A stretch of DNA of 64,000 nucleotides from Gammaproteobacteria bacterium (GTDB lineage Bacteria > Pseudomonadota > Gammaproteobacteria > SG8-11), in contig JAHECY010000010.1 in the NCBI GenBank assembly GCA_024641505.1, forward strand, positions 13,596-77,595, read 5' to 3'. Each line of letters begins with the position of its first letter. Positions within the stretch are counted from its first letter, which is position 1. Of the stretch, positions 1 through 64,000 are shown piece after piece. The notes under the pieces were generated by a model that was not told the origin of the DNA, made no database searches, and saw only the letters and a list, made by a program, of their open reading frames with translations. The position numbers and the translations under genes are program-made.

Positions 1-803
1 TCACCTTCGTCTTTCACCCGGGCCAGCTCCGCGGTCGTGATGCTATAGCCGTACTTGTCGGCAATGGCCTGATAGCGAGGTATGCGCGCGTAAAACAACT
101 GGGGAAACACCCAGCGCACAAAATCGTCAGGATCAACCATGGCCACGTAGGGTAACTGCCGTTCGCTCATGTACAGCGCCAATTGCTCGTCCAGGAACGC
201 TTCCCGGTAGTAAAGCGGTTTCGGCGCCGCCACGCTGCGCCGAATCAACTCGCTTTCGTCATTCTTCGAAGCCTGAATATAAAGGATCAAGGTATGCTGA
301 CTGAGAATGTCCAACACTTGCGGATCATCCAGTTCGCAAATACTGCCGCCGGCATCATTGATGAAATGTTTGTAGCCGTAGATTTCCTGGGCTTTGGTGA
401 TAAAGGCAGGCACATCCTTCATCGCGGCGATTTCCGCCTCGCGGTGTAAATCCTGACGCCGCTTGAATTCCGCCAGCGGCAAGCCCCCCAATTCCGGATT
501 ACCCAGCTTGCCAAGGAAACTCGACACCGGATTGAGGTTGTGCACGGTGATATTATTGCAGATGTAGATCGAATCACTGCGAAACAACTCCTGCAGAAAG
601 GGCACCTGCATGGCCTGCAATTTGATATTGTCCAGAATCGGCTCGTCGAGATACCGGGTACCGATACGATAGTCTCCGGAATAGTGGAACCAGTTTTCGC
701 GCATTAGGATATTGGACAATTGGGTTTTGCCAACTCCCGACATGCCCAACAGGGTAATGGATTTATGTTCCCAGGCGCTGAATGCATCAACATCAAATTT
801 CAC
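1..803 (-). CDS. P-loop NTPase family protein, 5' portion only (gene runs off window start); Walker A motif GMSGVGKT near N-terminus
   Basis: Manual minus-strand translation from GTG at 803 with AAGGTGG Shine-Dalgarno 5 nt upstream: MKFDVDAFSAWEHKSITLLGMSGVGKTQLSNILMRENWFHYSGDYRIG..., open reading frame continues to position 1 with no stop; not in the supplied ORF track because it is edge-truncated. Confidence 0.6.
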   Translation of the reverse strand, partial: MKFDVDAFSAWEHKSITLLGMSGVGKTQLSNILMRENWFHYSGDYRIGTRYLDEPILDNIKLQAMQVPFLQELFRSDSIYICNNITVHNLNPVSSFLGKLGNPELGGLPLAEFKRRQDLHREAEIAAMKDVPAFITKAQEIYGYKHFINDAGGSICELDDPQVLDILSQHTLILYIQASKNDESELIRRSVAAPKPLYYREAFLDEQLALYMSERQLPYVAMVDPDDFVRWVFPQLFYARIPRYQAIADKYGYSITTAELARVKDEG

Positions 804-1078
804 GATAACCACCTTAAAATCAAGTGTTGCCCAGGAAAAATTGCGGTATGGCGGGCTGGGCGCCGTCCATCGATTACGTTACCCTATATTTCAGAGATTT
901 ATCAGATTTCATCCAGAGGCTGGGGGCTTGGATAAAGTCCTGGAAAATCTCCTGAGATTTTGTTGAATTCTAAATCAAAATCCGTGATTCTAGGTAAGCT
1001 TAAATGGCGTCTATTGTACCATTTATTCCACACAATAGTTCTTGTAGAAAGCACATATCAAAACATTACGAGGGTCGT

Positions 1079-3067
1079 ATGCCGTTACCAAACCGGTATC
1101 GCTCGAAATCGTTAATCATGGTCGGTACCTCGGCCATCCTGGCGCTGCTGGGCGCGTTGCTGGCACTGCTGCTGCGCAACCTGGATCAACCGAACATGCC
1201 TCCGGGCGTCAGCCATGACGCGTTCTACCTCCTCGCTTTCATCGGCGTTGTATTAATTGGGCTGGCCACGGTTATCGTCCAACGCACCGGCAGAACCGAA
1301 TCCCTGCTGACTGCCCAGGGCGAACGCATTCGAGCCCTGTATGAAGTTTCCGCACGTTCCGACCTTACTCTGGACGAACAAGTAACCGAAACCTTGCGCC
1401 TGGGGTGCCGCTTGCTGAACATGGAAGTCGGCAAAGTAGGCCGCCTGGACCCGGTGCAAAACACCTCCACCTTTTTGAACACCGTCGCACCAACCGAACT
1501 CGGTCTGCAGCGCGGCATGGTATGGCCCCTGGACAAGACATTCTGCAACATCACTTTCGCCAGCAACGGTCCGATCGCCCTGCACCATATTTCCCAATCG
1601 AATTACCAGCGACATTCAGCCGCGCGTTTTCTGGGCGTACAAGCTTACATCGGCACCACCATCAAGGTACACGGCCAAAAATTCGGCACGTTGAACTTTT
1701 CCAACCGAGCACCGCATACGGAAGCTTTTACCACCCTGGACACGGACCTGGTGAACCTGATGGGAAGCTGGATCAGTGTCATGCTGGAGCGGCAAACCTA
1801 TGAACAGGAACTGGCGCGCGCCAAGGAAACCGCCGAGGCGATGAGCGAGGCGAAAAGCAAATTCCTGGCCAGCATGAGTCACGAAATTCGTACGCCACTT
1901 ACGGCTATTCTTGGCTATTCTGAAATGTTGTTGGACAACAATTCCGGGCCGGAACAACGCGCTCACGATCTGCAGGCCATTATTCACAGCAGCAAACATT
2001 TACAACACATCACCAACGACATCCTCGACTTGTCAAAAATTGAAGCCAAGCGACTGGTACTCGAATACCTGCCGGTATCTCCGGTGCTGTTGCTCACAGA
2101 AGTTCAGGACGTCCTGATCACCCGCGCGCACCAGAAGAAATTAAACCTCAAGGTCGAATACCAGTTACCGCTGCCAAAACATATCATCACGGACGCCACC
2201 CGGCTGAAGCAGATTCTGATCAATCTAATCGGCAACGCCATCAAGTTTACCGAACAAGGGCATGTATCAGTCAGCGTACAGTACCGCAAAGCTTCGCATC
2301 AAATCGCATTTTGCATCACCGACACCGGAGTCGGCATCCGCGCTAGCGATCTCGATCATGTGTTCGACGCGTTTGCCCAGGCTGGATCCGGTACCGCACA
2401 CAGTTATGGCGGCACTGGCCTTGGCCTGAACATTTCCCGGCAACTGGCGCAACGACTCGGCGGGGACATACAGGTGTCGAGCCTGGAACATCAGGGCAGC
2501 ACCTTCACCGCCACGGTCGATATCGGTCCTCTGGGCAATTGCCCGTTGCTGTATGATATCGACGTGGATCAAGTGATCGCCATCGGCAGCGACTACGACA
2601 TCGATTACCGCGGCCTCACCGGAAAAGTGCTACTGGCCGAAGACAGCCGCGAACACCAGGAACTGATCGCCCACTGTATTCAAAAAACCGGCGCACTAGT
2701 GGACGTGGTCAGCAACGGCCGGGAGGCGCTCGAACATGCCGCCAGACACGCATACGATCTGATCGTCATGGACCTGCAAATGCCGGTACTGGATGGCTTA
2801 CAGGCGCTGCACCAACTGCGCGCCGCGAAAAACACGGTGCCGGTAGTGTGCCTGACCGCGCAGGCATTACTCGAGAATCGACAGAACTGCCTGCAAGCGG
2901 GCGCCAACGTTTATCTCACCAAACCGCTGGACATGCAGAATTTTTATCGCGTACTCAAGGACTTTTTACCCACCGGGGGAGTGCCGCTGGACGTCATGGC
3001 TGCGTCAAACCTGCCTCTCAACCTGCCGTGGCATCCAACGGTTGATAAGCAACCTCAACCACTGTAA
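1079..3067 (+). CDS. hybrid sensor histidine kinase/response regulator (N-terminal TM segment, GAF-like sensor, HisKA H-box SHEIRTPL, HATPase_c, C-terminal receiver domain)
   Basis: ORF 1004..3067; H-box [19 protein letters not shown]-boxes [12 protein letters not shown], receiver with conserved D in [13 protein letters not shown]; preferred start ATG 1079 (GAGGG 5 nt upstream), the stretch 1004-1078 is AT-rich and looks non-coding. Confidence 0.85.
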
Positions 3068-3533
3068 AGACCTGCTCACCAGCGGCCAACTGCACGTGAA
3101 TTTCATCATCCACGGCATGCTTCAACAAAGCCCTGGCCACCGGGGCATCCATGCTGATATAACCACGTGTCACGTCGAATTCGTCCGGTCCAACGATACG
3201 ATACACCAGCTCCTTGCCGGCCAGGTCTTCCAGGCGCACCCAGGCGCCGAAGTAGATACGGCGGGTATCCGTTGGCAAATCACAGACCACATGCAATTCG
3301 TCGAGGCGTTTGCCCAGATAGCGCAGCCGGCGGTCGATTTCCCGCAATTGTTTTTTACGGTAAATATATTCAGCGTTTTCAGAACGATCACCCTCCGCCG
3401 CCGCCGCCGTCAAGGCCTCGGTCGCTTCCTGGCGGGTACGCCAGAGGTCCTGCTGCTCCCGGGCCAGACGCGCATATCCTTCCGGCGTTATGTACGGGGA
3501 GCCCCTAGACTCAGGCGGTCGATAACGTCCCAT
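3018..3533 (-). CDS. greB: transcription elongation factor GreB
   Basis: Gre-family hallmarks [10 protein letters not shown]...[26 protein letters not shown]...[12 protein letters not shown]; internal Met chosen as start (ORF track extends upstream to 3611 with non-Gre-like N-extension). Confidence 0.85.
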
Positions 3534-3659
3534 AAAACTCCTCCCAATCTGACTGCTTGCGCTCAACTTAACACTCTGTAGCCGCCAAGGACACCGCCAA
3601 CCTGCGTTCATGCCTTTAATAACTTAGCGGCAAGCTCAGGATCGAAAACTTATCCTTCA

Positions 3660-3673
3660 TTGATCCAAATCAA
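3660..3673 (+). promoter_or_regulatory. FNR/ANR binding site, perfect consensus TTGAT-CCAA-ATCAA, centred ~72 nt upstream of mini-ORF 3739
   Basis: Sequence ttgatccaaatcaa read directly; matches TTGAT-N4-ATCAA FNR/Anr box; lies in greB/fnr intergenic space immediately upstream of fnr locus. Confidence 0.6.
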
Positions 3674-3738
3674 GGCAATTCCCGGCAGCATGGCGATAAT
3701 AGATCTCAGTTCGACAATTTCTGATAAGGGAGATGCCT

Positions 3739-3828
3739 ATGGATGCAATGTCGTTAACGGTAGCCCTGTTTGGCTCGGCTTTTATGCTGCTGATCATTGG
3801 CCTGGCTACCGACGCTAAAAAGCCTTAA
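3739..3828 (+). CDS. 29-aa hydrophobic mini-protein (MDAMSLTVALFGSAFMLLIIGLATDAKKP), single predicted TM helix, candidate FNR-regulated small membrane protein
   Basis: ATG with AAGGGAG Shine-Dalgarno 6-7 nt upstream; single hydrophobic helix; FNR box upstream; followed by hairpin aacgcgac-N14-gtcgcgtt plus T-tract (3887-3935). Confidence 0.4.
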   Translation: MDAMSLTVALFGSAFMLLIIGLATDAKKP

Positions 3829-4008
3829 GAATCACCCCCGATCCTTATTGCTCAATGAGATATTTAAGCTCTTAACTCCAGCCTGAACAACGCGACCCCC
3901 CCATGCTAATCGTCGCGTTGTTCTTTTTTCTTTGCTGGATAGAAAAGCCCTGCAGCATTCGGTACAATAAGCTTAGATAATCCGTTATATATTAAATTAC
4001 TAATAAAG

Positions 4009-4758
4009 ATGTCCGCCGTTAGTCGTAATCCAGTTGATCTCCTCCGGGGGGATAAGCGCGTCGAATGCCAAAATTGCGCCCTGTTCCGCATATGTTTGCC
4101 GAAACATGTCAGCGCCGCCGATTTGTCTTCCCTGGAAGCCATCATTATCAAACGCAAAGCGACACCACGCGGTCAGCCCCTGTTCAAGGCGGGCGATAAA
4201 TTCTCGTCGATTTACGCCGTACGTTCGGGCGGCATCAAGACCTACCGCACCGACGCCGAGGGTAACGAGCAAGTTTGCGGCTTTCACCTGCCGGGGGAAC
4301 TCGTGGGCCTGGAAAGTATCATCAGCGACACCAGTATCAATAGCGCGAAAATGCTCGATACCACGAGCGTGTGCGAGATTCCGTTTCCCGAGCTCGAAGC
4401 GCTGCTGCCACGCATGCCGCAATTGCAGAAAGAATTAACGCGGTTGCTCAGCCGAGAGATCGTCACCAGTCAGTGGCAACTGAGCCTGCTGGGCAGCAAG
4501 AAGGCCGATGCCAGGGTTGCCGCGTTGTTGTGTAATATTTCCGATCGGCTGGAACAACGCGGCTATTCCGCCACCCGCTTTTCCCTGCCCATGTCACGCA
4601 GCGATATCGGCAACTTTCTGGGCCTGACCATTGAAACCGTGAGCCGGAGTTTTACCCGGTTGCAGCGCAAGGGGCTGCTCAGCGTCAAAGGTCGAATGGT
4701 CACCCTGTTGGACTTGGACAATCTGCGGCGACTGGCAGGCCACACCACATTGCATTAA
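4009..4758 (+). CDS. fnr: FNR/ANR-type global anaerobic regulator (Crp/Fnr family)
   Basis: N-terminal Cys cluster C-X2-C-X5-C (CQNCALFRIC) plus fourth Cys in EQVCGFHLPGE, cNMP-binding fold, C-terminal HTH (RSDIGNFLGLTIETVSRSFTRL). Confidence 0.9.
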   Translation: MSAVSRNPVDLLRGDKRVECQNCALFRICLPKHVSAADLSSLEAIIIKRKATPRGQPLFKAGDKFSSIYAVRSGGIKTYRTDAEGNEQVCGFHLPGELVGLESIISDTSINSAKMLDTTSVCEIPFPELEALLPRMPQLQKELTRLLSREIVTSQWQLSLLGSKKADARVAALLCNISDRLEQRGYSATRFSLPMSRSDIGNFLGLTIETVSRSFTRLQRKGLLSVKGRMVTLLDLDNLRRLAGHTTLH

Positions 4759-4776
4759 AACCGCAAATGCCCAGAC

Positions 4777-4815
4777 GATCCGCGCCGCGGATCGGCACTT
4801 CAACTTTTCTTATAA
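4777..4815. terminator. candidate bidirectional rho-independent terminator between convergent fnr and MMPL genes
   Basis: Perfect inverted repeat gatccgcg-c-cgcggatc followed by T-rich run cttcaacttttcttataaatttttc. Confidence 0.5.
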
Positions 4816-7094
4816 ATTTTTCGATCCAACACAAACAACAGCGGTGGCAAAAAGAAAAAATCGGCGATCCAGGCATAAGCCAGGGTGACGGACAACAACA
4901 ATCCAGTGACCCAGGTCGGGCCGAAATGGGAAGCAGCCAGCACCAGAAAGCCGGCCACCAGCACTACCGTGGTAATGGTCAACGCCGTACCCACGGTCTG
5001 AAAGGCATAGCGCATACCGTCAACCAGATCCAAACCGCGCTCCCGACGCGCACGGATGTACTTGCTGAGAAAATGCACCGTGTCATCGACGACGATACCC
5101 AGGCTCATGCACAACACCACCGAGGCGGAAAGATCGACCCGACCATTAACATAACCCCAAGTGCCATAGGTAAGCGCCGCTGGCGCCAGATTGGGAATCA
5201 GACTGACCAGCCCCAGACGCACCGAACGCAGCGCAACCATCAGCACCAACGAAATCAGCAGCAAAGCCAACAGGCTACCCTGCACCAGACTGTGTATATT
5301 GCGATGATTGATGTGGGCGAACACCATGTCCATGCCCGTGCCTTCGCCCACCTTAATGGTCGGCGCATGCGCGCGTAACCAGTCATGGGCCAGCGCATCC
5401 AGCTCCAGAAGCCGTTCCGAATCCGTTATCTTGATGGACGCTGACAACTGAGTCGCGCCGTGCCCGGAATCCACCATGTTCTCCAGACTAAGCTCCGGCG
5501 GCAAACCCAGCTCGTATAAAAAATACAGCTGAAACGCCAACGCCCGGTTATCAGGCACCCGATACCACTCCAACGAATCATTGTGCAGGGTTTGATTGAG
5601 GCGTTTCAGCAGATCCACAATGCTGCCGACATGCGCAACATCCGGTTGCTGACGCAACCACCGGGAAAAATCATCGAGGGCACGCAGAAATTCCGGATCA
5701 TAGATGCCATCCGCTGCGCCGCTGTCAAAGACATAGCGCATGGTCTGCACACCACCGATATTGTGTTCCACGGCATCCGTTGCCCGCCGCACTTCAAAAC
5801 TGCCGTCGAAATAATCATGCCAGCGCTCAGACAAGACATTACGCGGAATCCCGCTGGCCAGCGCAATGACAACCACACCCATGATCAACAGCAGTTTCCT
5901 GTTATGCTGAATAATCCAATTCGCCAACCGGTCCATCGTGGAACTCGCGCCCTTGCCCGCATGGGAGCTGCCAATATTGAACCATGCCAGCATTGCGGGC
6001 AATAACGTCAATGACAGACAATAGGCAATAAACACACCTACCGCCACCATATTGCCGAGCATGCGATAAGGCGGTGAGTCGCTGAAGTTCAAACACAACA
6101 CACCGATGATCGTGGTAAGACTGGTAATGAATACCGGATTGGCATTGATGCGCAAGGATTCCCGCACCGCGTCACGGCGCTCCTGTCCCAGACGCAGACC
6201 GTGAAAATAACTGATCAGGATATGCACGCAATCGGCCACGGCGATAGTCATGACGATACTCGGCACCCAACCCGCGACCGGCGTCAACACCAGACCCCAC
6301 CAACCGAAAAATCCCATAGTGGCTATAGTGGCGACGCTAATGACCAGGATGATTGCCAACATGCCACGTACGCTGCGTAACAACAGCAGCAGCCCGCCGG
6401 CAATGATCAAATAGCTGAGCGCAACCAGGGTACGCAAATCCTGCCCCACGGCTTCACCGAGAGTAACACCGGCTGTGGCTCCGCCTCCCAACAGGATATG
6501 CACCTCAGGATTTTGCTGCGCGATTCGCGACTGCAACACACGCGCCGCCGCCACGGCTTCATCGGGCGCATGCACCTGAGCTGCCGGCAGGTCCAACTGC
6601 ACCACCACGCCGGTAGCACGCCCGGAGCTCGGCACCAAACGTCCGGCCAGCAACGGTTCAGCCAGTGCCAGCGCGCGAATTTCGGCAACACGTGCCGTGG
6701 TCAGCTGCTCAACATCAGTTACCAGACTCTCGGTATGCAGCACGTCGGCGCGCGCTTCGGTGTGCTGGTAGTTACTCAGGGAATCCACGCGTCGCACATA
6801 GGGCAGATCCCAGGCGACTTCGGTAAGCTCATGAATCAGGCGTAACACCGGCACTGTAAATACGTCGCCGGCGACCGGTTCGATATAAAAATAAATGACA
6901 TCAGTCCTGCCGAATCTATCCTCCAGATCTTCGAAGGCCGCCAGTTGCGGATTATCGGCGCTGAAGTAAACGCGAAAATCGTTGGTAATACCGAGATTTC
7001 GGGCACCATAGGCGAGCAACATGCAAATGGCCATGGCAGCAACCACCACGGTTTTGTGGTGACCGATAACCCAATCACTATAGCGCCGCAACAT
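4800..7094 (-). CDS. MMPL/RND-superfamily exporter (12 TM, two large periplasmic loops; HpnN/MMPL-like lipid exporter family)
   Basis: 764 aa; two repeated 6-TM bundles (e.g. ILVISVATIATMGFFGW..., LLALLLISLVLMVALRSVRLG...) typical of MMPL_fam; operon partner 7165..8289. Confidence 0.8.
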   Translation of the reverse strand: MLRRYSDWVIGHHKTVVVAAMAICMLLAYGARNLGITNDFRVYFSADNPQLAAFEDLEDRFGRTDVIYFYIEPVAGDVFTVPVLRLIHELTEVAWDLPYVRRVDSLSNYQHTEARADVLHTESLVTDVEQLTTARVAEIRALALAEPLLAGRLVPSSGRATGVVVQLDLPAAQVHAPDEAVAAARVLQSRIAQQNPEVHILLGGGATAGVTLGEAVGQDLRTLVALSYLIIAGGLLLLLRSVRGMLAIILVISVATIATMGFFGWWGLVLTPVAGWVPSIVMTIAVADCVHILISYFHGLRLGQERRDAVRESLRINANPVFITSLTTIIGVLCLNFSDSPPYRMLGNMVAVGVFIAYCLSLTLLPAMLAWFNIGSSHAGKGASSTMDRLANWIIQHNRKLLLIMGVVVIALASGIPRNVLSERWHDYFDGSFEVRRATDAVEHNIGGVQTMRYVFDSGAADGIYDPEFLRALDDFSRWLRQQPDVAHVGSIVDLLKRLNQTLHNDSLEWYRVPDNRALAFQLYFLYELGLPPELSLENMVDSGHGATQLSASIKITDSERLLELDALAHDWLRAHAPTIKVGEGTGMDMVFAHINHRNIHSLVQGSLLALLLISLVLMVALRSVRLGLVSLIPNLAPAALTYGTWGYVNGRVDLSASVVLCMSLGIVVDDTVHFLSKYIRARRERGLDLVDGMRYAFQTVGTALTITTVVLVAGFLVLAASHFGPTWVTGLLLSVTLAYAWIADFFFLPPLLFVLDRKIYKKS

Positions 7095-7164
7095 ATCCGC
7101 TCTCCATGCGTACCCATACCCCCGCTTAGTTGCCTGACAAGAACAACATCAATTCATTGTCATA

Positions 7165-8289
7165 TCATATTGAACCGATAATCGCTTCCAGATAAAAAGT
7201 CAATGTCGGTTCAGGCTTGAAATACTGCTCCTCATTGAAACTTATCTTAGGCTGAATCTCAAAGAACAACCAATCCCGACGCGAGGCACGCTTGCGGATG
7301 CGCGCGCCGAAATAATAACCTGTGGTACGGGTATCAGGCTCGGTTTCACCGAACATGCCGGCGTTGAATACCAGCGCATGACGCGGATCAAGCTCATGAT
7401 ACAGGCTGACTCCCTGGGCGTAATTGAACTCATGAGTCTTGTTGGTCCAGATGGCGTTGGCGCTAAAACGCAACAGATCGTTCCAGCCGGTGCGTGTTTC
7501 GATATCGAACTGGGTCGACTCGCCCAGGCCTTTGGCATCATGCCAGAATACCAGCTGAGTAAAGCGAAAACTCCATCCTTGCACCACATCCATGCGCCGC
7601 AGCCGCCCACGTATGAATTCCTGAGGAGGATCCTTCAGCACGACACCGGCGTCCGCATGTACGTTCCATTTACTCGATTCCGTGACCACATAGCGCAGGG
7701 CCGTGGAATAATCGGCGCGACCGCCCGCAAACACCCGGTTCTCCTGCTGCTGACCATCCGTCTGGAATTCCTCTTCCGCGTCGGAAGCGAACAGAATATT
7801 GAGCTTCTTCTCAATCCGCGGCAGATCCAACTTCAGTTTGATACGGCTCACCTCGTCGAAGCCACCGTTGGTATTGGCAACCAGCCCGTAGCCAAAACGC
7901 AGAAAACTGCCGCGTGCTTCTTCATCCAGTCGTTTGTCGCCGAAAAACAGGTCCACCGAATCCACGAAATCCACGAGTTGCGCGGACAAAAAATCATGGG
8001 CATAGTCCAGCATGTTCAGCGCGGACTGCATCATTCCCGGCGCTTCCTTGACGGCATCACTGCGTTCTTCCCCCAGGTCCGCCGACTCCCCGGTCTCCCC
8101 GGTCTCCCCGGTCACCCCGGTCACCCCGGTCACCCCGGTCTCGACGGTCACCCCGGTCTCGATGGGTCCGACGGTCTCGATATCGGCACCACGCTCGGCA
8201 CTGGGCCAAGCCTCGGCAGCGCTCAGGCACGGCACCTGCATCCCGGCCCACAGACAGCCCATCAATATGAAACTGGATCCTCTAGGCAT
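7165..8289 (-). CDS. secreted/outer-membrane protein of unknown function, partner of MMPL exporter; signal peptide ...CLSAAEA; contains (V/E)TG tripeptide tandem repeats
   Basis: 374 aa, N-terminal signal peptide, alternating hydrophobic beta-strand-like segments; 9-bp DNA tandem repeat encodes ETGVTVETGVTGVTGVTGETGETGE. Confidence 0.55.
   Translation of the reverse strand: MPRGSSFILMGCLWAGMQVPCLSAAEAWPSAERGADIETVGPIETGVTVETGVTGVTGVTGETGETGESADLGEERSDAVKEAPGMMQSALNMLDYAHDFLSAQLVDFVDSVDLFFGDKRLDEEARGSFLRFGYGLVANTNGGFDEVSRIKLKLDLPRIEKKLNILFASDAEEEFQTDGQQQENRVFAGGRADYSTALRYVVTESSKWNVHADAGVVLKDPPQEFIRGRLRRMDVVQGWSFRFTQLVFWHDAKGLGESTQFDIETRTGWNDLLRFSANAIWTNKTHEFNYAQGVSLYHELDPRHALVFNAGMFGETEPDTRTTGYYFGARIRKRASRRDWLFFEIQPKISFNEEQYFKPEPTLTFYLEAIIGSI
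8085..8165. repeat. 9-bp tandem repeat ccggtc(a/t)cc x6 plus degenerate copies inside CDS 7165..8289
   Basis: Read directly: ccggtctccccggtctccccggtcaccccggtcaccccggtcaccccggtctcgacggtcaccccggtctcgat. Confidence 0.8.
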
Positions 8290-8446
8290 GCACAGGCACC
8301 TTGTTCATGCTACGCAGCCAATACCAGCAACTTCCGCGCCGAACAAGTGGTCGAAAGCTCGGCAGCGTCCCCGATTTAACCTTAACGCACCAACCTTATT
8401 ATCGCCATTGCCAATGGAGTTGGCACCCGTCGCCGGGACACTGATT

Positions 8447-8764
8447 TCAATAAAATTCTGTTTCCTGGATTTCGCCGCTGGTGTTAATACGCACCCCTTG
8501 CACACCGGAAATGCGGCTTACGATGTAACCGGCCATCAACATCAACAGAGTCTCGTTTTCCATTTCAACAGCGGTCAAAAGCTTATCGGCGGCGATCTGG
8601 CAGCGTTCGACCTGACCAGGATTTGCGACCCAGGTCGCTCCCATTTGCCATCCGCTGTCCATATCCTGGTCCATTTTGTCAAAGAAATCCCCGCCGTCGT
8701 CCATAATGTAGGGGGGTATACTGATTTGCATCTGTCGATCACCGATCTGAATCTGAAACAACAT
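8447..8764 (-). CDS. hypothetical acidic cytoplasmic protein (105 aa), possibly first gene of the MMPL operon
   Basis: ORF with coherent composition; same strand and 158 bp upstream of 7165..8289; no family recognised by eye. Confidence 0.45.
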   Translation of the reverse strand: MLFQIQIGDRQMQISIPPYIMDDGGDFFDKMDQDMDSGWQMGATWVANPGQVERCQIAADKLLTAVEMENETLLMLMAGYIVSRISGVQGVRINTSGEIQETEFY

Positions 8765-8883
8765 AAAATAACCTTTTTAAATCAAACATTGGCATCTTAC
8801 CAGATGCGGGCGTTAAAATGTGCGCCTGCGCCACCCCAGACACGGTGGCAATTCCAATAATCAGACCATAACGGGAGCATGGC

Positions 8884-9366
8884 ATGGTAATTCTTGAAAC
8901 ATCCGCGGGGAAAATCAGCGTCGAATTATTCGAAAAAGAGGCACCGATCAGTGCCGAAAATTTCCGCACCTATGTCCAGGACGGATTTTATAACGGCACA
9001 GTGTTCCACCGGGTCATTCCAGGCTTCATGGTCCAGGGTGGCGGCATGACCGCGGACATGCGGGAGAAGGCCACACGCGCCCCCATTAAAAATGAAGCGA
9101 CCAATGGTCTTAAAAATGCCCGTGGCACTTTATCCATGGCGCGAACCCAGGTGGTAGACAGCGCGACTTCCCAATTTTTTATTAATATCGCCGATAACGA
9201 ATTCCTGAATAACGGCGCTCGGGACTTCGGTTATGCGGTGTTTGGCAAGGTAGTGGATGGCATGGATGTCGTGGATCGTATCGCTGCCGTAAGCACCGGC
9301 AATAAAGGCGGTCATCGTGACGTCCCGGTGGAAGCGATTACGATTGAATCTGCCACGATCGTCTGA
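8884..9366 (+). CDS. ppiB: peptidyl-prolyl cis-trans isomerase B (cyclophilin type)
   Basis: Cyclophilin signatures [32 protein letters not shown]; 160 aa. Confidence 0.92.
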
Positions 9367-9393
9367 AATTAACCCGGTTGCGGAGATAATACC

Positions 9394-10179
9394 ATGAACC
9401 CTTTACACCTATTAGCGTTGGCGCTGTGCCTGGCGGGTACGATGGCACAGGCGCAAATCATTACTAAAGAAGTGGACTACAAGACGGGCGACCAGTCGCT
9501 CAAAGGCTATCTTGCTTATGATGATGCCGTTAAGGACAAACGTCCGGGAGTACTCGTGGTTCACGAATGGTGGGGGCACAATGAATACGCGCGCTCACGT
9601 GCCCGCAAACTGGCAGGCCTGGGATACACCGCATTCGCCCTGGACATGTATGGTAAAGGTAAAGTCGCGGATCACCCCAAAAAAGCCGCCAAATTTTCCA
9701 AGGCCGTATGGGCAAACCTGCCGGAGGCCCGCCAACGTTTTCAAGCCGCCTATGATTTGCTTGCCAAAGAGGACACCGTCAATGGCAAAATAGCCGCCAT
9801 TGGCTACTGTTTCGGCGGCAGTATCGTGCTGGAAATGGCGCGCTCCGGCATTGATCTCAAAGGTGTGGCCAGTTTTCATGGTAGCTTGAGCAACCCCAAT
9901 CCTCCCTCGAATAACCCAATCACGGCCAAGATCCTGGTGGCCAACGGAGCCGACGACCCCTTCGTAAAACCAGAACATATCAAGGCATTCAAGAAAGAAA
10001 TGGCCGATGCCAAGGCGGATCTTCAATTCATCAGTTACCCGGGGGCCAAGCATGCCTTTACCAACCCGGACGCCACTGTCCTGGGAGATAAATTCGGATT
10101 ACCACTGGAATATAACGCCGAAGCCGATAGCAGCTCCTGGGAAGCACTGCAGACGTTTCTCGCCAAGGTGTTCGAATAA
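9394..10179 (+). CDS. dienelactone hydrolase family protein with signal peptide
   Basis: DLH motifs HEWWGHNEYARSRARKLAGLGYTAFALDMYG, nucleophile elbow IGYCFGG, C-terminal H in GAKHAF. Confidence 0.85.
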   Translation: MNPLHLLALALCLAGTMAQAQIITKEVDYKTGDQSLKGYLAYDDAVKDKRPGVLVVHEWWGHNEYARSRARKLAGLGYTAFALDMYGKGKVADHPKKAAKFSKAVWANLPEARQRFQAAYDLLAKEDTVNGKIAAIGYCFGGSIVLEMARSGIDLKGVASFHGSLSNPNPPSNNPITAKILVANGADDPFVKPEHIKAFKKEMADAKADLQFISYPGAKHAFTNPDATVLGDKFGLPLEYNAEADSSSWEALQTFLAKVFE

Positions 10180-10560
10180 CCCCCTGCCGCCCCGTCCGTA
10201 CCCATACCGGGAGCCCGCTCCCCGGGACGGCGGGAGATCCGCCTGGTATCACGGCGCACGGTACCGTGTATTCTGATACCTGTTTCCCGGAAATTCCCCG
10301 GTTAAACTCAATTTACCGATGCCCGGGTCCGCCCGGGCATTCGTTATCCCTCAAACCGTTTGGCATCGCCCCGATCGCACTATTCTGCCGTTAATAACAT
10401 GGCAATTAGCTCCATTTCCGATCGGTGCCTATCCGATAAGTGGCCTGAATTTATTTCCGTTAAGGTCGATAACCAATGAAGACACAATAATTTAACTTTA
10501 TGGCGGGACTACCGGCACCAGCGTCGCGCCGACATCAAAGATGATATTACGCGCAACCCT

Positions 10561-11229
10561 ATGTTTGATGACGACTTCTTCAACAACCTGCCAAACGAGC
10601 CTATCGTTGCCGCGCACAAGATCAGCAATACGTTCTGCGCATTTGATCGCAGCATTCCCGACAAGGATAAACAGGAATTTCTCGAACATTACTTGACGGC
10701 TATGGGTGCTTTTCAGGCTTTCGCCGATGCCTATGCGCTCAATTTCGATTTTCCGCAACTCTCCGGAGATCGTGAGCAGAACACCCGTGAAATACGCAGT
10801 TTTTTCTATACCTTGCGCGACGCGCTCGACGCCGAGGTGGCTAAACTGACGGTTGAGCAGGCACGCAGTAAATTCTCCAGCCGCTTCGCGCGCGCCAGTT
10901 ATTTCGAAATACCCGAAGAAAATCTCAAAAAACTGCAATTGTTGTTCAACAGCATACGCTATGAAGTGGAACGCAACCAAAGCATCAATGACGAAGCGCG
11001 CTGGCGTCTGTTGAAAAAACTCGAGGCCACGGAGCTCAAGGTACAGAAAAAAATGATCGACCTCGACCGCCTCTGGGGTTTCATGGGAGAGGCGCGCGTC
11101 ATCCTCAGCACCAGCGGCGACGATACCAGGATCATTCTCGACCGGATTAACGAGATCGCGCGCATCACCCGCGCCGCTCAAAGCAAGCTCATTACCGCCA
11201 GCAACCCATCAGAAGCCGCCGCGCTCTAA
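10561..11229 (+). CDS. hypothetical protein (222 aa, acidic, helical)
   Basis: Plus-strand ORF has more gene-like codon usage than the overlapping minus ORF 10498..11181; no recognised domain. Confidence 0.5.
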   Translation: MFDDDFFNNLPNEPIVAAHKISNTFCAFDRSIPDKDKQEFLEHYLTAMGAFQAFADAYALNFDFPQLSGDREQNTREIRSFFYTLRDALDAEVAKLTVEQARSKFSSRFARASYFEIPEENLKKLQLLFNSIRYEVERNQSINDEARWRLLKKLEATELKVQKKMIDLDRLWGFMGEARVILSTSGDDTRIILDRINEIARITRAAQSKLITASNPSEAAAL

Positions 11230-11338
11230 TCCCCTCGGTTTACATCCCGGCACTGCAGTTACATTAGCGTTGTACCCGGCGCACCGGCATGGTTCAATGG
11301 GTCAGGCACTCCCACCCGATACTTGACTGAATAAATTC

Positions 11339-12571
11339 ATGGCGGCACTGCATACATTTGCCCTGATCATCACCCTGGCGGCGTTGTTCAGCTACCTGAA
11401 TCACCGATACTTGCAATTGCCCAACACCATTGGCCTGATGTTGATCGGACTGGCGCTGTCGCTGCTGCTCATCGGCCTGAGTGCCGCAGGCCTGCCAATC
11501 ATCCGCCAGATCGCCCAGGAGCTGGTGGGTCACATCGATTTTAATACCACGCTGATGCACGGCATGCTCAGCTTTTTGTTGTTCGCAGGCGCGTTACACG
11601 TAAACATCAACGATCTGGCCCGGCAAAAATGGGTTATTTTCATTCTCGCCACGGCCGGAGTAATGGTTTCTACCGTCATCATCGGGTTTGGCGCCTACCT
11701 GGTGATCGGGTTGCTGGGAATGAATCTGCCACTGATTTATTGCCTGGTATTCGGCGCCTTGATCTCGCCCACCGATCCAATCGCGGTATTGGGCATATTG
11801 AAGAAAGTCGGCGCGCCAAAATCCCTGGAAATCAAGATTACCGGCGAATCTCTGTTCAATGACGGTATCGGCGTCGTGGTCTTCATCGCGTTACTGGGCA
11901 TCGCCACCGAAGGCGCCCACACTGACGCTATGAGCATCACGCTGTTGTTTCTGGTGGAGGCCGTGGGTGGAGTCTTGCTGGGCCTTGCCCTGGGCGCCGC
12001 CAGTTATTTTCTGTTGCGTTCCATCGATAATTATCAGGTTGAAATCCTTATTACCCTGGCCGTGGTCATGGGAGGTTACAGCCTGGCCACGCTGGTGCAC
12101 ACCTCCGGTCCGATCGCGATGGTGGTGGCGGGCGTGTTCCTGGGCAATCACGGCCGCATGTTCGCCATGTCGGAGCGCACGCGCGACCACCTGGACATGT
12201 TCTGGGAACTGGTGGATGAAATTCTCAACGCGGTATTATTCGTATTGCTGGGCCTGGAAATATTGCTGCTGAACATTACCGGACCCTACCTGCTGCTGGG
12301 TCTGGCGATGATCCCGGTGATCCTGGCCGCGCGCTTTATCAGTGTCGGTATTCCCGTCAGCCTGTTGCGCCACCGCCGCAGTTTCAGCCCCAAGGTGGTC
12401 AGAATACTCACCTGGGGAGGATTGCGCGGCGGCATCTCAGTGGCCCTGGCCCTGTCCTTGCCGGAAGGCGTGGCGCGGGACATGATCCTGGCGATCACCT
12501 ACATGGTCGTGATTTTTTCCATTGGCGTACAAGGCCTGACCATCGGTCGCCTGCTGCCCAAAAGCGTGTAA
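11339..12571 (+). CDS. cation:proton antiporter (CPA1 family, NhaP-type Na+/H+ antiporter)
   Basis: 410 aa, about 12 TM; characteristic Na_H_exchanger segments ALISPTDPIAVLGILKKVGAP and GESLFNDGIGVVVF. Confidence 0.85.
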   Translation: MAALHTFALIITLAALFSYLNHRYLQLPNTIGLMLIGLALSLLLIGLSAAGLPIIRQIAQELVGHIDFNTTLMHGMLSFLLFAGALHVNINDLARQKWVIFILATAGVMVSTVIIGFGAYLVIGLLGMNLPLIYCLVFGALISPTDPIAVLGILKKVGAPKSLEIKITGESLFNDGIGVVVFIALLGIATEGAHTDAMSITLLFLVEAVGGVLLGLALGAASYFLLRSIDNYQVEILITLAVVMGGYSLATLVHTSGPIAMVVAGVFLGNHGRMFAMSERTRDHLDMFWELVDEILNAVLFVLLGLEILLLNITGPYLLLGLAMIPVILAARFISVGIPVSLLRHRRSFSPKVVRILTWGGLRGGISVALALSLPEGVARDMILAITYMVVIFSIGVQGLTIGRLLPKSV

Positions 12572-12597
12572 CAGCTAAGGAGGCTTGATCAGATTCT

Positions 12598-13596
12598 ATG
12601 AACACCCGACTACTTTGCCTGCTGGCGGGTCTTGCCACGACACTGTTCGCACACGCGGACAACGAACTGGTCATTTATTCCGGTCGCAGTGACAAATTCG
12701 TGCAACCGGTGGTTGATGCCTTCGCCCTGGAAACCGGTATATCCGTGATCCTCCGCTCGGGTAATGCTTCGGAACTGCTGGATTACCTGCATCAGGAAGC
12801 AGGACACACAGATGCCGATGTGTACATCAGTGATGACGCCGGCAATCTGCAGCGGGGCAGCGATTGGCATTTGTTTGCACCATTAGCGGCAGAACTTACC
12901 GCGGACATACCCGCCCGCTACCGCGCCGTGGATCACACCTGGACCGGTGTCGCCACCCGGTTCCGGGTACTGGTGATCAACAAGAAATTCAAGGCTCAAC
13001 ATGCCATTAGTTCAGTGCTTGATTTGGGCCGACCGGAATTGAAAAATCTCATCGCCACTACCAGCAGCAGTAATGAAAACTTTATCTCGGGGGTAACGAT
13101 ATATTTGGCGCTGCTGGGGATGGAACCGATCCAGACATGGCTCCAGAGCCTGAAAACCAATATCGGCACAGAAGTCTTCAGCAAACATTCCCACATTGTC
13201 AAAGCCGTCGCCGCAGGACAAAGAGGCATTGGATTGGTCAATCATTCCGCGATCTTGCGCCACCTGGCGGAGTATCCCGATGATCCGATAGAACTGTTGG
13301 CGCCGGATCAAGGCGAAAATGGCATGGGTCTGGCCTGGAACGTTGCCGGTATCGCCCAAATCATGCAGGCCAGACATGCCGACAAGGCTTTGGCATTCGT
13401 GAAATTCGTATTGTCCGACGAAGGACAAGCCATGTTCGCCGCGGTCAACATGGAATACCCGGTACGCGCCGGCGTGAAAATCGCTCCCGGACTGCCACCG
13501 TCCAATGCCTGGAAAATCGCCGATTTCCCGATTGCGATCCTGGACCAGCAACGTCAGACAACCGTTAATTTGATCGGAAGCGTGGGTATGCCCTGA
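12598..13596 (+). CDS. periplasmic solute-binding protein (ABC-type, Fe3+/FbpA-like family 1 SBP), orphan (no adjacent permease/ATPase)
   Basis: Signal peptide then ELVIYSGRSDKFVQPVVDAFALETGISV pattern typical of SBP_bac_1/FbpA-like binding proteins. Confidence 0.6.
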   Translation: MNTRLLCLLAGLATTLFAHADNELVIYSGRSDKFVQPVVDAFALETGISVILRSGNASELLDYLHQEAGHTDADVYISDDAGNLQRGSDWHLFAPLAAELTADIPARYRAVDHTWTGVATRFRVLVINKKFKAQHAISSVLDLGRPELKNLIATTSSSNENFISGVTIYLALLGMEPIQTWLQSLKTNIGTEVFSKHSHIVKAVAAGQRGIGLVNHSAILRHLAEYPDDPIELLAPDQGENGMGLAWNVAGIAQIMQARHADKALAFVKFVLSDEGQAMFAAVNMEYPVRAGVKIAPGLPPSNAWKIADFPIAILDQQRQTTVNLIGSVGMP

Positions 13597-13683
13597 CGGG
13601 CAAGCCAGCGTACGCCGGTTAACACGAGATTCCAAAAGTGATTGACGCCCGCTCCTACCAACCTGGAAACCGGAAACTTTCCA

Positions 13684-13950
13684 TCAGATGGTTCTGCCAA
13701 GCCATTGGCGATGCGCGATCTTTAACCGTACTTGTTTACGCCACTGCCACCACCGCACCAGGGTCATGCCCAGAAATCCCACGGCGGTAACCAGGAGCAG
13801 TAAAACCAGAGTAAATGCCAGTAACGAACCCGAGCGGTTGGCCACGGGCAGTAGAAAACACATAATCATGGTCGCTGCACAAGCAATCAGCACATTGTTT
13901 GACCACAGGTCGCGCTGTCGGATGTCGTGTTGAATTTGTTCAGAACTCAT
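13684..13950 (-). CDS. small membrane protein (2 TM), hypothetical
   Basis: 88 aa ORF with two hydrophobic helices; weak support. Confidence 0.3.
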   Translation of the reverse strand: MSSEQIQHDIRQRDLWSNNVLIACAATMIMCFLLPVANRSGSLLAFTLVLLLLVTAVGFLGMTLVRWWQWRKQVRLKIAHRQWLGRTI

Positions 13951-14424
13951 TCTAAATACCCTGACCTTAAATACCTCAATCTTATTGACACTCTAGCTCT
14001 TATAACCATTTCCAATATATTATAGCTCTTTGGTTATATAGAAAACTGGGCCTACTATAGCGAATTGGGCGCTATAAACAATACTTTTGCTGCATATTTT
14101 TTTGTTGATAATCCGAGGTCACGCTCAACCCTATAAATCACCCAAAGCTCCAACATAATTGATTGTTTCTACTGACTATATCTACCATACAAGAGAAGTT
14201 TCCAGTGCCGCCAAGGTACGCTCATTGCGCTGGCGGCATACCATCAACAGCTTAACCCTGTCGATCAACATGGTTATGTGTCCGCATGACCTTACATTAA
14301 TTCCGATAAATTTCCTGTAGCGCAGCACACTGACAATAAAACGCGGCAACGAAAATCTTTTCCCGGGCAGCGACGAGCGACGCCCTTGGTTTTGCCAGGC
14401 AAGCGCGGTATAGTTTTGCCCTCA

Positions 14425-14590
14425 ACCATAACTCCTCGGGAGAGAGTGGCTTTGCCACCGCCGAAGGCGCAACTCGCTCGGAATCGCTCAGGCAAAAGAA
14501 CCGAAGAGATCAGTTGACTCTGGAGAGAGATCAGTTTGCTGATCCGCCGAAGGGGCATACGCTTTCAGGCACAATGGACAGAGGGGCGCG
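14425..14590 (+). ncRNA. glycine riboswitch, tandem aptamers, leader of gcvT operon
   Basis: Aptamer 1: CTCGGGAGAGAG...CACCGCCGAAGGCGCAA...CAGGCAAAAGAACCGAAGAG; aptamer 2: CTCTGGAGAGAG...CCGCCGAAGGGGCA...CAGGCACAATGGACAGAGG; matches the conserved GGAGAG / CGCCGAAGG(A/G)GCAA / CAGGCAAAAGGACAG glycine riboswitch cores; immediately 5' of gcvT. Confidence 0.85.
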
Positions 14591-14650
14591 CGCGTGATTC
14601 GTGCGTCCCGTTGTTTTGTGTTTTAAAAACGTCGACCCTTCGGAGCAGAC

Positions 14651-15739
14651 ATGGGCAAGAAAACACCGCTATACGAAGCACATCTTAGTGCTGGCGCCAA
14701 AATCGTGGATTTTGCGGGCTGGCTAATGCCGATTCACTACGGCTCCCAACTTGACGAACACCATTGGGTGCGCACCGGGGCAGGCATGTTCGATGTCTCC
14801 CATATGACTGTGGTGGACCTCAAAGGCGACCGGACACGGGAGTTTCTCCGCGCACTATTGGCCAACGATGTCGACCGACTCACCACCCCGGGCAAAGCGC
14901 TTTACTCCTGCATGCTGCGCCAGGACGGCGGCATTCTCGATGACCTGATCGTCTACGGCATGGCGGCTGACTGGTACCGTATGGTGGTCAATGCCGCCAC
15001 CCGGGAAAAAGACCTGGCCTGGATGCGCACGCAAGCGCAACCTTACGGCATCGACATCACCGAACGCACGGATCTGGCCATGATCGCCGTGCAAGGCCCG
15101 GCGGCACGGGGCAAGGTTCACGCCATTCTCGGCGCCCGCGCCGGTGCACTGCCAGACTTGAAACCCTTCAACGCCCTGGCGCTAAACACGTGGTTTATCG
15201 CGCGTACCGGCTATACCGGCGAGGACGGTTACGAAATCATCCTGCCCGCGATTGACGCCGTGGACTTCTGGCAACAGTTGCGCAATGCCGATGTCCACCC
15301 CTGCGGCCTCGGCGCCCGCGACACCTTGCGCCTGGAAGCCGGCATGAATCTTTACGGCACCGACATGGACGAATCGCTGACCCCGCTGGACTGCGGCCTG
15401 GCCTGGACCGTCGCTTTCACACCGGAGGACCGGCAGTTCATTGGCAGAGACGCTCTGGAAGCGCTCAAACAATCCGGCCTGCGCCACCGTTTTGTAGGCT
15501 TGATCCTGGAAGAACGCGGGGTATTGCGCGGTCATCAAAAAGTGTTCATCGACGGCAAAGAAGTCGGCATCACCACCAGCGGCACCTTTTCGCCCACTCT
15601 AAAACAAGCGATCGCCATGGCGCGGCTATCGGTCCTTGATGGGCATCATTGCGCAGTGGAAATTCGGGGCAAGCTGCTGCCCGCAAGAATCGTTAAACCG
15701 GTGTTCGTGCGCAACGGCAAGTCGTGCGTGGATGCCTGA
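14651..15739 (+). CDS. gcvT: glycine cleavage system aminomethyltransferase T protein
   Basis: 362 aa; GcvT signatures (MPIHYGSQLDEHH, GYTGEDGYEI, LRLEAGM). Confidence 0.95.
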   Translation: MGKKTPLYEAHLSAGAKIVDFAGWLMPIHYGSQLDEHHWVRTGAGMFDVSHMTVVDLKGDRTREFLRALLANDVDRLTTPGKALYSCMLRQDGGILDDLIVYGMAADWYRMVVNAATREKDLAWMRTQAQPYGIDITERTDLAMIAVQGPAARGKVHAILGARAGALPDLKPFNALALNTWFIARTGYTGEDGYEIILPAIDAVDFWQQLRNADVHPCGLGARDTLRLEAGMNLYGTDMDESLTPLDCGLAWTVAFTPEDRQFIGRDALEALKQSGLRHRFVGLILEERGVLRGHQKVFIDGKEVGITTSGTFSPTLKQAIAMARLSVLDGHHCAVEIRGKLLPARIVKPVFVRNGKSCVDA

Positions 15740-15776
15740 TCATCAGCAACTGTAATTACATCCCGGGGGAAATGTT

Positions 15777-16181
15777 ATGAGTCATATTCCAGAAAACTTA
15801 CTGTACACCCGAACCCACGAGTGGGTTCACAACAATGGTGATGGTACCGTCACCGTCGGCATTACCGATCATGCACAGGATTTGCTGGGCGACATGGTGT
15901 TCATAGAGCTTCCGGAAATCGGCACGACGGTGGATCGCGAAGAAGAAGTCGTGGTCGTGGAATCGGTCAAGGCCGCGTCGGATGTCTACGCGCCGGTCGG
16001 CGGTGAAATCGTCGCCGTCAACGAACGACTCACCAACGCCCCTGAATTGGTCAATAAAGACGCCTACGACGACGGCTGGATGATGAAGATTCGCGTGGAA
16101 GACAAATTGGATCTGGATGAATTATTGTCGTCTCAGGACTACCAGGAACTGCTCGAAGAAGAACAGGACGACGAAGATTGA
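15777..16181 (+). CDS. gcvH: glycine cleavage system H protein (lipoyl carrier)
   Basis: 134 aa; lipoyl-lysine motif ESVKAASDVYAPV, acidic C-terminus. Confidence 0.95.
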   Translation: MSHIPENLLYTRTHEWVHNNGDGTVTVGITDHAQDLLGDMVFIELPEIGTTVDREEEVVVVESVKAASDVYAPVGGEIVAVNERLTNAPELVNKDAYDDGWMMKIRVEDKLDLDELLSSQDYQELLEEEQDDED

Positions 16182-16220
16182 ACCATTCGGCATCAGCCAC
16201 AAGTTGAGTATTGATAAATT

Positions 16221-17582
16221 ATGCCGTTCATACCGCATACCAAAGAAGATGTAACATCCATGCTGACGGCTATTGGCGTCAGCGGAATCGAACAGCTGTT
16301 TGATGAAATCCCCCGGGAACTGATCAATACCGATCTGTCGCGAATTCCCGAAGGCATCAGTGAAATGGAAGTGTCCGCCGAGTTGCGCGCCCGTGCCGAG
16401 CAGGATCGCCAGGGACTCTGTTTCCTGGGAGCCGGCGCCTACGACCACCATATCCCCGCCGCCGTTTGGGAACTTACCACCCGTGGCGAGTTTTATTCCG
16501 CCTATACGCCATATCAGGCGGAAGCCAGCCAGGGCACTTTGCAGTTATTGTACGAATACCAGACAATGATTACCGGCCTCACGGCACTGGATGCCGCCAA
16601 CGCCTCATTGTACGACGGAGCATCCGCCCTGGCCGAAGCGATTCTCATGGCAGTACGCGCCAATCGCAAGTCTGACAGCAAAACGATACTGGTGCCGCGC
16701 ACCCTGGATCCGCGTTACCGTAAAGTTGCCGAGACTATCGTCAAACATCAGAACGTCGTGCTCCAGGAAGTCGCTTACGATGCCGCCTCCGGCATCACCA
16801 ACCTTGATGCCATTATCGCCGACGGCGGCGACATCAGCGCGCTGGTCATCCCGCAACCGAATTTCTTCGGCCGCCTCGAAGAGGTGGATATGCTGACCGA
16901 TTGGGCGCATGCCCATGGTGCGCTGGTAATCGCCGTCGTCAACCCGCTGGCCCTGGCCTTGCTCAAGCCTCCGGGGCAGTGGGGCAGCGCCGGCGCGGAT
17001 ATCGCCTGCGGCGAAGGTCAGCCATTGGGCATCCCGCTGGCGTCCGGCGGTCCTTATTTCGGTTTTATGTGCTGCCGCCAGGAACATGTACGGCAAATGC
17101 CGGGGCGCATCATCGGGCGCACCGTGGACACACTCGGCAATCCCGGATTCAGTCTGACTCTGCAAGCCCGTGAACAGCATATTCGCCGCTCCAAGGCGAC
17201 CTCCAACATCTGCACCAACCAGGGATTACTGGTTACCGCCGCCACTATCCACATGGCGTTGATGGGCGCCGAAGGACTGGCGCAAAGCGCCCGCGCCAGC
17301 CACCACAACAGCGCGCAATTGTTGGCCCGCTGCCAAACCATCGCGGGCGTGCAAGCGGTGTTCGCCGGACCGTTTTTTCATGAAATAGTGTTACGTCTGT
17401 CACGACCGGTGACGACGGTGCTGAAAGGATTACACACCCGGGGCATCGTGGGTGGCTTCGCCCTGGAACATTACTACCCAGAGCTGGAAAATTGCCTGCT
17501 GGTCTGTGTCACGGAAAAACGCACGGCGGCGGACATCAATCGTTACGGGGAGGCGTTAGCCGCGGTACTGTCCGCCCCTTGA
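16221..17582 (+). CDS. gcvPA: glycine dehydrogenase (decarboxylating) subunit 1 (P-protein N-terminal half)
   Basis: 453 aa; split P-protein, subunit 1 motifs ([24 protein letters not shown]). Confidence 0.93.
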
Positions 17583-17622
17583 CCCACACCACCCGTACTT
17601 TAATCAATGCGAGGATAACACC

Positions 17623-18123
17623 ATGGCACAAGTTACACTGAAAGGAACCCCGGTCAATACCAATGGCGCATTGCCCGCAGTGGGCTCAGTTGCTCCAGAC
17701 TTCAGTCTGGTAGACGGCGATCTCAATAATATTACACTGGCCAGCTACGCCGGGAAGAAGAAGATTCTGAACATCGTGCCCAGCCTGGACACACCGGTGT
17801 GCGCCACCTCCACCAAAGTGTTCAATGAACGCATCGCCGGACGCAACGATGCCGTGGCATTGATCATTTCCGCCGATCTACCGTTTGCCCAGAAACGTTT
17901 CTGCAGTGACAGCAAGCTGTCCAACGTGATACCACTGGCCATGATGCGCTCCCGAAATTTCGCCAAGGACTATGGCGTGTTGTTGACGGACGGCCCGCTG
18001 GCCGGCATCACCACTCGCGCCGTCGTCGTGCTGGACGAAAAGAACAAGGTCCTGTACACGCAGCTGGTGCCGGACATCACCCAGGAACCTAATTATGACG
18101 CCGCCCTCAAGGCGATAGGATAA
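17623..18123 (+). CDS. tpx: thiol peroxidase (atypical 2-Cys peroxiredoxin Tpx)
   Basis: 166 aa; Tpx motif [10 protein letters not shown] (peroxidatic Cys) and resolving Cys region RFCSD. Confidence 0.9.
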
Positions 18124-18191
18124 TCAGGCAGTCAACCGACACCCCACCGGCCACGGTGGGGTCAGTCGCTACACGTTGTTGGAGCACCACG

Positions 18192-19643
18192 ATGTTGATA
18201 TTCGAGCATTCGCAACCCGGTCGCATGAATCACGCCCAATGTCCGGGACATGAAACCGTGATCAACGATATCCCGGCGCATTTGTTACGCAGCAGTGATA
18301 CCGGTTTGCCCCGGGTATCGGAATTGCAGGCGGTGCGTCACTACACACGCCTGTCCCAAAAGAATTTTTCCATCGACACCCACTTTTACCCATTGGGGTC
18401 GTGCACCATGAAATACAACCCTCGCGCCTGTAACACCCTGGCAAGCTTGTCAGGCTTCATCAGCCGACATCCGTCGGCGCCCACGACGGACGCCCAGGGC
18501 TTCCTCGCCTGCATGTACGAATTACAACAGATGCTGATGAATATCACCGGCATGAAAGGCGTGTCGCTGACACCTGCCGCCGGCGCGCAAGGCGAATTCG
18601 CCGGTGTCGCCATGATCCGCGCTTACCACGACAGTCGTGGCGATACGGCACGGCGCGAAATCCTGGTACCGGATGCGGCTCACGGCACGAATCCCGCCAC
18701 CGCCACCATGTGCGGCTACAAGGTCAGGGAAATTCCCACCGGCGACGACGGCGATGTCGATGTCGATGCGTTAAAGAAAGTCGTCGGCCCCCAAACCGCC
18801 GGCATCATGCTCACCAATCCATCCACCCTGGGCGTGTTCGACCGAACCATCAAGAAGATCGCGGATATCGTCCACGCCGCCGGCGGCTTGCTGTACTACG
18901 ACGGCGCTAATCTCAACGCCATTCTCGGCAAGGTCAAACCCGGCGACATGGGCTTCGACGTGGTGCACATCAATCTGCACAAGACTTTCTCCACGCCCCA
19001 TGGCGGGGGCGGACCCGGCGCCGGCCCGGTGGGCGTCAGTCAGCGCCTGCTGCCATTTCTGCCGGTGCCGGTGATCGGCAAAGACGGTGATCAATACCAT
19101 TTGATAACCGAACAACAGTTGCCGCAAACCATCGGACATTTGTCCGCTCATCTGGGCAACGCGGGCATCCTGTTACGCGCGTATATATACATGCGCCTAC
19201 TGGGTCGGACCGGCATGCAGCGGGTGGCCGACTACTCCACGCTTAATGCCAATTATTTGATGGTACGTTTACGTGACGCGGGTTTTGAACTGGCGCTGCC
19301 CAAACGCCGCGCCACCCATGAATTCATCGTCACGCTCAAAAAGGAAAGCAAGGATTATGGCGTGAACGCCATGCACTTCGCTAAACGCCTGCTGGACTAC
19401 GGCTTCCATGCGCCGACCACCTACTTTCCGTTAATCATCCCGGAGTGTCTGCTCATTGAACCCACGGAAACCGAAAGCCGGGAAGAAATCGACCGCTTCG
19501 TGGACGCCATGATCAGCATTCGCCGGGAGGCGGAACAATCTCCGGAACTGGTACGGACCGCGCCACACACCATGCCGGTACGGCGCCTCGACGACGTGAA
19601 AGCAGCGCGCGAACTGGATCTAGCCTGGCGACCAGCGCAATAA
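18192..19643 (+). CDS. gcvPB: glycine dehydrogenase (decarboxylating) subunit 2 (P-protein C-terminal half, PLP-binding)
   Basis: ORF 18156..19643; start moved to ATG 18192 ([11 protein letters not shown], canonical GcvPB N-terminus, GGAG 8 nt upstream); PLP-lysine region [16 protein letters not shown]. Confidence 0.93.
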
Positions 19644-19761
19644 AGCCATACAACGGCATGGGGAAAAGCGCTACAATAGCCCTCTGAATATTTTCAGGCA
19701 GCGATCTTGATGCAGACCTTTACAGCGTATCCAGAAACCCAAGGCCACGGTGACACACACC

Positions 19762-20124
19762 GTGGCCAATAATACCCGGGGACTCAAGCGCTTGATCAAT
19801 GCCGGCGGTTATTCCTGGTCGGGACTCAAGGCCGCGTATCTGCACGAAGCGGCATTTCGTCAGGAACTGGCCATGACCATGGCGATGGCACCCCTGGGGT
19901 GGTGGTTAGGTGACAGCGGCGGTGAACGCGCGCTGCTTATCGGCAGTTTATTCGTGGTGCTGATTGTTGAGCTGCTCAACTCCGCGGTGGAAGCGGTGGT
20001 CGACCGGCTGGGTACGGAGCACCATGAGCTTTCCGGACGCGCCAAGGACCTGGGTTCAGCCGCGGTATTTATGTCTTTGGTATTTTTAGGGGTAGTCTGG
20101 GGCCTGGTGTTGTTACCCTATTGA
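19762..20124 (+). CDS. dgkA: diacylglycerol kinase (prokaryotic DgkA)
   Basis: Aligns with E. coli DgkA from ANNTTGF...; here VANNTRGLKRLINAGGYSWSGLKAAYLHEAAFRQE...VELLNSAVEAVVDRLGTEHHELSGRAKDLGSAAV; GTG start 19762 preferred over 19750. Confidence 0.88.
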   Translation: MANNTRGLKRLINAGGYSWSGLKAAYLHEAAFRQELAMTMAMAPLGWWLGDSGGERALLIGSLFVVLIVELLNSAVEAVVDRLGTEHHELSGRAKDLGSAAVFMSLVFLGVVWGLVLLPY

Positions 20125-20225
20125 CCAACGCCAAACCCGGACATCAACCGCACAGATCAATCACACGCCGTTACCCGCGCACGCAGGTTACTGCTGATTA
20201 TTTAGTTGTGTAAAAGGGAGATTTT

Positions 20226-21158
20226 ATGTCAGTACTTATTTGTGGCTCCATTGCCTATGACACGATCATGGTATTCCATGACCGGTTCAAGAATCACATT
20301 CTGCCGGACAAGGTGCACATTCTCAATGTGTCGTTCCTGGTACCGGAGATGCGTCGCGAGTACGGGGGCTGCGCCGGCAACATTGCCTATAACCTGAAGC
20401 TGCTGGGTGACAAGCCAATACCGATGGCCACCGTCGGTAGCGATTTTGATCCCTATGGCGCATGGATGGAAAAACACGCCATCCCTACGCAACACATCCG
20501 CACCATCGATCACATCTACACTGCGCAGGCGTTCATCACTACCGACATGGATGACAACCAGATTACCGCATTTCATCCCGGCGCCATGAATTTCGCCCAT
20601 GAAAACAATGTCAACGACGCGAAGAATGTCAAACTGGGCATCGTGTCACCGGATGGTCGTGAAGGCATGATCAGCCATGCGGAGCAATTCGCGGAAGCAA
20701 ACATACCCTTCATTTTCGATCCGGGCCAGGGCATGCCCATGTTCGACAAAGCGGATTTATTGAAATTCATCGACCTCGCCACCTGGGTCACAGTCAACGA
20801 CTACGAAGCACAATTGATGCAGGAACGCACCGGCCTGTCGCCGCATGAAATCGCGGAACGCGTCGACGCGCTGGTGGTTACCATGGGTGCCAAGGGTTCC
20901 AGCATTTATCGTGGCGAACACCGCATGGATATTCCCAGCGCCACCATCAGCCATGTCGCCGATCCAACAGGTTGCGGCGACGCGTACCGCGCCGGCTTGC
21001 TGTATGGTTTGACGCACGGCCTGGACTGGGAAAATACCGGCCGCGTCGCCTCACTGATGGGTGCCATCAAGATCGAACATCACGGCACCCAGAACCACAG
21101 GTTCACACGCAGCGAATTCGAACAACGGTTCAAAGAAGCCTTCGGTCACAGCCTGTAG
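20226..21158 (+). CDS. PfkB-family carbohydrate/nucleoside kinase (adenosine kinase-like)
   Basis: 310 aa; PfkB signatures GGCAGNIAYNL near N-terminus and DPTGCGDAYRAGLLYGL near C-terminus. Confidence 0.85.
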   Translation: MSVLICGSIAYDTIMVFHDRFKNHILPDKVHILNVSFLVPEMRREYGGCAGNIAYNLKLLGDKPIPMATVGSDFDPYGAWMEKHAIPTQHIRTIDHIYTAQAFITTDMDDNQITAFHPGAMNFAHENNVNDAKNVKLGIVSPDGREGMISHAEQFAEANIPFIFDPGQGMPMFDKADLLKFIDLATWVTVNDYEAQLMQERTGLSPHEIAERVDALVVTMGAKGSSIYRGEHRMDIPSATISHVADPTGCGDAYRAGLLYGLTHGLDWENTGRVASLMGAIKIEHHGTQNHRFTRSEFEQRFKEAFGHSL

Positions 21159-21179
21159 GGTGCGTATTACGCACCCTAC
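21155..21179. repeat. REP-like palindrome GTAGGGTGCGTATTACGCACCCTAC
   Basis: Perfect 10-bp-arm palindrome overlapping stop codon of PfkB kinase; same core recurs at 21218-21238, 21307-21327, 52898-52918 and as a half-site at 56062-56080. Confidence 0.85.
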
Positions 21180-21210
21180 TCTATGATTTGAATGAAACGG
21201 TTGGGCTCGG

Positions 21211-21378
21211 GGAAAACGGTGCGTAATACGCACCCTACGCCCCGGGGCACCGGACGGGGGAGTGTATTGGGCGCAACGCGGCGCAATACACTCAAGGAAA
21301 ACGGTGCGTAATACGCACCCTACGCCCCGGGGCATCGGACGGGGGAGTGTATTGGGCGCAACGCGGCGCAATACGCTC
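21211..21378. repeat. two tandem copies of an ~83-bp composite REP unit (palindrome GGTGCGTAATACGCACC + palindrome GTGTATTGGGCGCAACGCGGCGCAATACAC)
   Basis: Direct repeat ggaaaacggtgcgtaatacgcaccctacgccccggggcaccggacgggggagtgtattgggcgcaacgcggcgcaatacactca read twice with 3 substitutions. Confidence 0.85.
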
Positions 21379-22579
21379 AGCGCTTGCTGGATTTGGATTT
21401 CCTGGACAGCTTCACCCCTTTTCCCGACTTGCGGGTGAACAGCTTGGCGCCGCCACTGCCCGCGTTGGCGCAGCTGATTTCGGAATTATCGGAGCCCAGA
21501 CGGCATTGCAGTTCATGCTGGGTATCCTGCCAACCTAAGCGCACCGGCGTGGTCGCATCATCCCAGAAGCCTTCGGATTTGTTGGGCTTGACGACATCCA
21601 ACACGTTATTACGGTAGGTCAACGTGAACTCGCCCAGATCACTGATATCAGACAACACCGTACGGGTTTGGTAAATAACCCTGACCTTGTCCACTTTGCG
21701 CTCCAAATGTCCGGACATACACTCGACGGTACCGTCCTTGAGCGCTTCACATGTCGTTTTATCCGATGGCAACAAGCGCGACGGCGTTTTCTGGTCATAC
21801 CAGACACCGCTCATGAGCGTCTTCACCAACTCTTTCACATTGACCCGGCGGCGCATGATTTCCGGTTCACGATAGATCGAGGTACTCCGGGAGGCGGTCA
21901 ACGACGACGCATTAGGCAAACTTGTCGCGTTGTAACGTGCCAGCGTTTTCTGCTTGGGCGTTTCCAGCATCGCCACATCTTCCGCCACCGGCTTCGGCGG
22001 CACCGGCGCCGCCACGGCTGTGCGTGACGACACGGCCGCGCCCGACGGCTTCAGACGCTCTTTCGCCGCATCCTCGTCAAGCTTCTTCAAGGCATACTTG
22101 GCGTTCAGGTAACCGCTATTGGCCGCGCGCACATACCACTGCTGGGCCAAATCGATATTTACCGGCACGCCGGTACCTTTTTCATACATATGACCCAGCA
22201 TATACTGGGCCGCAACATAGCCTTTTCTGGCGACGCGTTCGAATATGGCTTTGGCCTGCGGTAAATCCTGCCCGACACCATTGCCGAGAAAGTACATGAA
22301 CCCGACCTGGTATTCGGCCTTTATATTCCCCTGCTTTGACGAACGCTCATACCATTTGAAAGCCAAAGTCATATCTTTGGGTACACCGTTACCCTGCTCA
22401 TACATCGCGGCCAGCTTGTGCTGCGCCATCATGTCACCATTACGGGCTTTTTCCAGATTAATCTGAAACCGCTGCTCCAAGTCCAAATCAGCAGCATCGG
22501 CGGCGATCGCGCCGCCGGGAAACACCGCCACCAACACCAGTAAACTCAGGGAGAAAAAGCAGTTAGAATCTACGACCAT
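21377..22579 (-). CDS. Sel1-repeat (TPR-like) secreted protein with unknown C-terminal Lys-rich domain
   Basis: Signal peptide then repeated Sel1 modules (AQHKLAAMYEQGNGVPKD, AEYQVGFMYFLGNGVGQD, AQYMLGHMYEKGTGVPVN); start set at MVVDSN (GAGGAA upstream) rather than the 22744 ORF-track start. Confidence 0.8.
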   Translation of the reverse strand: MVVDSNCFFSLSLLVLVAVFPGGAIAADAADLDLEQRFQINLEKARNGDMMAQHKLAAMYEQGNGVPKDMTLAFKWYERSSKQGNIKAEYQVGFMYFLGNGVGQDLPQAKAIFERVARKGYVAAQYMLGHMYEKGTGVPVNIDLAQQWYVRAANSGYLNAKYALKKLDEDAAKERLKPSGAAVSSRTAVAAPVPPKPVAEDVAMLETPKQKTLARYNATSLPNASSLTASRSTSIYREPEIMRRRVNVKELVKTLMSGVWYDQKTPSRLLPSDKTTCEALKDGTVECMSGHLERKVDKVRVIYQTRTVLSDISDLGEFTLTYRNNVLDVVKPNKSEGFWDDATTPVRLGWQDTQHELQCRLGSDNSEISCANAGSGGAKLFTRKSGKGVKLSRKSKSSKR

Positions 22580-22880
22580 TCTCAAAATTCCTCTACACGG
22601 CAATTTGCGCGCTTTTACATTTTTACATAATGCATCATATGACCTCAACTTTATATCGCGATTAAGCAAGGAGCTGAAGCAGTGGCGACTGCCTGAATAA
22701 TGCTTATGATAACAAGACCCTGGCCAGAAAAGATACAATTGCATGGACGGGAAGCCGAATCCGTGGCCAGATTAAGCTGCCGGCAAACCGATCAGTTATA
22801 TTAATCGGATACGTTAGACGAGGAAAATGTACAAACAAGCAGCATCACGACGAAAGACATTTGCCTGCACCCGGGACCTG

Positions 22881-23774
22881 TCACGCCTGCGCACATTGCC
22901 GCTGCCGGAAAATCTCTCCGGCAATTACCGCAAATGCCGCTGCCACATTTAGACTTTCCATGACACCGGTACCGGGAATATGCACCAGGGCGTGCGCCTG
23001 ACGTTTCCGGCCCAGGGTCATACCGCTCACTTCCGCACCCATGATCAGCACGCACCGTTCTGGAAAGTCATAGGCATACAAGGCGACGTCGGCGCCCGCT
23101 TTAGAGCCGGTATGTTTGCTGATGACGCGGGCCGCGACGTCAGGTTCAGATACGGTGGACTCGCCTGACGCGGCCAGTGTTGCCACCGAGGTACCGATGA
23201 TGGTGAATCCGGCATCTGCCAACTCTCGCAACACCTGACCTGGTTCCTTTTCATACACCAGGGACACATATTCAGCGCCACCTTCGGCAACCCGGCAGGC
23301 AGAGGGCGACAACCGCGGTAGCCGCCCTTCACAACCCAACAGATAGGGCATGCCAAAATGAGCGCAGGTGCGCAGTATCGCACCTAAGTTATGGGGATTC
23401 TCCACACCGTCGAGATAAACCAATGCCAGCGGTCCAACATTCTGGCTCAGCTGTTGCTGGAACTTTCTGACGGAAAGTACCGGTGCTTCCTGGGCGAGTA
23501 CGCACAAACCCTGGTGATGCACGGATTCAGTAAGACGTTCCAGATCGTCATTGGATACAATGTGATAGGCCTTGCGTTGCGCCGCCGCCCATTTGAGCAA
23601 TGCCGCGCACTCCGTCACCCGGGATTCATGCACATAGATACGAATCAGGTCATCGGGACGCCGCTGCCACAACGTCAGACACGCCGCGACCCCATAATAT
23701 TTCACCTCCCGGCGTTGACCGGGTTCCCGGGTCGGCCGGTCGCGCCGGACCGTACGGCTTTTCTTGCGCACCAT
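22881..23774 (-). CDS. TrmH/SpoU-family RNA 2'-O-methyltransferase (RlmB-like) with basic N-terminal extension
   Basis: SpoU_methylase motifs LDGVENPHNLGAILRTCAHFG, IMGAEVSGM, ESLNVAAAFAVI. Confidence 0.8.
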   Translation of the reverse strand: MVRKKSRTVRRDRPTREPGQRREVKYYGVAACLTLWQRRPDDLIRIYVHESRVTECAALLKWAAAQRKAYHIVSNDDLERLTESVHHQGLCVLAQEAPVLSVRKFQQQLSQNVGPLALVYLDGVENPHNLGAILRTCAHFGMPYLLGCEGRLPRLSPSACRVAEGGAEYVSLVYEKEPGQVLRELADAGFTIIGTSVATLAASGESTVSEPDVAARVISKHTGSKAGADVALYAYDFPERCVLIMGAEVSGMTLGRKRQAHALVHIPGTGVMESLNVAAAFAVIAGEIFRQRQCAQA

Positions 23775-23778
23775 AGCG

Positions 23779-24609
23779 TTATCCCGGCACGGTGCCCACG
23801 GTTATGACCACTTGCACATTCATCGGGATGCCATCGGCATCGGCGGTTGTCGCCACCTCCGCCAGGTGTTCGGCCTTGAAACGTTCCAGGGTAACGGCAT
23901 CCAAACCGGCAATCAGGCCACGATAGCCTGCCCACCACACACAGTCCCACCATTGCGTCGCGTCATTGAAACGGTAACCCACGTCATGGCGCTGGGTGGT
24001 TACCTGCGTCAGACCGGCAGCCGTGTACAAGTCCCGGTTCGCCTGCTCGGTACAGACGCGTTTCCAGCTGATGGGCGGTACCGTCACCCCATAGGCCTGC
24101 ACCCGCTCCAGAAATAAATCGTTCAGCGGCGACATGCTGCCCTCATGAAAATGGCAGGTTACCAGCTTGCCACCAGGCTTGATCTTGCTGGCGATATGCT
24201 TGACCGTGGCCACCATATCTTCGGTAAAAAACACACCGAAAGAACAATTTGCGCCATCGAACCACTGATCGGGCACCGCCATGGCCGTCATGTCCATGGC
24301 CAGAAACTGTATATTGTTGATATTGCGTTGCCGGGCCTTGGCGCGTCCCCGGGATAACATGCCGGTGGAAAAATCCACCGCGGTAACCCCGCCCCGGGGC
24401 ACATGGGGCGCCAGCGCCAGGGCCGGCGTGCCGGTGCCGGACGCCACATCAAGCAGCGTTTCATTCCCACGCAAATTGAATTTACCCGGCAGTAAGGCCG
24501 CGGCATTGTTGAAAAACCTCAATGCGGGACTATCATAACCGGCGCACACCGTATCGAACGTATTCCTGATATGTATTTTCCGCTGCTCGCTGTCCATGGA
24601 CGCCGACAT
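23779..24609 (-). CDS. class I SAM-dependent methyltransferase
   Basis: Motif I LDVASGTGTPALALA; 276 aa; 4-bp gap to upstream TrmH-family gene (operon). Confidence 0.75.
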   Translation of the reverse strand: MSASMDSEQRKIHIRNTFDTVCAGYDSPALRFFNNAAALLPGKFNLRGNETLLDVASGTGTPALALAPHVPRGGVTAVDFSTGMLSRGRAKARQRNINNIQFLAMDMTAMAVPDQWFDGANCSFGVFFTEDMVATVKHIASKIKPGGKLVTCHFHEGSMSPLNDLFLERVQAYGVTVPPISWKRVCTEQANRDLYTAAGLTQVTTQRHDVGYRFNDATQWWDCVWWAGYRGLIAGLDAVTLERFKAEHLAEVATTADADGIPMNVQVVITVGTVPG

Positions 24610-24731
24610 GTTGTGCCTCCTTCACCCTGTTTGTTCAACACTGTAGTCCGTGGCCCATGGTAACAATAATTGTCCCGTTCCCCCAATTCCATTACAGTGT
24701 TTTCTGGTGCCCCCGTATCATCCTTCAAAAT

Positions 24732-25778
24732 ATGATAACCGTTGCGACACACGTGCTCCCCCTGCGTGCCTGGTGCGACCTTGGCTCGCGTTCACTGCGG
24801 TTATTACTGTTGATGCTGCCCGGCGCCTGCGCGCTCTTTAACCCGGCACCGCCCATCATCACCTTCCAGGACGCACTCATGCCCGGACTCCTCGGGCCGG
24901 TAATGGTGAAAATACCCGCAGGCAGTTTTTATATGGGTTCCCCGCAGCAGGAACCGGGACGGGACGCCAACGAGAGCCCGCAACACCTGGTCGTCTTCCA
25001 GGCGCCGTTTGCGTTGGGGCAAACCGAAGTCACCGTTGCCCAGTTTGGCGCTTTCGTCACCGACACGCACTACCGTACCAGCGCCGAGCGGGATGACGGC
25101 AGTTTTTTACGGGATCCGGTCACGGGCCAGTGGGGCAAGTATCCGGTAAACTGGCGCCATGATCACCGCGGTCAGCCGGCCGCGGATAACCACCCGGTAA
25201 TCCACGTCTCCTGGGAAGATGCCCAAGCCTATGCAAGCTGGCTGACACAGCGCACGGGGCAGCCGTATCGCTTGCCCAGTGAAGCGGAGCTGGAATACGC
25301 CAACCGAGCCGGTAGCCCACTTCGAAACTGGTGGGGCGACGGTATTCCGCAAGCGGCGGTCGCCAACATCAAAGGCGAACGCGACCGGATCGATAATGAT
25401 CCCACTTTTATCCCGACACCTGAAGAACGCGCAGCGATCGATCCCGAGGGTATTTGGCCGGAATTTTTTATCGGTTATGGTGATGGTCACTGGGGCCCGG
25501 CCCCGGTCGCCAGCTTTCAAGCTAATGCATTCGGCTTATACGACACAACCGGCAATGTTTGGGAATGGGCACAGGACTGCTGGCATCCCGATTATCGGAA
25601 TGCCCCGAGCGATGGCAAGGCATGGATCGAAAATGGTATTTGCGAATACCGCATTTTGCGTGGCGCTTCCTGGTACTGCTACCCGGTACAAGTGCGCGCC
25701 GCCAATCGTTGGTCGCGCTGGCCGATTTTTCGGAACATGTATATCGGCTTCCGGGTAGCGCGCAACGTCGGTGCTTGA
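24732..25778 (+). CDS. formylglycine-generating enzyme (FGE)/SUMF1 family protein, secreted
   Basis: FGE-sulfatase domain motifs YRLPSEAELEYANRAGS, GNVWEWAQDCW, RGASWYCY; start uncertain (24657/24732/24813), signal-like RSLRLLLLMLPGACA. Confidence 0.75.
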   Translation: MITVATHVLPLRAWCDLGSRSLRLLLLMLPGACALFNPAPPIITFQDALMPGLLGPVMVKIPAGSFYMGSPQQEPGRDANESPQHLVVFQAPFALGQTEVTVAQFGAFVTDTHYRTSAERDDGSFLRDPVTGQWGKYPVNWRHDHRGQPAADNHPVIHVSWEDAQAYASWLTQRTGQPYRLPSEAELEYANRAGSPLRNWWGDGIPQAAVANIKGERDRIDNDPTFIPTPEERAAIDPEGIWPEFFIGYGDGHWGPAPVASFQANAFGLYDTTGNVWEWAQDCWHPDYRNAPSDGKAWIENGICEYRILRGASWYCYPVQVRAANRWSRWPIFRNMYIGFRVARNVGA

Positions 25779-25897
25779 TGCCGCCAGCCAGTGGAGCCCT
25801 TCGGCGCAAGACAACGTAGCATTTCACTCAAGAACTTGATTCTTGTCCTTCATTAGTCTAGGTTTAGGGGTGAGGCGTAAACAATAATTCGATAACT

Positions 25898-26272
25898 ATG
25901 CGGCCACTGACTCCTGAAATCAAAAACACGGTATACACGACAACGCTATTGCTGAGTGCGGCAGGCGTATGGCTCGGCCTCGCCGGTAGCGTACACGCCA
26001 GCGCGGCGGACAATATCGCCAAGGGCAAAGCTTTGACCCTCGAACAATGCCAAGCCTGCCATCATTATGAAGGCACGGAGCAAGCGGGAACCGTCGCACC
26101 GCCACTGTTACAGATGAAAACACGTTTCCCCGATCCTAAAAAACTGCAACGAATTCTTTTCGACCCCACTAAAGAACTGGGACCGGACACCATGATGCCG
26201 CCGTTTGGCCGCAACAAGTTGCTGACGGACGCCGAAATCAACCTGATCATTGAATACCTTTACAGCTTATGA
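25898..26272 (+). CDS. soxX: monoheme c-type cytochrome, SoxX-like
   Basis: Signal peptide, single CXXCH (CQACHH), Met-rich MMPPFG; 4-bp overlap with SoxA-like gene. Confidence 0.6.
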   Translation: MRPLTPEIKNTVYTTTLLLSAAGVWLGLAGSVHASAADNIAKGKALTLEQCQACHHYEGTEQAGTVAPPLLQMKTRFPDPKKLQRILFDPTKELGPDTMMPPFGRNKLLTDAEINLIIEYLYSL

Positions 26273-27129
26273 CGCGAGCCTGCCGACATTTACATCTCCC
26301 GCTGCTGACCAGCCTGGCCTGCGCGTTGCTGTTCGCCGCAAGCGCCGGCGTGACTCGCGCCGGGCCCCAGGAAGATTTGCAAATCTATCAGGACTTTTTC
26401 AAAAAACGGTTTCCGACGTTGTCCGTGGAAGACTTGTCCAATGGCGCCTACAGCTTCAGCGAGGACAAGAAAAAGCAATGGCTGGACATCATGGAATTTC
26501 CCCCGTACGAAGTGGCGATAGAAGAGGGCAAGACCTTGTTCGAAACACCCTTCGCAAACGGTAAAACTTATGGATCCTGCCTGGATCAGGGCGGCATCGG
26601 CATCGCCCATACTTACCCACGCTTCGATAAGGCCACCGGCAAGGTGGTCGCCCTGGCCGGCGCTCTCAACGCTTGTCGCGCGGCGAACGGGGAAAAAACC
26701 CTGTCCACATTCAAAGGCGACCTGGCCAATATCGCCGCCTACCTGACATCAACCTCGCGGGGCAAACCGATCACCGTCACGGTGCCTGATGACCCCAAAG
26801 CCCTGGCCGCCTATGAAGACGGCAAGCGCATCTACTTTACCCGGCGTGGTCCGCGGGAGTTCGCCTGCTATCACTGCCATTGGGTGGCAGCCGGCGCCCG
26901 CATCCGCGGCAACGAACTGAGCACTGCTGTCGGCCAAGCCACGCACTTCCCTACTTACCGCTCAAAGTGGGGAGAGATGGGCACGTTGCAGCGGCGTTAT
27001 AAAGGCTGCATGGAAAATACCGGCGCCGTGGCTCTTAAAGAAAACAGCGACGGCATGAATAATCTTGAATATTTTCACACTTACATGAGCAATGGCATAC
27101 CCATGAACGCTCCTGGCACACGGTTCTGA
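26269..27129 (+). CDS. soxA: sulfur-oxidation c-type cytochrome SoxA-like (L-cysteine S-thiosulfotransferase subunit)
   Basis: 286 aa, signal peptide, heme motif CYHCH near C-terminal third plus conserved downstream Cys (YKGCMENTG) characteristic of SoxA heme ligation. Confidence 0.65.
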   Translation: MTRACRHLHLPLLTSLACALLFAASAGVTRAGPQEDLQIYQDFFKKRFPTLSVEDLSNGAYSFSEDKKKQWLDIMEFPPYEVAIEEGKTLFETPFANGKTYGSCLDQGGIGIAHTYPRFDKATGKVVALAGALNACRAANGEKTLSTFKGDLANIAAYLTSTSRGKPITVTVPDDPKALAAYEDGKRIYFTRRGPREFACYHCHWVAAGARIRGNELSTAVGQATHFPTYRSKWGEMGTLQRRYKGCMENTGAVALKENSDGMNNLEYFHTYMSNGIPMNAPGTRF

Positions 27130-27134
27130 CTCCT

Positions 27135-27443
27135 ATGCGTAAACATCTACTGGCCGTCGCGATCGCCACCGAACTGTTACTGTCATCGACCGCCTGGGGC
27201 GCCGATGATGCCGGCGGCATTCTGAAAGAAGCCAAGACAGTGCTTGACGAAGCGGTGTCGCTCGAAGGCGGCTGGACCAGCACCCAGGATTTGATTAAGG
27301 AGAGCGAACAGCAGTTACAGAGTGGCGCCAAGGACCAAGCTCTGAAACTCGCCAAACAGGCGTTGGCAGAGGCGAAACTGAGCCTGGAGCGGGCCCGTGA
27401 GTTAAATAAAAACTGGTCGGTGCCTAAATACCTGACCAAGTAG
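27135..27443 (+). CDS. soxK: small secreted helical protein, candidate SoxAX-binding subunit SoxK
   Basis: 102 aa, signal peptide, immediately downstream of soxA as in soxXAK operons of purple/green sulfur bacteria; assignment by context. Confidence 0.4.
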   Translation: MRKHLLAVAIATELLLSSTAWGADDAGGILKEAKTVLDEAVSLEGGWTSTQDLIKESEQQLQSGAKDQALKLAKQALAEAKLSLERARELNKNWSVPKYLTK

Positions 27444-27605
27444 CCTGTTGCAATCGCCAACCCGTTCGGATTCATCCCTGACATAACCCCGCCCAGCCAA
27501 CCGCGGAGTAATAACATCGGCGCTCGGAAGCACGCCATTGTCGGTTGGTCTTGGTGTCTTGGCGAGATAACCAATAACTGCTTATGGACGGACGCCCGCG
27601 TCCGG

Positions 27606-28031
27606 TTATTCCTGCCGGTCCCGAGAGGGGCCCTGGTATTCCGTGTATTTGTCCGCCCTGCCACGCACTTGCGTGGCAGGGTATTTTTCCGCATTCAACT
27701 GCACCTTTTCCGTGACCGCCGCCAGCAGATCGATATCCAGCTGATCGGCCAGACGCACCAGATACACTAAAATATCCGCCATTTCATGCCGGATCTGCTG
27801 GTGCTTGTGAGTGGTTTTCGCGTCTTCCACGGATTTCGCCGCCAACGCCCGGCTCTGCTCCTCCGTCAACCACTGAAAATGCTCCACCAACTCGGCCGCC
27901 TCAACGATCAACGCCATGGCGAGATTTTTCGGGCTGTGAAACTGTTCCCAATCCCGCTCATCGGCAAATTGCCGCAGACGCAGGCGCAAGGACTCAAGCG
28001 ATTGCGACGGTTCTTCTGTCATGGACTTCAT
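27606..28031 (-). CDS. MazG-like nucleotide pyrophosphohydrolase (small single-domain type)
   Basis: EEXXE-type motifs LIVEAAELVEHFQW and RHEMADILVYLVRLA; start at ATG 28031 with GGGAG upstream. Confidence 0.75.
   Translation of the reverse strand: MKSMTEEPSQSLESLRLRLRQFADERDWEQFHSPKNLAMALIVEAAELVEHFQWLTEEQSRALAAKSVEDAKTTHKHQQIRHEMADILVYLVRLADQLDIDLLAAVTEKVQLNAEKYPATQVRGRADKYTEYQGPSRDRQE
27656..27692. terminator. perfect 12-bp-arm palindrome CCCTGCCACGCA-CT-TGCGTGGCAGGG followed by TATTTTTCC; candidate bidirectional terminator for convergent sox and mazG-like transcripts
   Basis: Read directly; overlaps last codons of the mazG-like ORF. Confidence 0.5.
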
Positions 28032-28444
28032 GCCCTTTGCTCCCACGGTTAAACTGTCATACCGGCACTGATCACCCGCTCAGGTAACACTGGACGTGCA
28101 ATGTCGGCCCGCACTTCCGCAGCATTACCACTTTGTACCGGCCATCAGGGTAACCCGGACGCCAACCCGGACACAACCGCCGGTGCCAGCGAGCCCGTGG
28201 GCCGCCTCTCTCAGCAGCATGCTCCATGGTCGCTGGTAAATTCATCCACAGCCTGCACCGGATACCCCACACCAGAAATCAAGACCGGACCGCTTTCTAT
28301 AGTGGTATGATGCGGACCAAGTTCAACACTATCGGCAATACCCGATAGATACCGATAACACTTGCCACATAGGGCGGCAGTGTGATAACAAAGAGTGGCC
28401 TATTAAAAACATACTCCGTAACCTATTGAAATAGCGCTGATACC

Positions 28445-28951
28445 ATGAAAAGATTTGTTTATTTCTTATTACTCGCGAGCTCCCTGTCCAGCCACTCCAT
28501 GAGTGCCAACACCGACAGCCCCATCGCCGAACACCGGGGCGACATTCTGTTTGCCAGCCAACTGTGCAATGGTACATCTGAAGGTACCCATGCGCGTCTG
28601 GTGACCAGTCAGGAGCAACTCGCCGCGGTCTACGCCCAACTGCAGAGCAATACACTGGGGGCCCAACATCCAGTTCCGGTGATGGACTTTAGCAAAGAAA
28701 CTATTTTATTCATGGAAATGGGGCAACAACCCACCAGCGGCTACCAATTAGCTTTTGACTCGCGCAAGCCGATACAAGTGTATGGCGATCATATGCAGAT
28801 TACCGTTACCTGGCTGGAACCCGAAAAAGGCGCCATAACCGCACAAATGATTACAACGCCCTGCGTTTTGGTGCGTTTTCCCATGGGAGAATATCCTGCG
28901 ATACGGGTATTGGATCAGAACGGTAAACAACGGTATCCTGCGGGATCTTAA
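28445..28951 (+). CDS. PrcB_C-like (protease-complex subunit PrcB family) secreted protein, paralog 1
   Basis: Signal peptide; shares block G(Q)QPTSGYQLAFDSRKPIQVYGDHMQITVTWLEP...TTPCVLVRFPMGEY with downstream paralog. Confidence 0.45.
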   Translation: MKRFVYFLLLASSLSSHSMSANTDSPIAEHRGDILFASQLCNGTSEGTHARLVTSQEQLAAVYAQLQSNTLGAQHPVPVMDFSKETILFMEMGQQPTSGYQLAFDSRKPIQVYGDHMQITVTWLEPEKGAITAQMITTPCVLVRFPMGEYPAIRVLDQNGKQRYPAGS

Positions 28952-29012
28952 GCATGTCCATTGTGCGAAACCGATAGTTTCCCTGGACACCGGCAACATT
29001 TCGGAGACGTGA

Positions 29013-29453
29013 ATGGCGGCGACACCTCTGGCGATCCATAAAGCCACCATGGCTTTCATCAGTCAGCAGTACAAAAGCAATCGCACCACGCCCGGCGCAT
29101 TATTGATCAAGAGCAAAGGGGAGCTGGAAATACTGTTCAAGGATCTGCAGCTTAAAAGCGCGGCAGCCCAGGGTTTGTTACCGGACATCAATTTCACCAC
29201 CGATGTCATTCTTGCCATCAGCATGGGCCAGAAAAACAGCGACGGATACAAGATTTCCTTCGATTCCAGCAAGCCCATCGAAGTGTATACCGACCATATC
29301 GCGGTACAAATCGTATGGAGCGAACCCATGTCCGCAACGCCGCAAAAAATGACTACGCATCCCTGTGTTTTAATCAAGCTCCCCGTCGGCAACTACACGC
29401 GCATCAAACTTTACGATCAAAGCAAAAAACTCCGATACGTCGCAAATTTTTGA
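29013..29453 (+). CDS. PrcB_C-like protein, paralog 2
   Basis: GQKNSDGYKISFDSSKPIEVYTDHIAVQIVWSEP...THPCVLIKLPVGNY; tandem duplicate of 28445..28951. Confidence 0.45.
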   Translation: MAATPLAIHKATMAFISQQYKSNRTTPGALLIKSKGELEILFKDLQLKSAAAQGLLPDINFTTDVILAISMGQKNSDGYKISFDSSKPIEVYTDHIAVQIVWSEPMSATPQKMTTHPCVLIKLPVGNYTRIKLYDQSKKLRYVANF

Positions 29454-29777
29454 CCCGGATCAAAAAACGGTTACCCGTAATCACGCCATACCCGCAACGC
29501 CCAGTCAGCAACATGACAATACGCCGGTTCCCGACCATCCGCGCCCCTCTATGCATGATGCAGGATACCGCCCCGGCACCCACATGATCAGTTGACGACA
29601 TCGCTATATGTAAAATCTATCACCGCCAAAATCTGTTGGACATATTAAATCGCTATTTCCTGGTACTGCTATTTATTAGTTGCTCGTATACAATCAAAGA
29701 ACCGAGGCATCAATAACTCTTAACTCGTTTAGTCAACAATTCGCCTTAATTTAACTCGATTTCCCCAGGACGACATA

Positions 29778-30545
29778 ATGCCCAACATCCTTTTCAAGAA
29801 TGACGAACACTTGGTAATTTCTTTTTCGAATCTGGTGAAAGGCGAAGGCATTCAATCAAACCAGTTACTGATCAAGAACGGACACCACTCCGCACTGTTT
29901 GATCCCGGTGGGGATTTGACTTACATGCCGCTGAACATGGCAATCACACGCTATGAACCCATTCGTGAACTGGACTACGTCGTCGCCACGCATCAGGACC
30001 CGGACATCATCTCATCGTTCAATAAATGGCTCATGTACAGTGACGCTACCATCGTGGTGTCCAAATTGTGGGAACGCTTCATGCCGCACCTGATTCCCGG
30101 TTTCATGGAGGCTTCCGGCCGGGGTCGGGTGATGACCATTCCGGATCAGGGCATGATTCTTGATGTGGGCAACTGCAAGATCAAGGCGTTACCCGCGCAT
30201 TTCCTGCACTCCGTTGGCAATTTTAATTTTTACGACCCGATCAGCAAGATTTTGTTTTCCGGCGATATCGGCGCCTCCCTGGTAGACAGCGAGCCGGAAC
30301 GGCCAGTACGTGATTTCGAGAAGCACATTAAAAAAATGTACGGCTTCCACCGCCGCTACATGGTTTCCAACAAGGCGTGCCGTTTGTGGGTCGGCATGGT
30401 CCGCAACCTGGACATTGAAATGATATTACCGCAACACGGCCGCCCGTTCGAAGGCAAGGAGATGGTGAATAATTTTCTGAACTGGTTCGAAAAACTGGAG
30501 TGCGGCATCGACCTGATTACCGAACAATACTACCAGGTCCCTTGA
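29778..30545 (+). CDS. MBL-fold metallo-hydrolase family protein (possibly a di-iron, flavodiiron-like core)
   Basis: Metallo-beta-lactamase-type metal motif VVATHQDPDII and downstream His/Asp ligands; preceded by ~190-bp AT-rich region. Confidence 0.6.
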   Translation: MPNILFKNDEHLVISFSNLVKGEGIQSNQLLIKNGHHSALFDPGGDLTYMPLNMAITRYEPIRELDYVVATHQDPDIISSFNKWLMYSDATIVVSKLWERFMPHLIPGFMEASGRGRVMTIPDQGMILDVGNCKIKALPAHFLHSVGNFNFYDPISKILFSGDIGASLVDSEPERPVRDFEKHIKKMYGFHRRYMVSNKACRLWVGMVRNLDIEMILPQHGRPFEGKEMVNNFLNWFEKLECGIDLITEQYYQVP

Positions 30546-30600
30546 TCGCCGAAGCTACCGGCGAGCGCGCGGGGCCACCGTGCCACGGGGTCCACAATAT

Positions 30601-31041
30601 TCAGGCGCCGGGGTCCGGTGTATTGCGAGTCACCCACGCGGCGCGTCCCAAAGATTGCTCGCGTTTCCACAGTGGTACCGAGTGCTTCAACTCAGAGATA
30701 AGATAACGGCAGGCGTCGAAAGCGTCGGCCCGGTGCGTTGACCAAACCGCCACCAGCACGATCGGCTCACCCGGATGCAACTCCCCAATCCGGTGCACCA
30801 GTAAGATTTCCTGGACCTCCCACCGAGCCGCGGCGCTAGCGCATACCCGCGCCATCATGCCTTCGGTCATACCAGGGTAGTGCTCCAAAAACATGGACTG
30901 CACATGACGGTCATCGTTGAAGTCCCGTAAATAACCGATAAAGTCCACCCGCGCGCCGTAGGCGCCCGGGGTTTGTCGTGCCTGAAATTCCGCAGCCACG
31001 GCGGCGGGATCGAAAGCTTCATGAGTGAGACGCACCGGCAT
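30601..31041 (-). CDS. moaE: molybdopterin synthase catalytic subunit MoaE
   Basis: 146 aa; MoaE motifs FIGYLRDFNDDRHVQSMFLEHYPGMTE, IVLVAVWSTHRADAFDACRYLISELKHSVPLWKRE. Confidence 0.85.
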   Translation of the reverse strand: MPVRLTHEAFDPAAVAAEFQARQTPGAYGARVDFIGYLRDFNDDRHVQSMFLEHYPGMTEGMMARVCASAAARWEVQEILLVHRIGELHPGEPIVLVAVWSTHRADAFDACRYLISELKHSVPLWKREQSLGRAAWVTRNTPDPGA

Positions 31042-31062
31042 GGCAAAAGCTATCCTCGCGAC

Positions 31063-33552
31063 CTAGAACAACTGCTCGGAAATATTGCCCCCACTGGTGG
31101 CGGCCGGCACCGAGGGATCCGCATCCAAAGACAACACCGGCGCGGAAGATTGCTGCGGCACCTCGCCGACCCGAAAGGTCTCGAAAATCGCATCCGGATT
31201 GGCGGCATCCGCCAAGTAGCCGGACTGCGGATCGATGCGCACCGTAATGAGACCCGGCGGCTGCACCAGCTCCTGTTCCGACACGCCGCGCAATGCCTCA
31301 CGCATATACGCTATCCACATGGGCAATGCGGCACCGGCGCCGGACTCCCGATCACCCAGGGGTTGCGGTTCATCATAACCGACCCATGCCGTGGTTACCG
31401 TGTCGGCGTTGAATCCTGAAAACCAGGCGTCATGCTGATCATTGGTGGTGCCGGTCTTGCCGGCAAGATCGTTACGCCCCAACTGCAAGGCGCGGCGACC
31501 GGTACCGAACTTGATGACATCCCGCATAATGGATGTCATCAGATACACGTTCTGGCGGTTGACGCCGCGCGGCGCAATTTTATCCGGTACCATAAACGGC
31601 GGGGGACCCCAGTCACCACGCAACTCCTGTTGCGTATCAACATCAGGATATTCGTCCTGCATCTGAGTCAGATATTCCTCGCAGTGCTCACATACCGTTT
31701 CCGGCTCACTGTAGCTGAGAACCTCGCCATTCTGGGCGGTGACCTTGTGTATGATGTAGGGTTTTACCCGGAAACCACCATTGGCGAATACGGCATAACC
31801 TTTGGCCAACTCGATGGGCTTGATGGCACCACTCCCCAGAGCCAAAGAAAGATCCCGGGGCAGTTTCGCGGCATCCACGCCAAACAGAGCCACATGCTTT
31901 AAAGCGCGGGTAATACCGATATCACGCAGAATGCGGATCGAAATCAGGTTTCGTGAGTTGATCAGACCCACACGCAGACGTGTGGGACCATAAAACTTGC
32001 CTGTGTAGTTCTCCGGACGCCAGACCGCCTCCAAACCGGGATCCTCGAACACAACCGGCGCATCATTGATCAAGCTGGCGGGAGTGAATCCGTATTCCAA
32101 TGCCGCGGAATAAATAAAAGGTTTGAAATTCGACCCCGGTTGCCGTTCCGCCTGGGTGATTCGATTGAAATGACTGGCTTCAAAATCGAAACCGCCAACC
32201 AGGGCCTTCACCGCGCCATCGTGGGGATCCAGGGAAACCAAGGCGCCTTGCACTCCCGGCACGCTGGCTAAATGCCACTGCCCATCGGGCATGACATGCA
32301 CACGCACCAAGTCACCAGTCGACACCGCGTCTGCCGCAGTTTTCAGTTCATCGCCAACATGATCGACGTCAATAAACTTACGGGCCCACTTCAAGCCATC
32401 CCAATTAATCGGAACGATACGGCCATCCGACAGATATACCGCGGCCTGTTGATCTTCTGTACCCACGACAAGCCCCACACGCAGGTCCTTCACCAATTCC
32501 CTCGGAATGGATTCAATGGCTGAACGCCAGACACTGACATCCGGCCGTTCCGGCAAATCCACATGCCCTTCCGGTCCCAGATAGCCATGGCGCTCGGTAT
32601 AGTCCAACAGACCTTCTTCGAGTGCGTTGTTGGCGGCTTCCTGCAGACGAGATCCCACCGTTGTGTACACATTGAATCCGGCGGTATAGGCTTCTTCGCC
32701 ATACATATCCAGAATTTCCTGACGCACCATTTCCGCCACGTAAGGCGCTTCCACTTCGATACTGTATCCATGACGGCTGGCAGTAGGATTCTCTGCCACC
32801 GCCGTCTGGTATGAGGCATCGTCGATATGCCCAAGCTCACGCATACGACGCAGCACATAATTGCGGCGTTCAGTGGCGCGCACGGGATTCACCACGGGGT
32901 TATAAGCGGAAGGCGCCTTTGGCAAGCCGGCAATCATGGCGATTTGCGCCAAGGTGAGATCCTTGAGTTTAGATCCATAATATACCTGGGCTGCGGAATC
33001 CACGCCGTAAGCCCGCTGCCCCATATAAATCTTATTCAAATACAATTCAAGAATTTCATCCTTGGACAATTCATGTTCGATTTTGAAGGACAGCAGAATT
33101 TCACTGATTTTTCGAAAGTAAGTTTTTTCACGGGATAGAAAAAAGTTACGTGCAACCTGCATGGTGATGGTACTTCCACCCTGGGCTTTCTCGCCGGTTT
33201 TCATCAACAAGTAGCCGGCACGCAAAATTCCCTGGTAATCCACCCCGGGATGTTCATAGAAGCGATCGTCTTCCGCCGCCAAAAACGCCTTCACCAACAA
33301 TGGCGGCACATCATTGAATGCCACCGGCGAACGCCGCTTCTCACCGAATTCGGCAATCAACTTACCGTCACTGGTGTAGACCCGCAGGGGCACTTGAAAA
33401 TGCACATCTTTCAAACTTTCGATTGAAGGTAAACGCGGAGACACGTAGAGGAATACACCATAGCCGGCGCCCGCGCCGGCCAGCATCAGAACCACGGAAC
33501 CGATCAGCGACCACTTAATAAGAAATCTTTTCGTTGCTTTTTCCATAACCAA
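31063..33552 (-). CDS. mrcA: penicillin-binding protein 1A (bifunctional transglycosylase/transpeptidase)
   Basis: 829 aa; GT51 motifs (EDDRFYEHPGVD, GGSTITMQVARN), transpeptidase SXXK (GSNFKPF), KTGT; divergent from pilM as in Pseudomonas ponA. Confidence 0.95.
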   Translation of the reverse strand: MVMEKATKRFLIKWSLIGSVVLMLAGAGAGYGVFLYVSPRLPSIESLKDVHFQVPLRVYTSDGKLIAEFGEKRRSPVAFNDVPPLLVKAFLAAEDDRFYEHPGVDYQGILRAGYLLMKTGEKAQGGSTITMQVARNFFLSREKTYFRKISEILLSFKIEHELSKDEILELYLNKIYMGQRAYGVDSAAQVYYGSKLKDLTLAQIAMIAGLPKAPSAYNPVVNPVRATERRNYVLRRMRELGHIDDASYQTAVAENPTASRHGYSIEVEAPYVAEMVRQEILDMYGEEAYTAGFNVYTTVGSRLQEAANNALEEGLLDYTERHGYLGPEGHVDLPERPDVSVWRSAIESIPRELVKDLRVGLVVGTEDQQAAVYLSDGRIVPINWDGLKWARKFIDVDHVGDELKTAADAVSTGDLVRVHVMPDGQWHLASVPGVQGALVSLDPHDGAVKALVGGFDFEASHFNRITQAERQPGSNFKPFIYSAALEYGFTPASLINDAPVVFEDPGLEAVWRPENYTGKFYGPTRLRVGLINSRNLISIRILRDIGITRALKHVALFGVDAAKLPRDLSLALGSGAIKPIELAKGYAVFANGGFRVKPYIIHKVTAQNGEVLSYSEPETVCEHCEEYLTQMQDEYPDVDTQQELRGDWGPPPFMVPDKIAPRGVNRQNVYLMTSIMRDVIKFGTGRRALQLGRNDLAGKTGTTNDQHDAWFSGFNADTVTTAWVGYDEPQPLGDRESGAGAALPMWIAYMREALRGVSEQELVQPPGLITVRIDPQSGYLADAANPDAIFETFRVGEVPQQSSAPVLSLDADPSVPAATSGGNISEQLF

Positions 33553-33711
33553 ACTATGCTAAATGAGAAGGGGTTCGGGGTTAACCACGCTATGTCTGGT
33601 GACATAACCCCATGATATCTGCCTCGAAAGTATAGCGCGTCAAGCCTTAAGACTGCCAAACACCGCTCAAGTTTACACGAATAATGCCGAATTAGAGTCA
33701 GATTGCAGTAA

Positions 33712-34820
<1,109 letters not shown>

Positions 34821-34821
<1 letters not shown>

Positions 34822-35420
34822 TGGCCAATATCAACCTCTTACCCTGGCGCGAGAAACGGCGCAAAGAACTGCAACGACAGTTTGCCGTGATGGCGGCGGG
34901 CAGTGCGATATTTTCCGCATTTGTCGTGCTCTATGTGCATATCCATATTTCCGGCTTGATCACGGTGCAGGACAATCGTAACTCCTATCTGGACAATGAA
35001 ATCAAAGTTGTGGAGAAGGATATCGAAGAAATCAAAAATCTGGAGAATGACAAGACCAATCTGCTGGCCCGCATGCGCATCATCCAGCAGCTCCAGAGCG
35101 CCCGTCCGGAAATCGTGCATTTGTTTTATGAAGCAGCCGCCACCCTTCCGGAAGGCGTTTATCTGAAGAAGGTAGCGCGCTCCGGGGCCGGCCTGCAGAT
35201 CGAAGGCGTTGCCGAATCCAACGCTAACGTGTCCGCCTATATGCGCAGCCTTGACGAATCCGAATGGTTGACCAAACCCTCGCTGGACGTCATTGATTCC
35301 AGCAAGAAAGAGTATATTGGACTCTCCTGGTTCAATCTCAAAGCGCAACAAACACGCCCGAAATCCGAGCAAGACAGCACTGATAGTGCCACCTCCAATC
35401 GAAAGACGGTAAAGAAATGA
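34821..35420 (+). CDS. pilN: type IV pilus assembly protein PilN
   Basis: Start MANINLLPWRE (canonical PilN start) overlapping pilM stop (TAATG); single TM. Confidence 0.9.
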
Positions 35421-36070
35421 ATATCGCGGAAGAAATCAAGAAACTTGAAAAACTGGACATAAACAATGTCGCCAGTTGGCCGATGCTCCTTAAGGGAATC
35501 GTGGTCCTGGCCATTGCCATCGCGGTTCTGATAGGCGGCTGGTTTCTTGATACCACCACCCAGATAGATACCCTGGAATCCGCCCAGAATAAGGAAACCA
35601 AACTTAAGAAGGAATTCGAGGAAAAACAAGCCAAGGCCGCGCGCCTCGACGCTTACAAGAAGCAAATGGATGACATGCAACGCATATTCGGTGAAATGCT
35701 GCGGCAGCTTCCCGGCAAAACGGAAGTCGCCGCGTTGCTGATCGACATTTCCCAGGTTGGCCTGGCCAGCGGTCTGGAATTCGAACTATTTAAGCCGGAA
35801 CCGGAAACGCCTATTGAATTCTACGCAGAATTGCCGATCAAGATAAAAGTGGTTGGAAATTATCATGAGTTCGGCAATTTCGTCAGCGGTGTCGCGGCGT
35901 TACCGCGCATCGTCACCTTGCATGACTTCGTCATAACCACCCAAAAACAGCATGGCGAAGGCAACTTGATCATGGAAGCAACGGCGAAGACCTACCGTTA
36001 CCTCGATGACGAAGAAATACAGCAGGAAACGGCGAAGAAGAAAGCGAGCAAAGCACCCAAGAAAAAGTGA
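35417..36070 (+). CDS. pilO: type IV pilus assembly protein PilO
   Basis: 217 aa; ATGA overlap with pilN; N-terminal TM then coiled coil. Confidence 0.9.
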   Translation: MNIAEEIKKLEKLDINNVASWPMLLKGIVVLAIAIAVLIGGWFLDTTTQIDTLESAQNKETKLKKEFEEKQAKAARLDAYKKQMDDMQRIFGEMLRQLPGKTEVAALLIDISQVGLASGLEFELFKPEPETPIEFYAELPIKIKVVGNYHEFGNFVSGVAALPRIVTLHDFVITTQKQHGEGNLIMEATAKTYRYLDDEEIQQETAKKKASKAPKKK

Positions 36071-36106
36071 TCGGGATATCTGGCCCTAAAATGAATCGGT
36101 AGACAT

Positions 36107-36628
36107 ATGGGAAAGAAATATTTTCATGTCATTGCACTGGCGACCCTGGCGCTAGCACTCAGCGGCTGCGATACGGGCGAATTCAGCGACCTTGACAAGT
36201 ACATCAAAGAGGTAAAAGCCAGACCGGGGGGCAGGATTGAACCCTTGCCTGAAATTAAGCCCTATGAACGGTTTTTATACCGTGACGCGGACTTGCGCGA
36301 TCCGTTCAAGCCGGTAATCAAGGCAACGGTCGCGGGCACCATAACGAATCAACTCATGCCCAACACCAATCGGGACAAGGAAGCTCTGGAAGATTTCCCG
36401 CTCGACACCTTGCGCATGGTGGGCAGCCTGGACAAAGGGAACGAGAAATGGGCCATCGTCAAGACCAGTGACGGACTGATTTATCGCATCAAAGTAGGCA
36501 ATCATGTAGGCAAGAATTTCGGGGAAGTCAAAAGCATATCAGACGACAAGGTGTTAATCACCGAAATCATATCCGACGGTTTCGGCGGATGGATCGAGCG
36601 TGACGCACAACTGGTTATTAGCGAGTAA
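36107..36628 (+). CDS. pilP: type IV pilus assembly lipoprotein PilP
   Basis: 173 aa; lipobox LALSGC. Confidence 0.9.
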   Translation: MGKKYFHVIALATLALALSGCDTGEFSDLDKYIKEVKARPGGRIEPLPEIKPYERFLYRDADLRDPFKPVIKATVAGTITNQLMPNTNRDKEALEDFPLDTLRMVGSLDKGNEKWAIVKTSDGLIYRIKVGNHVGKNFGEVKSISDDKVLITEIISDGFGGWIERDAQLVISE

Positions 36629-36660
36629 ACCTTTGCAGGGTATCAATGGTTGGATGGATA

Positions 36661-39363
36661 ATGAAAACACAAGATAAAAACACCGGGCGCCGTGCGCGTC
36701 TTGGATTGGTCAGCGCCCTATTGCTGGTGACGGCTCAATCGGCTTGGGCGGCCGACATATCACTGAACTTCATCAGTTTCACTTCCTTGCCGGATGAAGG
36801 CGTGGAGCTGCACTTGACGTTCTCCGACACACCACCCCAACCCAGCACCTCGACGGCCGCCAATCCAGCGACGATCACGCTTGACCTGCCCAAGGTCGTG
36901 AACAATCTACCGTGGAGCCTGCCCTTGCCGATAGAAGTGGGCGCCGCGCAAACAGTCAGCGCCGCGGAGGCCAGCGGCAACACCCGGGTAGTCATCAACC
37001 TGTCGCGTGTCGTCGCCTATGAAACGCGCGCCAGCGGTAACAGCATTTATGTGACGCTGGCCAATGCCGCCAGTGGTGAGCAGGTGCCTGAGGGTGCTGC
37101 TCCGGAAATGTCCACGACCACCGAAACTCCGCCCGCTGAAGCCGCGCCAAACGACGCGGAAGTCATGACTGCGCCCAGCGCTCCGGCCATGATGGCATCT
37201 CCCACATTGGAAGCACCACCGGCGACGAATCAGGCTCCGAAGAAAGCCGCGCTTAAAACCGCCGCGGCCAAGCCGGAACCCGCGGCAGCCGAACCCATGG
37301 TACAAGAAGACACCGCCATGGACATGGAACCCGTAGCGCGGCTCAAAGGCAACAGCCTGCTCAACATCAGCACCAACACACTACCGGGAGACCGGGCGCA
37401 AATCACGCTGGAATTCGCGCAGGCGCCTGAAAAGCCATCCAGCTTCACCATCGACAACCCAGCACGCATCGCCCTGGACTTCCCCAATACCACATCCAAA
37501 CTGCCGTGGCGCACCCGCAATGTCGGTATTGGTCTGACCCGGAGCATCACCGCAGTGGAAAGCGGCGGCCGCACCCGTGTGGTACTGAATCTGGTGAAAT
37601 TGCTGCCCTATGAAACACGCATCGAAAACAACACCATCGCCATCACCTTGAAAGGCGACCTGGTTCAGAAACAACGTGGCGGCGCTCTGTCATCCATGAA
37701 TACCGGCCCAACCTACAGCATCGAGGATATCGATTTCCGCCGGGGCGAAAAGGGAGAAGGACGCGTATTGATTTCCCTGTCTGATCCGACGATCTCGATC
37801 GATACCCGAGAACAGGGAAATCGCGTCATTGTGGAGTTTGCCAACACGCACATCGCCAACGAATTGATTCAACGCCTGGATGTGCTGGATTTCGCCACAC
37901 CGGTGCAATTCATCGATACCAGCGCCGCCGATGATCAGGTACGCATGGTAATCACCCCCAACGGCTACTTTGAATTCCTGGCATTTCAATCGGAAAAAAC
38001 CTTCACTGTCGAATTCAAACCGCTGTCCAAAGAACAGGTGGAAGGCAAAAAGGAAAAGGAAAACCTCTACAAGGGAGACACCCTGTCGCTTAACTTCCAG
38101 GATATTGAAGTGCGCGCGGTATTGCAGCTGCTGGCAGATTTCACCGGCCTGAATATCGTCACCAGCGATTCCGTGTCCGGTAACCTCACATTGCGTCTGC
38201 AGAACGTCCCCTGGGATCAGGCATTGGACATTATCCTGAAGAGCAAAGGCCTGGGCATGCGCAAGAACGGCAACGTACTGATGGTCGCTCCTCAGGAGGA
38301 AATCGCATCGCGCGAACAATTAGAACTCGAATCCAAGAAACAGGTGGAAGAACTGGCACCGCTGCAATCGGAACTGATTCAGGTGAACTACGCCAAAGCC
38401 TCCGACCTGGCGGGCCTGATTCAATCCCAGGACAATTCCATGCTATCGGAACGCGGCAAAGTCACCACGGATGACCGCACCAACACGATTCTGGTGCTGG
38501 AAACCAGCGACCGTCTGGAACAGATCAATCAACTTATCAGCAAGCTCGACGTGCCGGTACGCCAGGTACTGATCGAATCCCGGATCGTGGTGGCCAATAA
38601 CGATTTCGCGAAAAACCTGGGTGTACGCTTCGGCGTCACCGGCATGCGCACCGCCGGCGCGGATCTGATTTTCGCCAGCGGCAGCACCAACGGCACCGAC
38701 ACCATGTGGTCCTCGCTGGTAGACACGGGCACCGTCTCGGTCCCCGCCGGGGAAGGCGGCATCGGTGACCGACTCAACGTCAACATGCCGGTAAACGGCG
38801 GCGGCAGTGTCGCGTTCTCGGTCCTGGGCCCGGGCACACTGCTGGATCTGGAGCTGTCCGCGCTGCAGAATGAAGGTCGGGGCGAGGTAATTTCCAGCCC
38901 ACGCGTGATCACCTCCAATCAAACCGAAGCCATCATCAAGCAAGGGACGGAAATCCCGTTTCAGGAGGCGACCTCCAGCGGCGCATCATCGGTCGCCTTT
39001 AAAGAGGCGGTGTTGAGCCTGAAGGTAACCCCCAGCATTACGCCCGATGACCGCATCCGCATGGACCTGCAGGTTACCAAGGATTCCGTGGGCCAGATCG
39101 TCCCGACGGCGGAAGGTGGCTCCGCTCCCAGTATCGATACCCGGGAAATCCAGACCCAGGTGCTGGTCGCTTCCGGGGAAACCATTGTTCTGGGCGGCAT
39201 TCACGAACAGTTGCGGCGCAAGGACCAGGCGAAAGTCCCGTTTTTCGGCGACCTGCCATTTATCGGCGCCTTGTTCCGCACCAAGCGCGAACTGGACAAT
39301 AATTCCGAACTGCTGATCTTCGTGACACCCAAGATCTTGAAGGACAGCTTGAAACTTCATTAA
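36661..39363 (+). CDS. pilQ: type IV pilus secretin PilQ with tandem N-terminal AMIN domains and Ala/Pro-rich linker
   Basis: Secretin C-terminal domain (…VLVASGETIVLGGI…LLIFVTPKIL), two AMIN-like repeats; start 36661 (MKTQDK) preferred. Confidence 0.93.
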   Translation: MKTQDKNTGRRARLGLVSALLLVTAQSAWAADISLNFISFTSLPDEGVELHLTFSDTPPQPSTSTAANPATITLDLPKVVNNLPWSLPLPIEVGAAQTVSAAEASGNTRVVINLSRVVAYETRASGNSIYVTLANAASGEQVPEGAAPEMSTTTETPPAEAAPNDAEVMTAPSAPAMMASPTLEAPPATNQAPKKAALKTAAAKPEPAAAEPMVQEDTAMDMEPVARLKGNSLLNISTNTLPGDRAQITLEFAQAPEKPSSFTIDNPARIALDFPNTTSKLPWRTRNVGIGLTRSITAVESGGRTRVVLNLVKLLPYETRIENNTIAITLKGDLVQKQRGGALSSMNTGPTYSIEDIDFRRGEKGEGRVLISLSDPTISIDTREQGNRVIVEFANTHIANELIQRLDVLDFATPVQFIDTSAADDQVRMVITPNGYFEFLAFQSEKTFTVEFKPLSKEQVEGKKEKENLYKGDTLSLNFQDIEVRAVLQLLADFTGLNIVTSDSVSGNLTLRLQNVPWDQALDIILKSKGLGMRKNGNVLMVAPQEEIASREQLELESKKQVEELAPLQSELIQVNYAKASDLAGLIQSQDNSMLSERGKVTTDDRTNTILVLETSDRLEQINQLISKLDVPVRQVLIESRIVVANNDFAKNLGVRFGVTGMRTAGADLIFASGSTNGTDTMWSSLVDTGTVSVPAGEGGIGDRLNVNMPVNGGGSVAFSVLGPGTLLDLELSALQNEGRGEVISSPRVITSNQTEAIIKQGTEIPFQEATSSGASSVAFKEAVLSLKVTPSITPDDRIRMDLQVTKDSVGQIVPTAEGGSAPSIDTREIQTQVLVASGETIVLGGIHEQLRRKDQAKVPFFGDLPFIGALFRTKRELDNNSELLIFVTPKILKDSLKLH

Positions 39364-39386
39364 CATAAAGTAACAGGCACTGCACC

Positions 39387-39414
39387 ACGGCCCCTTACGG
39401 GGCCGTTTTTTTTT
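39387..39414 (+). terminator. rho-independent terminator after pilQ
   Basis: Hairpin cggccccttacggggccg followed by T9. Confidence 0.85.
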
Positions 39415-39501
39415 ACCCCATCCACATTCAGTATATAATCCCCGAATCGTACCCATGACACAGTGTCCCCGGGCGATCCAAGATCATACGCAGAACCGGC
39501 A

Positions 39502-40017
39502 ATGACCCAGAACATTATACTCATTGGACCTATGGGCGCGGGCAAAACCAGCGTGGGCAAACAACTGGCGCGCAGTCTGAACATGACTTTTTACGACAGT
39601 GACCACGAGATCGAAAAACGTACCGGGGTCAATATTCCCACTATTTTTGAATTTGAGGGGGAGCCGGGATTCCGGGAACGCGAACACAATGTTCTGCTGG
39701 AACTTGTGAGCCTTCCGAATATCGTGCTGGCGACCGGGGGGGGCGCGGTGCTGCGGCCGGAAAACCGCAGCGCCCTGAAAGACCATGGCGTGGTGGTCTA
39801 CCTGCAAGCACCGGTGGAAATGTTGTATAAGCGCACCGCCAGAGACCGCAACCGGCCCTTATTGCAAACCGAGGACCCAAAAGGAAAAATCAAGGAAATC
39901 CTGGCCATCCGCGACCCCTTGTACCGACAAACCGCCGCCTTCACCGTCGACACCAATGGACTGACCGTGCGTCAGGTGGTAAAAAAGATTCTGGATCATC
40001 TCAAACACCAACCTTGA
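39502..40017 (+). CDS. aroK: shikimate kinase
   Basis: [23 protein letters not shown] (Walker A) start at ATG 39502. Confidence 0.93.
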
Positions 40018-40024
40018 CCACGCC

Positions 40025-41134
40025 ATGAATACCTTGCATGTTGACCTGGGAAAACGCAGTTACCCCATCCATATCGGCGCCGGCCTGATCGGAAATCCCG
40101 ACCTGGTCATCCCCCACGTCCGAGGCAAACAAGTCCTGATCGTTACCAACACCACGGTCGGCCCTTTGTATCTGGAACGAGCACTGACGGCTTTCCCGGA
40201 TAAACGGGTGGAAACCCTGGTGCTCCCGGACGGAGAACAATACAAGAACCTGGAGATTCTGAACCGGATCTATGATTGCCTGCTGGGGCATCGCTTCCAC
40301 CGACAGGCAACGCTGGTGGCCCTGGGGGGCGGCGTGATTGGCGACATCACCGGATTCGCCGCGGCCAGTTATCAACGGGGGGTAGATTTCATTCAAATCC
40401 CGACGACACTGTTGTCCCAGGTAGATTCCTCCGTGGGCGGCAAGACCGGCGTCAACCATGCCCTGGGCAAGAACATGATCGGCGCCTTTCACCAGCCGGT
40501 ATGTGTGGTTGCAGATACCACCAGCCTCGACACCCTGGAGGACCGGGAACTCAGCGCCGGGTTGGCGGAGGTCATCAAATATGGACTGATTCGCGATCCG
40601 GAATTTTTTTCCTGGCTGCAACAAAACATGGACGCCTTACTCGAGCGGGACCGCGGCGCCCTGGCATACGCCATCGAACGCTCGTGCCGCAACAAGGCAG
40701 AGGTAGTGGCCAGGGATGAAACCGAACAGGGCGAACGGGCCTTACTGAATCTCGGCCACACCTTTGGTCACGCCATCGAGACCGGCATGGGTTACGGCAG
40801 TTGGTTGCACGGGGAGGCTGTGGCCGTCGGCATGATCATGGCCGCGGATATGTCCATGCGCATGGGCTGGCTCGACCACGATACCGTGCAACGGGTGGAG
40901 AATCTGATCGACCAGGCGCGCCTACCCACCCGGGCACCTGGCGAACTGGCCACAGACCGCTTTATCGAACTGATGGGGGTTGACAAGAAAGTTCAGGACG
41001 GGCGCCTCAACCTGGTGTTGCTCCATGCCATCGGCTCAGCCGTTGTCAGCGGCGAATTTCCGCCGGCGTTGCTGCGCACCACCATCGATGACCACCATGC
41101 CATTACCGCCAAACGGGGCCTGAGTTTGCGTTGA
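40025..41134 (+). CDS. aroB: 3-dehydroquinate synthase
   Basis: 369 aa; DHQS motifs [38 protein letters not shown]. Confidence 0.95.
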
Positions 41135-42285
41135 TGTCGGAACTTGCACCCTACGCCAGCCACGCACCCACCTCGCGGGGACGCCGCTACCCGGAACCGG
41201 CCCCCGTGGGCCGCAGCGAATATCAGCGGGATCGCGACCGTATCGTGCATTGCGCCGCCTTTCGGCGTCTGGAGTACAAAACTCAGGTGTTCGTGAACCA
41301 TGAAGGCGATATGTTCCGCACGCGCCTTACTCACTCCATCGAAGTCGCCCAGATTGGGCGCACCATGGCACGCACGCTGGGCCTCAACGAAGATCTGGTG
41401 GAAGCAATCGCGCTGGCCCACGACCTGGGCCATACTCCCTTCGGGCATGCAGGCCAGGATATTCTAAACGACTGCATGAAGCACTATGGCGGCTTCGAAC
41501 ACAACCTGCAGTCCCTGCGGGTGGTGGACGAACTGGAGCACCGCTATGCCGAATTCGACGGACTCAATCTCACCTTTGAAACCCGCGCCGGCATTCTCAA
41601 GCACTGCTCATTGAAAACCGCCCGCAGCCTCGGCGCACTGGGCCAGCGATTTATCGACAAACACGCCCCCAGCCTGGAGGCGCAACTCACCAATATCGCG
41701 GATGAAATCGCCTACAACAATCATGACGTGGATGACGGCCTGCGCGCGGCTTTATTGACACTGGAACAATTGCGCGATGTACCGTTGTTCAACACGCAGT
41801 ATGAACTCGTCCAGGAACGCTACCCTAAACTGTCCCAAAGACGCACCATTCATGAGATCATCAGGCGCATGATCAACCAGCAGGTCACGGATCTGGTGCA
41901 GACCACGCAGGCGACGTTAGCGCAGCACGCGATCCAAACCTCGGCGCAAGTGCAGACGCAAGAGCGCGACATGATCGGCTTCAGCACGGAAATGGCGGCA
42001 CATCATCTAAAACTTAAACAGTTTTTACGGGAAAATCTGTACCGCCATTACCACGTGCAACGCATGACGTTTAAAGCCCGACACATCGTCAAATCGCTAT
42101 TTGACGTTTTCATGAATGACAGCCATCTGCTGCCGCCGGAAGCCCAACACAGCGCCGCGCTTTTGGCACAAGATCAGGGGGACAGCGGCCGCGCACGCGC
42201 CGTTGCTGATTATATTGCAGGCATGACCGACCGATATGCCATCACCGAATATGACCGGATCTACAATCCAGGGTATGTGACATAA
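41131..42285 (+). CDS. dGTPase-like deoxyguanosinetriphosphate triphosphohydrolase (HD domain)
   Basis: 384 aa; HD motif [12 protein letters not shown]; 4-bp overlap with aroB. Confidence 0.88.
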
Positions 42286-42426
42286 AACGGTCAACAGCGT
42301 CTCCTCCACAACCTTGCACCATCAGGGATTGGGTTTAAATCGCTTGGAAATCAACGCAGTTCTCACTACCCTGTGGAGCAATGGCGCACTCATGGCAATA
42401 TATCTTAACCCTGGATTAACCTTATA

Positions 42427-42675
42427 ATGCGAATTTACCTGCAAAAGTCCGCCGAAACTAATGAGACACCGCGATTTTGCCATATAGTATTGCAAGAGGA
42501 TCTCATCAGCGGTTGGACGGTCACCCGTGAGTCGGGTATCCAGGGCACGGCAGGACGCGTGGCGCGCCAATATTTTGCGTCCCTGGAGCTGGCGCAGGAA
42601 GCGGTTACGCGCATGCGTGACCAACAGGTGAAACAGGGTTATCGAGTGGTCTTCACCGAAGGTGCATACCAATAA
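42427..42675 (+). CDS. WGR-domain protein (82 aa)
   Basis: W...R...G pattern GWTVTRESGIQGTAGRVARQYFASLELAQEAVTRMRDQQVKQGYRVV consistent with WGR fold. Confidence 0.55.
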   Translation: MRIYLQKSAETNETPRFCHIVLQEDLISGWTVTRESGIQGTAGRVARQYFASLELAQEAVTRMRDQQVKQGYRVVFTEGAYQ

Positions 42676-42696
42676 TCCATCGACATGCGGTAATAC

Positions 42697-45501
42697 ATGA
42701 CTAACGAATCATCGACCATGGGACATGACAAGGACAAAAGTACGAGTGCTCCGCCGCACCGGGTGGACGAGCCCGATTTGTTCGTGAATCCGCCCAGCCT
42801 CCTCGATGATCTGGAAACTTTTCCCGAGCCTGCCGAGGACGCCGAAGAAATTGACAGCGACGACACGCCACTGGCGGCCAACGACGGCGCCTACGCCGCC
42901 ACACCCGCCGATGGCGCGCCCGTGGAACAGCCCTCCGCCGAAACCATTGACGCGGAATCCACTGCCATGACCCCGGAAATGACGGCCACCAGCAGTGCGA
43001 CCCTGGCCGCGGATGCGACAGCCTCTGAAATCCCAGAGGCATCTCAACCCACGGCAGCGCCTCAACCCGAGGTGGCGCCCCGAGCCGAGGCGACACCCCA
43101 ACCCCTGGCAGATCCCCAACCCGAGGTGGCGCTCCGGGCCGAGGCGACACCCCAACCCGTGGCAGATCCCCAACCCGAGGTGGCGCTCCGGGCCGAGGCG
43201 ACACCCCAACCCCTGGCAGATCCCCAACCCGAGGTGGCGCCCCGGTCCGATGCGGCACCGCAACCCGAGGCACCCCCCCCACCCGAGGTGGCTCCCCGAC
43301 ACGAGACGGCACCTGCGGCTGAGGCGCAAGCAGCGCCAGCCAATGCCACCGACACCGTGATGCCGGACAACATGGACGTTATGCCAACGCAGGAGAGCTC
43401 GGCTATTATGCAGACACCGGTGACACCCACGGCTGTTCCCGACGCAGCCGCCGAAAAACCGGAAATGGCAGCGGTGGATACCGGCAACAATGCAGTCGAG
43501 ATTACGGCCACGTCGACGACCCCAGAAGCATCACAGAGACCGGTACACGATCCCGCACCCCCCCCGAGTGAGCTGACGATCGACGCCAGCGTGTTCGATG
43601 ACCATCCAACCGCAAAAAATACTGGAACGGTACCCGTGCCACGCCAGACAGCGCCATGGGCCACCTCCCCTCCGCAGCCAGCGGAACCGACCATTGACGC
43701 CAGTATTTTCGATGACGATCTGCTGCCCCCACACACGACCATCACATTCCCCGGCAGCGCGCCGCGATACAGGAACGACCCGCCGCCGCCTCCCGAAAAT
43801 TTCGACGCCCCACGGGAAACTTTGCCCAAGGCACCCGCAGTAGCGCCGCCGGTGGGCGATGACGTTGCTAACAGAGCACCCGCCACCGTACAACCACCGC
43901 CGGCGCTGGTCGTCACGGATCGTTTAACACCACGCCCCGAGGCCGCGGTCACCGCGGACCAGGCTGCCGACCAGACACCAGACACCTACGAAATCGCCGA
44001 CACGGGCGCAACCACCACCGATGTCGACAAAACTTTCTTTTTTGAAGACGGCGTGCGCCGGCAACGCCTGGATTTGCTCATGCATTTCTGCATGCAATGG
44101 CATGAAGTCCTGGCACTGACGTCACCGGTCAATAACGGCAAAACAACATTCATTCATTATCTGAAGAAGCATGTTGCGGACACCCAATCCGTAAGTATTA
44201 TCACGGTGACGTCGCGCATGAACGTGGACGCCTTCATCGCCCAGGCATACCGGGCCATCATGCCCGCGCCCGGCGCTGCCGCGGACCTCGACCGTAACAA
44301 AATGGTCATGCGTATCCGCGACCAGCTGCAACAGCGATACCGCCGCAGCTTGCCGCCGCTGTTGATCCTGGACGATGCGCATCACTTGAATCCGGAACTG
44401 TTGCATGCCCTGCACGCCATGACCTACCTGACACAGCCGTTGGATGCCCTGGGCGCCAACCTGATCTTTGTGGGCAGTGAAGCGATGTTGCCCCAGGTGA
44501 ACGGAATTTTTATCCAACACCGCGTTAAAGTTCTGGATCTGCCCCGCCTGACGGAGTTGAGCGCACGACGCTTCATCCTGGCGCGCCTGACCGCCGCAGG
44601 CTTCAAGAATCCGGAAATGGTGTTCACGCAGCGGCAGACCGGCAAGCTGCTGCGCCAGACCCAGTGCCGCATTGGGCACCTGGCGGACTTGATCCATTAC
44701 AAGCTGCGCGGCCGACCGGAATTCAAGATATCCCGCGCCCGCACCACAAAGGCATGGATGAGTCGGGCCATCAAGATCCTGCTGCTGTTACCCGTGGCCG
44801 GCGCAGGCATGGTCTACCAACACGAAATCCAGAACTTTTACACGACCCATGCGGAACGCATTGGCACCCTCGTCTATCTGGCGCTCCCTGCGCTGGAACG
44901 AAGCTTGGGCCTGGGGTCCGAGACGGAAACCGCGGCGCCGAAAAACGATACCGCAGTGAAAGCTGACGCCACTGAGGATGCCCCGTCCCCGGTCAAAACC
45001 GAAGAAACATCACCGTTCGATGACGAAACCCTGTTTGTACAACCTACGAAAACCGACGACCCGAGCGCGCCCAGCGAGACGGCCACAGAGGCCACTGCAA
45101 ATGCCGACGCCGACACGCCCCCGGTGGCCGCGACCGCCATCACCGATGTGGCACCACTGAACCGTCAGCATTTATGGTTAACGCTGCAAAATCCAGCGCA
45201 CCTCACCTTGCAGATCTACGGCACCACGGACGAAACCAGTGCTCGCCAACTGATTAGCCAATATAAATTGCAGGGCAAAGCCTATTACTTTGCCTCACGC
45301 CTGCAAGGATACCTCTGGTTCAGCGTTATTTATGGCAGTTATGCGGATGAGGCCTCGGCTAAAGCCCATGTCCAGGAAGTACCGGAAACCTTGCGCAGTT
45401 TCGCCAAGATCCGCAACTTCAAAGACATGCAGGCACTGTTACTGGAGGGTCAGACCCCCGAACCCACCCCCGCCAAAGTCACCAATACTGTTAATAAATA
45501 A
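42697..45501 (+). CDS. AAA ATPase + C-terminal SPOR peptidoglycan-binding domain protein (DamX/PA5037-like) with long Pro/Ala/Glu-rich repetitive linker
   Basis: P-loop-like region around HYLKKHV...ILDDAHHL, C-terminal SPOR (LQIYGTTDETSARQLISQYKLQGKAYYFASRLQGYLWFSVIYGSYADEASAKA); located immediately upstream of gltB as in Pseudomonas. Confidence 0.8.
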   Translation: MTNESSTMGHDKDKSTSAPPHRVDEPDLFVNPPSLLDDLETFPEPAEDAEEIDSDDTPLAANDGAYAATPADGAPVEQPSAETIDAESTAMTPEMTATSSATLAADATASEIPEASQPTAAPQPEVAPRAEATPQPLADPQPEVALRAEATPQPVADPQPEVALRAEATPQPLADPQPEVAPRSDAAPQPEAPPPPEVAPRHETAPAAEAQAAPANATDTVMPDNMDVMPTQESSAIMQTPVTPTAVPDAAAEKPEMAAVDTGNNAVEITATSTTPEASQRPVHDPAPPPSELTIDASVFDDHPTAKNTGTVPVPRQTAPWATSPPQPAEPTIDASIFDDDLLPPHTTITFPGSAPRYRNDPPPPPENFDAPRETLPKAPAVAPPVGDDVANRAPATVQPPPALVVTDRLTPRPEAAVTADQAADQTPDTYEIADTGATTTDVDKTFFFEDGVRRQRLDLLMHFCMQWHEVLALTSPVNNGKTTFIHYLKKHVADTQSVSIITVTSRMNVDAFIAQAYRAIMPAPGAAADLDRNKMVMRIRDQLQQRYRRSLPPLLILDDAHHLNPELLHALHAMTYLTQPLDALGANLIFVGSEAMLPQVNGIFIQHRVKVLDLPRLTELSARRFILARLTAAGFKNPEMVFTQRQTGKLLRQTQCRIGHLADLIHYKLRGRPEFKISRARTTKAWMSRAIKILLLLPVAGAGMVYQHEIQNFYTTHAERIGTLVYLALPALERSLGLGSETETAAPKNDTAVKADATEDAPSPVKTEETSPFDDETLFVQPTKTDDPSAPSETATEATANADADTPPVAATAITDVAPLNRQHLWLTLQNPAHLTLQIYGTTDETSARQLISQYKLQGKAYYFASRLQGYLWFSVIYGSYADEASAKAHVQEVPETLRSFAKIRNFKDMQALLLEGQTPEPTPAKVTNTVNK
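43060..43275. repeat. 54-bp tandem repeat (about 3.5-4 copies) encoding PQPEVA(P/L)RAEATPQP(L/V)AD
   Basis: Units at 43060, 43114, 43168, degenerate from 43222; near-identical DNA copies. Confidence 0.9.
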
Positions 45502-45662
45502 AAGGTATATTGCCTGAGTCAACGATCTGTCGACAGCAATTGAACCTTACCAGGCAGGGCTGTATACTTTTGGGCCATTTTGCCCTGGTTTTGCGTGGCG
45601 TAAAATGCAACCATACTGAAAAATAACGATATATTCATTGTAGTCGGGAAGGTAGTATTACC

Positions 45663-48600
45663 GTGACAAGCAGCAACAGCAGACAACCTCAGGGGGGTGT
45701 ATACCGCCCGGAATTCGAAAAGGACAGTTGTGGCTTCGGGCTGATCGCCCAGATGGACGACAAACCCAGCCATTGGCTGGTAAAAACCGCCATCGGCGCC
45801 TTAACCCGCTTGACCCACCGGGGGGCCATTGCCGCCGACGGTAAATCCGGGGACGGCTGTGGTCTGTTGCTAAAAAAACCCGACGGTTTCCTGCGCGTCA
45901 TCGCCAAAGACCTGGGCATCTCCCTGGCGGCAAATTATGCCACCGGCATGGTGTTCCTGAACCAAGACTCCAAACTGGCGGACCATGCCCGTGACCGACT
46001 GGCCACGGAAGTGGCGGGCCAGGGCCTCACCGTGGCCGGTTGGCGCCGCGTCCCTGTCGATCCCAGCGCTTGTGGCGAAGAAGCCTTGCGCACCCTGCCG
46101 CGCATCGAACAGATATTTATCAATAGCCCGGACGCGCTGAGCGCGGAAGATTTCGAACGACGTCTGTTCATCGCCCGACGCAAAACCGAAAAACAGATTC
46201 CCAAGGAAGATCAGGTATTCTACGTTCCCAGTTTATCGTCCCGGGTACTGTCTTATAAGGGCCTGGTGATGCCGGCCTACCTGCCCGTGTTTTATCAGGA
46301 CCTGAACAATGAAGCCCTGGCCGCCAGTTTATGCGTGTTCCATCAACGTTTTTCCACCAACACCTGGCCTCAGTGGCGCCTGGCGCAACCATTTCGTCAC
46401 CTGGCCCATAACGGCGAGATCAATACCATCCAGGGCAATCGTTACTGGTCCATCGCCCGGGGGCGCAAGTTCAATACGCCGCTGATCCCGAACATGGATG
46501 ACATCCTGCCGTTGGTGTCCATGACGGGTTCCGACTCCAACACCCTGGACAATATGCTCGAGGTGCTGCTGGCCGGCGGCATGAATCTGTTTCGCGCGAT
46601 GCGACTGTTGATCCCGCCAGCCTGGCAGAATGTCTCCAACATGGACCCCAATCTGCGCGCTTTTTACGAATACAATTCCATGCATATGGAGCCCTGGGAC
46701 GGCCCCGCGGGCATCGTGCTCACCGACGGCCGTTACGCCGCCTGCAGCATGGACCGCAATGGCCTGCGTCCCGCCCGCTGGGTAGTCACCAAGGACCGGC
46801 ACATTACCCTGGCCTCGGAAATCGGCGTTTATGACTATGCGCCGCAGGATGTGGTGATGAAGGGCCGCTTGAAACCGGGTCAGATGATCGCCGCCGACAC
46901 CCAGACCGGCGAATTATTGCTGCCGGAAAATATCGACCAACAACTGGCCGGGCGTCAGCCTTATAAGAAATGGATGGCGCTACATACACGCACCATCGAG
47001 TCCAAACTGGAAGCGGATAACAATGCCCATAAACTGGACAAGACCCAGATCCAGGTGTACCAGAAGCTGTTCCAAGTAAGTTTCGAGGAACGAGACCAGG
47101 TATTGCGGGTGGCCGCCGAAGGCGGTCAGGAAGCGGTAGGCTCCATGGGAGATGACACGCCGACACCGGTGCTGTCGCGCCAGATTCGCTCCCTGTATGA
47201 CTACTTCCGCCAGCAGTTTGCCCAGGTAACCAATCCGCCCATTGATCCGATCCGGGAACAGATCGTAATGTCGCTGGAAACCTGCCTGGGCCGGGAAAAA
47301 AACATGTTCGAGGAAACCCCAGAACATGCGGCCCGACTGTTGATCGACTCCCCAGTACTGTCCACCAGCCGTTTCGATCAACTGCTGCAGCTGAACAATC
47401 CGGAATATGCCACGGCCCAGATCGATTTGAATTATGCGCTAGGCGAAAGCCTGGAAGCGGCGATCCGCAACGTGACGGACCAGGCGGTCGCGGCCGTGCG
47501 CAAGGGCAAGGTGATGCTGGTGCTGACGGACCGTCACATCGCGCAGGACCGGGTACCCATGCACGCCCTGCTGGCCACCGGCGCCGTGCACCACCGCTTG
47601 ATTGCCGAATGTCTGCGCTGTGACGCCAACATCATTGTGGAAACCGCCACCGCTCGTGATCCGCACCATTTCGCGGTACTGATCGGTTATGGCGCCACGG
47701 CCATTCACCCCTACCTGGCCTATGAATGCATCAATGACATGACCCATAGCGGTGAAATCCAGGGACATGATGTCGGAGTGTTGTTGCAAAACTATCGCAA
47801 GAGCATCAATAAGGGCTTGTATAAGATCACCTCAAAAATGGGGATCTCCACCATCAGCAGCTACCGGGGTGCGCAATTGTTCGAGGCCGTGGGCCTTAAC
47901 CAGAACGTGGTCGACCTGTGTTTCATGGGCACCACCAGCCGCCTGCAGGGCGCCCACTTCGATGACTTGCATGGGGATCTGCTGCAATTGGCGCGCGACG
48001 CCTGGAGCAGCCGCAAGCAACCCTCGCAAGGGGGACTGTTGAAATACATCCATGGCGGTGAAGACCATGCTTACAATCCCGACGTAGTGCAGACTCTGCA
48101 GCAAGCGGTGCGCTCCGGCGACTACGCGGACTATAAAGTGTATGCGAATCTGGTCAATACGCGACCCGCGCTCGCCCTGCGCGATCTGCTCAAACTGCGG
48201 GACGATACCCGGGCCATACCGTTGGAACAGGTAGAAGCCATCGAAGCGATTACACCACGCTTCGACAGCGCCGCCATGTCTCTGGGCGCCCTGTCGCCGG
48301 AGGCCCATGAAACCCTGGCGCAGGCCATGAACAAACTGGGTGGCCGTTCCAATTCCGGGGAAGGCGGCGAAGACCCGGCACGCTACGGCACCGACAAACG
48401 CTCCAAGATCAAGCAAGTGGCTTCCGGCCGCTTCGGCGTGACACCCGCGTACCTGGCCAGCGCTGACGTGCTGCAAATCAAGGTCGCCCAGGGCGCCAAG
48501 CCCGGGGAAGGCGGTCAGTTGCCGGGGCACAAGGTCAACGACCTGATCGCCACCCTGCGCTACTGCAAACCCGGCGTATCCCTGATTTCGCCACCGCCAC

Positions 48601-50138
48601 ACCACGATATCTATTCCATCGAAGACCTGGCGCAACTGATTTTCGACTTGAAGCAGGTCAATCCCAAGGCTCTGGTGTCCGTGAAACTGGTGGCCGAAGC
48701 CGGTGTCGGCACCATCGCCGCGGGCGTCGCCAAGGCCTACGCGGACCTGATCACCATTGCCGGCCATGACGGCGGCACCGGCGCCAGTCCGCTGACCTCG
48801 GTGAAATATGCCGGCAGCCCCTGGGAACTGGGCTTGACCGAAACGCAACTGGCGCTGCGCGCCAACGACCTGCGGGACAAGGTGCGACTGCAGACCGACG
48901 GTGGCCTGAAGACCGGCCTGGATGTGATCAAAGCCGCGATTCTGGGCGCGGAAAGCTTCGGTTTCGGCACCGGCCCGATGGTGGCCCTGGGCTGCAAATA
49001 CTTGCGCATCTGTCACCTGAACAATTGCGCCACCGGCATCGCCACTCAGGACAAGGTATTGCGTCTGGAGCATTTCGTCGGCAAGGTGGACATGGTGGTA
49101 AATTACTTCCGTTTTATTGCCCAGGAAGTGCGCGAATGGATGGCGCAACTGGGTATTGCCCGGTTCGAGGATTTGATCGGGCGCACCGACTTGTTACAGC
49201 AATTGCCGGGAACCACCGGCAAGCAAGCGCGCCTGGATCTGTCGCCGTTACTGGCGGACGGTGGCGTGCCCAAGGACAAACCTCGATTTTGCCAGACACC
49301 GCGCAATGAACCTTTCGATAAGGGGGAACTGGCGGAACAAATGGTGCGCGATGCTCTGCCCGCCATCATCGACAAAACCGGCGGCAACTTCGACTACGCG
49401 ATCAGTAACACGCACCGCTCCATCGGCGCACGTCTGTCCGGAGAAATCGCCAGCCGTCACGGCAACCTGGGTATGGAAGACACCCCGATCACCCTGCGCC
49501 TCAAAGGCATCGCCGGGCAAAGCCTGGGTGTATGGAACGCCGGCGGCTTGCATATCTATCTGGAAGGCGACGCCAATGACTACGTGGGCAAAGGCATGGC
49601 CGGCGGCAAACTGGTGCTGTATCCGCCCACGGAACGCTCGTTCAAAAGCCACGACACGCCGATCATGGGCAACACCTGCCTGTACGGCGCCACCGGTGGC
49701 CGCTTGTATGCCGCGGGTCTGGCGGGCGAGCGCTTCTGCGTGCGCAACTCCGGGGCCACCGCGGTGGTGGAAGGGCTGGGCGATCACGGTTGCGAATACA
49801 TGACCGGCGGCGTCACCGTGGTGCTGGGCGCCACCGGCAGCAATTTCGGCGCGGGCATGACCGGCGGCTTCGCCTACGTCCTGGACGAAACCAATCGCTT
49901 CACCGATTGTTTCAATTCGGAATCCATCGACATTCACCGCATCAACACCGAAGCCACGGAAGCCTATCGCAACCATCTGCGTGAGCTGATCGGCGAGTTC
50001 GTACGCGAGACCGGCAGCGAAAAGGGCCAGCACATTCTCGACAACTTCGTGGACATGATCGGCAAGTTCTGGCTGGTCAAACCCAAGGCGCTGGAATTGA
50101 AGTCATTGCTGGACGACCTGCACAAGCGGGCCGCCTGA
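45663..50138 (+). CDS. gltB: glutamate synthase (NADPH) large subunit
   Basis: 1491 aa; N-terminal amidotransferase Cys (DSCGFGLIA), FMN and 3Fe-4S regions. Confidence 0.97.
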
Positions 50139-51578
<1,440 letters not shown>

Positions 51579-51622
51579 GTCCCTGTTGTGTTCAAGGCCA
51601 GCTTTCCGGTAACGTGTAAGCC

Positions 51623-52735
51623 ATGGATATCAATACACTATTAGACTACCTGCAACCGATCGTCGGCCTGTTCGGCGAGCATCCGTTCGTCAAGGCGGTG
51701 TTGATCATCGGCATCGCTTTCGGCATCGCCAAGTCACTGGCATTTTTCATGGCCAGAGTTATCGGCAATTTAGTGGCGCGCAGCGGCAATCACCTGGACG
51801 ACGCTATCATTTCGCTGTTGCGCCTGCCTCTGTTCTGGACGGTAATCCTGGTGGGCGTATTGGCCGCGGCGGCAGTACTGAAACTGCCGGCATCGGTATT
51901 GGGTTTCATCCAATCGTTGACCGCCACCACCATGATCATCATCTGGTCGCTGTTCACCGGGCGGTTACTGCGCGTACTACTGCGCGCCATGAGCAGACGC
52001 GCCAACTCCCATGCCCTGATTCGCCCGCAAACGCTGCCGCTGTTTGATAATATCGCTCTGATCCTGGTGATCTCGCTGGCGATCTACTTTATTTTCCAGT
52101 CCTGGAATATCGACATGACCGCGTGGCTGGCCTCCGCCGGCATCGTCGGTATCGCGGTCGGCTTCGCCGCCAAGGATACCCTGGCCAATTTGTTTTCCGG
52201 CGTGTTTATTCTGGCGGACGGGCCCTACAAAATCGGCGACTACGTGGTACTGGAAAATGGTATGCGCGGCAAGGTCACGCAGATCGGCATTCGCAGCACG
52301 CGTTTGCTGACTCGGGATGATGTAGAAGTCACCATACCCAATTCCATTATCGGCAATACCAGCGTCATCAACGAGTCCGGCGGCCCTCATGAGAAATTTC
52401 GCATTGCGGTGAAAGTCAGTGTCGCCTACGGCTCCGACATCGATCAGGTTCGGAAAATTCTGGAGACCATCGCAGAGCGCGACACCGGAGTATGCCGTGA
52501 CCCGGAACCGCGGGTGCGCTTCCGCACGTTTGGCGCTTCCGGGCTGGATTTTGAGCTGCTGGTGTGGGTGGAAAACCCGGAACTGCGCGGGCGCGCACTG
52601 GATGCGCTGAACAGCGCGGTGTATAAGCAATTCACGACCGCCGGCATCGAAATCCCGTACAGCAAGCACGATGTGTATATCAAGGCGATGCCGACGACAC
52701 CGGTGAATCCTCCGACAAAACCGCAGCCGGATTGA
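51623..52735 (+). CDS. mechanosensitive ion channel (MscS family) protein
   Basis: 370 aa; TM helices then MscS beta-domain GDYVVLENGMRGKVTQIGIRSTRLLTRDDVEVTIPNS. Confidence 0.85.
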   Translation: MDINTLLDYLQPIVGLFGEHPFVKAVLIIGIAFGIAKSLAFFMARVIGNLVARSGNHLDDAIISLLRLPLFWTVILVGVLAAAAVLKLPASVLGFIQSLTATTMIIIWSLFTGRLLRVLLRAMSRRANSHALIRPQTLPLFDNIALILVISLAIYFIFQSWNIDMTAWLASAGIVGIAVGFAAKDTLANLFSGVFILADGPYKIGDYVVLENGMRGKVTQIGIRSTRLLTRDDVEVTIPNSIIGNTSVINESGGPHEKFRIAVKVSVAYGSDIDQVRKILETIAERDTGVCRDPEPRVRFRTFGASGLDFELLVWVENPELRGRALDALNSAVYKQFTTAGIEIPYSKHDVYIKAMPTTPVNPPTKPQPD

Positions 52736-52779
52736 AGGCAACAGCACTCGCCAGCGATCGGGACCCATCAACAAGAGCA

Positions 52780-52925
52780 GGCACCTCATTAACAAAATCC
52801 GGTACGTTGTGCGCAGGCTGCAATTGGGCCAGTGCGTAGGATGCGTACAACGCACCTCTTTTGCCCTGACTTCCATGGCTTCGTTTGCAATGGAAAACGG
52901 TGCGTAACGCGCACCCTACGCTCCC
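52780..52925. repeat. REP-like palindrome cluster (GGTACGTTGTGCGCA/TGCGTACAACGCACC pair; GGAAAACGGTGCGTAACGCGCACCCTACGC copy of the 21.2-kb REP family)
   Basis: Read directly in the mscS/transglutaminase intergenic region. Confidence 0.75.
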
Positions 52926-53014
52926 GAGTTACCCCTGGCTGCTCGGTTCATCGGCGTTTAAATTTCCGTGACACCCGCCGATAGTAAGGTACGGGTACCG
53001 AGAATATTGCCATA

Positions 53015-54607
53015 ATGAAACTCTGGATTATTACATTGCCTGCCCTGGTGTTATTGCTGGGCCTGTCCACCGCCGTCGCCGACCGTGCGGATGTGTATGC
53101 GCGCATGGATGAAATCGCCTTGAGCGCCCCCCCGGAGGTCACTGGTTCGGTCGCAACCCTGACCGATTACCTGATCTCCGAAGCCAAAACCGACCTGCAG
53201 AAAGCCCGGGCTATCTACCGTTGGATCACCCACAACATCGCGTATGACGCTAATGCCTATGTCAGCGGCCACATTCGGGACGTCAATATCAAACCGGAAT
53301 CCGTGCTTAAAAACCGCGTAACAGTGTGTGACGGCTATGCGCGCCTGTTTGAAGCCATGGGTAAACGCGCCGGTCTGGGCGTGGAACGGATTACGGGCAC
53401 TGCCAAGGGTTATTCTTTTGATCCCGGCGCCGATTTAAAACGGGCCAACCATGCATGGAACGGCGTGGAACTTGAAGGCGCATGGTATCTGGTCGACGCC
53501 ACCTGGGGCGCCGGCTATGTTGATCCCATGAGCCACGAGTTTGTGCCCGCATTCAATGAGTTTTTCTTTTTGACCACACCGGATCAGTTCAAGTACAGCC
53601 ATTACCCGGATCAGCAGATCTGGCAACTTGTGGAAAAACCGGTGTCGTTCAAGGAGTTCGCATCTTACGTGGACATCCGGCCAGCTTTCTTTCAGAATCG
53701 CATGGGGCTGGTGGATGCAACGAACAATACCTTGCGCACCAAAGGCGACCTGGATATCCGCTTGAAAGCGCCGCCGGAAACACTGGTCACGGCCGTGCTC
53801 GTCAAAGACAATACGGCTCTGCCCAGTAATCATCAGTTTTGGCAACGCACCGGCGATACTTACCTGGGCAGGCTGGCGCTGCCAGGCGCAGGCCATTATG
53901 AACTGCAGATATTCGCCAAGGCCAAGACCGATCCCGGCAAGTATCCGGTTGCGCTGATTTACCAAATCGACGCCAGTGGCGCTTCGCAACGCACCTTCCC
54001 CCTGCTGCACCCGGCATTTTTCGACTACGGCCTGGAACTCGTTTCCCACCGGGAAGGAACCATCGAAACTCAATCTCAGGTCGATATCATCCTGGCCAAC
54101 ACCGGCAACGCCTTCATCACTGCGCGCCTGCTGGAACGGGGAGAAACACTACCGTTAAATCTCATCGCCATACAGCGCAAGGCGGACACGGTCATCGCCA
54201 GGGTATTGCTGCCCTTCAAAGGCAAATACCAGCTACAATTGTTTGCCTCAGCCCTGGCGGACCAGCCGGCGCAACTGGCGGCTGAATACACGATTCACAG
54301 CAGCACCGGCGCCGGCAAAGCGGCAAGCTTTCCACTGTTCTTCAGCGCCTACATGCAACAGAGCGCGGAATTGTTGCAACCCATGCACGGCACGCTTAAA
54401 AGCTATCAGGAAGAGGAATTCAAGATTATGGCACCGGGCGCCAGCCGTATCGCCGTGGTCATCAACAATGAATGGCACTATCTAACCAAGCAGGATGACT
54501 TGTTTACCGGCGTGATTCCCGTGACCAGCGGCGTGGTAAAACTGGTCGGCAGTTTCGGCGGCAACTCGGACCAGTTTCAGGTACTGGCGCAATTTGACGC
54601 CATCTAG
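53015..54607 (+). CDS. secreted transglutaminase-like cysteine protease superfamily protein
   Basis: Signal peptide; catalytic triad context VCDGYARLF (Cys), NHAWNGV (His), YLVDATWG (Asp). Confidence 0.8.
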   Translation: MKLWIITLPALVLLLGLSTAVADRADVYARMDEIALSAPPEVTGSVATLTDYLISEAKTDLQKARAIYRWITHNIAYDANAYVSGHIRDVNIKPESVLKNRVTVCDGYARLFEAMGKRAGLGVERITGTAKGYSFDPGADLKRANHAWNGVELEGAWYLVDATWGAGYVDPMSHEFVPAFNEFFFLTTPDQFKYSHYPDQQIWQLVEKPVSFKEFASYVDIRPAFFQNRMGLVDATNNTLRTKGDLDIRLKAPPETLVTAVLVKDNTALPSNHQFWQRTGDTYLGRLALPGAGHYELQIFAKAKTDPGKYPVALIYQIDASGASQRTFPLLHPAFFDYGLELVSHREGTIETQSQVDIILANTGNAFITARLLERGETLPLNLIAIQRKADTVIARVLLPFKGKYQLQLFASALADQPAQLAAEYTIHSSTGAGKAASFPLFFSAYMQQSAELLQPMHGTLKSYQEEEFKIMAPGASRIAVVINNEWHYLTKQDDLFTGVIPVTSGVVKLVGSFGGNSDQFQVLAQFDAI

Positions 54608-55380
54608 GGATTCAGATCACGGTACACCAGTTCCGCCGCGCGCAGCAATGCGGCTTTATCCACTTCCCCTGACAATGCATAACCCACGGATCCGTCGATC
54701 CAGTAGAACACAGCGACTTTTTCCTGCGAACTGTATCGAAAAGCAGTGGCTTCCGCACCGTGTGCCTCCTGAGTGCGTACATATAAGGTCAAGCGCCGGC
54801 CACCGGCATCCTGATACATAAACTGGGCCGCGGGTCGGTCCTGATCCGGCAACAGGCGACCGCCAACCAAATCATACCCTATTGCCTGGAGATGCGGCAC
54901 GCGCACCTCGGTGCCCAATCGTTTCGACAGCCAGTTGACCAGATGCGCTTCCTGTTCCACCCCCACTTCCACCGGATGCAACACTTCCGGCGTATACACC
55001 ACATGCGCTATGGCGGCGCGCTGCGGCAAGGTCGCCAGCGCCGGTAATTCCGACTGTGCCATCCGGTAACCATGTAGCAACCAACCACCTGCACCACCGA
55101 CCACCAGCCAGGTCACTGCCGCCGCCGCGGCCCACGGTAAAGCGGGACGCCGATGACGCCGCGCCGTCACTTGTAATTGGCTCGGCACCGGTTCATCGAG
55201 CACGGCATCGAACATGGAATGCATCAGCGCATTTTGCTTGCGGTAACTCTCCAGGCGCACGACGTCTTCCGGGTGTGCCGCCAACCACTCCGCCACGGCC
55301 TGACGCCGATTATCATCCAGCCTGCCATCCACGTAGGCATGCAATTCATCTTCGCGTATGGGTTTACTACCGTAACTCAT
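54604..55380 (-). CDS. anti-sigma factor (membrane-spanning, N-terminal anti-sigma domain)
   Basis: N-terminus IREDELHAYVDGRLDDNRRQAVAEWL typical of RskA/ChrR-type anti-sigma; central TM; ATGA overlap with upstream ECF sigma. Confidence 0.75.
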   Translation of the reverse strand: MSYGSKPIREDELHAYVDGRLDDNRRQAVAEWLAAHPEDVVRLESYRKQNALMHSMFDAVLDEPVPSQLQVTARRHRRPALPWAAAAAVTWLVVGGAGGWLLHGYRMAQSELPALATLPQRAAIAHVVYTPEVLHPVEVGVEQEAHLVNWLSKRLGTEVRVPHLQAIGYDLVGGRLLPDQDRPAAQFMYQDAGGRRLTLYVRTQEAHGAEATAFRYSSQEKVAVFYWIDGSVGYALSGEVDKAALLRAAELVYRDLNP

Positions 55381-55880
55381 TTTACTCTCCGCAATACCGG
55401 TACGGGTTCGCCCGCCATCAATACCCGCAACTTCTCCCGACCGCGAGCGAGGCGCGACATAACCGTACCCATGGGTATACCCAGGACGCGTGCCGTTTCC
55501 TCATAACTCAATTGTTCCAATCCCACCAGCAATACCACCTCCCGAAACTCGTCGGGCAAGCGCTTGAGCGCCGACACCAGATCCCGGATCTGTATTTGCT
55601 GCTCCTGGCCGGGCGTGACCTCGATATCCATATGCCCTGACTCTTCGCTCATCGAAATCGTGGTCAGACGCCCGGCCCGAACTTGATTGACGAAGGTATT
55701 GTGCATGATGGTAAACAACCAGGCGCGCAGATTGCTGCCGCGTTGCCACAGGGAAAACTTGTGCAGCGCGCGTTCCATGGTGTCTTGCACCAGATCGTCG
55801 GCGGCGGTGACATCACCCACCAGGGCGCGAGCATAGCGCCGCAATCGCGGAATATGCACGGCAATATCATTGGCATCCAT
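55377..55880 (-). CDS. ECF-family RNA polymerase sigma factor (sigma-70 regions 2 and 4)
   Basis: Region 2 DLVQDTMERALHKF...AWLFTIMHNTFVNQVR, region 4 LSYEETARVLGIPMGTVMSRLARGR; start at internal Met 55880. Confidence 0.85.
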   Translation of the reverse strand: MDANDIAVHIPRLRRYARALVGDVTAADDLVQDTMERALHKFSLWQRGSNLRAWLFTIMHNTFVNQVRAGRLTTISMSEESGHMDIEVTPGQEQQIQIRDLVSALKRLPDEFREVVLLVGLEQLSYEETARVLGIPMGTVMSRLARGREKLRVLMAGEPVPVLRRVK

Positions 55881-56098
55881 AGACAAAGAGTTTACTCCAG
55901 GCGAAATCACTTGCGTAGATATGGAACCCATAACCCAGCGACAATGTACGGTATTTCATGGGATGCTCCAATAATTAATCAACTCAGACATAGCAATCGA
56001 CAACTACTCTCGGAGCAAACAGAAATTAATGGGGTTTATTCCCGCATTTTGAAAATTATTCCGGCGGGTAATACGCACCCTCAGTCCGGAAAGGGGAA

Positions 56099-57499
56099 TC
56101 AGGTGAACAGTCTGGACAAGTCAACACCGGGCTCGAGCGGGGGCCCCTCGGGAAATTGACCGAGGTCATTGTAAGCGGTGCGGGGAAATACCGCGACACC
56201 ACTGCCGGGACGCACCCAATCACAAGCGGCAGCACACACTCGTTCAAAAGAGGTAAGCCCCTTGATGTCGCTGCCATGAGTATCATAGGGCGCGGGCCCG
56301 GTGCTGTTGTTGATTTCGCGCCGCGGGAACATCTCCCCGTAGATGCCACCGGCAACCGCGGGTCCGATCAAAATTTGATAATTACCGGTGCCATGATCGG
56401 TACCGGCATCACCATTGGCGTGCAGTTGGCGGCCGAATTCCGTGGTGACGACAAAAGTGGTGTTGGCAAGCGCATCCGGCGCCACGGCGGAACTGAAGGC
56501 TGCGAAACCGCCATCACTGCCGAACAATGCATCGAAACTCGTTTCCAGAAAAATTCGTTGCGCCCGGTGGGTATCCCAACCCCCGTACTCCATCGATACC
56601 GCACGCGGTTTTAACAGGTCGGCCGCGGAATAGCCGTCATAGATGTTGGCCCACTGCTTAGCCAAGGGTTTGGCATTGGCCGTCAGCGCCGTGACAGCGT
56701 CCGGTAATGGATACGCATCAGTGACGGCTCTCACGCCATCGCCAAAACGGCGCAACACCATTTCATTCTGCAAAATCTTATGATAGGGCCAGGCCGTTGG
56801 CATGGTCGCGGACTGTATTTGTTTGGCGGCGTAATAACTTTTCAGGGATCGAGCCATGCGCTCCTGCCAGATACCGGCGCTGCCCGTGGACAACGCGAAA
56901 TTCCTGCTGTCGCGCATATGGACCAGACGAGCGTGACGATGGGCCGGATTCGTGCCGTTGCAAAAAATGGAGACAGTGTCCGTAACAGCGACAACATTGG
57001 CCTCCGGCATGGTTTCCATCAGACGGCCACCCCAACCGTCCCGGTCATAATCATACTGACTGGCGGCGAGATCCCCGGACGCCATTACCAGTTGCGCCTG
57101 ATCGTGACGCCGCAGCTCCGAGGCCAAGACATTGCTGACGATAGCCACATTGCCGGCGTCAAACTGTGCTTTCAACCACGGCGCGGCTTTGTGGATACCA
57201 AAGCCGAAAGGAGAACCATCGGTCACGGCAAGATAGTTGTCCGCGAAAGCCTGTGCGTAGTCGGCATAGTTGACCCGGTTATAATTGTACAGAGCGCTGC
57301 GCGCTTCCCAGAAACGCGCTGCATAGGCTGTATCCGACGGGTGCGGCGCAAACAAGAAACGAAAATCCGCGCCGCCGACACACATAAGATGCACCAGCAA
57401 CCGTTCGGGGACTCCCGGGACGGCCCAGGCGGTAACCGGTAAACCACCCGCCATCAGCGGCGCTCCAAGCAATAATTTTAAAAATTCCCGGCGCCGCAT
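56099..57499 (-). CDS. DUF1501 family protein (sulfatase/alkaline-phosphatase-like fold) with Tat signal MRRREFLKLL
   Basis: Twin-arginine motif; C-terminal TTEFGRQLHANGDAGTDHGTGN typical of DUF1501. Confidence 0.75.
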   Translation of the reverse strand: MRRREFLKLLLGAPLMAGGLPVTAWAVPGVPERLLVHLMCVGGADFRFLFAPHPSDTAYAARFWEARSALYNYNRVNYADYAQAFADNYLAVTDGSPFGFGIHKAAPWLKAQFDAGNVAIVSNVLASELRRHDQAQLVMASGDLAASQYDYDRDGWGGRLMETMPEANVVAVTDTVSIFCNGTNPAHRHARLVHMRDSRNFALSTGSAGIWQERMARSLKSYYAAKQIQSATMPTAWPYHKILQNEMVLRRFGDGVRAVTDAYPLPDAVTALTANAKPLAKQWANIYDGYSAADLLKPRAVSMEYGGWDTHRAQRIFLETSFDALFGSDGGFAAFSSAVAPDALANTTFVVTTEFGRQLHANGDAGTDHGTGNYQILIGPAVAGGIYGEMFPRREINNSTGPAPYDTHGSDIKGLTSFERVCAAACDWVRPGSGVAVFPRTAYNDLGQFPEGPPLEPGVDLSRLFT

Positions 57500-57500
57500 A

Positions 57501-59420
57501 TTACCCGCCTCCCGTGGCGAACATAAAGGGCGTCATGGAAATAAAATCGACAGCGAGTCCGATATTGCGCTGCGTTACATAACGCGTATTGGTATCGTTA
57601 CTGTCGAGATTCAGTATCGCCGCCTCATGGGCGTTGATATAGGACGCATAAGGTTCGGACGACAATTCGGTTTCGCTAAACACATGCTCCGGGTCGACTT
57701 CGTTCACAACGAAGCCGAAATCAAGACCGGTGGCCAGGAAAGCGGTAACGTAGGCGCGCTCCAGCAAGCCGTAATGCGCCAGGTCATCCGCCACAAACCG
57801 TTGCCATAACCACTCAGCGATTTCCCTTACCCGGTAGACACCTACGGCGTTAGGCGGCATCACCCGGGACCATTGTTTCTCCCAAAGATGGTCACCGGCG
57901 GAGTCGGTATACTTTTCCTGATACTTTACGACAAACCAATAATTATCGACCGCGGCGTTATAGGCAAGCTTGAAGATGTCGGGATTATTCACCGCATCCA
58001 GCGAAGTTTGTCCGCCGAACACATCATGCGCCGGAATAAATGGCGTCAATCCCTGAAGGCTCAGCATGGACGATGGGATCCAGGAGTTCTCATAGGCTTC
58101 CTCGTTGTCCACAGTATTGAGATTGAACAGCAGCAGGTTGCGGTCGACGGCGGTGTAGTATTTGAATGTGTCGGAGCGATGCAGCATCGGCGAAATCGCA
58201 TAGGCACGTAGAAACATCAACAGATCCTTCTGCGGTAACTCGCGCCACAGGGTACGGATTGCCTGAATTTTTTCCGCATTCAAATTATCATCGGCAAAAT
58301 GTCCAATCATGTACACCGGTAAATTATCCAGACTTTCCTGAACATTGATCGCCACCCCCGACAGAGCATAGATCTTGTCACGGGCCGTAGCGCCGGAAAT
58401 GGTCGCACCCAGAATCTCCAGGTCACCGGCATGGTGCAGCGTGCCATTATTCAGCACCGTACCCATGGCATCGGTATGATCGCTGAATTCAATCAGATTC
58501 AACCAGTAATCATTTGCGATGTCACTACCGCCCCAGGCTGAAGCATCGCGATCAATGCGCATGCCCGTCAGCGCGCGGGCGGTATTCTCAATGGTGACTT
58601 CTTCGTGATACTCCTGGGGAAAATCACGGCCGTTATCACGAAAAAACAACTGGTGGAATTCACGCGCGAAGTCGTCGTTGCCACGAAACTGCAAGGTGTT
58701 GTTATCGAAAGTATTGGTATAATGCCCATAATGCATGGCCACTGCCGCAGACGTTGCGCCGCGCGCCAGAATATTCCACATCGGTTCACCGGCAGCCAGA
58801 TCCGACATGACATCGTCATACATTCCCCGGATCAGAGTGGGCCGTACTTTATAGAGACTGACCGCCATCAGGTAATTGGTGAGAAACAATCCGACTTTCT
58901 GCCGAAAGGGATTCAATCCGCTTTTATTGGTGCTGGCCACCCAGGTATTAATCAACGCGCTGGCACTAAGCGATTTCAGATTGGTATTGGGATTGGTGGC
59001 AAGCACGGCGAACCTTGAGCGTAAATCCTCCCGTGTCGCATTTTCCGCATCGCTGGATGACCAGTGCGTTTGCAGCTGTTCCAGAGTTCCCCCCTGGGCT
59101 CCGGTAGCGTCAACGACCGGGGACAGCAATGGATTTACCTCATCGAAGGTCAACATCTGCGCGATAGCCACCTCCGGCGCCAGAGCCGCCCATGACTTGA
59201 TCTGCGCGTCTGAAGCCTGACCACCATAGGCGAAAAGATGCAGTACTTTGCGTACCGCGGCCTCGGTCCAGAGAATCCCCGGAGGGGGATCGGATTCCGT
59301 TTTCGGTGCCGGGTCCTTCGGTGGCACATTGCCAGCACCGCGATCGTGGCCGCCATCACAGGCAACCACCTGCAACAGCATTACAAGCGCGAGCAAGACG
59401 TTCTTCATCCAAATTCCCAT
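57501..59420 (-). CDS. DUF1800 family lipoprotein (usual partner of DUF1501)
   Basis: 639 aa; lipobox LLQVVAC; 1-bp gap to DUF1501 gene, conserved pair arrangement. Confidence 0.7.
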   Translation of the reverse strand: MGIWMKNVLLALVMLLQVVACDGGHDRGAGNVPPKDPAPKTESDPPPGILWTEAAVRKVLHLFAYGGQASDAQIKSWAALAPEVAIAQMLTFDEVNPLLSPVVDATGAQGGTLEQLQTHWSSSDAENATREDLRSRFAVLATNPNTNLKSLSASALINTWVASTNKSGLNPFRQKVGLFLTNYLMAVSLYKVRPTLIRGMYDDVMSDLAAGEPMWNILARGATSAAVAMHYGHYTNTFDNNTLQFRGNDDFAREFHQLFFRDNGRDFPQEYHEEVTIENTARALTGMRIDRDASAWGGSDIANDYWLNLIEFSDHTDAMGTVLNNGTLHHAGDLEILGATISGATARDKIYALSGVAINVQESLDNLPVYMIGHFADDNLNAEKIQAIRTLWRELPQKDLLMFLRAYAISPMLHRSDTFKYYTAVDRNLLLFNLNTVDNEEAYENSWIPSSMLSLQGLTPFIPAHDVFGGQTSLDAVNNPDIFKLAYNAAVDNYWFVVKYQEKYTDSAGDHLWEKQWSRVMPPNAVGVYRVREIAEWLWQRFVADDLAHYGLLERAYVTAFLATGLDFGFVVNEVDPEHVFSETELSSEPYASYINAHEAAILNLDSNDTNTRYVTQRNIGLAVDFISMTPFMFATGGG

Positions 59421-59596
59421 CTGTGTCCAGGGGTAGCGTATTCTTCCCTCTGCCAGGTAACGTTAAAGGATATAGGATCGAAAAACCATTAAATTGATTA
59501 AGATAGGCCTGAGTGCGGAGCTTTATGTAAAGCCACCGCGAGAATCAAGCGTGCCTGGCAATGGCATGGCACGCTTGCGCAACAAACCGCAACCGG

Positions 59597-60502
59597 TTAG
59601 ACGGATTCCAACTGGTAGCGCACCCACATCTGATGTTCTTCATTGGGTGCCAAGGTCACAACGTCCTGCTCCGCGTTCGCGCTTTCCACGCACACCATCG
59701 ACAAATAGCCGTTATCACTCATATCACCAAAACGCGCGGCCTTTTCTTCCCAGGGATTCCATACCACCGTGGCGGCGCTGCCGCGCTTGCTGATGCGAAT
59801 GCGGCGCTGCCAACCCGGATCATCAATAACGCAGTCGCCAGCAGTGTTGACGTATACGCGATCCACCTCCGAGCTGATCGCCACCGCACCCTGCTGACGC
59901 TTGGTTTTGCGCGCATCGACCTTATCTACATAGTCAACGTTCTCCAGCCCTGAAATTCGGCATTGGCGTACGTCACTCACCGCGAAATAGGTATGCAATG
60001 CCTGGCCGATGGTCACGGGATTTGTGCCGTGATTGCGGTTTGCCATCAACATTTCCAGCGTATCACCAACGGTAACGCGAAACTCCAATGACGTAACTTC
60101 AGGCCACATAACGCGATCACTGTCGACCATCGGCAAGCGCAAAACCAACTCCGTGGCGCCACTGGCGAGTTGCCGCGTGGACACCACGTCCCAATCACGG
60201 GTGCGAGCGAATCCATGGGCGGGAAATTCGGCATTAGTTGCATGCGGGCCAAACCAAGGCCAACACACAGGCACCCCACCACGCAAAGATTTTCCTGGCG
60301 TGTACTTCGCCGCCTCAGATGTCCAGATTACCGGTTTGGCAGCGGTCGGCGCCCAATGCACCACCTGAGCCCCTTGCAGCAGGATGCGCGCGTTGCCAAG
60401 AGCATTGTCTACTTCTATGATGACAAGCGCACTGGGACCCGCGCTGAATGCGACATGTCCCGGAATACCAAAGCGCTCGTTTAGTGCTGCTAGTGATGAC
60501 AT
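59597..60502 (-). CDS. yeaD: D-hexose-6-phosphate mutarotase (aldose 1-epimerase-like, YeaD family)
   Basis: 301 aa; N-terminus FGIPGHVAFSAGPSALVIIEV, TVVWNPWEEKAARFGDMSDNGYLSMVCVESAN. Confidence 0.8.
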   Translation of the reverse strand: MSSLAALNERFGIPGHVAFSAGPSALVIIEVDNALGNARILLQGAQVVHWAPTAAKPVIWTSEAAKYTPGKSLRGGVPVCWPWFGPHATNAEFPAHGFARTRDWDVVSTRQLASGATELVLRLPMVDSDRVMWPEVTSLEFRVTVGDTLEMLMANRNHGTNPVTIGQALHTYFAVSDVRQCRISGLENVDYVDKVDARKTKRQQGAVAISSEVDRVYVNTAGDCVIDDPGWQRRIRISKRGSAATVVWNPWEEKAARFGDMSDNGYLSMVCVESANAEQDVVTLAPNEEHQMWVRYQLESV

Positions 60503-60575
60503 GATATCTATCCTGTGAATGCGGAAATCGGAGCCGTCTATTCTAGCTCCGGTATCCGCTGCAAGATAGTACCTT

Positions 60576-61283
60576 TTACGCGGTTTGCCTTATCCCCGTG
60601 AGACGCGGCATAGCGCGGGATAATTGCGCCACTACCGGCGGCACACCGCCAGGAACGAGAATTTTTTCAACCCCGAAGAACTTGCTGATCTGTTGCCCAT
60701 CGACCACAAAACCCTCACCGTCTTCCAGCACCACCACCGGAAGCTTGGACTCATCGGCCAGCACCTGCAATTCTTGAAGATCACGCTGTGCCCAATGGGC
60801 GTCATGTTCGAAATGCGGACTGATGTGAAACGGCAGACGCCCCATGCCTTCCAGCCGATGTAGATTCAGGGTATTTTCGTCGGGAAAACTGCTGGGAATA
60901 CCGGCAGTGGCAATGTCGGGCGACAATATAATGCTGCCCGCCGACTCGGCGACGATCAAACCACCCCGGGATTCGAATTCAGCCAACACGGCAAATAAAT
61001 CAATAGCGCGCGCATAATCCAGAAATTCGTAGGTGTTGCCACCGATCAGATAAACCGCCGCCGACGCCAGAATTTCCTGACGCACACGCTCCGCATCTGC
61101 ATAATCTTGCGGTGCCAATGCCGTGGTCGGAATATCGACATCCCGAAAATACTGCGCGGCCTCATCAGCGGCTTGCGCTTCTCCGGCAGCGAACGGAATT
61201 GCGGTAAATACACCATGTCGCCCTAAATGCCTACGCAATAATTCATCCAGCGCAGGGACTTCCCCACTGTACACATACAACAT
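60576..61283 (-). CDS. peptidase S51 (dipeptidase E-like) / class I glutamine amidotransferase-like protein
   Basis: S51 motifs AVYLIGGNTYEF and nucleophile VAESAGSII; start at second Met (GGGGGG upstream). Confidence 0.7.
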   Translation of the reverse strand: MLYVYSGEVPALDELLRRHLGRHGVFTAIPFAAGEAQAADEAAQYFRDVDIPTTALAPQDYADAERVRQEILASAAVYLIGGNTYEFLDYARAIDLFAVLAEFESRGGLIVAESAGSIILSPDIATAGIPSSFPDENTLNLHRLEGMGRLPFHISPHFEHDAHWAQRDLQELQVLADESKLPVVVLEDGEGFVVDGQQISKFFGVEKILVPGGVPPVVAQLSRAMPRLTGIRQTA

Positions 61284-61671
61284 TAGCCCCCCCATTACGC
61301 CACGGGTAATACCCGACGAACGCGCCCAATTATACGCATTCGACGCATGAATGAAACCCCGGAATAGATCGTTTAACCCATTGTATTTCTAACCATAATG
61401 TATACACTGTCGGGTTATCACCGGAGTCCAGTACGCTCCATGCGACTACACCTGCCGCACCATATACCACTACCCAGCCCTGTCACCGGTTTTATATACC
61501 GCATGGTAATAACTCCTTTCATCCATTTGAGCCTGGGTGGCGTACCTGGAGAGCGCAGACTGGATAATTGGAAAATGTGAAAACCAAGCTTCTAACCAGG
61601 CGTTCAACCCGAACGTCGATCCAACGAATCCCAGCGCGGTGCATGACCCATACTATCAGGGAGATCTATAC

Positions 61672-61977
61672 ATGACGCTTTTGAGTCTCTTGCTTCTTGT
61701 CAATGCCGTGCTGCACGGCGTCATTGTCGGGCGCTTCGGAATCAAGGGAAACGTTCCTCCCGTGGCGTTCGGGTTCATATATTCGGCGTTGGCGATTGCC
61801 GTCTTCCGTGGCTGGCCTAGCGGGTCCCTCGTCACCTTGGTGGTGACTACGTTTGGTCTCATCGGCCTTGCGCTGAATTTCAGGAAATTGCAGCACGACA
61901 CGACGATTGAGAAGATTATCTTCATTGTCGGGGGTGCGATTCTCCTATGCGCCGCCTATCTGCTTCTGATCGGATAG
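61672..61977 (+). CDS. small integral membrane protein (3 TM), hypothetical
   Basis: Start ATG 61672 with GGGAG 9 nt upstream; last GC-rich gene before the low-GC cassette region. Confidence 0.5.
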   Translation: MTLLSLLLLVNAVLHGVIVGRFGIKGNVPPVAFGFIYSALAIAVFRGWPSGSLVTLVVTTFGLIGLALNFRKLQHDTTIEKIIFIVGGAILLCAAYLLLIG

Positions 61978-62233
61978 CACCTGACCCTGTTTTATCGGGA
62001 ACCATTCATACCCAATCAGTCAGTCCACAAGATCTATTCGGCAACTACCAGCAGGTCAATACCGACGCCCGACCTGACGCGCTTCGTGCCAGGCCGGGCA
62101 CGTGTTACCATGGTCGTAATGAAATGAACAACAACGATTCAACTAATTTTCTATATTTTAAATCGGCAACATACAAGGCTTATATTTTTAATTCATTGCA
62201 ATTTTGAAGCAGCGACATGCATAAGGTTGCACA

Positions 62234-62566
62234 TTGTATATTTGCTCTATCGACAACCTTGAAACAATTAACGTTGAAGGCCAGTATTCTTTTAGAGGTA
62301 ACGGCACCGCAAAGCTAGTGCAAGCCGGCGACATGATAACGATATTTTTTGATGGCTTGCCACTGCCGGATATTGAAGCAAGAGGTAAGATCACAGGCAT
62401 TTTGATTACTGGACAATGGGTCGTCCCTGACACTCGATACACTTCCAGTGAAGGTTGGAACTATTTTCATGCAAAAATCCTTAACGACGGAAATACTATA
62501 GATTTATCAGAAAGCACGGATCAGGCGGCGATTTCCATGAGCTCCATTATATTATTCAGGAGATAA
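62234..62566 (+). CDS. cassette ORF 1, hypothetical protein (110 aa)
   Basis: ORF in AT-rich region; no recognisable domain. Confidence 0.4.
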   Translation: MYICSIDNLETINVEGQYSFRGNGTAKLVQAGDMITIFFDGLPLPDIEARGKITGILITGQWVVPDTRYTSSEGWNYFHAKILNDGNTIDLSESTDQAAISMSSIILFRR

Positions 62567-62691
62567 CCAGTGATTAGCCAAGCTCGCCTCTACAGCGTCT
62601 TGAATACTACGATGATCCACATATTTGCGTGTAGTCGCTGCGGAAAATCTTTTTATGAAGAGCATATGCGAAATGCCCATTAATAATTACA

Positions 62692-62754
62692 CTTTAACAT
62701 CTTAGCATTTATACGCTGTGCGCAGCATGGCGTATAAATGCTAAGATGTTAGAA
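62692..62754 (+). mobile_element. candidate short attC site (63 bp near-perfect palindrome ending in core-like GTTAGAA)
   Basis: cTTTAAC-atctt-agcatttatacgc-tgtgcgcagcatg-gcgtataaatgct-aagat-GTTAGAA; ends in TAAC/GTTA like R''/R' boxes; next ORF starts 19 nt later. Confidence 0.45.
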
Positions 62755-62772
62755 AAAGACAGGGGCTTAGCT

Positions 62773-63279
62773 ATGTCGCAATATATTATTACTACGCTAG
62801 CACTCTTACTTGGTATTGCTGCATCTGCTATTGCATCTGGCGACGACCATAACTCAAACTATACCTATAGCGAACCTCCAAAACTCAACGGTTGTTCACC
62901 TTTACTTCCTGGAAATTCAAAGGAAAGGGACTGCGTTAGTTTTGAAAAGACGCTAAACCTGTTCTTTGAACAAGAAGGTTCTTCTAACCGGGGAAAATTA
63001 TTCTTAGCAGCCATACAACTTTTCGAATTAGAAAATAGAAATGGCGATAGAAATCTTAATGTTAAAGTTGGTGAATTTATAAAGCATTTTGGAAAACCTG
63101 ACTACAGGAGAGAGACTACTTTCCGAGGTGAAAATGTTACCGAATACGCTTATTTGTTCAACAATCATTCTCATCATGACTGGATTTGCGTGATTTCCTT
63201 TACAAAAGATAGAATTTCTACTATCTGGTATAACGAAACGAAGGTTATGCTACTTGCTGGATGGGATGAATTAGAGTAA
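62773..63279 (+). CDS. cassette ORF 2, secreted hypothetical protein (signal peptide MSQYIITTLALLLGIAASAIASG)
   Basis: Start at 62773 (AGGGG upstream) rather than 62746 which lies inside the palindrome; stop is followed directly by the attC. Confidence 0.5.
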   Translation: MSQYIITTLALLLGIAASAIASGDDHNSNYTYSEPPKLNGCSPLLPGNSKERDCVSFEKTLNLFFEQEGSSNRGKLFLAAIQLFELENRNGDRNLNVKVGEFIKHFGKPDYRRETTFRGENVTEYAYLFNNHSHHDWICVISFTKDRISTIWYNETKVMLLAGWDELE

Positions 63280-63392
63280 TTCTAACCATTCGTTCAAACC
63301 GACTCTTTTGTCAACGGCCAAACGGTTGTATCGAAAAAGCATACATCCGTTTGGCCGTTGACAAAAGAGCGGGTTAACATTTTTCGTTAGGC
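63280..63392 (+). mobile_element. integron attC (59-base-element) recombination site, 113 bp
   Basis: R'' TTCTAAC - CATTC - L'' GTTCAAACCGA - 23-bp perfect inner stem CTCTTTTGTCAACGGCCAAACGG / CCGTTTGGCCGTTGACAAAAGAG - L' CGGGTTAAC - ATTTTTC - R' GTTAGGC; compare aadA1 attC GTCTAAC-AATTC-GTTCAAGCCGA...CGGCTTAAC-...-GTTAGAT. Confidence 0.8.
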
Positions 63393-63408
63393 TAGGAGAA
63401 AACTAGTA

Positions 63409-63933
63409 GTGACTAAACGCTTAATAGATGATCTTCAATGCTACATCGCTACCACCTCTGTCGGCGCATCTACTGTTCGCGGTTCTCCCACAGGAACAGT
63501 TGAAGCCTCCAGAGAGTTTTTATCACAGTTATCACTCCGCCAATTCGGGGTGAAGGGTAAGCACATATTTTGCCGAAATCTTGATTATGAGACAGAGAAT
63601 TTAACGATATCTTTTCCGCGTGGACGCCAACACTGGGCCCTATCGAGAAAGGTATTAAATATATTCTTGCACAACGCATTCTATAACTATTACTTGCGCG
63701 ACTATTACAACCTTGATTATTCCGAAGGACATTACGAAGTACCAATTGATTCTGTAGTTGCAAAGGGTTTAAGAAAAAGATTTCCGAGAGGTACTTTTAA
63801 TCGCTGGACTGGTCTCGGCACCCTCACTCCAAAAATGCATGAAACATATCAACATCATGCGCAAATATTGGCAGACAGAGAAGGATATGCTCGCGTTCAC
63901 TTAGACGCTATACTGTGGGTTCAAGAAAGGTAA
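63409..63933 (+). CDS. cassette ORF 3, hypothetical protein (174 aa), GTG start with AGGAG 10 nt upstream, begins 17 nt after GTTAGGC core
   Basis: ORF placed as expected for a cassette-borne gene; no recognised family. Confidence 0.5.
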   Translation: MTKRLIDDLQCYIATTSVGASTVRGSPTGTVEASREFLSQLSLRQFGVKGKHIFCRNLDYETENLTISFPRGRQHWALSRKVLNIFLHNAFYNYYLRDYYNLDYSEGHYEVPIDSVVAKGLRKRFPRGTFNRWTGLGTLTPKMHETYQHHAQILADREGYARVHLDAILWVQER

Positions 63934-64000
63934 ATAGTTTATGGAGCATTTAAATTTCGATGAAACCATACATCGCAATGCCTAATCGGGTAACCAGGGG

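Follow-up and report, generated by a model that had tools for sequence, protein, structure and literature searches.

Most of what is known about FNR regulons comes from cultured enterics and pseudomonads, and genome annotation tends to miss both small proteins and small RNAs (sRNAs). Among the transcripts that have been described, FnrS of the enterobacteria is induced by anaerobiosis, depends on Hfq, and is made from a class II FNR promoter as a short transcript ending at an intrinsic terminator. Its action is described in PMC8915982.

A second relevant transcript is PhrS of Pseudomonas aeruginosa, which is ANR-dependent and 212–213 nt long and contains a conserved ORF of 37 aa that is translated into a protein of unknown function (PMC9308961, PMC8395346, PMC12612679, PMC6700203). 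Between this ORF and the terminator lies the creg, a conserved, single-stranded base-pairing element of ~12 nt at nt 169–182, and a 3′ fragment of ~50 nt that remains when the first 160 nt are deleted suffices for regulation (PMC9308961, PMC8395346, PMC12612679, PMC6700203). Other transcripts with a small ORF and a base-pairing region on one molecule are AzuCR, SgrS/SgrT and Spot 42/SpfP of E. coli; the AzuC protein, for example, is 28 aa long and membrane-associated (PMC8915982, PMC12612679). Finally, CydX, CydH/YnhF, CcoM and CcoQ are proteins of ~29–37 aa with a single helix that belong to low-oxygen respiratory complexes and went unannotated for a long time (PMC4742706, PMC12648545).

The locus described here lies directly upstream of an fnr gene in a 64-kb stretch of gammaproteobacterial DNA, referred to below as the window. 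The region is best explained as a self-contained, FNR-activated small gene with a predicted transcript of ~225 nt, a peptide product and a terminator of its own, a reading to which we assign a probability of about 0.72. It is carried by the parts themselves, their fixed spacing, the purifying selection on the peptide and the covariation of the terminator hairpin, which a comparison of related sequences establishes. The mini-gene was previously unclassified, and the kind of gene to which it would belong, that of FNR/ANR-activated small transcripts encoding small proteins, is already known.

Anatomy, distribution and promoter of the unit

The features of the region, in their order along the window, are as follows.

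3018–3533, minus strand: greB, the divergent upstream neighbour (context, outside the unit)
3660–3673, plus strand: predicted FNR-binding dyad TTGATCCAAATCAA, an exact TTGAT-N4-ATCAA
3695–3700, plus strand: −10 hexamer GATAAT, read from the sequence, 21 nt 3′ of the box
3726–3732, plus strand: Shine-Dalgarno motif AAGGGAG, 6 nt 5′ of the ATG
3739–3828, plus strand: 29-aa small ORF, starting at ATG 3739 and encoding MDAMSLTVALFGSAFMLLIIGLATDAKKP, with a single predicted transmembrane helix
3872–3884, plus strand: invariant tract TTAACTCCAGCCT (consensus TTRACTCCAGCCY), 13 nt, directly 5′ of the terminator stem
3885–3933, plus strand: intrinsic terminator with a 12-bp stem, a loop whose CCCC is invariant, and TTTTTTCTTT as the tail
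3940–3968, plus strand: sigma-70-like promoter of fnr itself (TAGAAA, 17-nt spacer, TACAAT), downstream of the terminator
4009–4758, plus strand: fnr, an oxygen-sensing Crp/Fnr regulator and, presumably, the activator that acts on the mini-gene promoter

A preliminary description of this DNA, made from its letters, had claimed an exact FNR box, a Shine-Dalgarno motif and ATG opening a 29-codon ORF, a hydrophobic product with one transmembrane segment, and a hairpin with a T-tract as terminator. The present analysis bears these parts out. The box stands where it was placed and is the only exact match in the window, the ribosome-binding site and reading frame are as claimed, the product exceeds the hydropathy threshold for a transmembrane segment, and the terminator is conserved with compensatory pairs.

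Seven closer Fnr proteins (56–72% identity) were drawn from the protein collection, and their contigs were compared upstream of fnr. Six lineages besides the window (L013, L014, L015 (= L016), L017, L018 and L019), with Fnr proteins 58–72% identical, keep the unit of box, gap, ribosome-binding site, peptide and terminator. It is single-copy and syntenic with fnr in 7/7 lineages, and in all loci fnr flanks it at one end, while the neighbour at the other end is either greB or a hybrid histidine kinase. Beyond this group, the element is absent from L020 (Fnr 56% identical), from L021/L022 (Fnr 52–54% identical, with hisB next to fnr) and from L023, a locus with a 70%-identical GreB. Scans of genome and metagenome contigs likewise returned only Fnr relatives of 39–46% identity; these loci had hemN or other genes beside fnr and lacked the element. 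Because it is absent at L020, L021/L022 and L023, the unit is considered to be confined to a narrow clade. On the contigs compared, its distribution is that of a narrow, uncultured gammaproteobacterial clade; all seven lineages come from metagenome assemblies, and the nearest relatives that bear a name are MAGs labelled “Gammaproteobacteria bacterium”.

Exact TTGAT-N4-ATCAA dyads in the 64-kb window are limited to the one at 3660–3673. Dinucleotide shuffles of the window give 0.08 exact dyads expected by chance, with at least one in 8 of 100 shuffles. When one mismatch is allowed, the window holds 4 sites against 2.1 expected, which is not significant. Taken alone, the box is only mildly unlikely to have arisen by chance and is in itself no more than suggestive; its significance derives from its conservation in the six further lineages. 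A box is present in 7/7 lineages, and the forms seen across the relatives are TTGATCCAGATCAA, TTGATCTATATCAA, TTGACTTAAGTCAA and TTGATTTATGTCAA.

The geometry of class II FNR promoters is known from the FNR promoters of E. coli, in which the dyad lies near −41.5 and no −35 element is needed. In the loci compared here, a TAnnnT-type hexamer is found 21–22 nt 3′ of the dyad in 7/7 cases. In the window, the transcription start is predicted at ~3707–3708, which would place the centre of the box at approximately −40.5 to −41.5 and thus in class II FNR geometry. The sequence holds no recognisable −35 for the mini-gene promoter, as expected if FNR occupies that position.

A suitable activator is encoded next door. 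In FNR, four cysteines serve as [4Fe-4S] ligands, and E209, S212 and R213 read TTGAT. The window’s Fnr, which aligns with E. coli FNR without gaps at 46% identity, keeps the cluster cysteines C20, C23, C29 and C122 as well as E209/S212/R213 in that alignment, and it scores 251 bits on NCBIfam NF008365 (cutoff 228). The dyad, the gap of 21–22 nt and the cognate Fnr are together the sequence features of a class II FNR-activated promoter, and we infer that the mini-gene promoter depends on FNR.

It is also conceivable that the box regulates a neighbour, either as autoregulation of fnr (direct or by read-through) or at the divergent greB, with the ORF being incidental. The E. coli fnr gene is autoregulated via FNR sites at its own promoter and offers a precedent; moreover, the box lies in the greB–fnr intergenic region, with as little as 21 nt separating it from the greB ATG in L015. 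The distances tell against this reading. While the spacing to the mini-gene −10 is fixed, the gap between the dyad and the greB ATG is 126 nt in the window, 21 nt in L015, 120 nt in L017 and 78 nt in L018, and the distance between the dyad and the fnr ATG runs from 349 to 643 nt, with the terminator and the fnr promoter in between. The box is kept even where greB is lacking as an upstream neighbour. In L019, greB is missing here and the hybrid histidine kinase (the window’s 1004–3067 gene) directly precedes the box, and greB was not seen at the L013 locus. In addition, a 12-bp terminator with 6–8 U and a separate fnr promoter, whose −10 (GTAYAMT) can be aligned in the relatives, stand between the box and fnr, and the ORF is under purifying selection (see below). 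Control of a neighbour is, on balance, improbable.

Since the −10 gap is fixed but greB and fnr lie at varying distances, the box is assigned to the mini-gene, which, by this pattern of spacing, is the gene it serves. Some read-through into fnr may take place and add positive feedback. The proposal of the preliminary description that the FNR box drives the mini-gene thus finds support at the level of sequence, namely in the fixed −10 gap, the coding signature of the ORF and the cognate residues of Fnr. The same description had named conservation of the box without the ORF as the pattern that would speak against it. No such case was encountered, as box and ORF are both kept in the six lineages.

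The encoded peptide

Relatives of the window carry a GGAG/GAGG-type motif in the position equivalent to its Shine-Dalgarno. An in-frame ATG at 3733 would yield a 31-aa ORF; it abuts the Shine-Dalgarno and is not conserved. The 29-aa ORF was also called independently by a gene caller on a public Logan contig with identical sequence. Across the loci, the length of the ORF is 25–29 codons. Because the L019 peptide starts at the equivalent of M4, residues 1–3 appear to be dispensable. The consensus of the peptide across lineages is MDAM[ST]LTVALFG..F.LL.IGL, and the residues that are invariant in the alignment of the seven peptides are M4, L6, T7, G12, F15, G21 and L22.

Hydropathy supports a membrane location. 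The segment of residues 6–24 in the window peptide has a 19-residue Kyte-Doolittle mean of 2.22, relative to a transmembrane threshold of 1.6 for such means. Values of 1.95–2.65 were obtained across 7/7 orthologues, giving one predicted transmembrane helix each.

Codon statistics were compiled from 21 aligned core codons in the seven lineages. Pairwise differences at codon positions 1, 2 and 3 amount to 175, 50 and 249, and variable columns to 15, 6 and 19 of 21, respectively. At the level of whole codons, 155 differences are synonymous and 162 non-synonymous. NG86 estimates of dN are 0.02–0.54, with dS from 0.41 to >3 (saturated). The remaining two frames are stop-rich or unconserved. As judged from these substitution patterns, the mini-gene ORF is under purifying selection as a protein. 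It is read as translated because of the codon-position pattern together with a dN far below the saturated dS, and translation is in this sense a probable property of the transcript.

Searches for relatives of the peptide were uniformly negative. In Pfam and NCBIfam, no family for the peptide was found at E <= 10 beyond noise, and phmmer and profile searches of the PDB produced nothing relevant. When phmmer was run against 1.84 billion cluster representatives, the peptide matched itself alone. A concatenated query of six peptide variants had no match among 8000 candidates, and an exact look-up returned only two recorded entries, those of the window and of L013. By the measure of these searches, the peptide is a new small-protein family. 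Function is not transferable from known proteins, since no relative was detectable outside the clade. Most likely, the peptide modulates some membrane complex at low oxygen. In three lineages the unit adjoins a hybrid GAF histidine kinase; this protein is one possible partner, toward which the peptide would play an MgrB-like role.

A product of 29 residues with one hydrophobic helix and predicted stress-regulated transcription also calls to mind the type I toxins, such as TisB or Hok, in this case expressed under anoxia. The surroundings of the ORF do not agree with such a role. For example, the gene is single-copy and syntenic beside fnr in 7/7 lineages, and its 5′ leader is short and open with a strong Shine-Dalgarno, rather than long and occluded. 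A scan of the window showed neither an antisense promoter nor an RNA partner, and the peptide is without a C-terminal basic/aromatic cluster. A toxin is therefore regarded as very unlikely.

The terminator and the tract that precedes it

The terminator stem pairs 3885–3896 with 3912–3923 around a loop of 15 nt, and its tail consists of a T-run at 3924–3929 followed by CTTT. A simple terminator scan missed this hairpin because the loop limit of the scan is 8 nt. Across the loci, the stem is 12 bp long and is followed by 6–8 U residues. All of the pair cells in the seven loci are standard pairs (84/84; 100% paired). Four pairs carry compensatory changes: two go from A-U to G-C in L019, one is G-C against A-U in the window, and the fourth goes from C-G to U-A in L014 and L015. 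In 500 shuffles, the observed covariation was never reached, and slid registers collapse. RNAalifold independently recovers the same 12-bp helix, predicts that helix alone, and leaves TTRACTCCAGCCY unpaired, such that the 13-nt tract is predicted to be single-stranded.

The layout of a short ORF, a terminator and then a regulated gene is also that of a transcription attenuator, in which the ORF would be a leader peptide controlling fnr. In this case, however, what is conserved is the amino-acid sequence of the peptide rather than a run of regulatory codons. The hairpin follows the stop codon at 52–67 nt in six of the loci and at 195 nt in L019, a distance too long and too variable for coupling between ribosome and terminator. 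Furthermore, the folds contain no conserved alternative anti-terminator pairing, and the promoter of fnr itself is located 3′ of the terminator. An attenuator is very unlikely.

The three readings weighed up to this point (a box serving a neighbour, an attenuator and a type I toxin) were rejected, as each is contradicted by spacing, conservation pattern or anatomy.

The most unusual feature of the unit is its invariant 3′ tract, which was absent from the preliminary description. The conserved 3′ tract sequence outside the ORF is TTAACTCCAGCC, and from 3872 on, TTRACTCCAGCCYGARCARCG... is nearly invariant in 7/7 lineages. The spacer between the stop codon and the tract, by comparison, cannot be aligned among lineages. 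A covariance model of the 3′ module scores 77–91 bits, once per locus, in 7/7 loci, with no significant plus-strand match elsewhere in the 150 kb searched. The pattern of the 3′ tract is absent from the viral contigs scanned, and blastn against plasmids gave no match.

Terminators are normally conserved in structure rather than sequence. Here, the tract and the CCCC of the loop are invariant while adjacent synonymous sites are saturated, which argues for selection beyond the need of a terminator. Given this pattern, the best explanation for the invariance of the 13-nt tract and the loop CCCC is that the RNA (or DNA) sequence is itself under selection. The tract is a candidate base-pairing seed, by analogy with the creg of PhrS; alternatively, it could be a protein-binding or processing site.

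The main alternative is an account according to which the transcript is purely an mRNA for a small membrane protein and the 3′ tract and hairpin form just a well-conserved terminator/stability element or a site for a protein or RNase, the RNA having no role in trans. Several observations are in keeping with it. The ORF has a strong coding signature, no sRNA family was matched, and searches of the 64 kb and of the neighbouring leaders gave no target for the tract. What fits less well is that, in a transcript whose ORF is saturated at synonymous sites and whose spacer is unalignable, the 13 nucleotides of the unpaired tract and four cytosines of the loop do not vary. We consider this account entirely plausible, if somewhat short of an even chance.

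The target searches can be stated in full. A search of the 64-kb window for the complement of the tract, allowing at most 3 mismatches in 16 nt, found none besides the tract itself. With RNAduplex, the best of 55 gene starts in the 64 kb reached −18.4 kcal/mol, which is weaker than the median best of −19.9 for shuffled seeds. Pairing of the tract with the fnr leader is weak and inconsistent between loci. With the greB leader it is inconsistent as well, with shuffle fractions of 0.05, 0.41, 0.23 and 0.02 at differing positions. The outcome of these searches says little, since they covered 64 kb of one genome.

Proposed mechanism and comparison with known systems

The order of events suggested by the anatomy of the unit would be as follows. 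When oxygen becomes limiting, [4Fe-4S]-FNR, whose gene lies 180 nt downstream, would bind the dyad at 3660–3673. With the dyad centred ~41 bp upstream of the start, FNR would then recruit RNA polymerase to a class II promoter that has a −10 only. The resulting transcript would be monocistronic and ~225 nt long, with a leader of ~31 nt and a strong Shine-Dalgarno, and its translation would give a single-pass membrane peptide of 29 residues. Transcription would end at the strong intrinsic terminator, which would insulate the constitutive-type promoter of fnr. In a further step, the whole transcript or a ~60-nt 3′ fragment processed from it may also base-pair as an sRNA, probably of the Hfq type.

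This last step would make the mini-gene a PhrS-like, dual-function RNA. That the transcript also acts as a base-pairing sRNA is, by analogy with PhrS, a possibility to which we give close to even odds, though on the lower side. In its fullest form, the proposal is that of a second, independently evolved PhrS-type dual-function RNA that provides a low-oxygen regulon with a membrane peptide and an Hfq-type 3′ module, the latter consisting of TTRACTCCAGCC and the hairpin with its C-rich loop. This fuller version is put forward tentatively, with rather less than half of our confidence behind it.

The immediate impact of the unit is moderate, because the clade is narrow and uncultured and the function is putative. 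Nonetheless, it provides an example, supported by comparative genomics, of an unannotated family of 29-aa membrane proteins under predicted FNR control. As the coding part and the putative seed are physically separate, their functions would also be easily dissected by mutation.

With regard to known systems, the mini-subunits of oxidases resemble the mini-gene product in peptide length and in having one transmembrane helix, which is predicted here. The preliminary description had likewise raised the idea that the peptide may be an accessory subunit of a respiratory oxidase or a transporter. Pfam, NCBIfam, and PDB sequence and profile searches showed no similarity to CydX, CydH, CcoM, CcoQ or KdpF. 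Unlike the genes for these subunits, the mini-gene is monocistronic and lies neither in nor next to an oxidase operon. AzuCR, SgrS/SgrT and Spot 42/SpfP differ in being controlled by regulators such as CRP and SgrR, and they have no sequence relationship to the mini-gene. In AzuCR, moreover, the coding and pairing regions overlap, whereas the ORF and the putative seed are separate here. Like FnrS, the mini-gene has a class II FNR promoter (predicted in this case), a short transcript and an intrinsic terminator. FnrS differs in that it is non-coding, ~120 nt long and unlinked to fnr. No match to FnrS or any other family was found in Rfam, even at E = 10, and in particular there was no PhrS match at E <= 10 in the window or L018.

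PhrS itself is the closest parallel. The comparison with it was made by published architecture and Rfam, and the resemblance is one of analogy rather than demonstrated homology. From the map of PAO1, we take it that phrS does not lie beside anr. The mini-gene, in contrast, adjoins fnr, and its ORF encodes 29 aa as opposed to the 37 aa of PhrS. The position of phrS in the PAO1 genome is ~3.705 Mb (PMC9308961). Shared by both are a promoter dependent on an FNR-family regulator, a small conserved ORF, an unpaired tract before the terminator and a length of >200 nt, each of which is predicted from sequence for the mini-gene. Even the placement of the tract is similar, at approximately nt 165–178 of the ~225-nt predicted transcript versus nt 169–182 for the creg. 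This hints that the PhrS-type design of an oxygen-sensor promoter, a small ORF and a 3′ seed arose more than once. If the PhrS-type reading is true, the unit would be a counterpart of FnrS and PhrS from outside the enterobacteria and pseudomonads.

Possible sequence constraint within the mini-gene

The first four codons of the mini-gene ORF, ATGGATGCAATG (window positions 3739-3750 and their orthologues), are free of synonymous substitutions in six lineages out of seven, whereas the codons beyond them vary freely. Such invariance may come from selection at the RNA level on the region where translation begins. The ORF of relative locus L019 lacks the first three codons and starts at the fourth.

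A further peculiarity is seen in relative locus L017 (1100-1131), where there are two copies of the motif CTTAACTCC: one lies inside the conserved tract and the other some 15 nt upstream of it. This pattern suggests that part of the putative seed was duplicated locally.

Neighbouring genes and promoters

In relative locus L015 (1766-1801), only 21 nt separate the FNR dyad from the greB start codon, so that the promoter of greB has to overlap that of the mini-gene or lie antisense to it. With promoters so arranged, FNR binding could repress greB at this locus. The close spacing is not found at the other loci compared.

In three lineages or more, the gene next to the unit on its upstream side encodes a hybrid kinase, with identities of 44-49%; one idea is that the small membrane peptide might act on this kinase:

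Window 1004-3067; L017 2-265; L019 1-996: hybrid GAF histidine kinase that carries a receiver domain

In the relatives, an unannotated protein of 337-378 aa is encoded immediately 3′ of fnr. The window carries a gene for a protein of similar size (374 aa, with no Pfam or NCBIfam match), and here a transporter gene is inserted between it and fnr:

Window 4800-7094, minus strand: HAE3/MMPL-type RND transporter
Window 7165-8289, minus strand: 374-aa protein with a GVTGVTGETGETGE repeat

A possible second FNR site

A near-consensus FNR dyad, TTGACCCGGATCAA, is located at 29450-29463 of the window (also at 29103-29116). It sits where a PrcB_C-like ORF ends, 314 nt upstream of an ODP-family gene; this locus may be a second member of the FNR regulon. 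No well-placed −10 hexamer was seen. The surrounding features are:

Window 28445-28951: first ORF of a tandem pair, with a PrcB_C domain by domain scan
Window 29013-29453: second ORF of the pair, easy to miss because it is shorter than the 150-aa cut of the ORF overview
Window 29778-30545: ODP-family (oxygen-binding di-iron protein) gene, 3′ of the dyad

From their translations, the two tandem ORFs look paralogous.

Other features of the window

In the region 54604-55931 (minus strand), a sigma factor gene is followed by a 258-aa ORF that has no Pfam match and may encode its anti-sigma factor:

Window 55377-55931, minus strand: ECF-type sigma factor gene

Elsewhere, a riboswitch precedes gcvT (14651-15739), with gcvPA and gcvPB next in order:

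Window 14427-14583: tandem glycine riboswitch aptamers (67.7 and 38.1 bits)

A tandem glycine riboswitch ahead of gcvT-gcvPA-gcvPB is an ordinary layout.

Follow-up and report, generated by a model that had tools for sequence, protein, structure and literature searches.

The left edge of a probable integrase-less integron cassette array with a canonical attC site and a glycosylase-like cassette gene family in an uncultured proteobacterium

Positions 63280-63392 of the analysed DNA are a genuine textbook attC site. The sequence that begins near 62100 (with certainty by 62749) and runs to the end of the window, by which we mean the whole 64-kb stretch under study, is probably the promoter-proximal (left) edge of a cassette array without an integrase. 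The element would be of the CALIN type, or a SALIN if no further attC follows. One of its cassette genes, ORF3, leads into a widespread glycosylase-like family that lacks annotation and is found repeatedly on cassettes and in defence islands. The features on which these statements rest are collected in Table 1.

Table 1. Features at the right-hand end of the window.
Feature	Position	Strand	Remarks
R''-like motif TTCTAACCA	61387-61395	+	copy 1 of 3; perhaps a decayed attC remnant
attC half-site remnant	61590-61612	+	R'' TTCTAAC, 5-nt spacer, L'' GTTCAACCCGA; attC2 sequence family
Small membrane-protein gene, 101 aa	61672-61977	+	annotated in source record (P0104); sits between attC remnant and low-GC block
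Low-GC segment	62100-62691	+	doubtful ORF1 (62234-62566) and 37-codon ORF (62570-62683)
Atypical attC-like palindrome	62692-62754	+	R''-like CTTTAAC, R'-like GTTAGAA; inferred junction G/TT at 62748/62749
Cassette 2, 638 bp	62749-63386	+	ORF2 and attC2; bounded by two G/TT junctions
ORF2, 168 aa, secreted	62773-63279	+	signal peptide, Pro-rich linker, BamE/OsmE/BLIP-like alpha+beta domain
attC2, canonical attC, 113 nt	63280-63392	+	anchored scan, covariance model, folding
attC2, 5' boxes	63280-63286; 63287-63291; 63292-63302	+	R''; spacer; L''
attC2, 3' boxes	63370-63378; 63379-63385; 63386-63392	+	L'; spacer; R'; crossover between G63386 and T63387
ORF3, 174 aa, first gene of cassette 3 (from 63387)	63409-63933	+	GTG start, AGGAGA Shine-Dalgarno
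GCCTAAT	63980-63986	+	possible but unproven third R''; 6/7 to predicted GCCTAAC; AAT for conserved AAC

Results

Composition and extent of the region

The GC content is 0.558 over positions 1-61300 of the window and 0.401 over positions 62101-64000, and the lowest value of any 1-kb segment in the rest of the window is 0.475. An earlier reading had placed a drop from about 60% to about 40% at about 61980. The drop is real, but this sharp fall lies at about 62100 and its starting level is about 0.53-0.56, from which it goes down to 0.40. Core chromosomal genes, encoding an S51 peptidase and an aldose epimerase, adjoin the low-GC block, and the window ends 608 nt past attC2. The membrane-protein gene between the block and the half-site remnant has a GC3 of 0.71, compared with 0.31-0.38 for ORF2 and ORF3, and is thus host-like in composition; its protein gave no protein-family match. 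A blastn comparison of the region with plasmids found no DNA similarity. When the window was scanned against Rfam, whose families do not include attC, the sole match was a tandem glycine riboswitch.

A canonical attC site follows ORF2

The site designated attC2 starts one nucleotide after the ORF2 stop, which ends at 63279. Its four boxes read exactly in the order and spacing that the first-pass annotation had given, and they are close to those of the aadA1 attC. R'' (TTCTAAC) agrees with RYYYAAC at 6/7 positions, with a T at the R position, and R' (GTTAGGC) agrees with GTTRRRY at 7/7; five of the seven positions of the two R boxes pair. Between them, GTT-C-AAACCG-A of L'' pairs with CGGGTT-AAC of L', so that 12 of the 13 anchored pairs are formed; no pairs form in the 5-nt and 7-nt spacers. 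The extra bases are C63295 and A63302, which the bottom strand carries as G and T; they lie six nt apart as in aadA1. This is the only match in the window to the anchored attC architecture, and no shuffled sequence reached 11/13. The 35-nt arms (63297-63331 and 63341-63375) are 91% complementary and fold with z-scores of -9.4 and -10.7 (0 of 200 shuffles fold as well).

A covariance-model search, which had been proposed earlier as a check, also matched the site. We used a model built for this analysis (R1) from 18 metagenomic attC sites and that of aadA1, mostly GC-rich. With default filters this model missed even attC2, and the filters were therefore switched off for the matches reported here. 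The score of attC2, the only match in the window, was 25.2 bits (E = 6.8e-5 in 6 kb; 7.3e-4 for the whole window on both strands), and real attC sites held out of the training set (dfrA1, L012 and L009) scored 25-35 bits, with dfrA1 at 29.7. The aadA1 sequence used here was checked against plasmid records, 1962 of which match it at 99% identity or more.

An atypical palindrome marks the inferred junction of cassette 2

A palindrome at 62692-62754 ending in GTTAGAA had also been reported, and it exists as described. Its 27-nt arms (62695-62721 and 62725-62751) are 93% complementary, and it folds at -24 to -26 kcal/mol (z about -9.3; 0 of 200 shuffles as good). However, the minimum-free-energy structure is an unbroken helix of 22 pairs on the bottom strand to 27 on the top strand, with no extra-helical bases, bulge, internal loop or unpaired spacer, and the anchored scan does not find it. 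It gave no covariance-model match at E ≤ 10 with filters off, a result that the GC-rich training set may bias against this site. CTTTAAC and GTTAGAA each agree at 6/7 positions with core sites, and the palindrome reads equally on both strands.

What connects it to the cassettes is the junction rule, which it obeys. The GTTAGAA at its 3' end is complementary at 7/7 positions to R'' of attC2 (TTCTAAC), and the same complementarity between R' and the next R'' was seen in 16 of the 18 pairs of neighbouring attC sites in our control arrays. The 5' TTAGAA of cassette 2 complements its own R'' TTCTAA. From this pattern, the hallmark of a cassette junction, we infer such a junction at 62748/62749.

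attC remnants reach up to the core genes

The first-pass annotation had mentioned neither a repeated 9-mer nor an attC half-site that we found here. The 9-mer TTCTAACCA occurs three times in the window, always on the + strand and always within 61387-63288 (0.28 copies expected; at least three copies in 0 of 100 shuffles). For the copy at 61387, direct reading found no L'/R' partner. The half-site at 61590 is identical to the 5' half of attC2 at 20 of 23 positions (0 expected in shuffles). It has no canonical 3' half, the stretch 61586-61800 folds no better than shuffles (z = -0.41), and there is no model match. We also considered 61590-61797, which contains a 10-bp perfect inverted repeat, as one long attC, and rejected it: it is bulge-less, has an unstructured centre of 150 nt with a start codon inside, and does not match the model. 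The pattern that the half-site shares with attC2, TTCTAACCA...GTTCAAxCCGA, suggests that deletions have eroded an array specific to this lineage.

The left edge of the low-GC block shows no recognisable site. When the left junction of a putative cassette 1 was sought as GTTAAAG, the only near-match was an unconvincing GTTGAAG at 62273, inside ORF1.

Two cassette genes and a doubtful third

The first-pass annotation listed three unknown cassette genes on the same strand, each followed by a palindrome within a few nucleotides. The close spacing holds for ORF2 only, as ORF1 stops at 62566, 125 nt before the palindrome at 62692, and no palindrome follows ORF3 in the 67 nt that remain. ORF2 and ORF3 are real genes in cassette-like units: both lie on the same strand in cassette orientation, have a low GC content and have their own Shine-Dalgarno sequence. 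ORF1 is doubtful. It is unannotated in the source record, its GC1, GC2 and GC3 values are flat, ORFs of 110 codons turn up in 2% of shuffles, and no homologue was found; it is probably not a gene. The 37-codon ORF next to it has an AGGAGA Shine-Dalgarno and a CxxC...HxxxxH motif. Searches of ORF1-ORF3 against Pfam, PADLOC and NCBIfam, and of the 37-aa product against PADLOC and NCBIfam, gave no significant match; two NCBIfam hits lay far below the cutoff, at E of about 0.1. ORF2 had been described as secreted, and a signal peptide is indeed present; it is a rare secreted BamE/BLIP-like protein.

GCCTAAT downstream of ORF3 had been suggested as the R'' of a third site. The motif is there and is close to the prediction, but no structure or model match accompanies it: the 67 nt after ORF3 (63934-64000) contain no palindrome (z = -0.16) and no truncated model match. 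By our estimate, about 9% of 67-nt stretches would contain a match of this quality. In relatives of ORF3, an attC lies 8-25 nt past the stop.

Class of the element and alternative readings

No IntI-like protein was found in the 64 kb in six frames; searches with annotated IntI1 by tblastn and phmmer --max gave best E-values of 0.26 and 2.8, and this bears out the earlier statement that no intI is visible upstream. There is no tyrosine recombinase in the window. The gene upstream is that of the S51 peptidase, not intI, and attI is not definable. Since no integrase-like protein is present in the window, the element beside the core genes is probably of the CALIN or SALIN type. By default, IntegronFinder 2 calls a CALIN from at least two attC sites (PMC9024848). 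The window contains one validated attC, one atypical site and one half-site remnant, and with a single validated site this default number is not demonstrably reached within it. Of the earlier call of an array or CALIN, the part that stands is therefore integron-cassette DNA without a nearby integrase; only one attC passes the model. The region may represent a SALIN or the margin of an array that extends further.

It is improbable that we are looking at part of a complete integron whose integrase is encoded on the contig outside the window or was split off by rearrangement or fragmentation, so that the CALIN is an artefact of the view. In draft assemblies, CALIN counts are inflated through split integrons (PMC9024848). 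The window ends at 64000 of a source contig of 78,086 bp, and the contig of a related MAG ends 83 nt upstream of the S51 homologue, at the same junction. The cassettes, however, are oriented on the + strand (ORF, then R'' to R'), and attI and intI are thus expected to the left, where 61 kb of core genes hold no IntI- or Xer-like sequence and the S51 peptidase gene begins only 92 nt from the first attC-like motif.

We also give little credence to a reading with only one real junction, in which one or two cassettes were inserted at an attG-like genomic site to form a SALIN and the palindrome at 62692 is an unrelated hairpin. This would explain why attC2 alone passes the model, why the hairpin lacks every unpaired attC feature and why host-like genes directly adjoin the low-GC block, and SALINs, which are common, originate when an integrase mediates insertion into attG sites (bioRxiv 10.1101/2022.09.11.507474). 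It does not account for the exact complementarity of GTTAGAA to the next R'', with both motifs leaving the consensus at the same outer position. Moreover, the related attC remnants further left favour an eroded array over a fresh insertion, and the presence of ORF3 beyond attC2 requires two cassettes or more.

A chimeric join at the palindrome, which would mean that the low-GC end does not truly lie beside the core genes, is very unlikely. The source looks like a MAG, with unnamed proteins and a UBA MAG as nearest relative, and a contig of an independent Logan assembly stops at 62698, the start of the palindrome, so that continuity across the palindrome rests on one assembly. Yet the same Logan contig matches 51672-62698 at 99.94% and crosses the GC junction at about 62100, reaching about 600 nt into the low-GC block. 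In addition, the junction rule ties together the two sides of the palindrome, and remnants of the attC family are found on the high-GC side.

Finally, there is next to no likelihood that the palindromes are ordinary terminators, which the first-pass annotation had itself considered, or REP-like elements in a generic horizontally acquired islet with no relation to integrons: both are strong hairpins after ORFs, but neither has a T-tract, 0 terminator-like sites were found against 2.6 expected, the same kind of site flanks ORF3 relatives in 25 loci, and for 63280-63392 the reading is effectively refuted by the asymmetric bulges at canonical spacing, the R and L boxes and the significant model match. 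The left edge of an integrase-less cassette array is our preferred reading.

ORF3 belongs to a recurrent cassette family

At least 245 proteins make up the ORF3 family, for which Pfam, NCBIfam and PADLOC have no matching model. Among 80 metagenomic loci, 25 have attC model matches beside the gene, all in gene orientation. The closest relative (72% identity) has an attC 8 nt past its stop, in an array that also carries RelA_SpoT and DUF2971 cassettes. Judged from these sequence neighbourhoods, the family is a recurrent integron cassette. Other members have restriction-modification or other defence-related genes as neighbours, Gabija-like ones included: SmaI with a methyltransferase, HsdR, HsdM, REase-ARP, Dcm, a ParB-methyltransferase, TIR, Abi, an ABC three-component system, Shedu, and AAA with UvrD. 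The neighbours vary, and no conserved partner gene was found.

ORF3 gave no sequence match in the PDB and no tblastn match in phages. The confident structure model, predicted to be helical, most resembles AGOG/Ogg2 DNA glycosylases; the similarity is distant, and the best Foldseek hit is not significant (E = 1.1, TM 0.35). Across the family, residues K81 and W133 do not vary and D114 and D166 hardly do, with W170 four residues after D166 ('WW' in the consensus). ORF3 had been named as a possible defence gene. The AGOG/Ogg2-like predicted fold and the defence-island neighbours lend this real support, and the function stays a candidate one.

Discussion

Cassette clusters without an integrase are common, RefSeq containing thousands of them, and the element itself therefore adds little: it is ordinary, a further example of the known CALIN/SALIN type. 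More can be learned from its parts. A textbook attC beside a bulge-less palindrome that marks a junction, in an uncultured proteobacterium, is relevant to the decay of attC sites or to the range of structures that an integrase tolerates. Likewise, the attC remnants right up to the core genes would document the erosion of an array.

By analogy with established integron biology, the bottom (-) strand of attC2 would fold into a hairpin in which the extra-helical G and T and the unpaired spacer let an IntI tetramer pick this strand. IntI would then cleave the R' box between its A and its C (top strand G63386/T63387), and cassette 2 could leave as a circle and re-insert at attI or at an attC. With no integrase in cis, the cassettes would be immobile cargo unless an IntI from elsewhere acts in trans. 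As there is no Pc promoter, they would depend on read-through or on promoters of their own.

For ORF3, the most likely single assignment, which we put forward tentatively on the basis of the model and by analogy, is an HhH (AGOG/Ogg2-like) DNA glycosylase, with a plausible antiviral role in excising modified phage bases, like the Dag glycosylases carried by integrons. A more specific proposal, and one that we consider rather unlikely, is that ORF3 represents an undescribed compact (about 175 aa) family of AGOG-like HhH glycosylases. These would be single-gene antiviral effectors acting on modified (e.g. 7-deazaguanine) or marked phage DNA, mobile among cassettes, plasmids and restriction-modification or defence islands. 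Under the antiviral-effector reading, the family would amount to a new Dag-type family or else to a repair glycosylase associated with restriction-modification. The ORF3 family is in keeping with recent work in which antiviral DNA glycosylases were found to be stocked by integrons (bioRxiv 10.1101/2025.10.29.685425), and it is directly testable.

Comparison with known systems

The attC of aadA1 from class 1 integrons has the same architecture as attC2, with about one base difference per box. Both have R'' xTCTAAC, a 5-nt spacer ending in TTC, L'' GTTCAAxCCGA with the extra C and A six nt apart, L' GCGGxTTAAC and R' GTTAGxx. They differ in length, as the aadA1 site has 60 nt and attC2 113 nt with a long AT-rich variable stem, and in the 3' spacer (6 nt in aadA1, 7 nt in attC2). 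The cargo is unrelated.

With CALINs and SALINs the region shares same-strand, attC-bounded cassettes that look promoterless, adjoining ordinary chromosomal genes and the lack of a nearby intI. Its apparent small size is typical, 1362 of 2961 CALINs having two cassettes (bioRxiv 10.1101/2022.09.11.507474). The difference is that the second site here is a bulge-less hairpin. Sedentary chromosomal arrays such as the Vibrio VCR arrays are alike in having sites of one family in the same orientation (here attC2 and the 61590 half-site, 20/23), cargo of the unknown or defence type and a GC content below that of the host. In contrast to them, this array has no integrase or attI and only two to three recognisable units, one truncated and one atypical.

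The closest parallels to ORF3 are the Dag glycosylases of Vibrio integrons, with which we compare it by published description. Dag proteins are HhH-like and integron-borne and use a Lys/Asp pair together with a Trp, W188 following D184 by four residues (bioRxiv 10.1101/2025.10.29.685425). Like the ORF3 family, they are small single-gene proteins whose glycosylase nature is undetectable by sequence and whose predicted fold is HhH/AGOG-like, they are carried on integron cassettes, and they have defence or mobile genes nearby. By sequence pattern, K118, D184 and W188 of Dag1 may correspond to the conserved Lys and the Asp-x3-Trp near the C-terminus of the ORF3 family. The Lys-to-Asp spacing is 85 residues in ORF3 and 66 in Dag1, and ORF3 has 174 aa whereas at least one Dag representative in the PSI-BLAST table of that study (ABXG99_RS10765, Dag17) has about 230 (bioRxiv 10.1101/2025.10.29.685425). 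The AGOG/Ogg2 8-oxoguanine glycosylase-lyases (PDB 1xqp, 3n0u and 7olb) are 12-15% identical to ORF3, which is about 40-80 residues shorter. AGOG/Ogg2 enzymes are housekeeping proteins, whereas the ORF3 family is accessory and mobile.

A canonical attC site in an integrase-less cassette cluster

The low-GC end of the window is an ordinary integron-type cassette cluster without an integrase, with one validated attC site inside the window. This site, attC2, is a canonical attC. In its 5' half, C63295 and A63302 are extra bases at a distance of six nucleotides and correspond to an extra-helical G and T on the bottom strand. The attC of aadA1, whose reference sequence occurs at an identity of at least 99% in 1962 plasmid records, has the same extra-base geometry. 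The arms (63297-63331/63341-63375; 35 nt) are 91% complementary. Both attC2 and a second palindrome at 62692 fold strongly on each strand (z -9.3 to -10.7; 0 of 200 shuffles were as good), and a loose, energy-based search of both strands of the 64 kb for RYYYAAC...GTTRRRY hairpins brought up no other strong site.

Features of the cassette region and one further element of the window
Feature	Position	Strand	Remarks
Tandem glycine riboswitch	14427-14583	+	Two aptamers, 67.7 and 38.1 bits; upstream of ORF 14651-15739
R''-like copy of TTCTAACCA	61387-61395	+	attC-family remnant outside the first-pass interval
attC half-site	61590-61612	+	TTCTAACCAGGCGTTCAACCCGA; 20/23 match to R''-spacer-L'' half of attC2
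ORF1	62234-62566	+	Doubtful as a gene
37-codon ORF	62570-62683	+	VISQARLYSVLNTTMIHIFACSRCGKSFYEEHMRNAH; unannotated; AGGAGA Shine-Dalgarno 7 nt upstream
62692 palindrome	62692-62754	+	Ends CTTTAAC and GTTAGAA, each 6/7 to R boxes
Cassette 2 (predicted)	62749-63386		638 bp; junction rule
ORF2	62773-63279	+	
attC2	63280-63392	+	R'' TTCTAAC, spacer CATTC, L'' GTT-C-AAACCG-A-CTCT..., L' ...GAG-CGGGTT-AAC, spacer ATTTTTC, R' GTTAGGC
Cassette 3 start (predicted)	63387		Junction rule
ORF3	63409-63933	+	GTG start; AGGAGA Shine-Dalgarno; annotated in source (P0001, contig 78,086 bp)

A strict scan required R boxes, a 4-6-nt spacer, 3+6+4 paired positions and both bulges. attC2 was its sole match in the window (12/13 pairs), none of 40 dinucleotide shuffles of the window reached 11/13, and the positive controls aadA1 and dfrA1 gave 13/13 and 11/13. 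In a comparison locus (L084, 4445-4569) the scan also matched 12/13 pairs in the intI1 5' end/attI1 region of a class 1 integron, probably a false positive, which the covariance model did not report. This model, in line with the covariance-model search that the first-pass annotation had proposed, was built on 18 attCs of metagenomic loci plus aadA1, none of them from the window. With its speed filters off (attC2 is missed with the default filters), it found attC2 as the sole significant match at 25.2 bits (E 6.8e-5 in 6 kb, 7.3e-4 in the whole window). Real attCs held out from training scored 29.7 (dfrA1), 34.7 and 25.3 (L012), and 35.4 and 24.9 bits (L009). Box architecture, strict scan and model thus bear out the near-textbook attC that had been recognized by eye. 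The alternative that the palindromes are ordinary terminators is contradicted by the absence of intrinsic-terminator-like sites in 61200-64000 (0 found vs 2.6 expected).

Cassette junctions

The 62692 palindrome is attC-like but atypical. Its arms (62695-62721/62725-62751; 27 nt) are 93% complementary and fold into a continuous stem with neither extra-helical base nor unpaired spacer. Both palindromes first described are thus present, but this one failed the strict scan and gave no match at E<=10 to the covariance model, a GC-rich model with a possible bias against such a site.

In cassette arrays, the six bases that follow the crossover point G|TT are already part of the next cassette and hence complement the R'' box of that cassette's attC. 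GTTAGAA (62748-62754) complements the attC2 R'' box TTCTAAC (63280-63286) without a mismatch, and in both the same outer position is off-consensus. Of 18 consecutive attC pairs in control arrays, 16 obeyed the rule perfectly; the two exceptions spanned gaps with a missed site. Despite its atypical form, the palindrome thus appears to mark a cassette junction, from which the limits of cassettes 2 and 3 are predicted. The attC of cassette 3 should begin with GCCTAAC. The GCCTAAT at 63980, proposed earlier as a third R'' box, does match at 6/7 positions, but lacks the conserved AAC, and the window ends before more can be seen; by our estimate, an equally good match is expected in ~9% of 67-nt stretches, and the last 67 nt after ORF3 show no structure (z -0.16). 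Three cassettes with three attCs therefore overstated what is visible: the window shows a single canonical attC, a junction palindrome of atypical form, and no third site.

Two of the three proposed cassette genes are solid, but ORF1 is doubtful: no homologue was found, it is unannotated in the source, an ORF of its length occurs in 2% of shuffles, and its GC1/2/3 are flat. Most of the gap between ORF1 and the palindrome is occupied by the 37-codon ORF, a speculative gene candidate with a zinc-finger-like CxxC...HxxxxH motif, which stops 8 nt before the palindrome.

Base composition, assembly and attC remnants

GC content is 0.558 in 1-61300, 0.524 in 61296-62100 and 0.401 in 62101-64000; in the rest of the window, it is at least 0.475 in every 1-kb stretch. 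The drop noted in the first-pass annotation is real, but it was placed ~120 nt too far left: in 100-nt bins, GC falls from 0.57 to 0.30 at ~62100. A Logan assembly made independently from run SRR12825371 covers 51672-62698 at 99.94% (7 mismatches in 11 kb), which takes in the GC junction. Its contig stops at 62698, where the opening CTTTAAC box of the palindrome ends; either the assembly broke at the palindrome or the population is heterogeneous there; continuity across both palindromes is supported by the source assembly alone. A chimera, in which the low-GC end was wrongly joined to the core-gene side, is argued against by the junction rule and by attC remnants on the high-GC side.

Three copies of TTCTAACCA lie in the window, at 61387, 61590 and 63280, and each is on the + strand (0.28 expected; three copies in 0 of 100 shuffles). 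The copy at 61590 opens the attC half-site, and a comparable 20/23 match was absent from every shuffle. The half-site has no canonical 3' half and no covariance-model match. A 10-bp inverted repeat 150 nt away was rejected as its 3' half (no bulges; interval unstructured, z -0.41). A short way downstream lies a gene, annotated in the source, for a 101-aa membrane protein (61672-61977) of host-like codon composition (GC3 0.71 vs 0.31-0.38 in ORF2/ORF3). The remnants suggest a lineage-specific array that may once have extended to the S51 peptidase gene and has since eroded.

The contig of the sole related genome found (L003; DKAS01000082.1, Proteobacteria bacterium UBA6920, 1-83; S51 peptidase 66% identical) breaks off at the equivalent of this junction, with 83 nt left ahead of the S51 gene. 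There, too, assembly may have been interrupted by a repeat or variable region.

Class of the element

From the cassette orientation, attI and intI are expected to the left, where genes for the S51 peptidase, an aldose epimerase and DUF1800/DUF1501 proteins are found. The integrase query was IntI1 as annotated on a Salmonella plasmid, which shares 99.4% identity with a reference IntI1 sequence across 330 residues. In all six frames of the window, the best E values were 0.26 (tblastn) and 2.8 (phmmer --max), in agreement with the missing intI of the first reading. IntegronFinder 2 defines a CALIN by at least two attC sites, while lone sites can still be genuine (PMC9024848); such SALINs may arise through insertion at genomic attG sites (bioRxiv 10.1101/2022.09.11.507474). 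With one attC validated in the window, the element may formally be a CALIN or a SALIN.

The ORF3 family

The most interesting lead is ORF3, which belongs to an unannotated, glycosylase-like family found both on cassettes and within defence islands. ORF3 itself has no match among Pfam, NCBIfam and PADLOC models, and its homologues number 81 in the protein collection and 165 among contigs of metagenomes. A model-supported attC adjoins the homologue in 25 of 80 metagenomic loci, always in the gene's orientation; 12 of these 25 loci had contributed nothing to the training set. At the closest relative (L090, 593-691 and 1784-1861; 72% identity), an attC lies 8 nt past the stop, followed by RelA_SpoT and DUF2971 cassettes. 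Four loci from Ga0194111/125/126 metagenomes, representing one environment (L025, L043, L046, L047), have near-identical ~105-nt attCs at 500-850-bp spacing, a sedentary-type array with the homologue as one cassette.

Neighbours include SmaI with an N4/N6 methyltransferase at one locus and, elsewhere, type I HsdR, an HsdM-like methylase, REase-ARP, a C5 methylase, a ParB-methylase, a TIR protein, an HNH nuclease and a serine recombinase; the family has no single conserved partner gene. Plasmid homologues (38-40% identity, annotated as hypothetical) lie in defence islands with Abi, PIN, PLD-like, DUF4435 and ABC three-component genes (Burkholderia gladioli, L086) or with Shedu, an AAA ATPase and a UvrD helicase (Cupriavidus pMTS3, L088). 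DUF2971 also occurs near the Cupriavidus homologue.

Within the family, K81 and W133 are invariant and D114 and D166 nearly so; four residues past D166 stands a Trp (W170 in ORF3, 'WW' in the consensus). Vibrio integrons carry many HhH-like 'Dag' glycosylases which are undetectable by sequence search, destroy 7-deazaguanine-modified phage DNA, and use a Lys/Asp pair and a Trp to do so, with D184 and W188 four residues apart (bioRxiv 10.1101/2025.10.29.685425). The Asp-to-Trp distance is the same in ORF3 (D166/W170), and, as a candidate glycosylase, ORF3 would fit the Dag picture.
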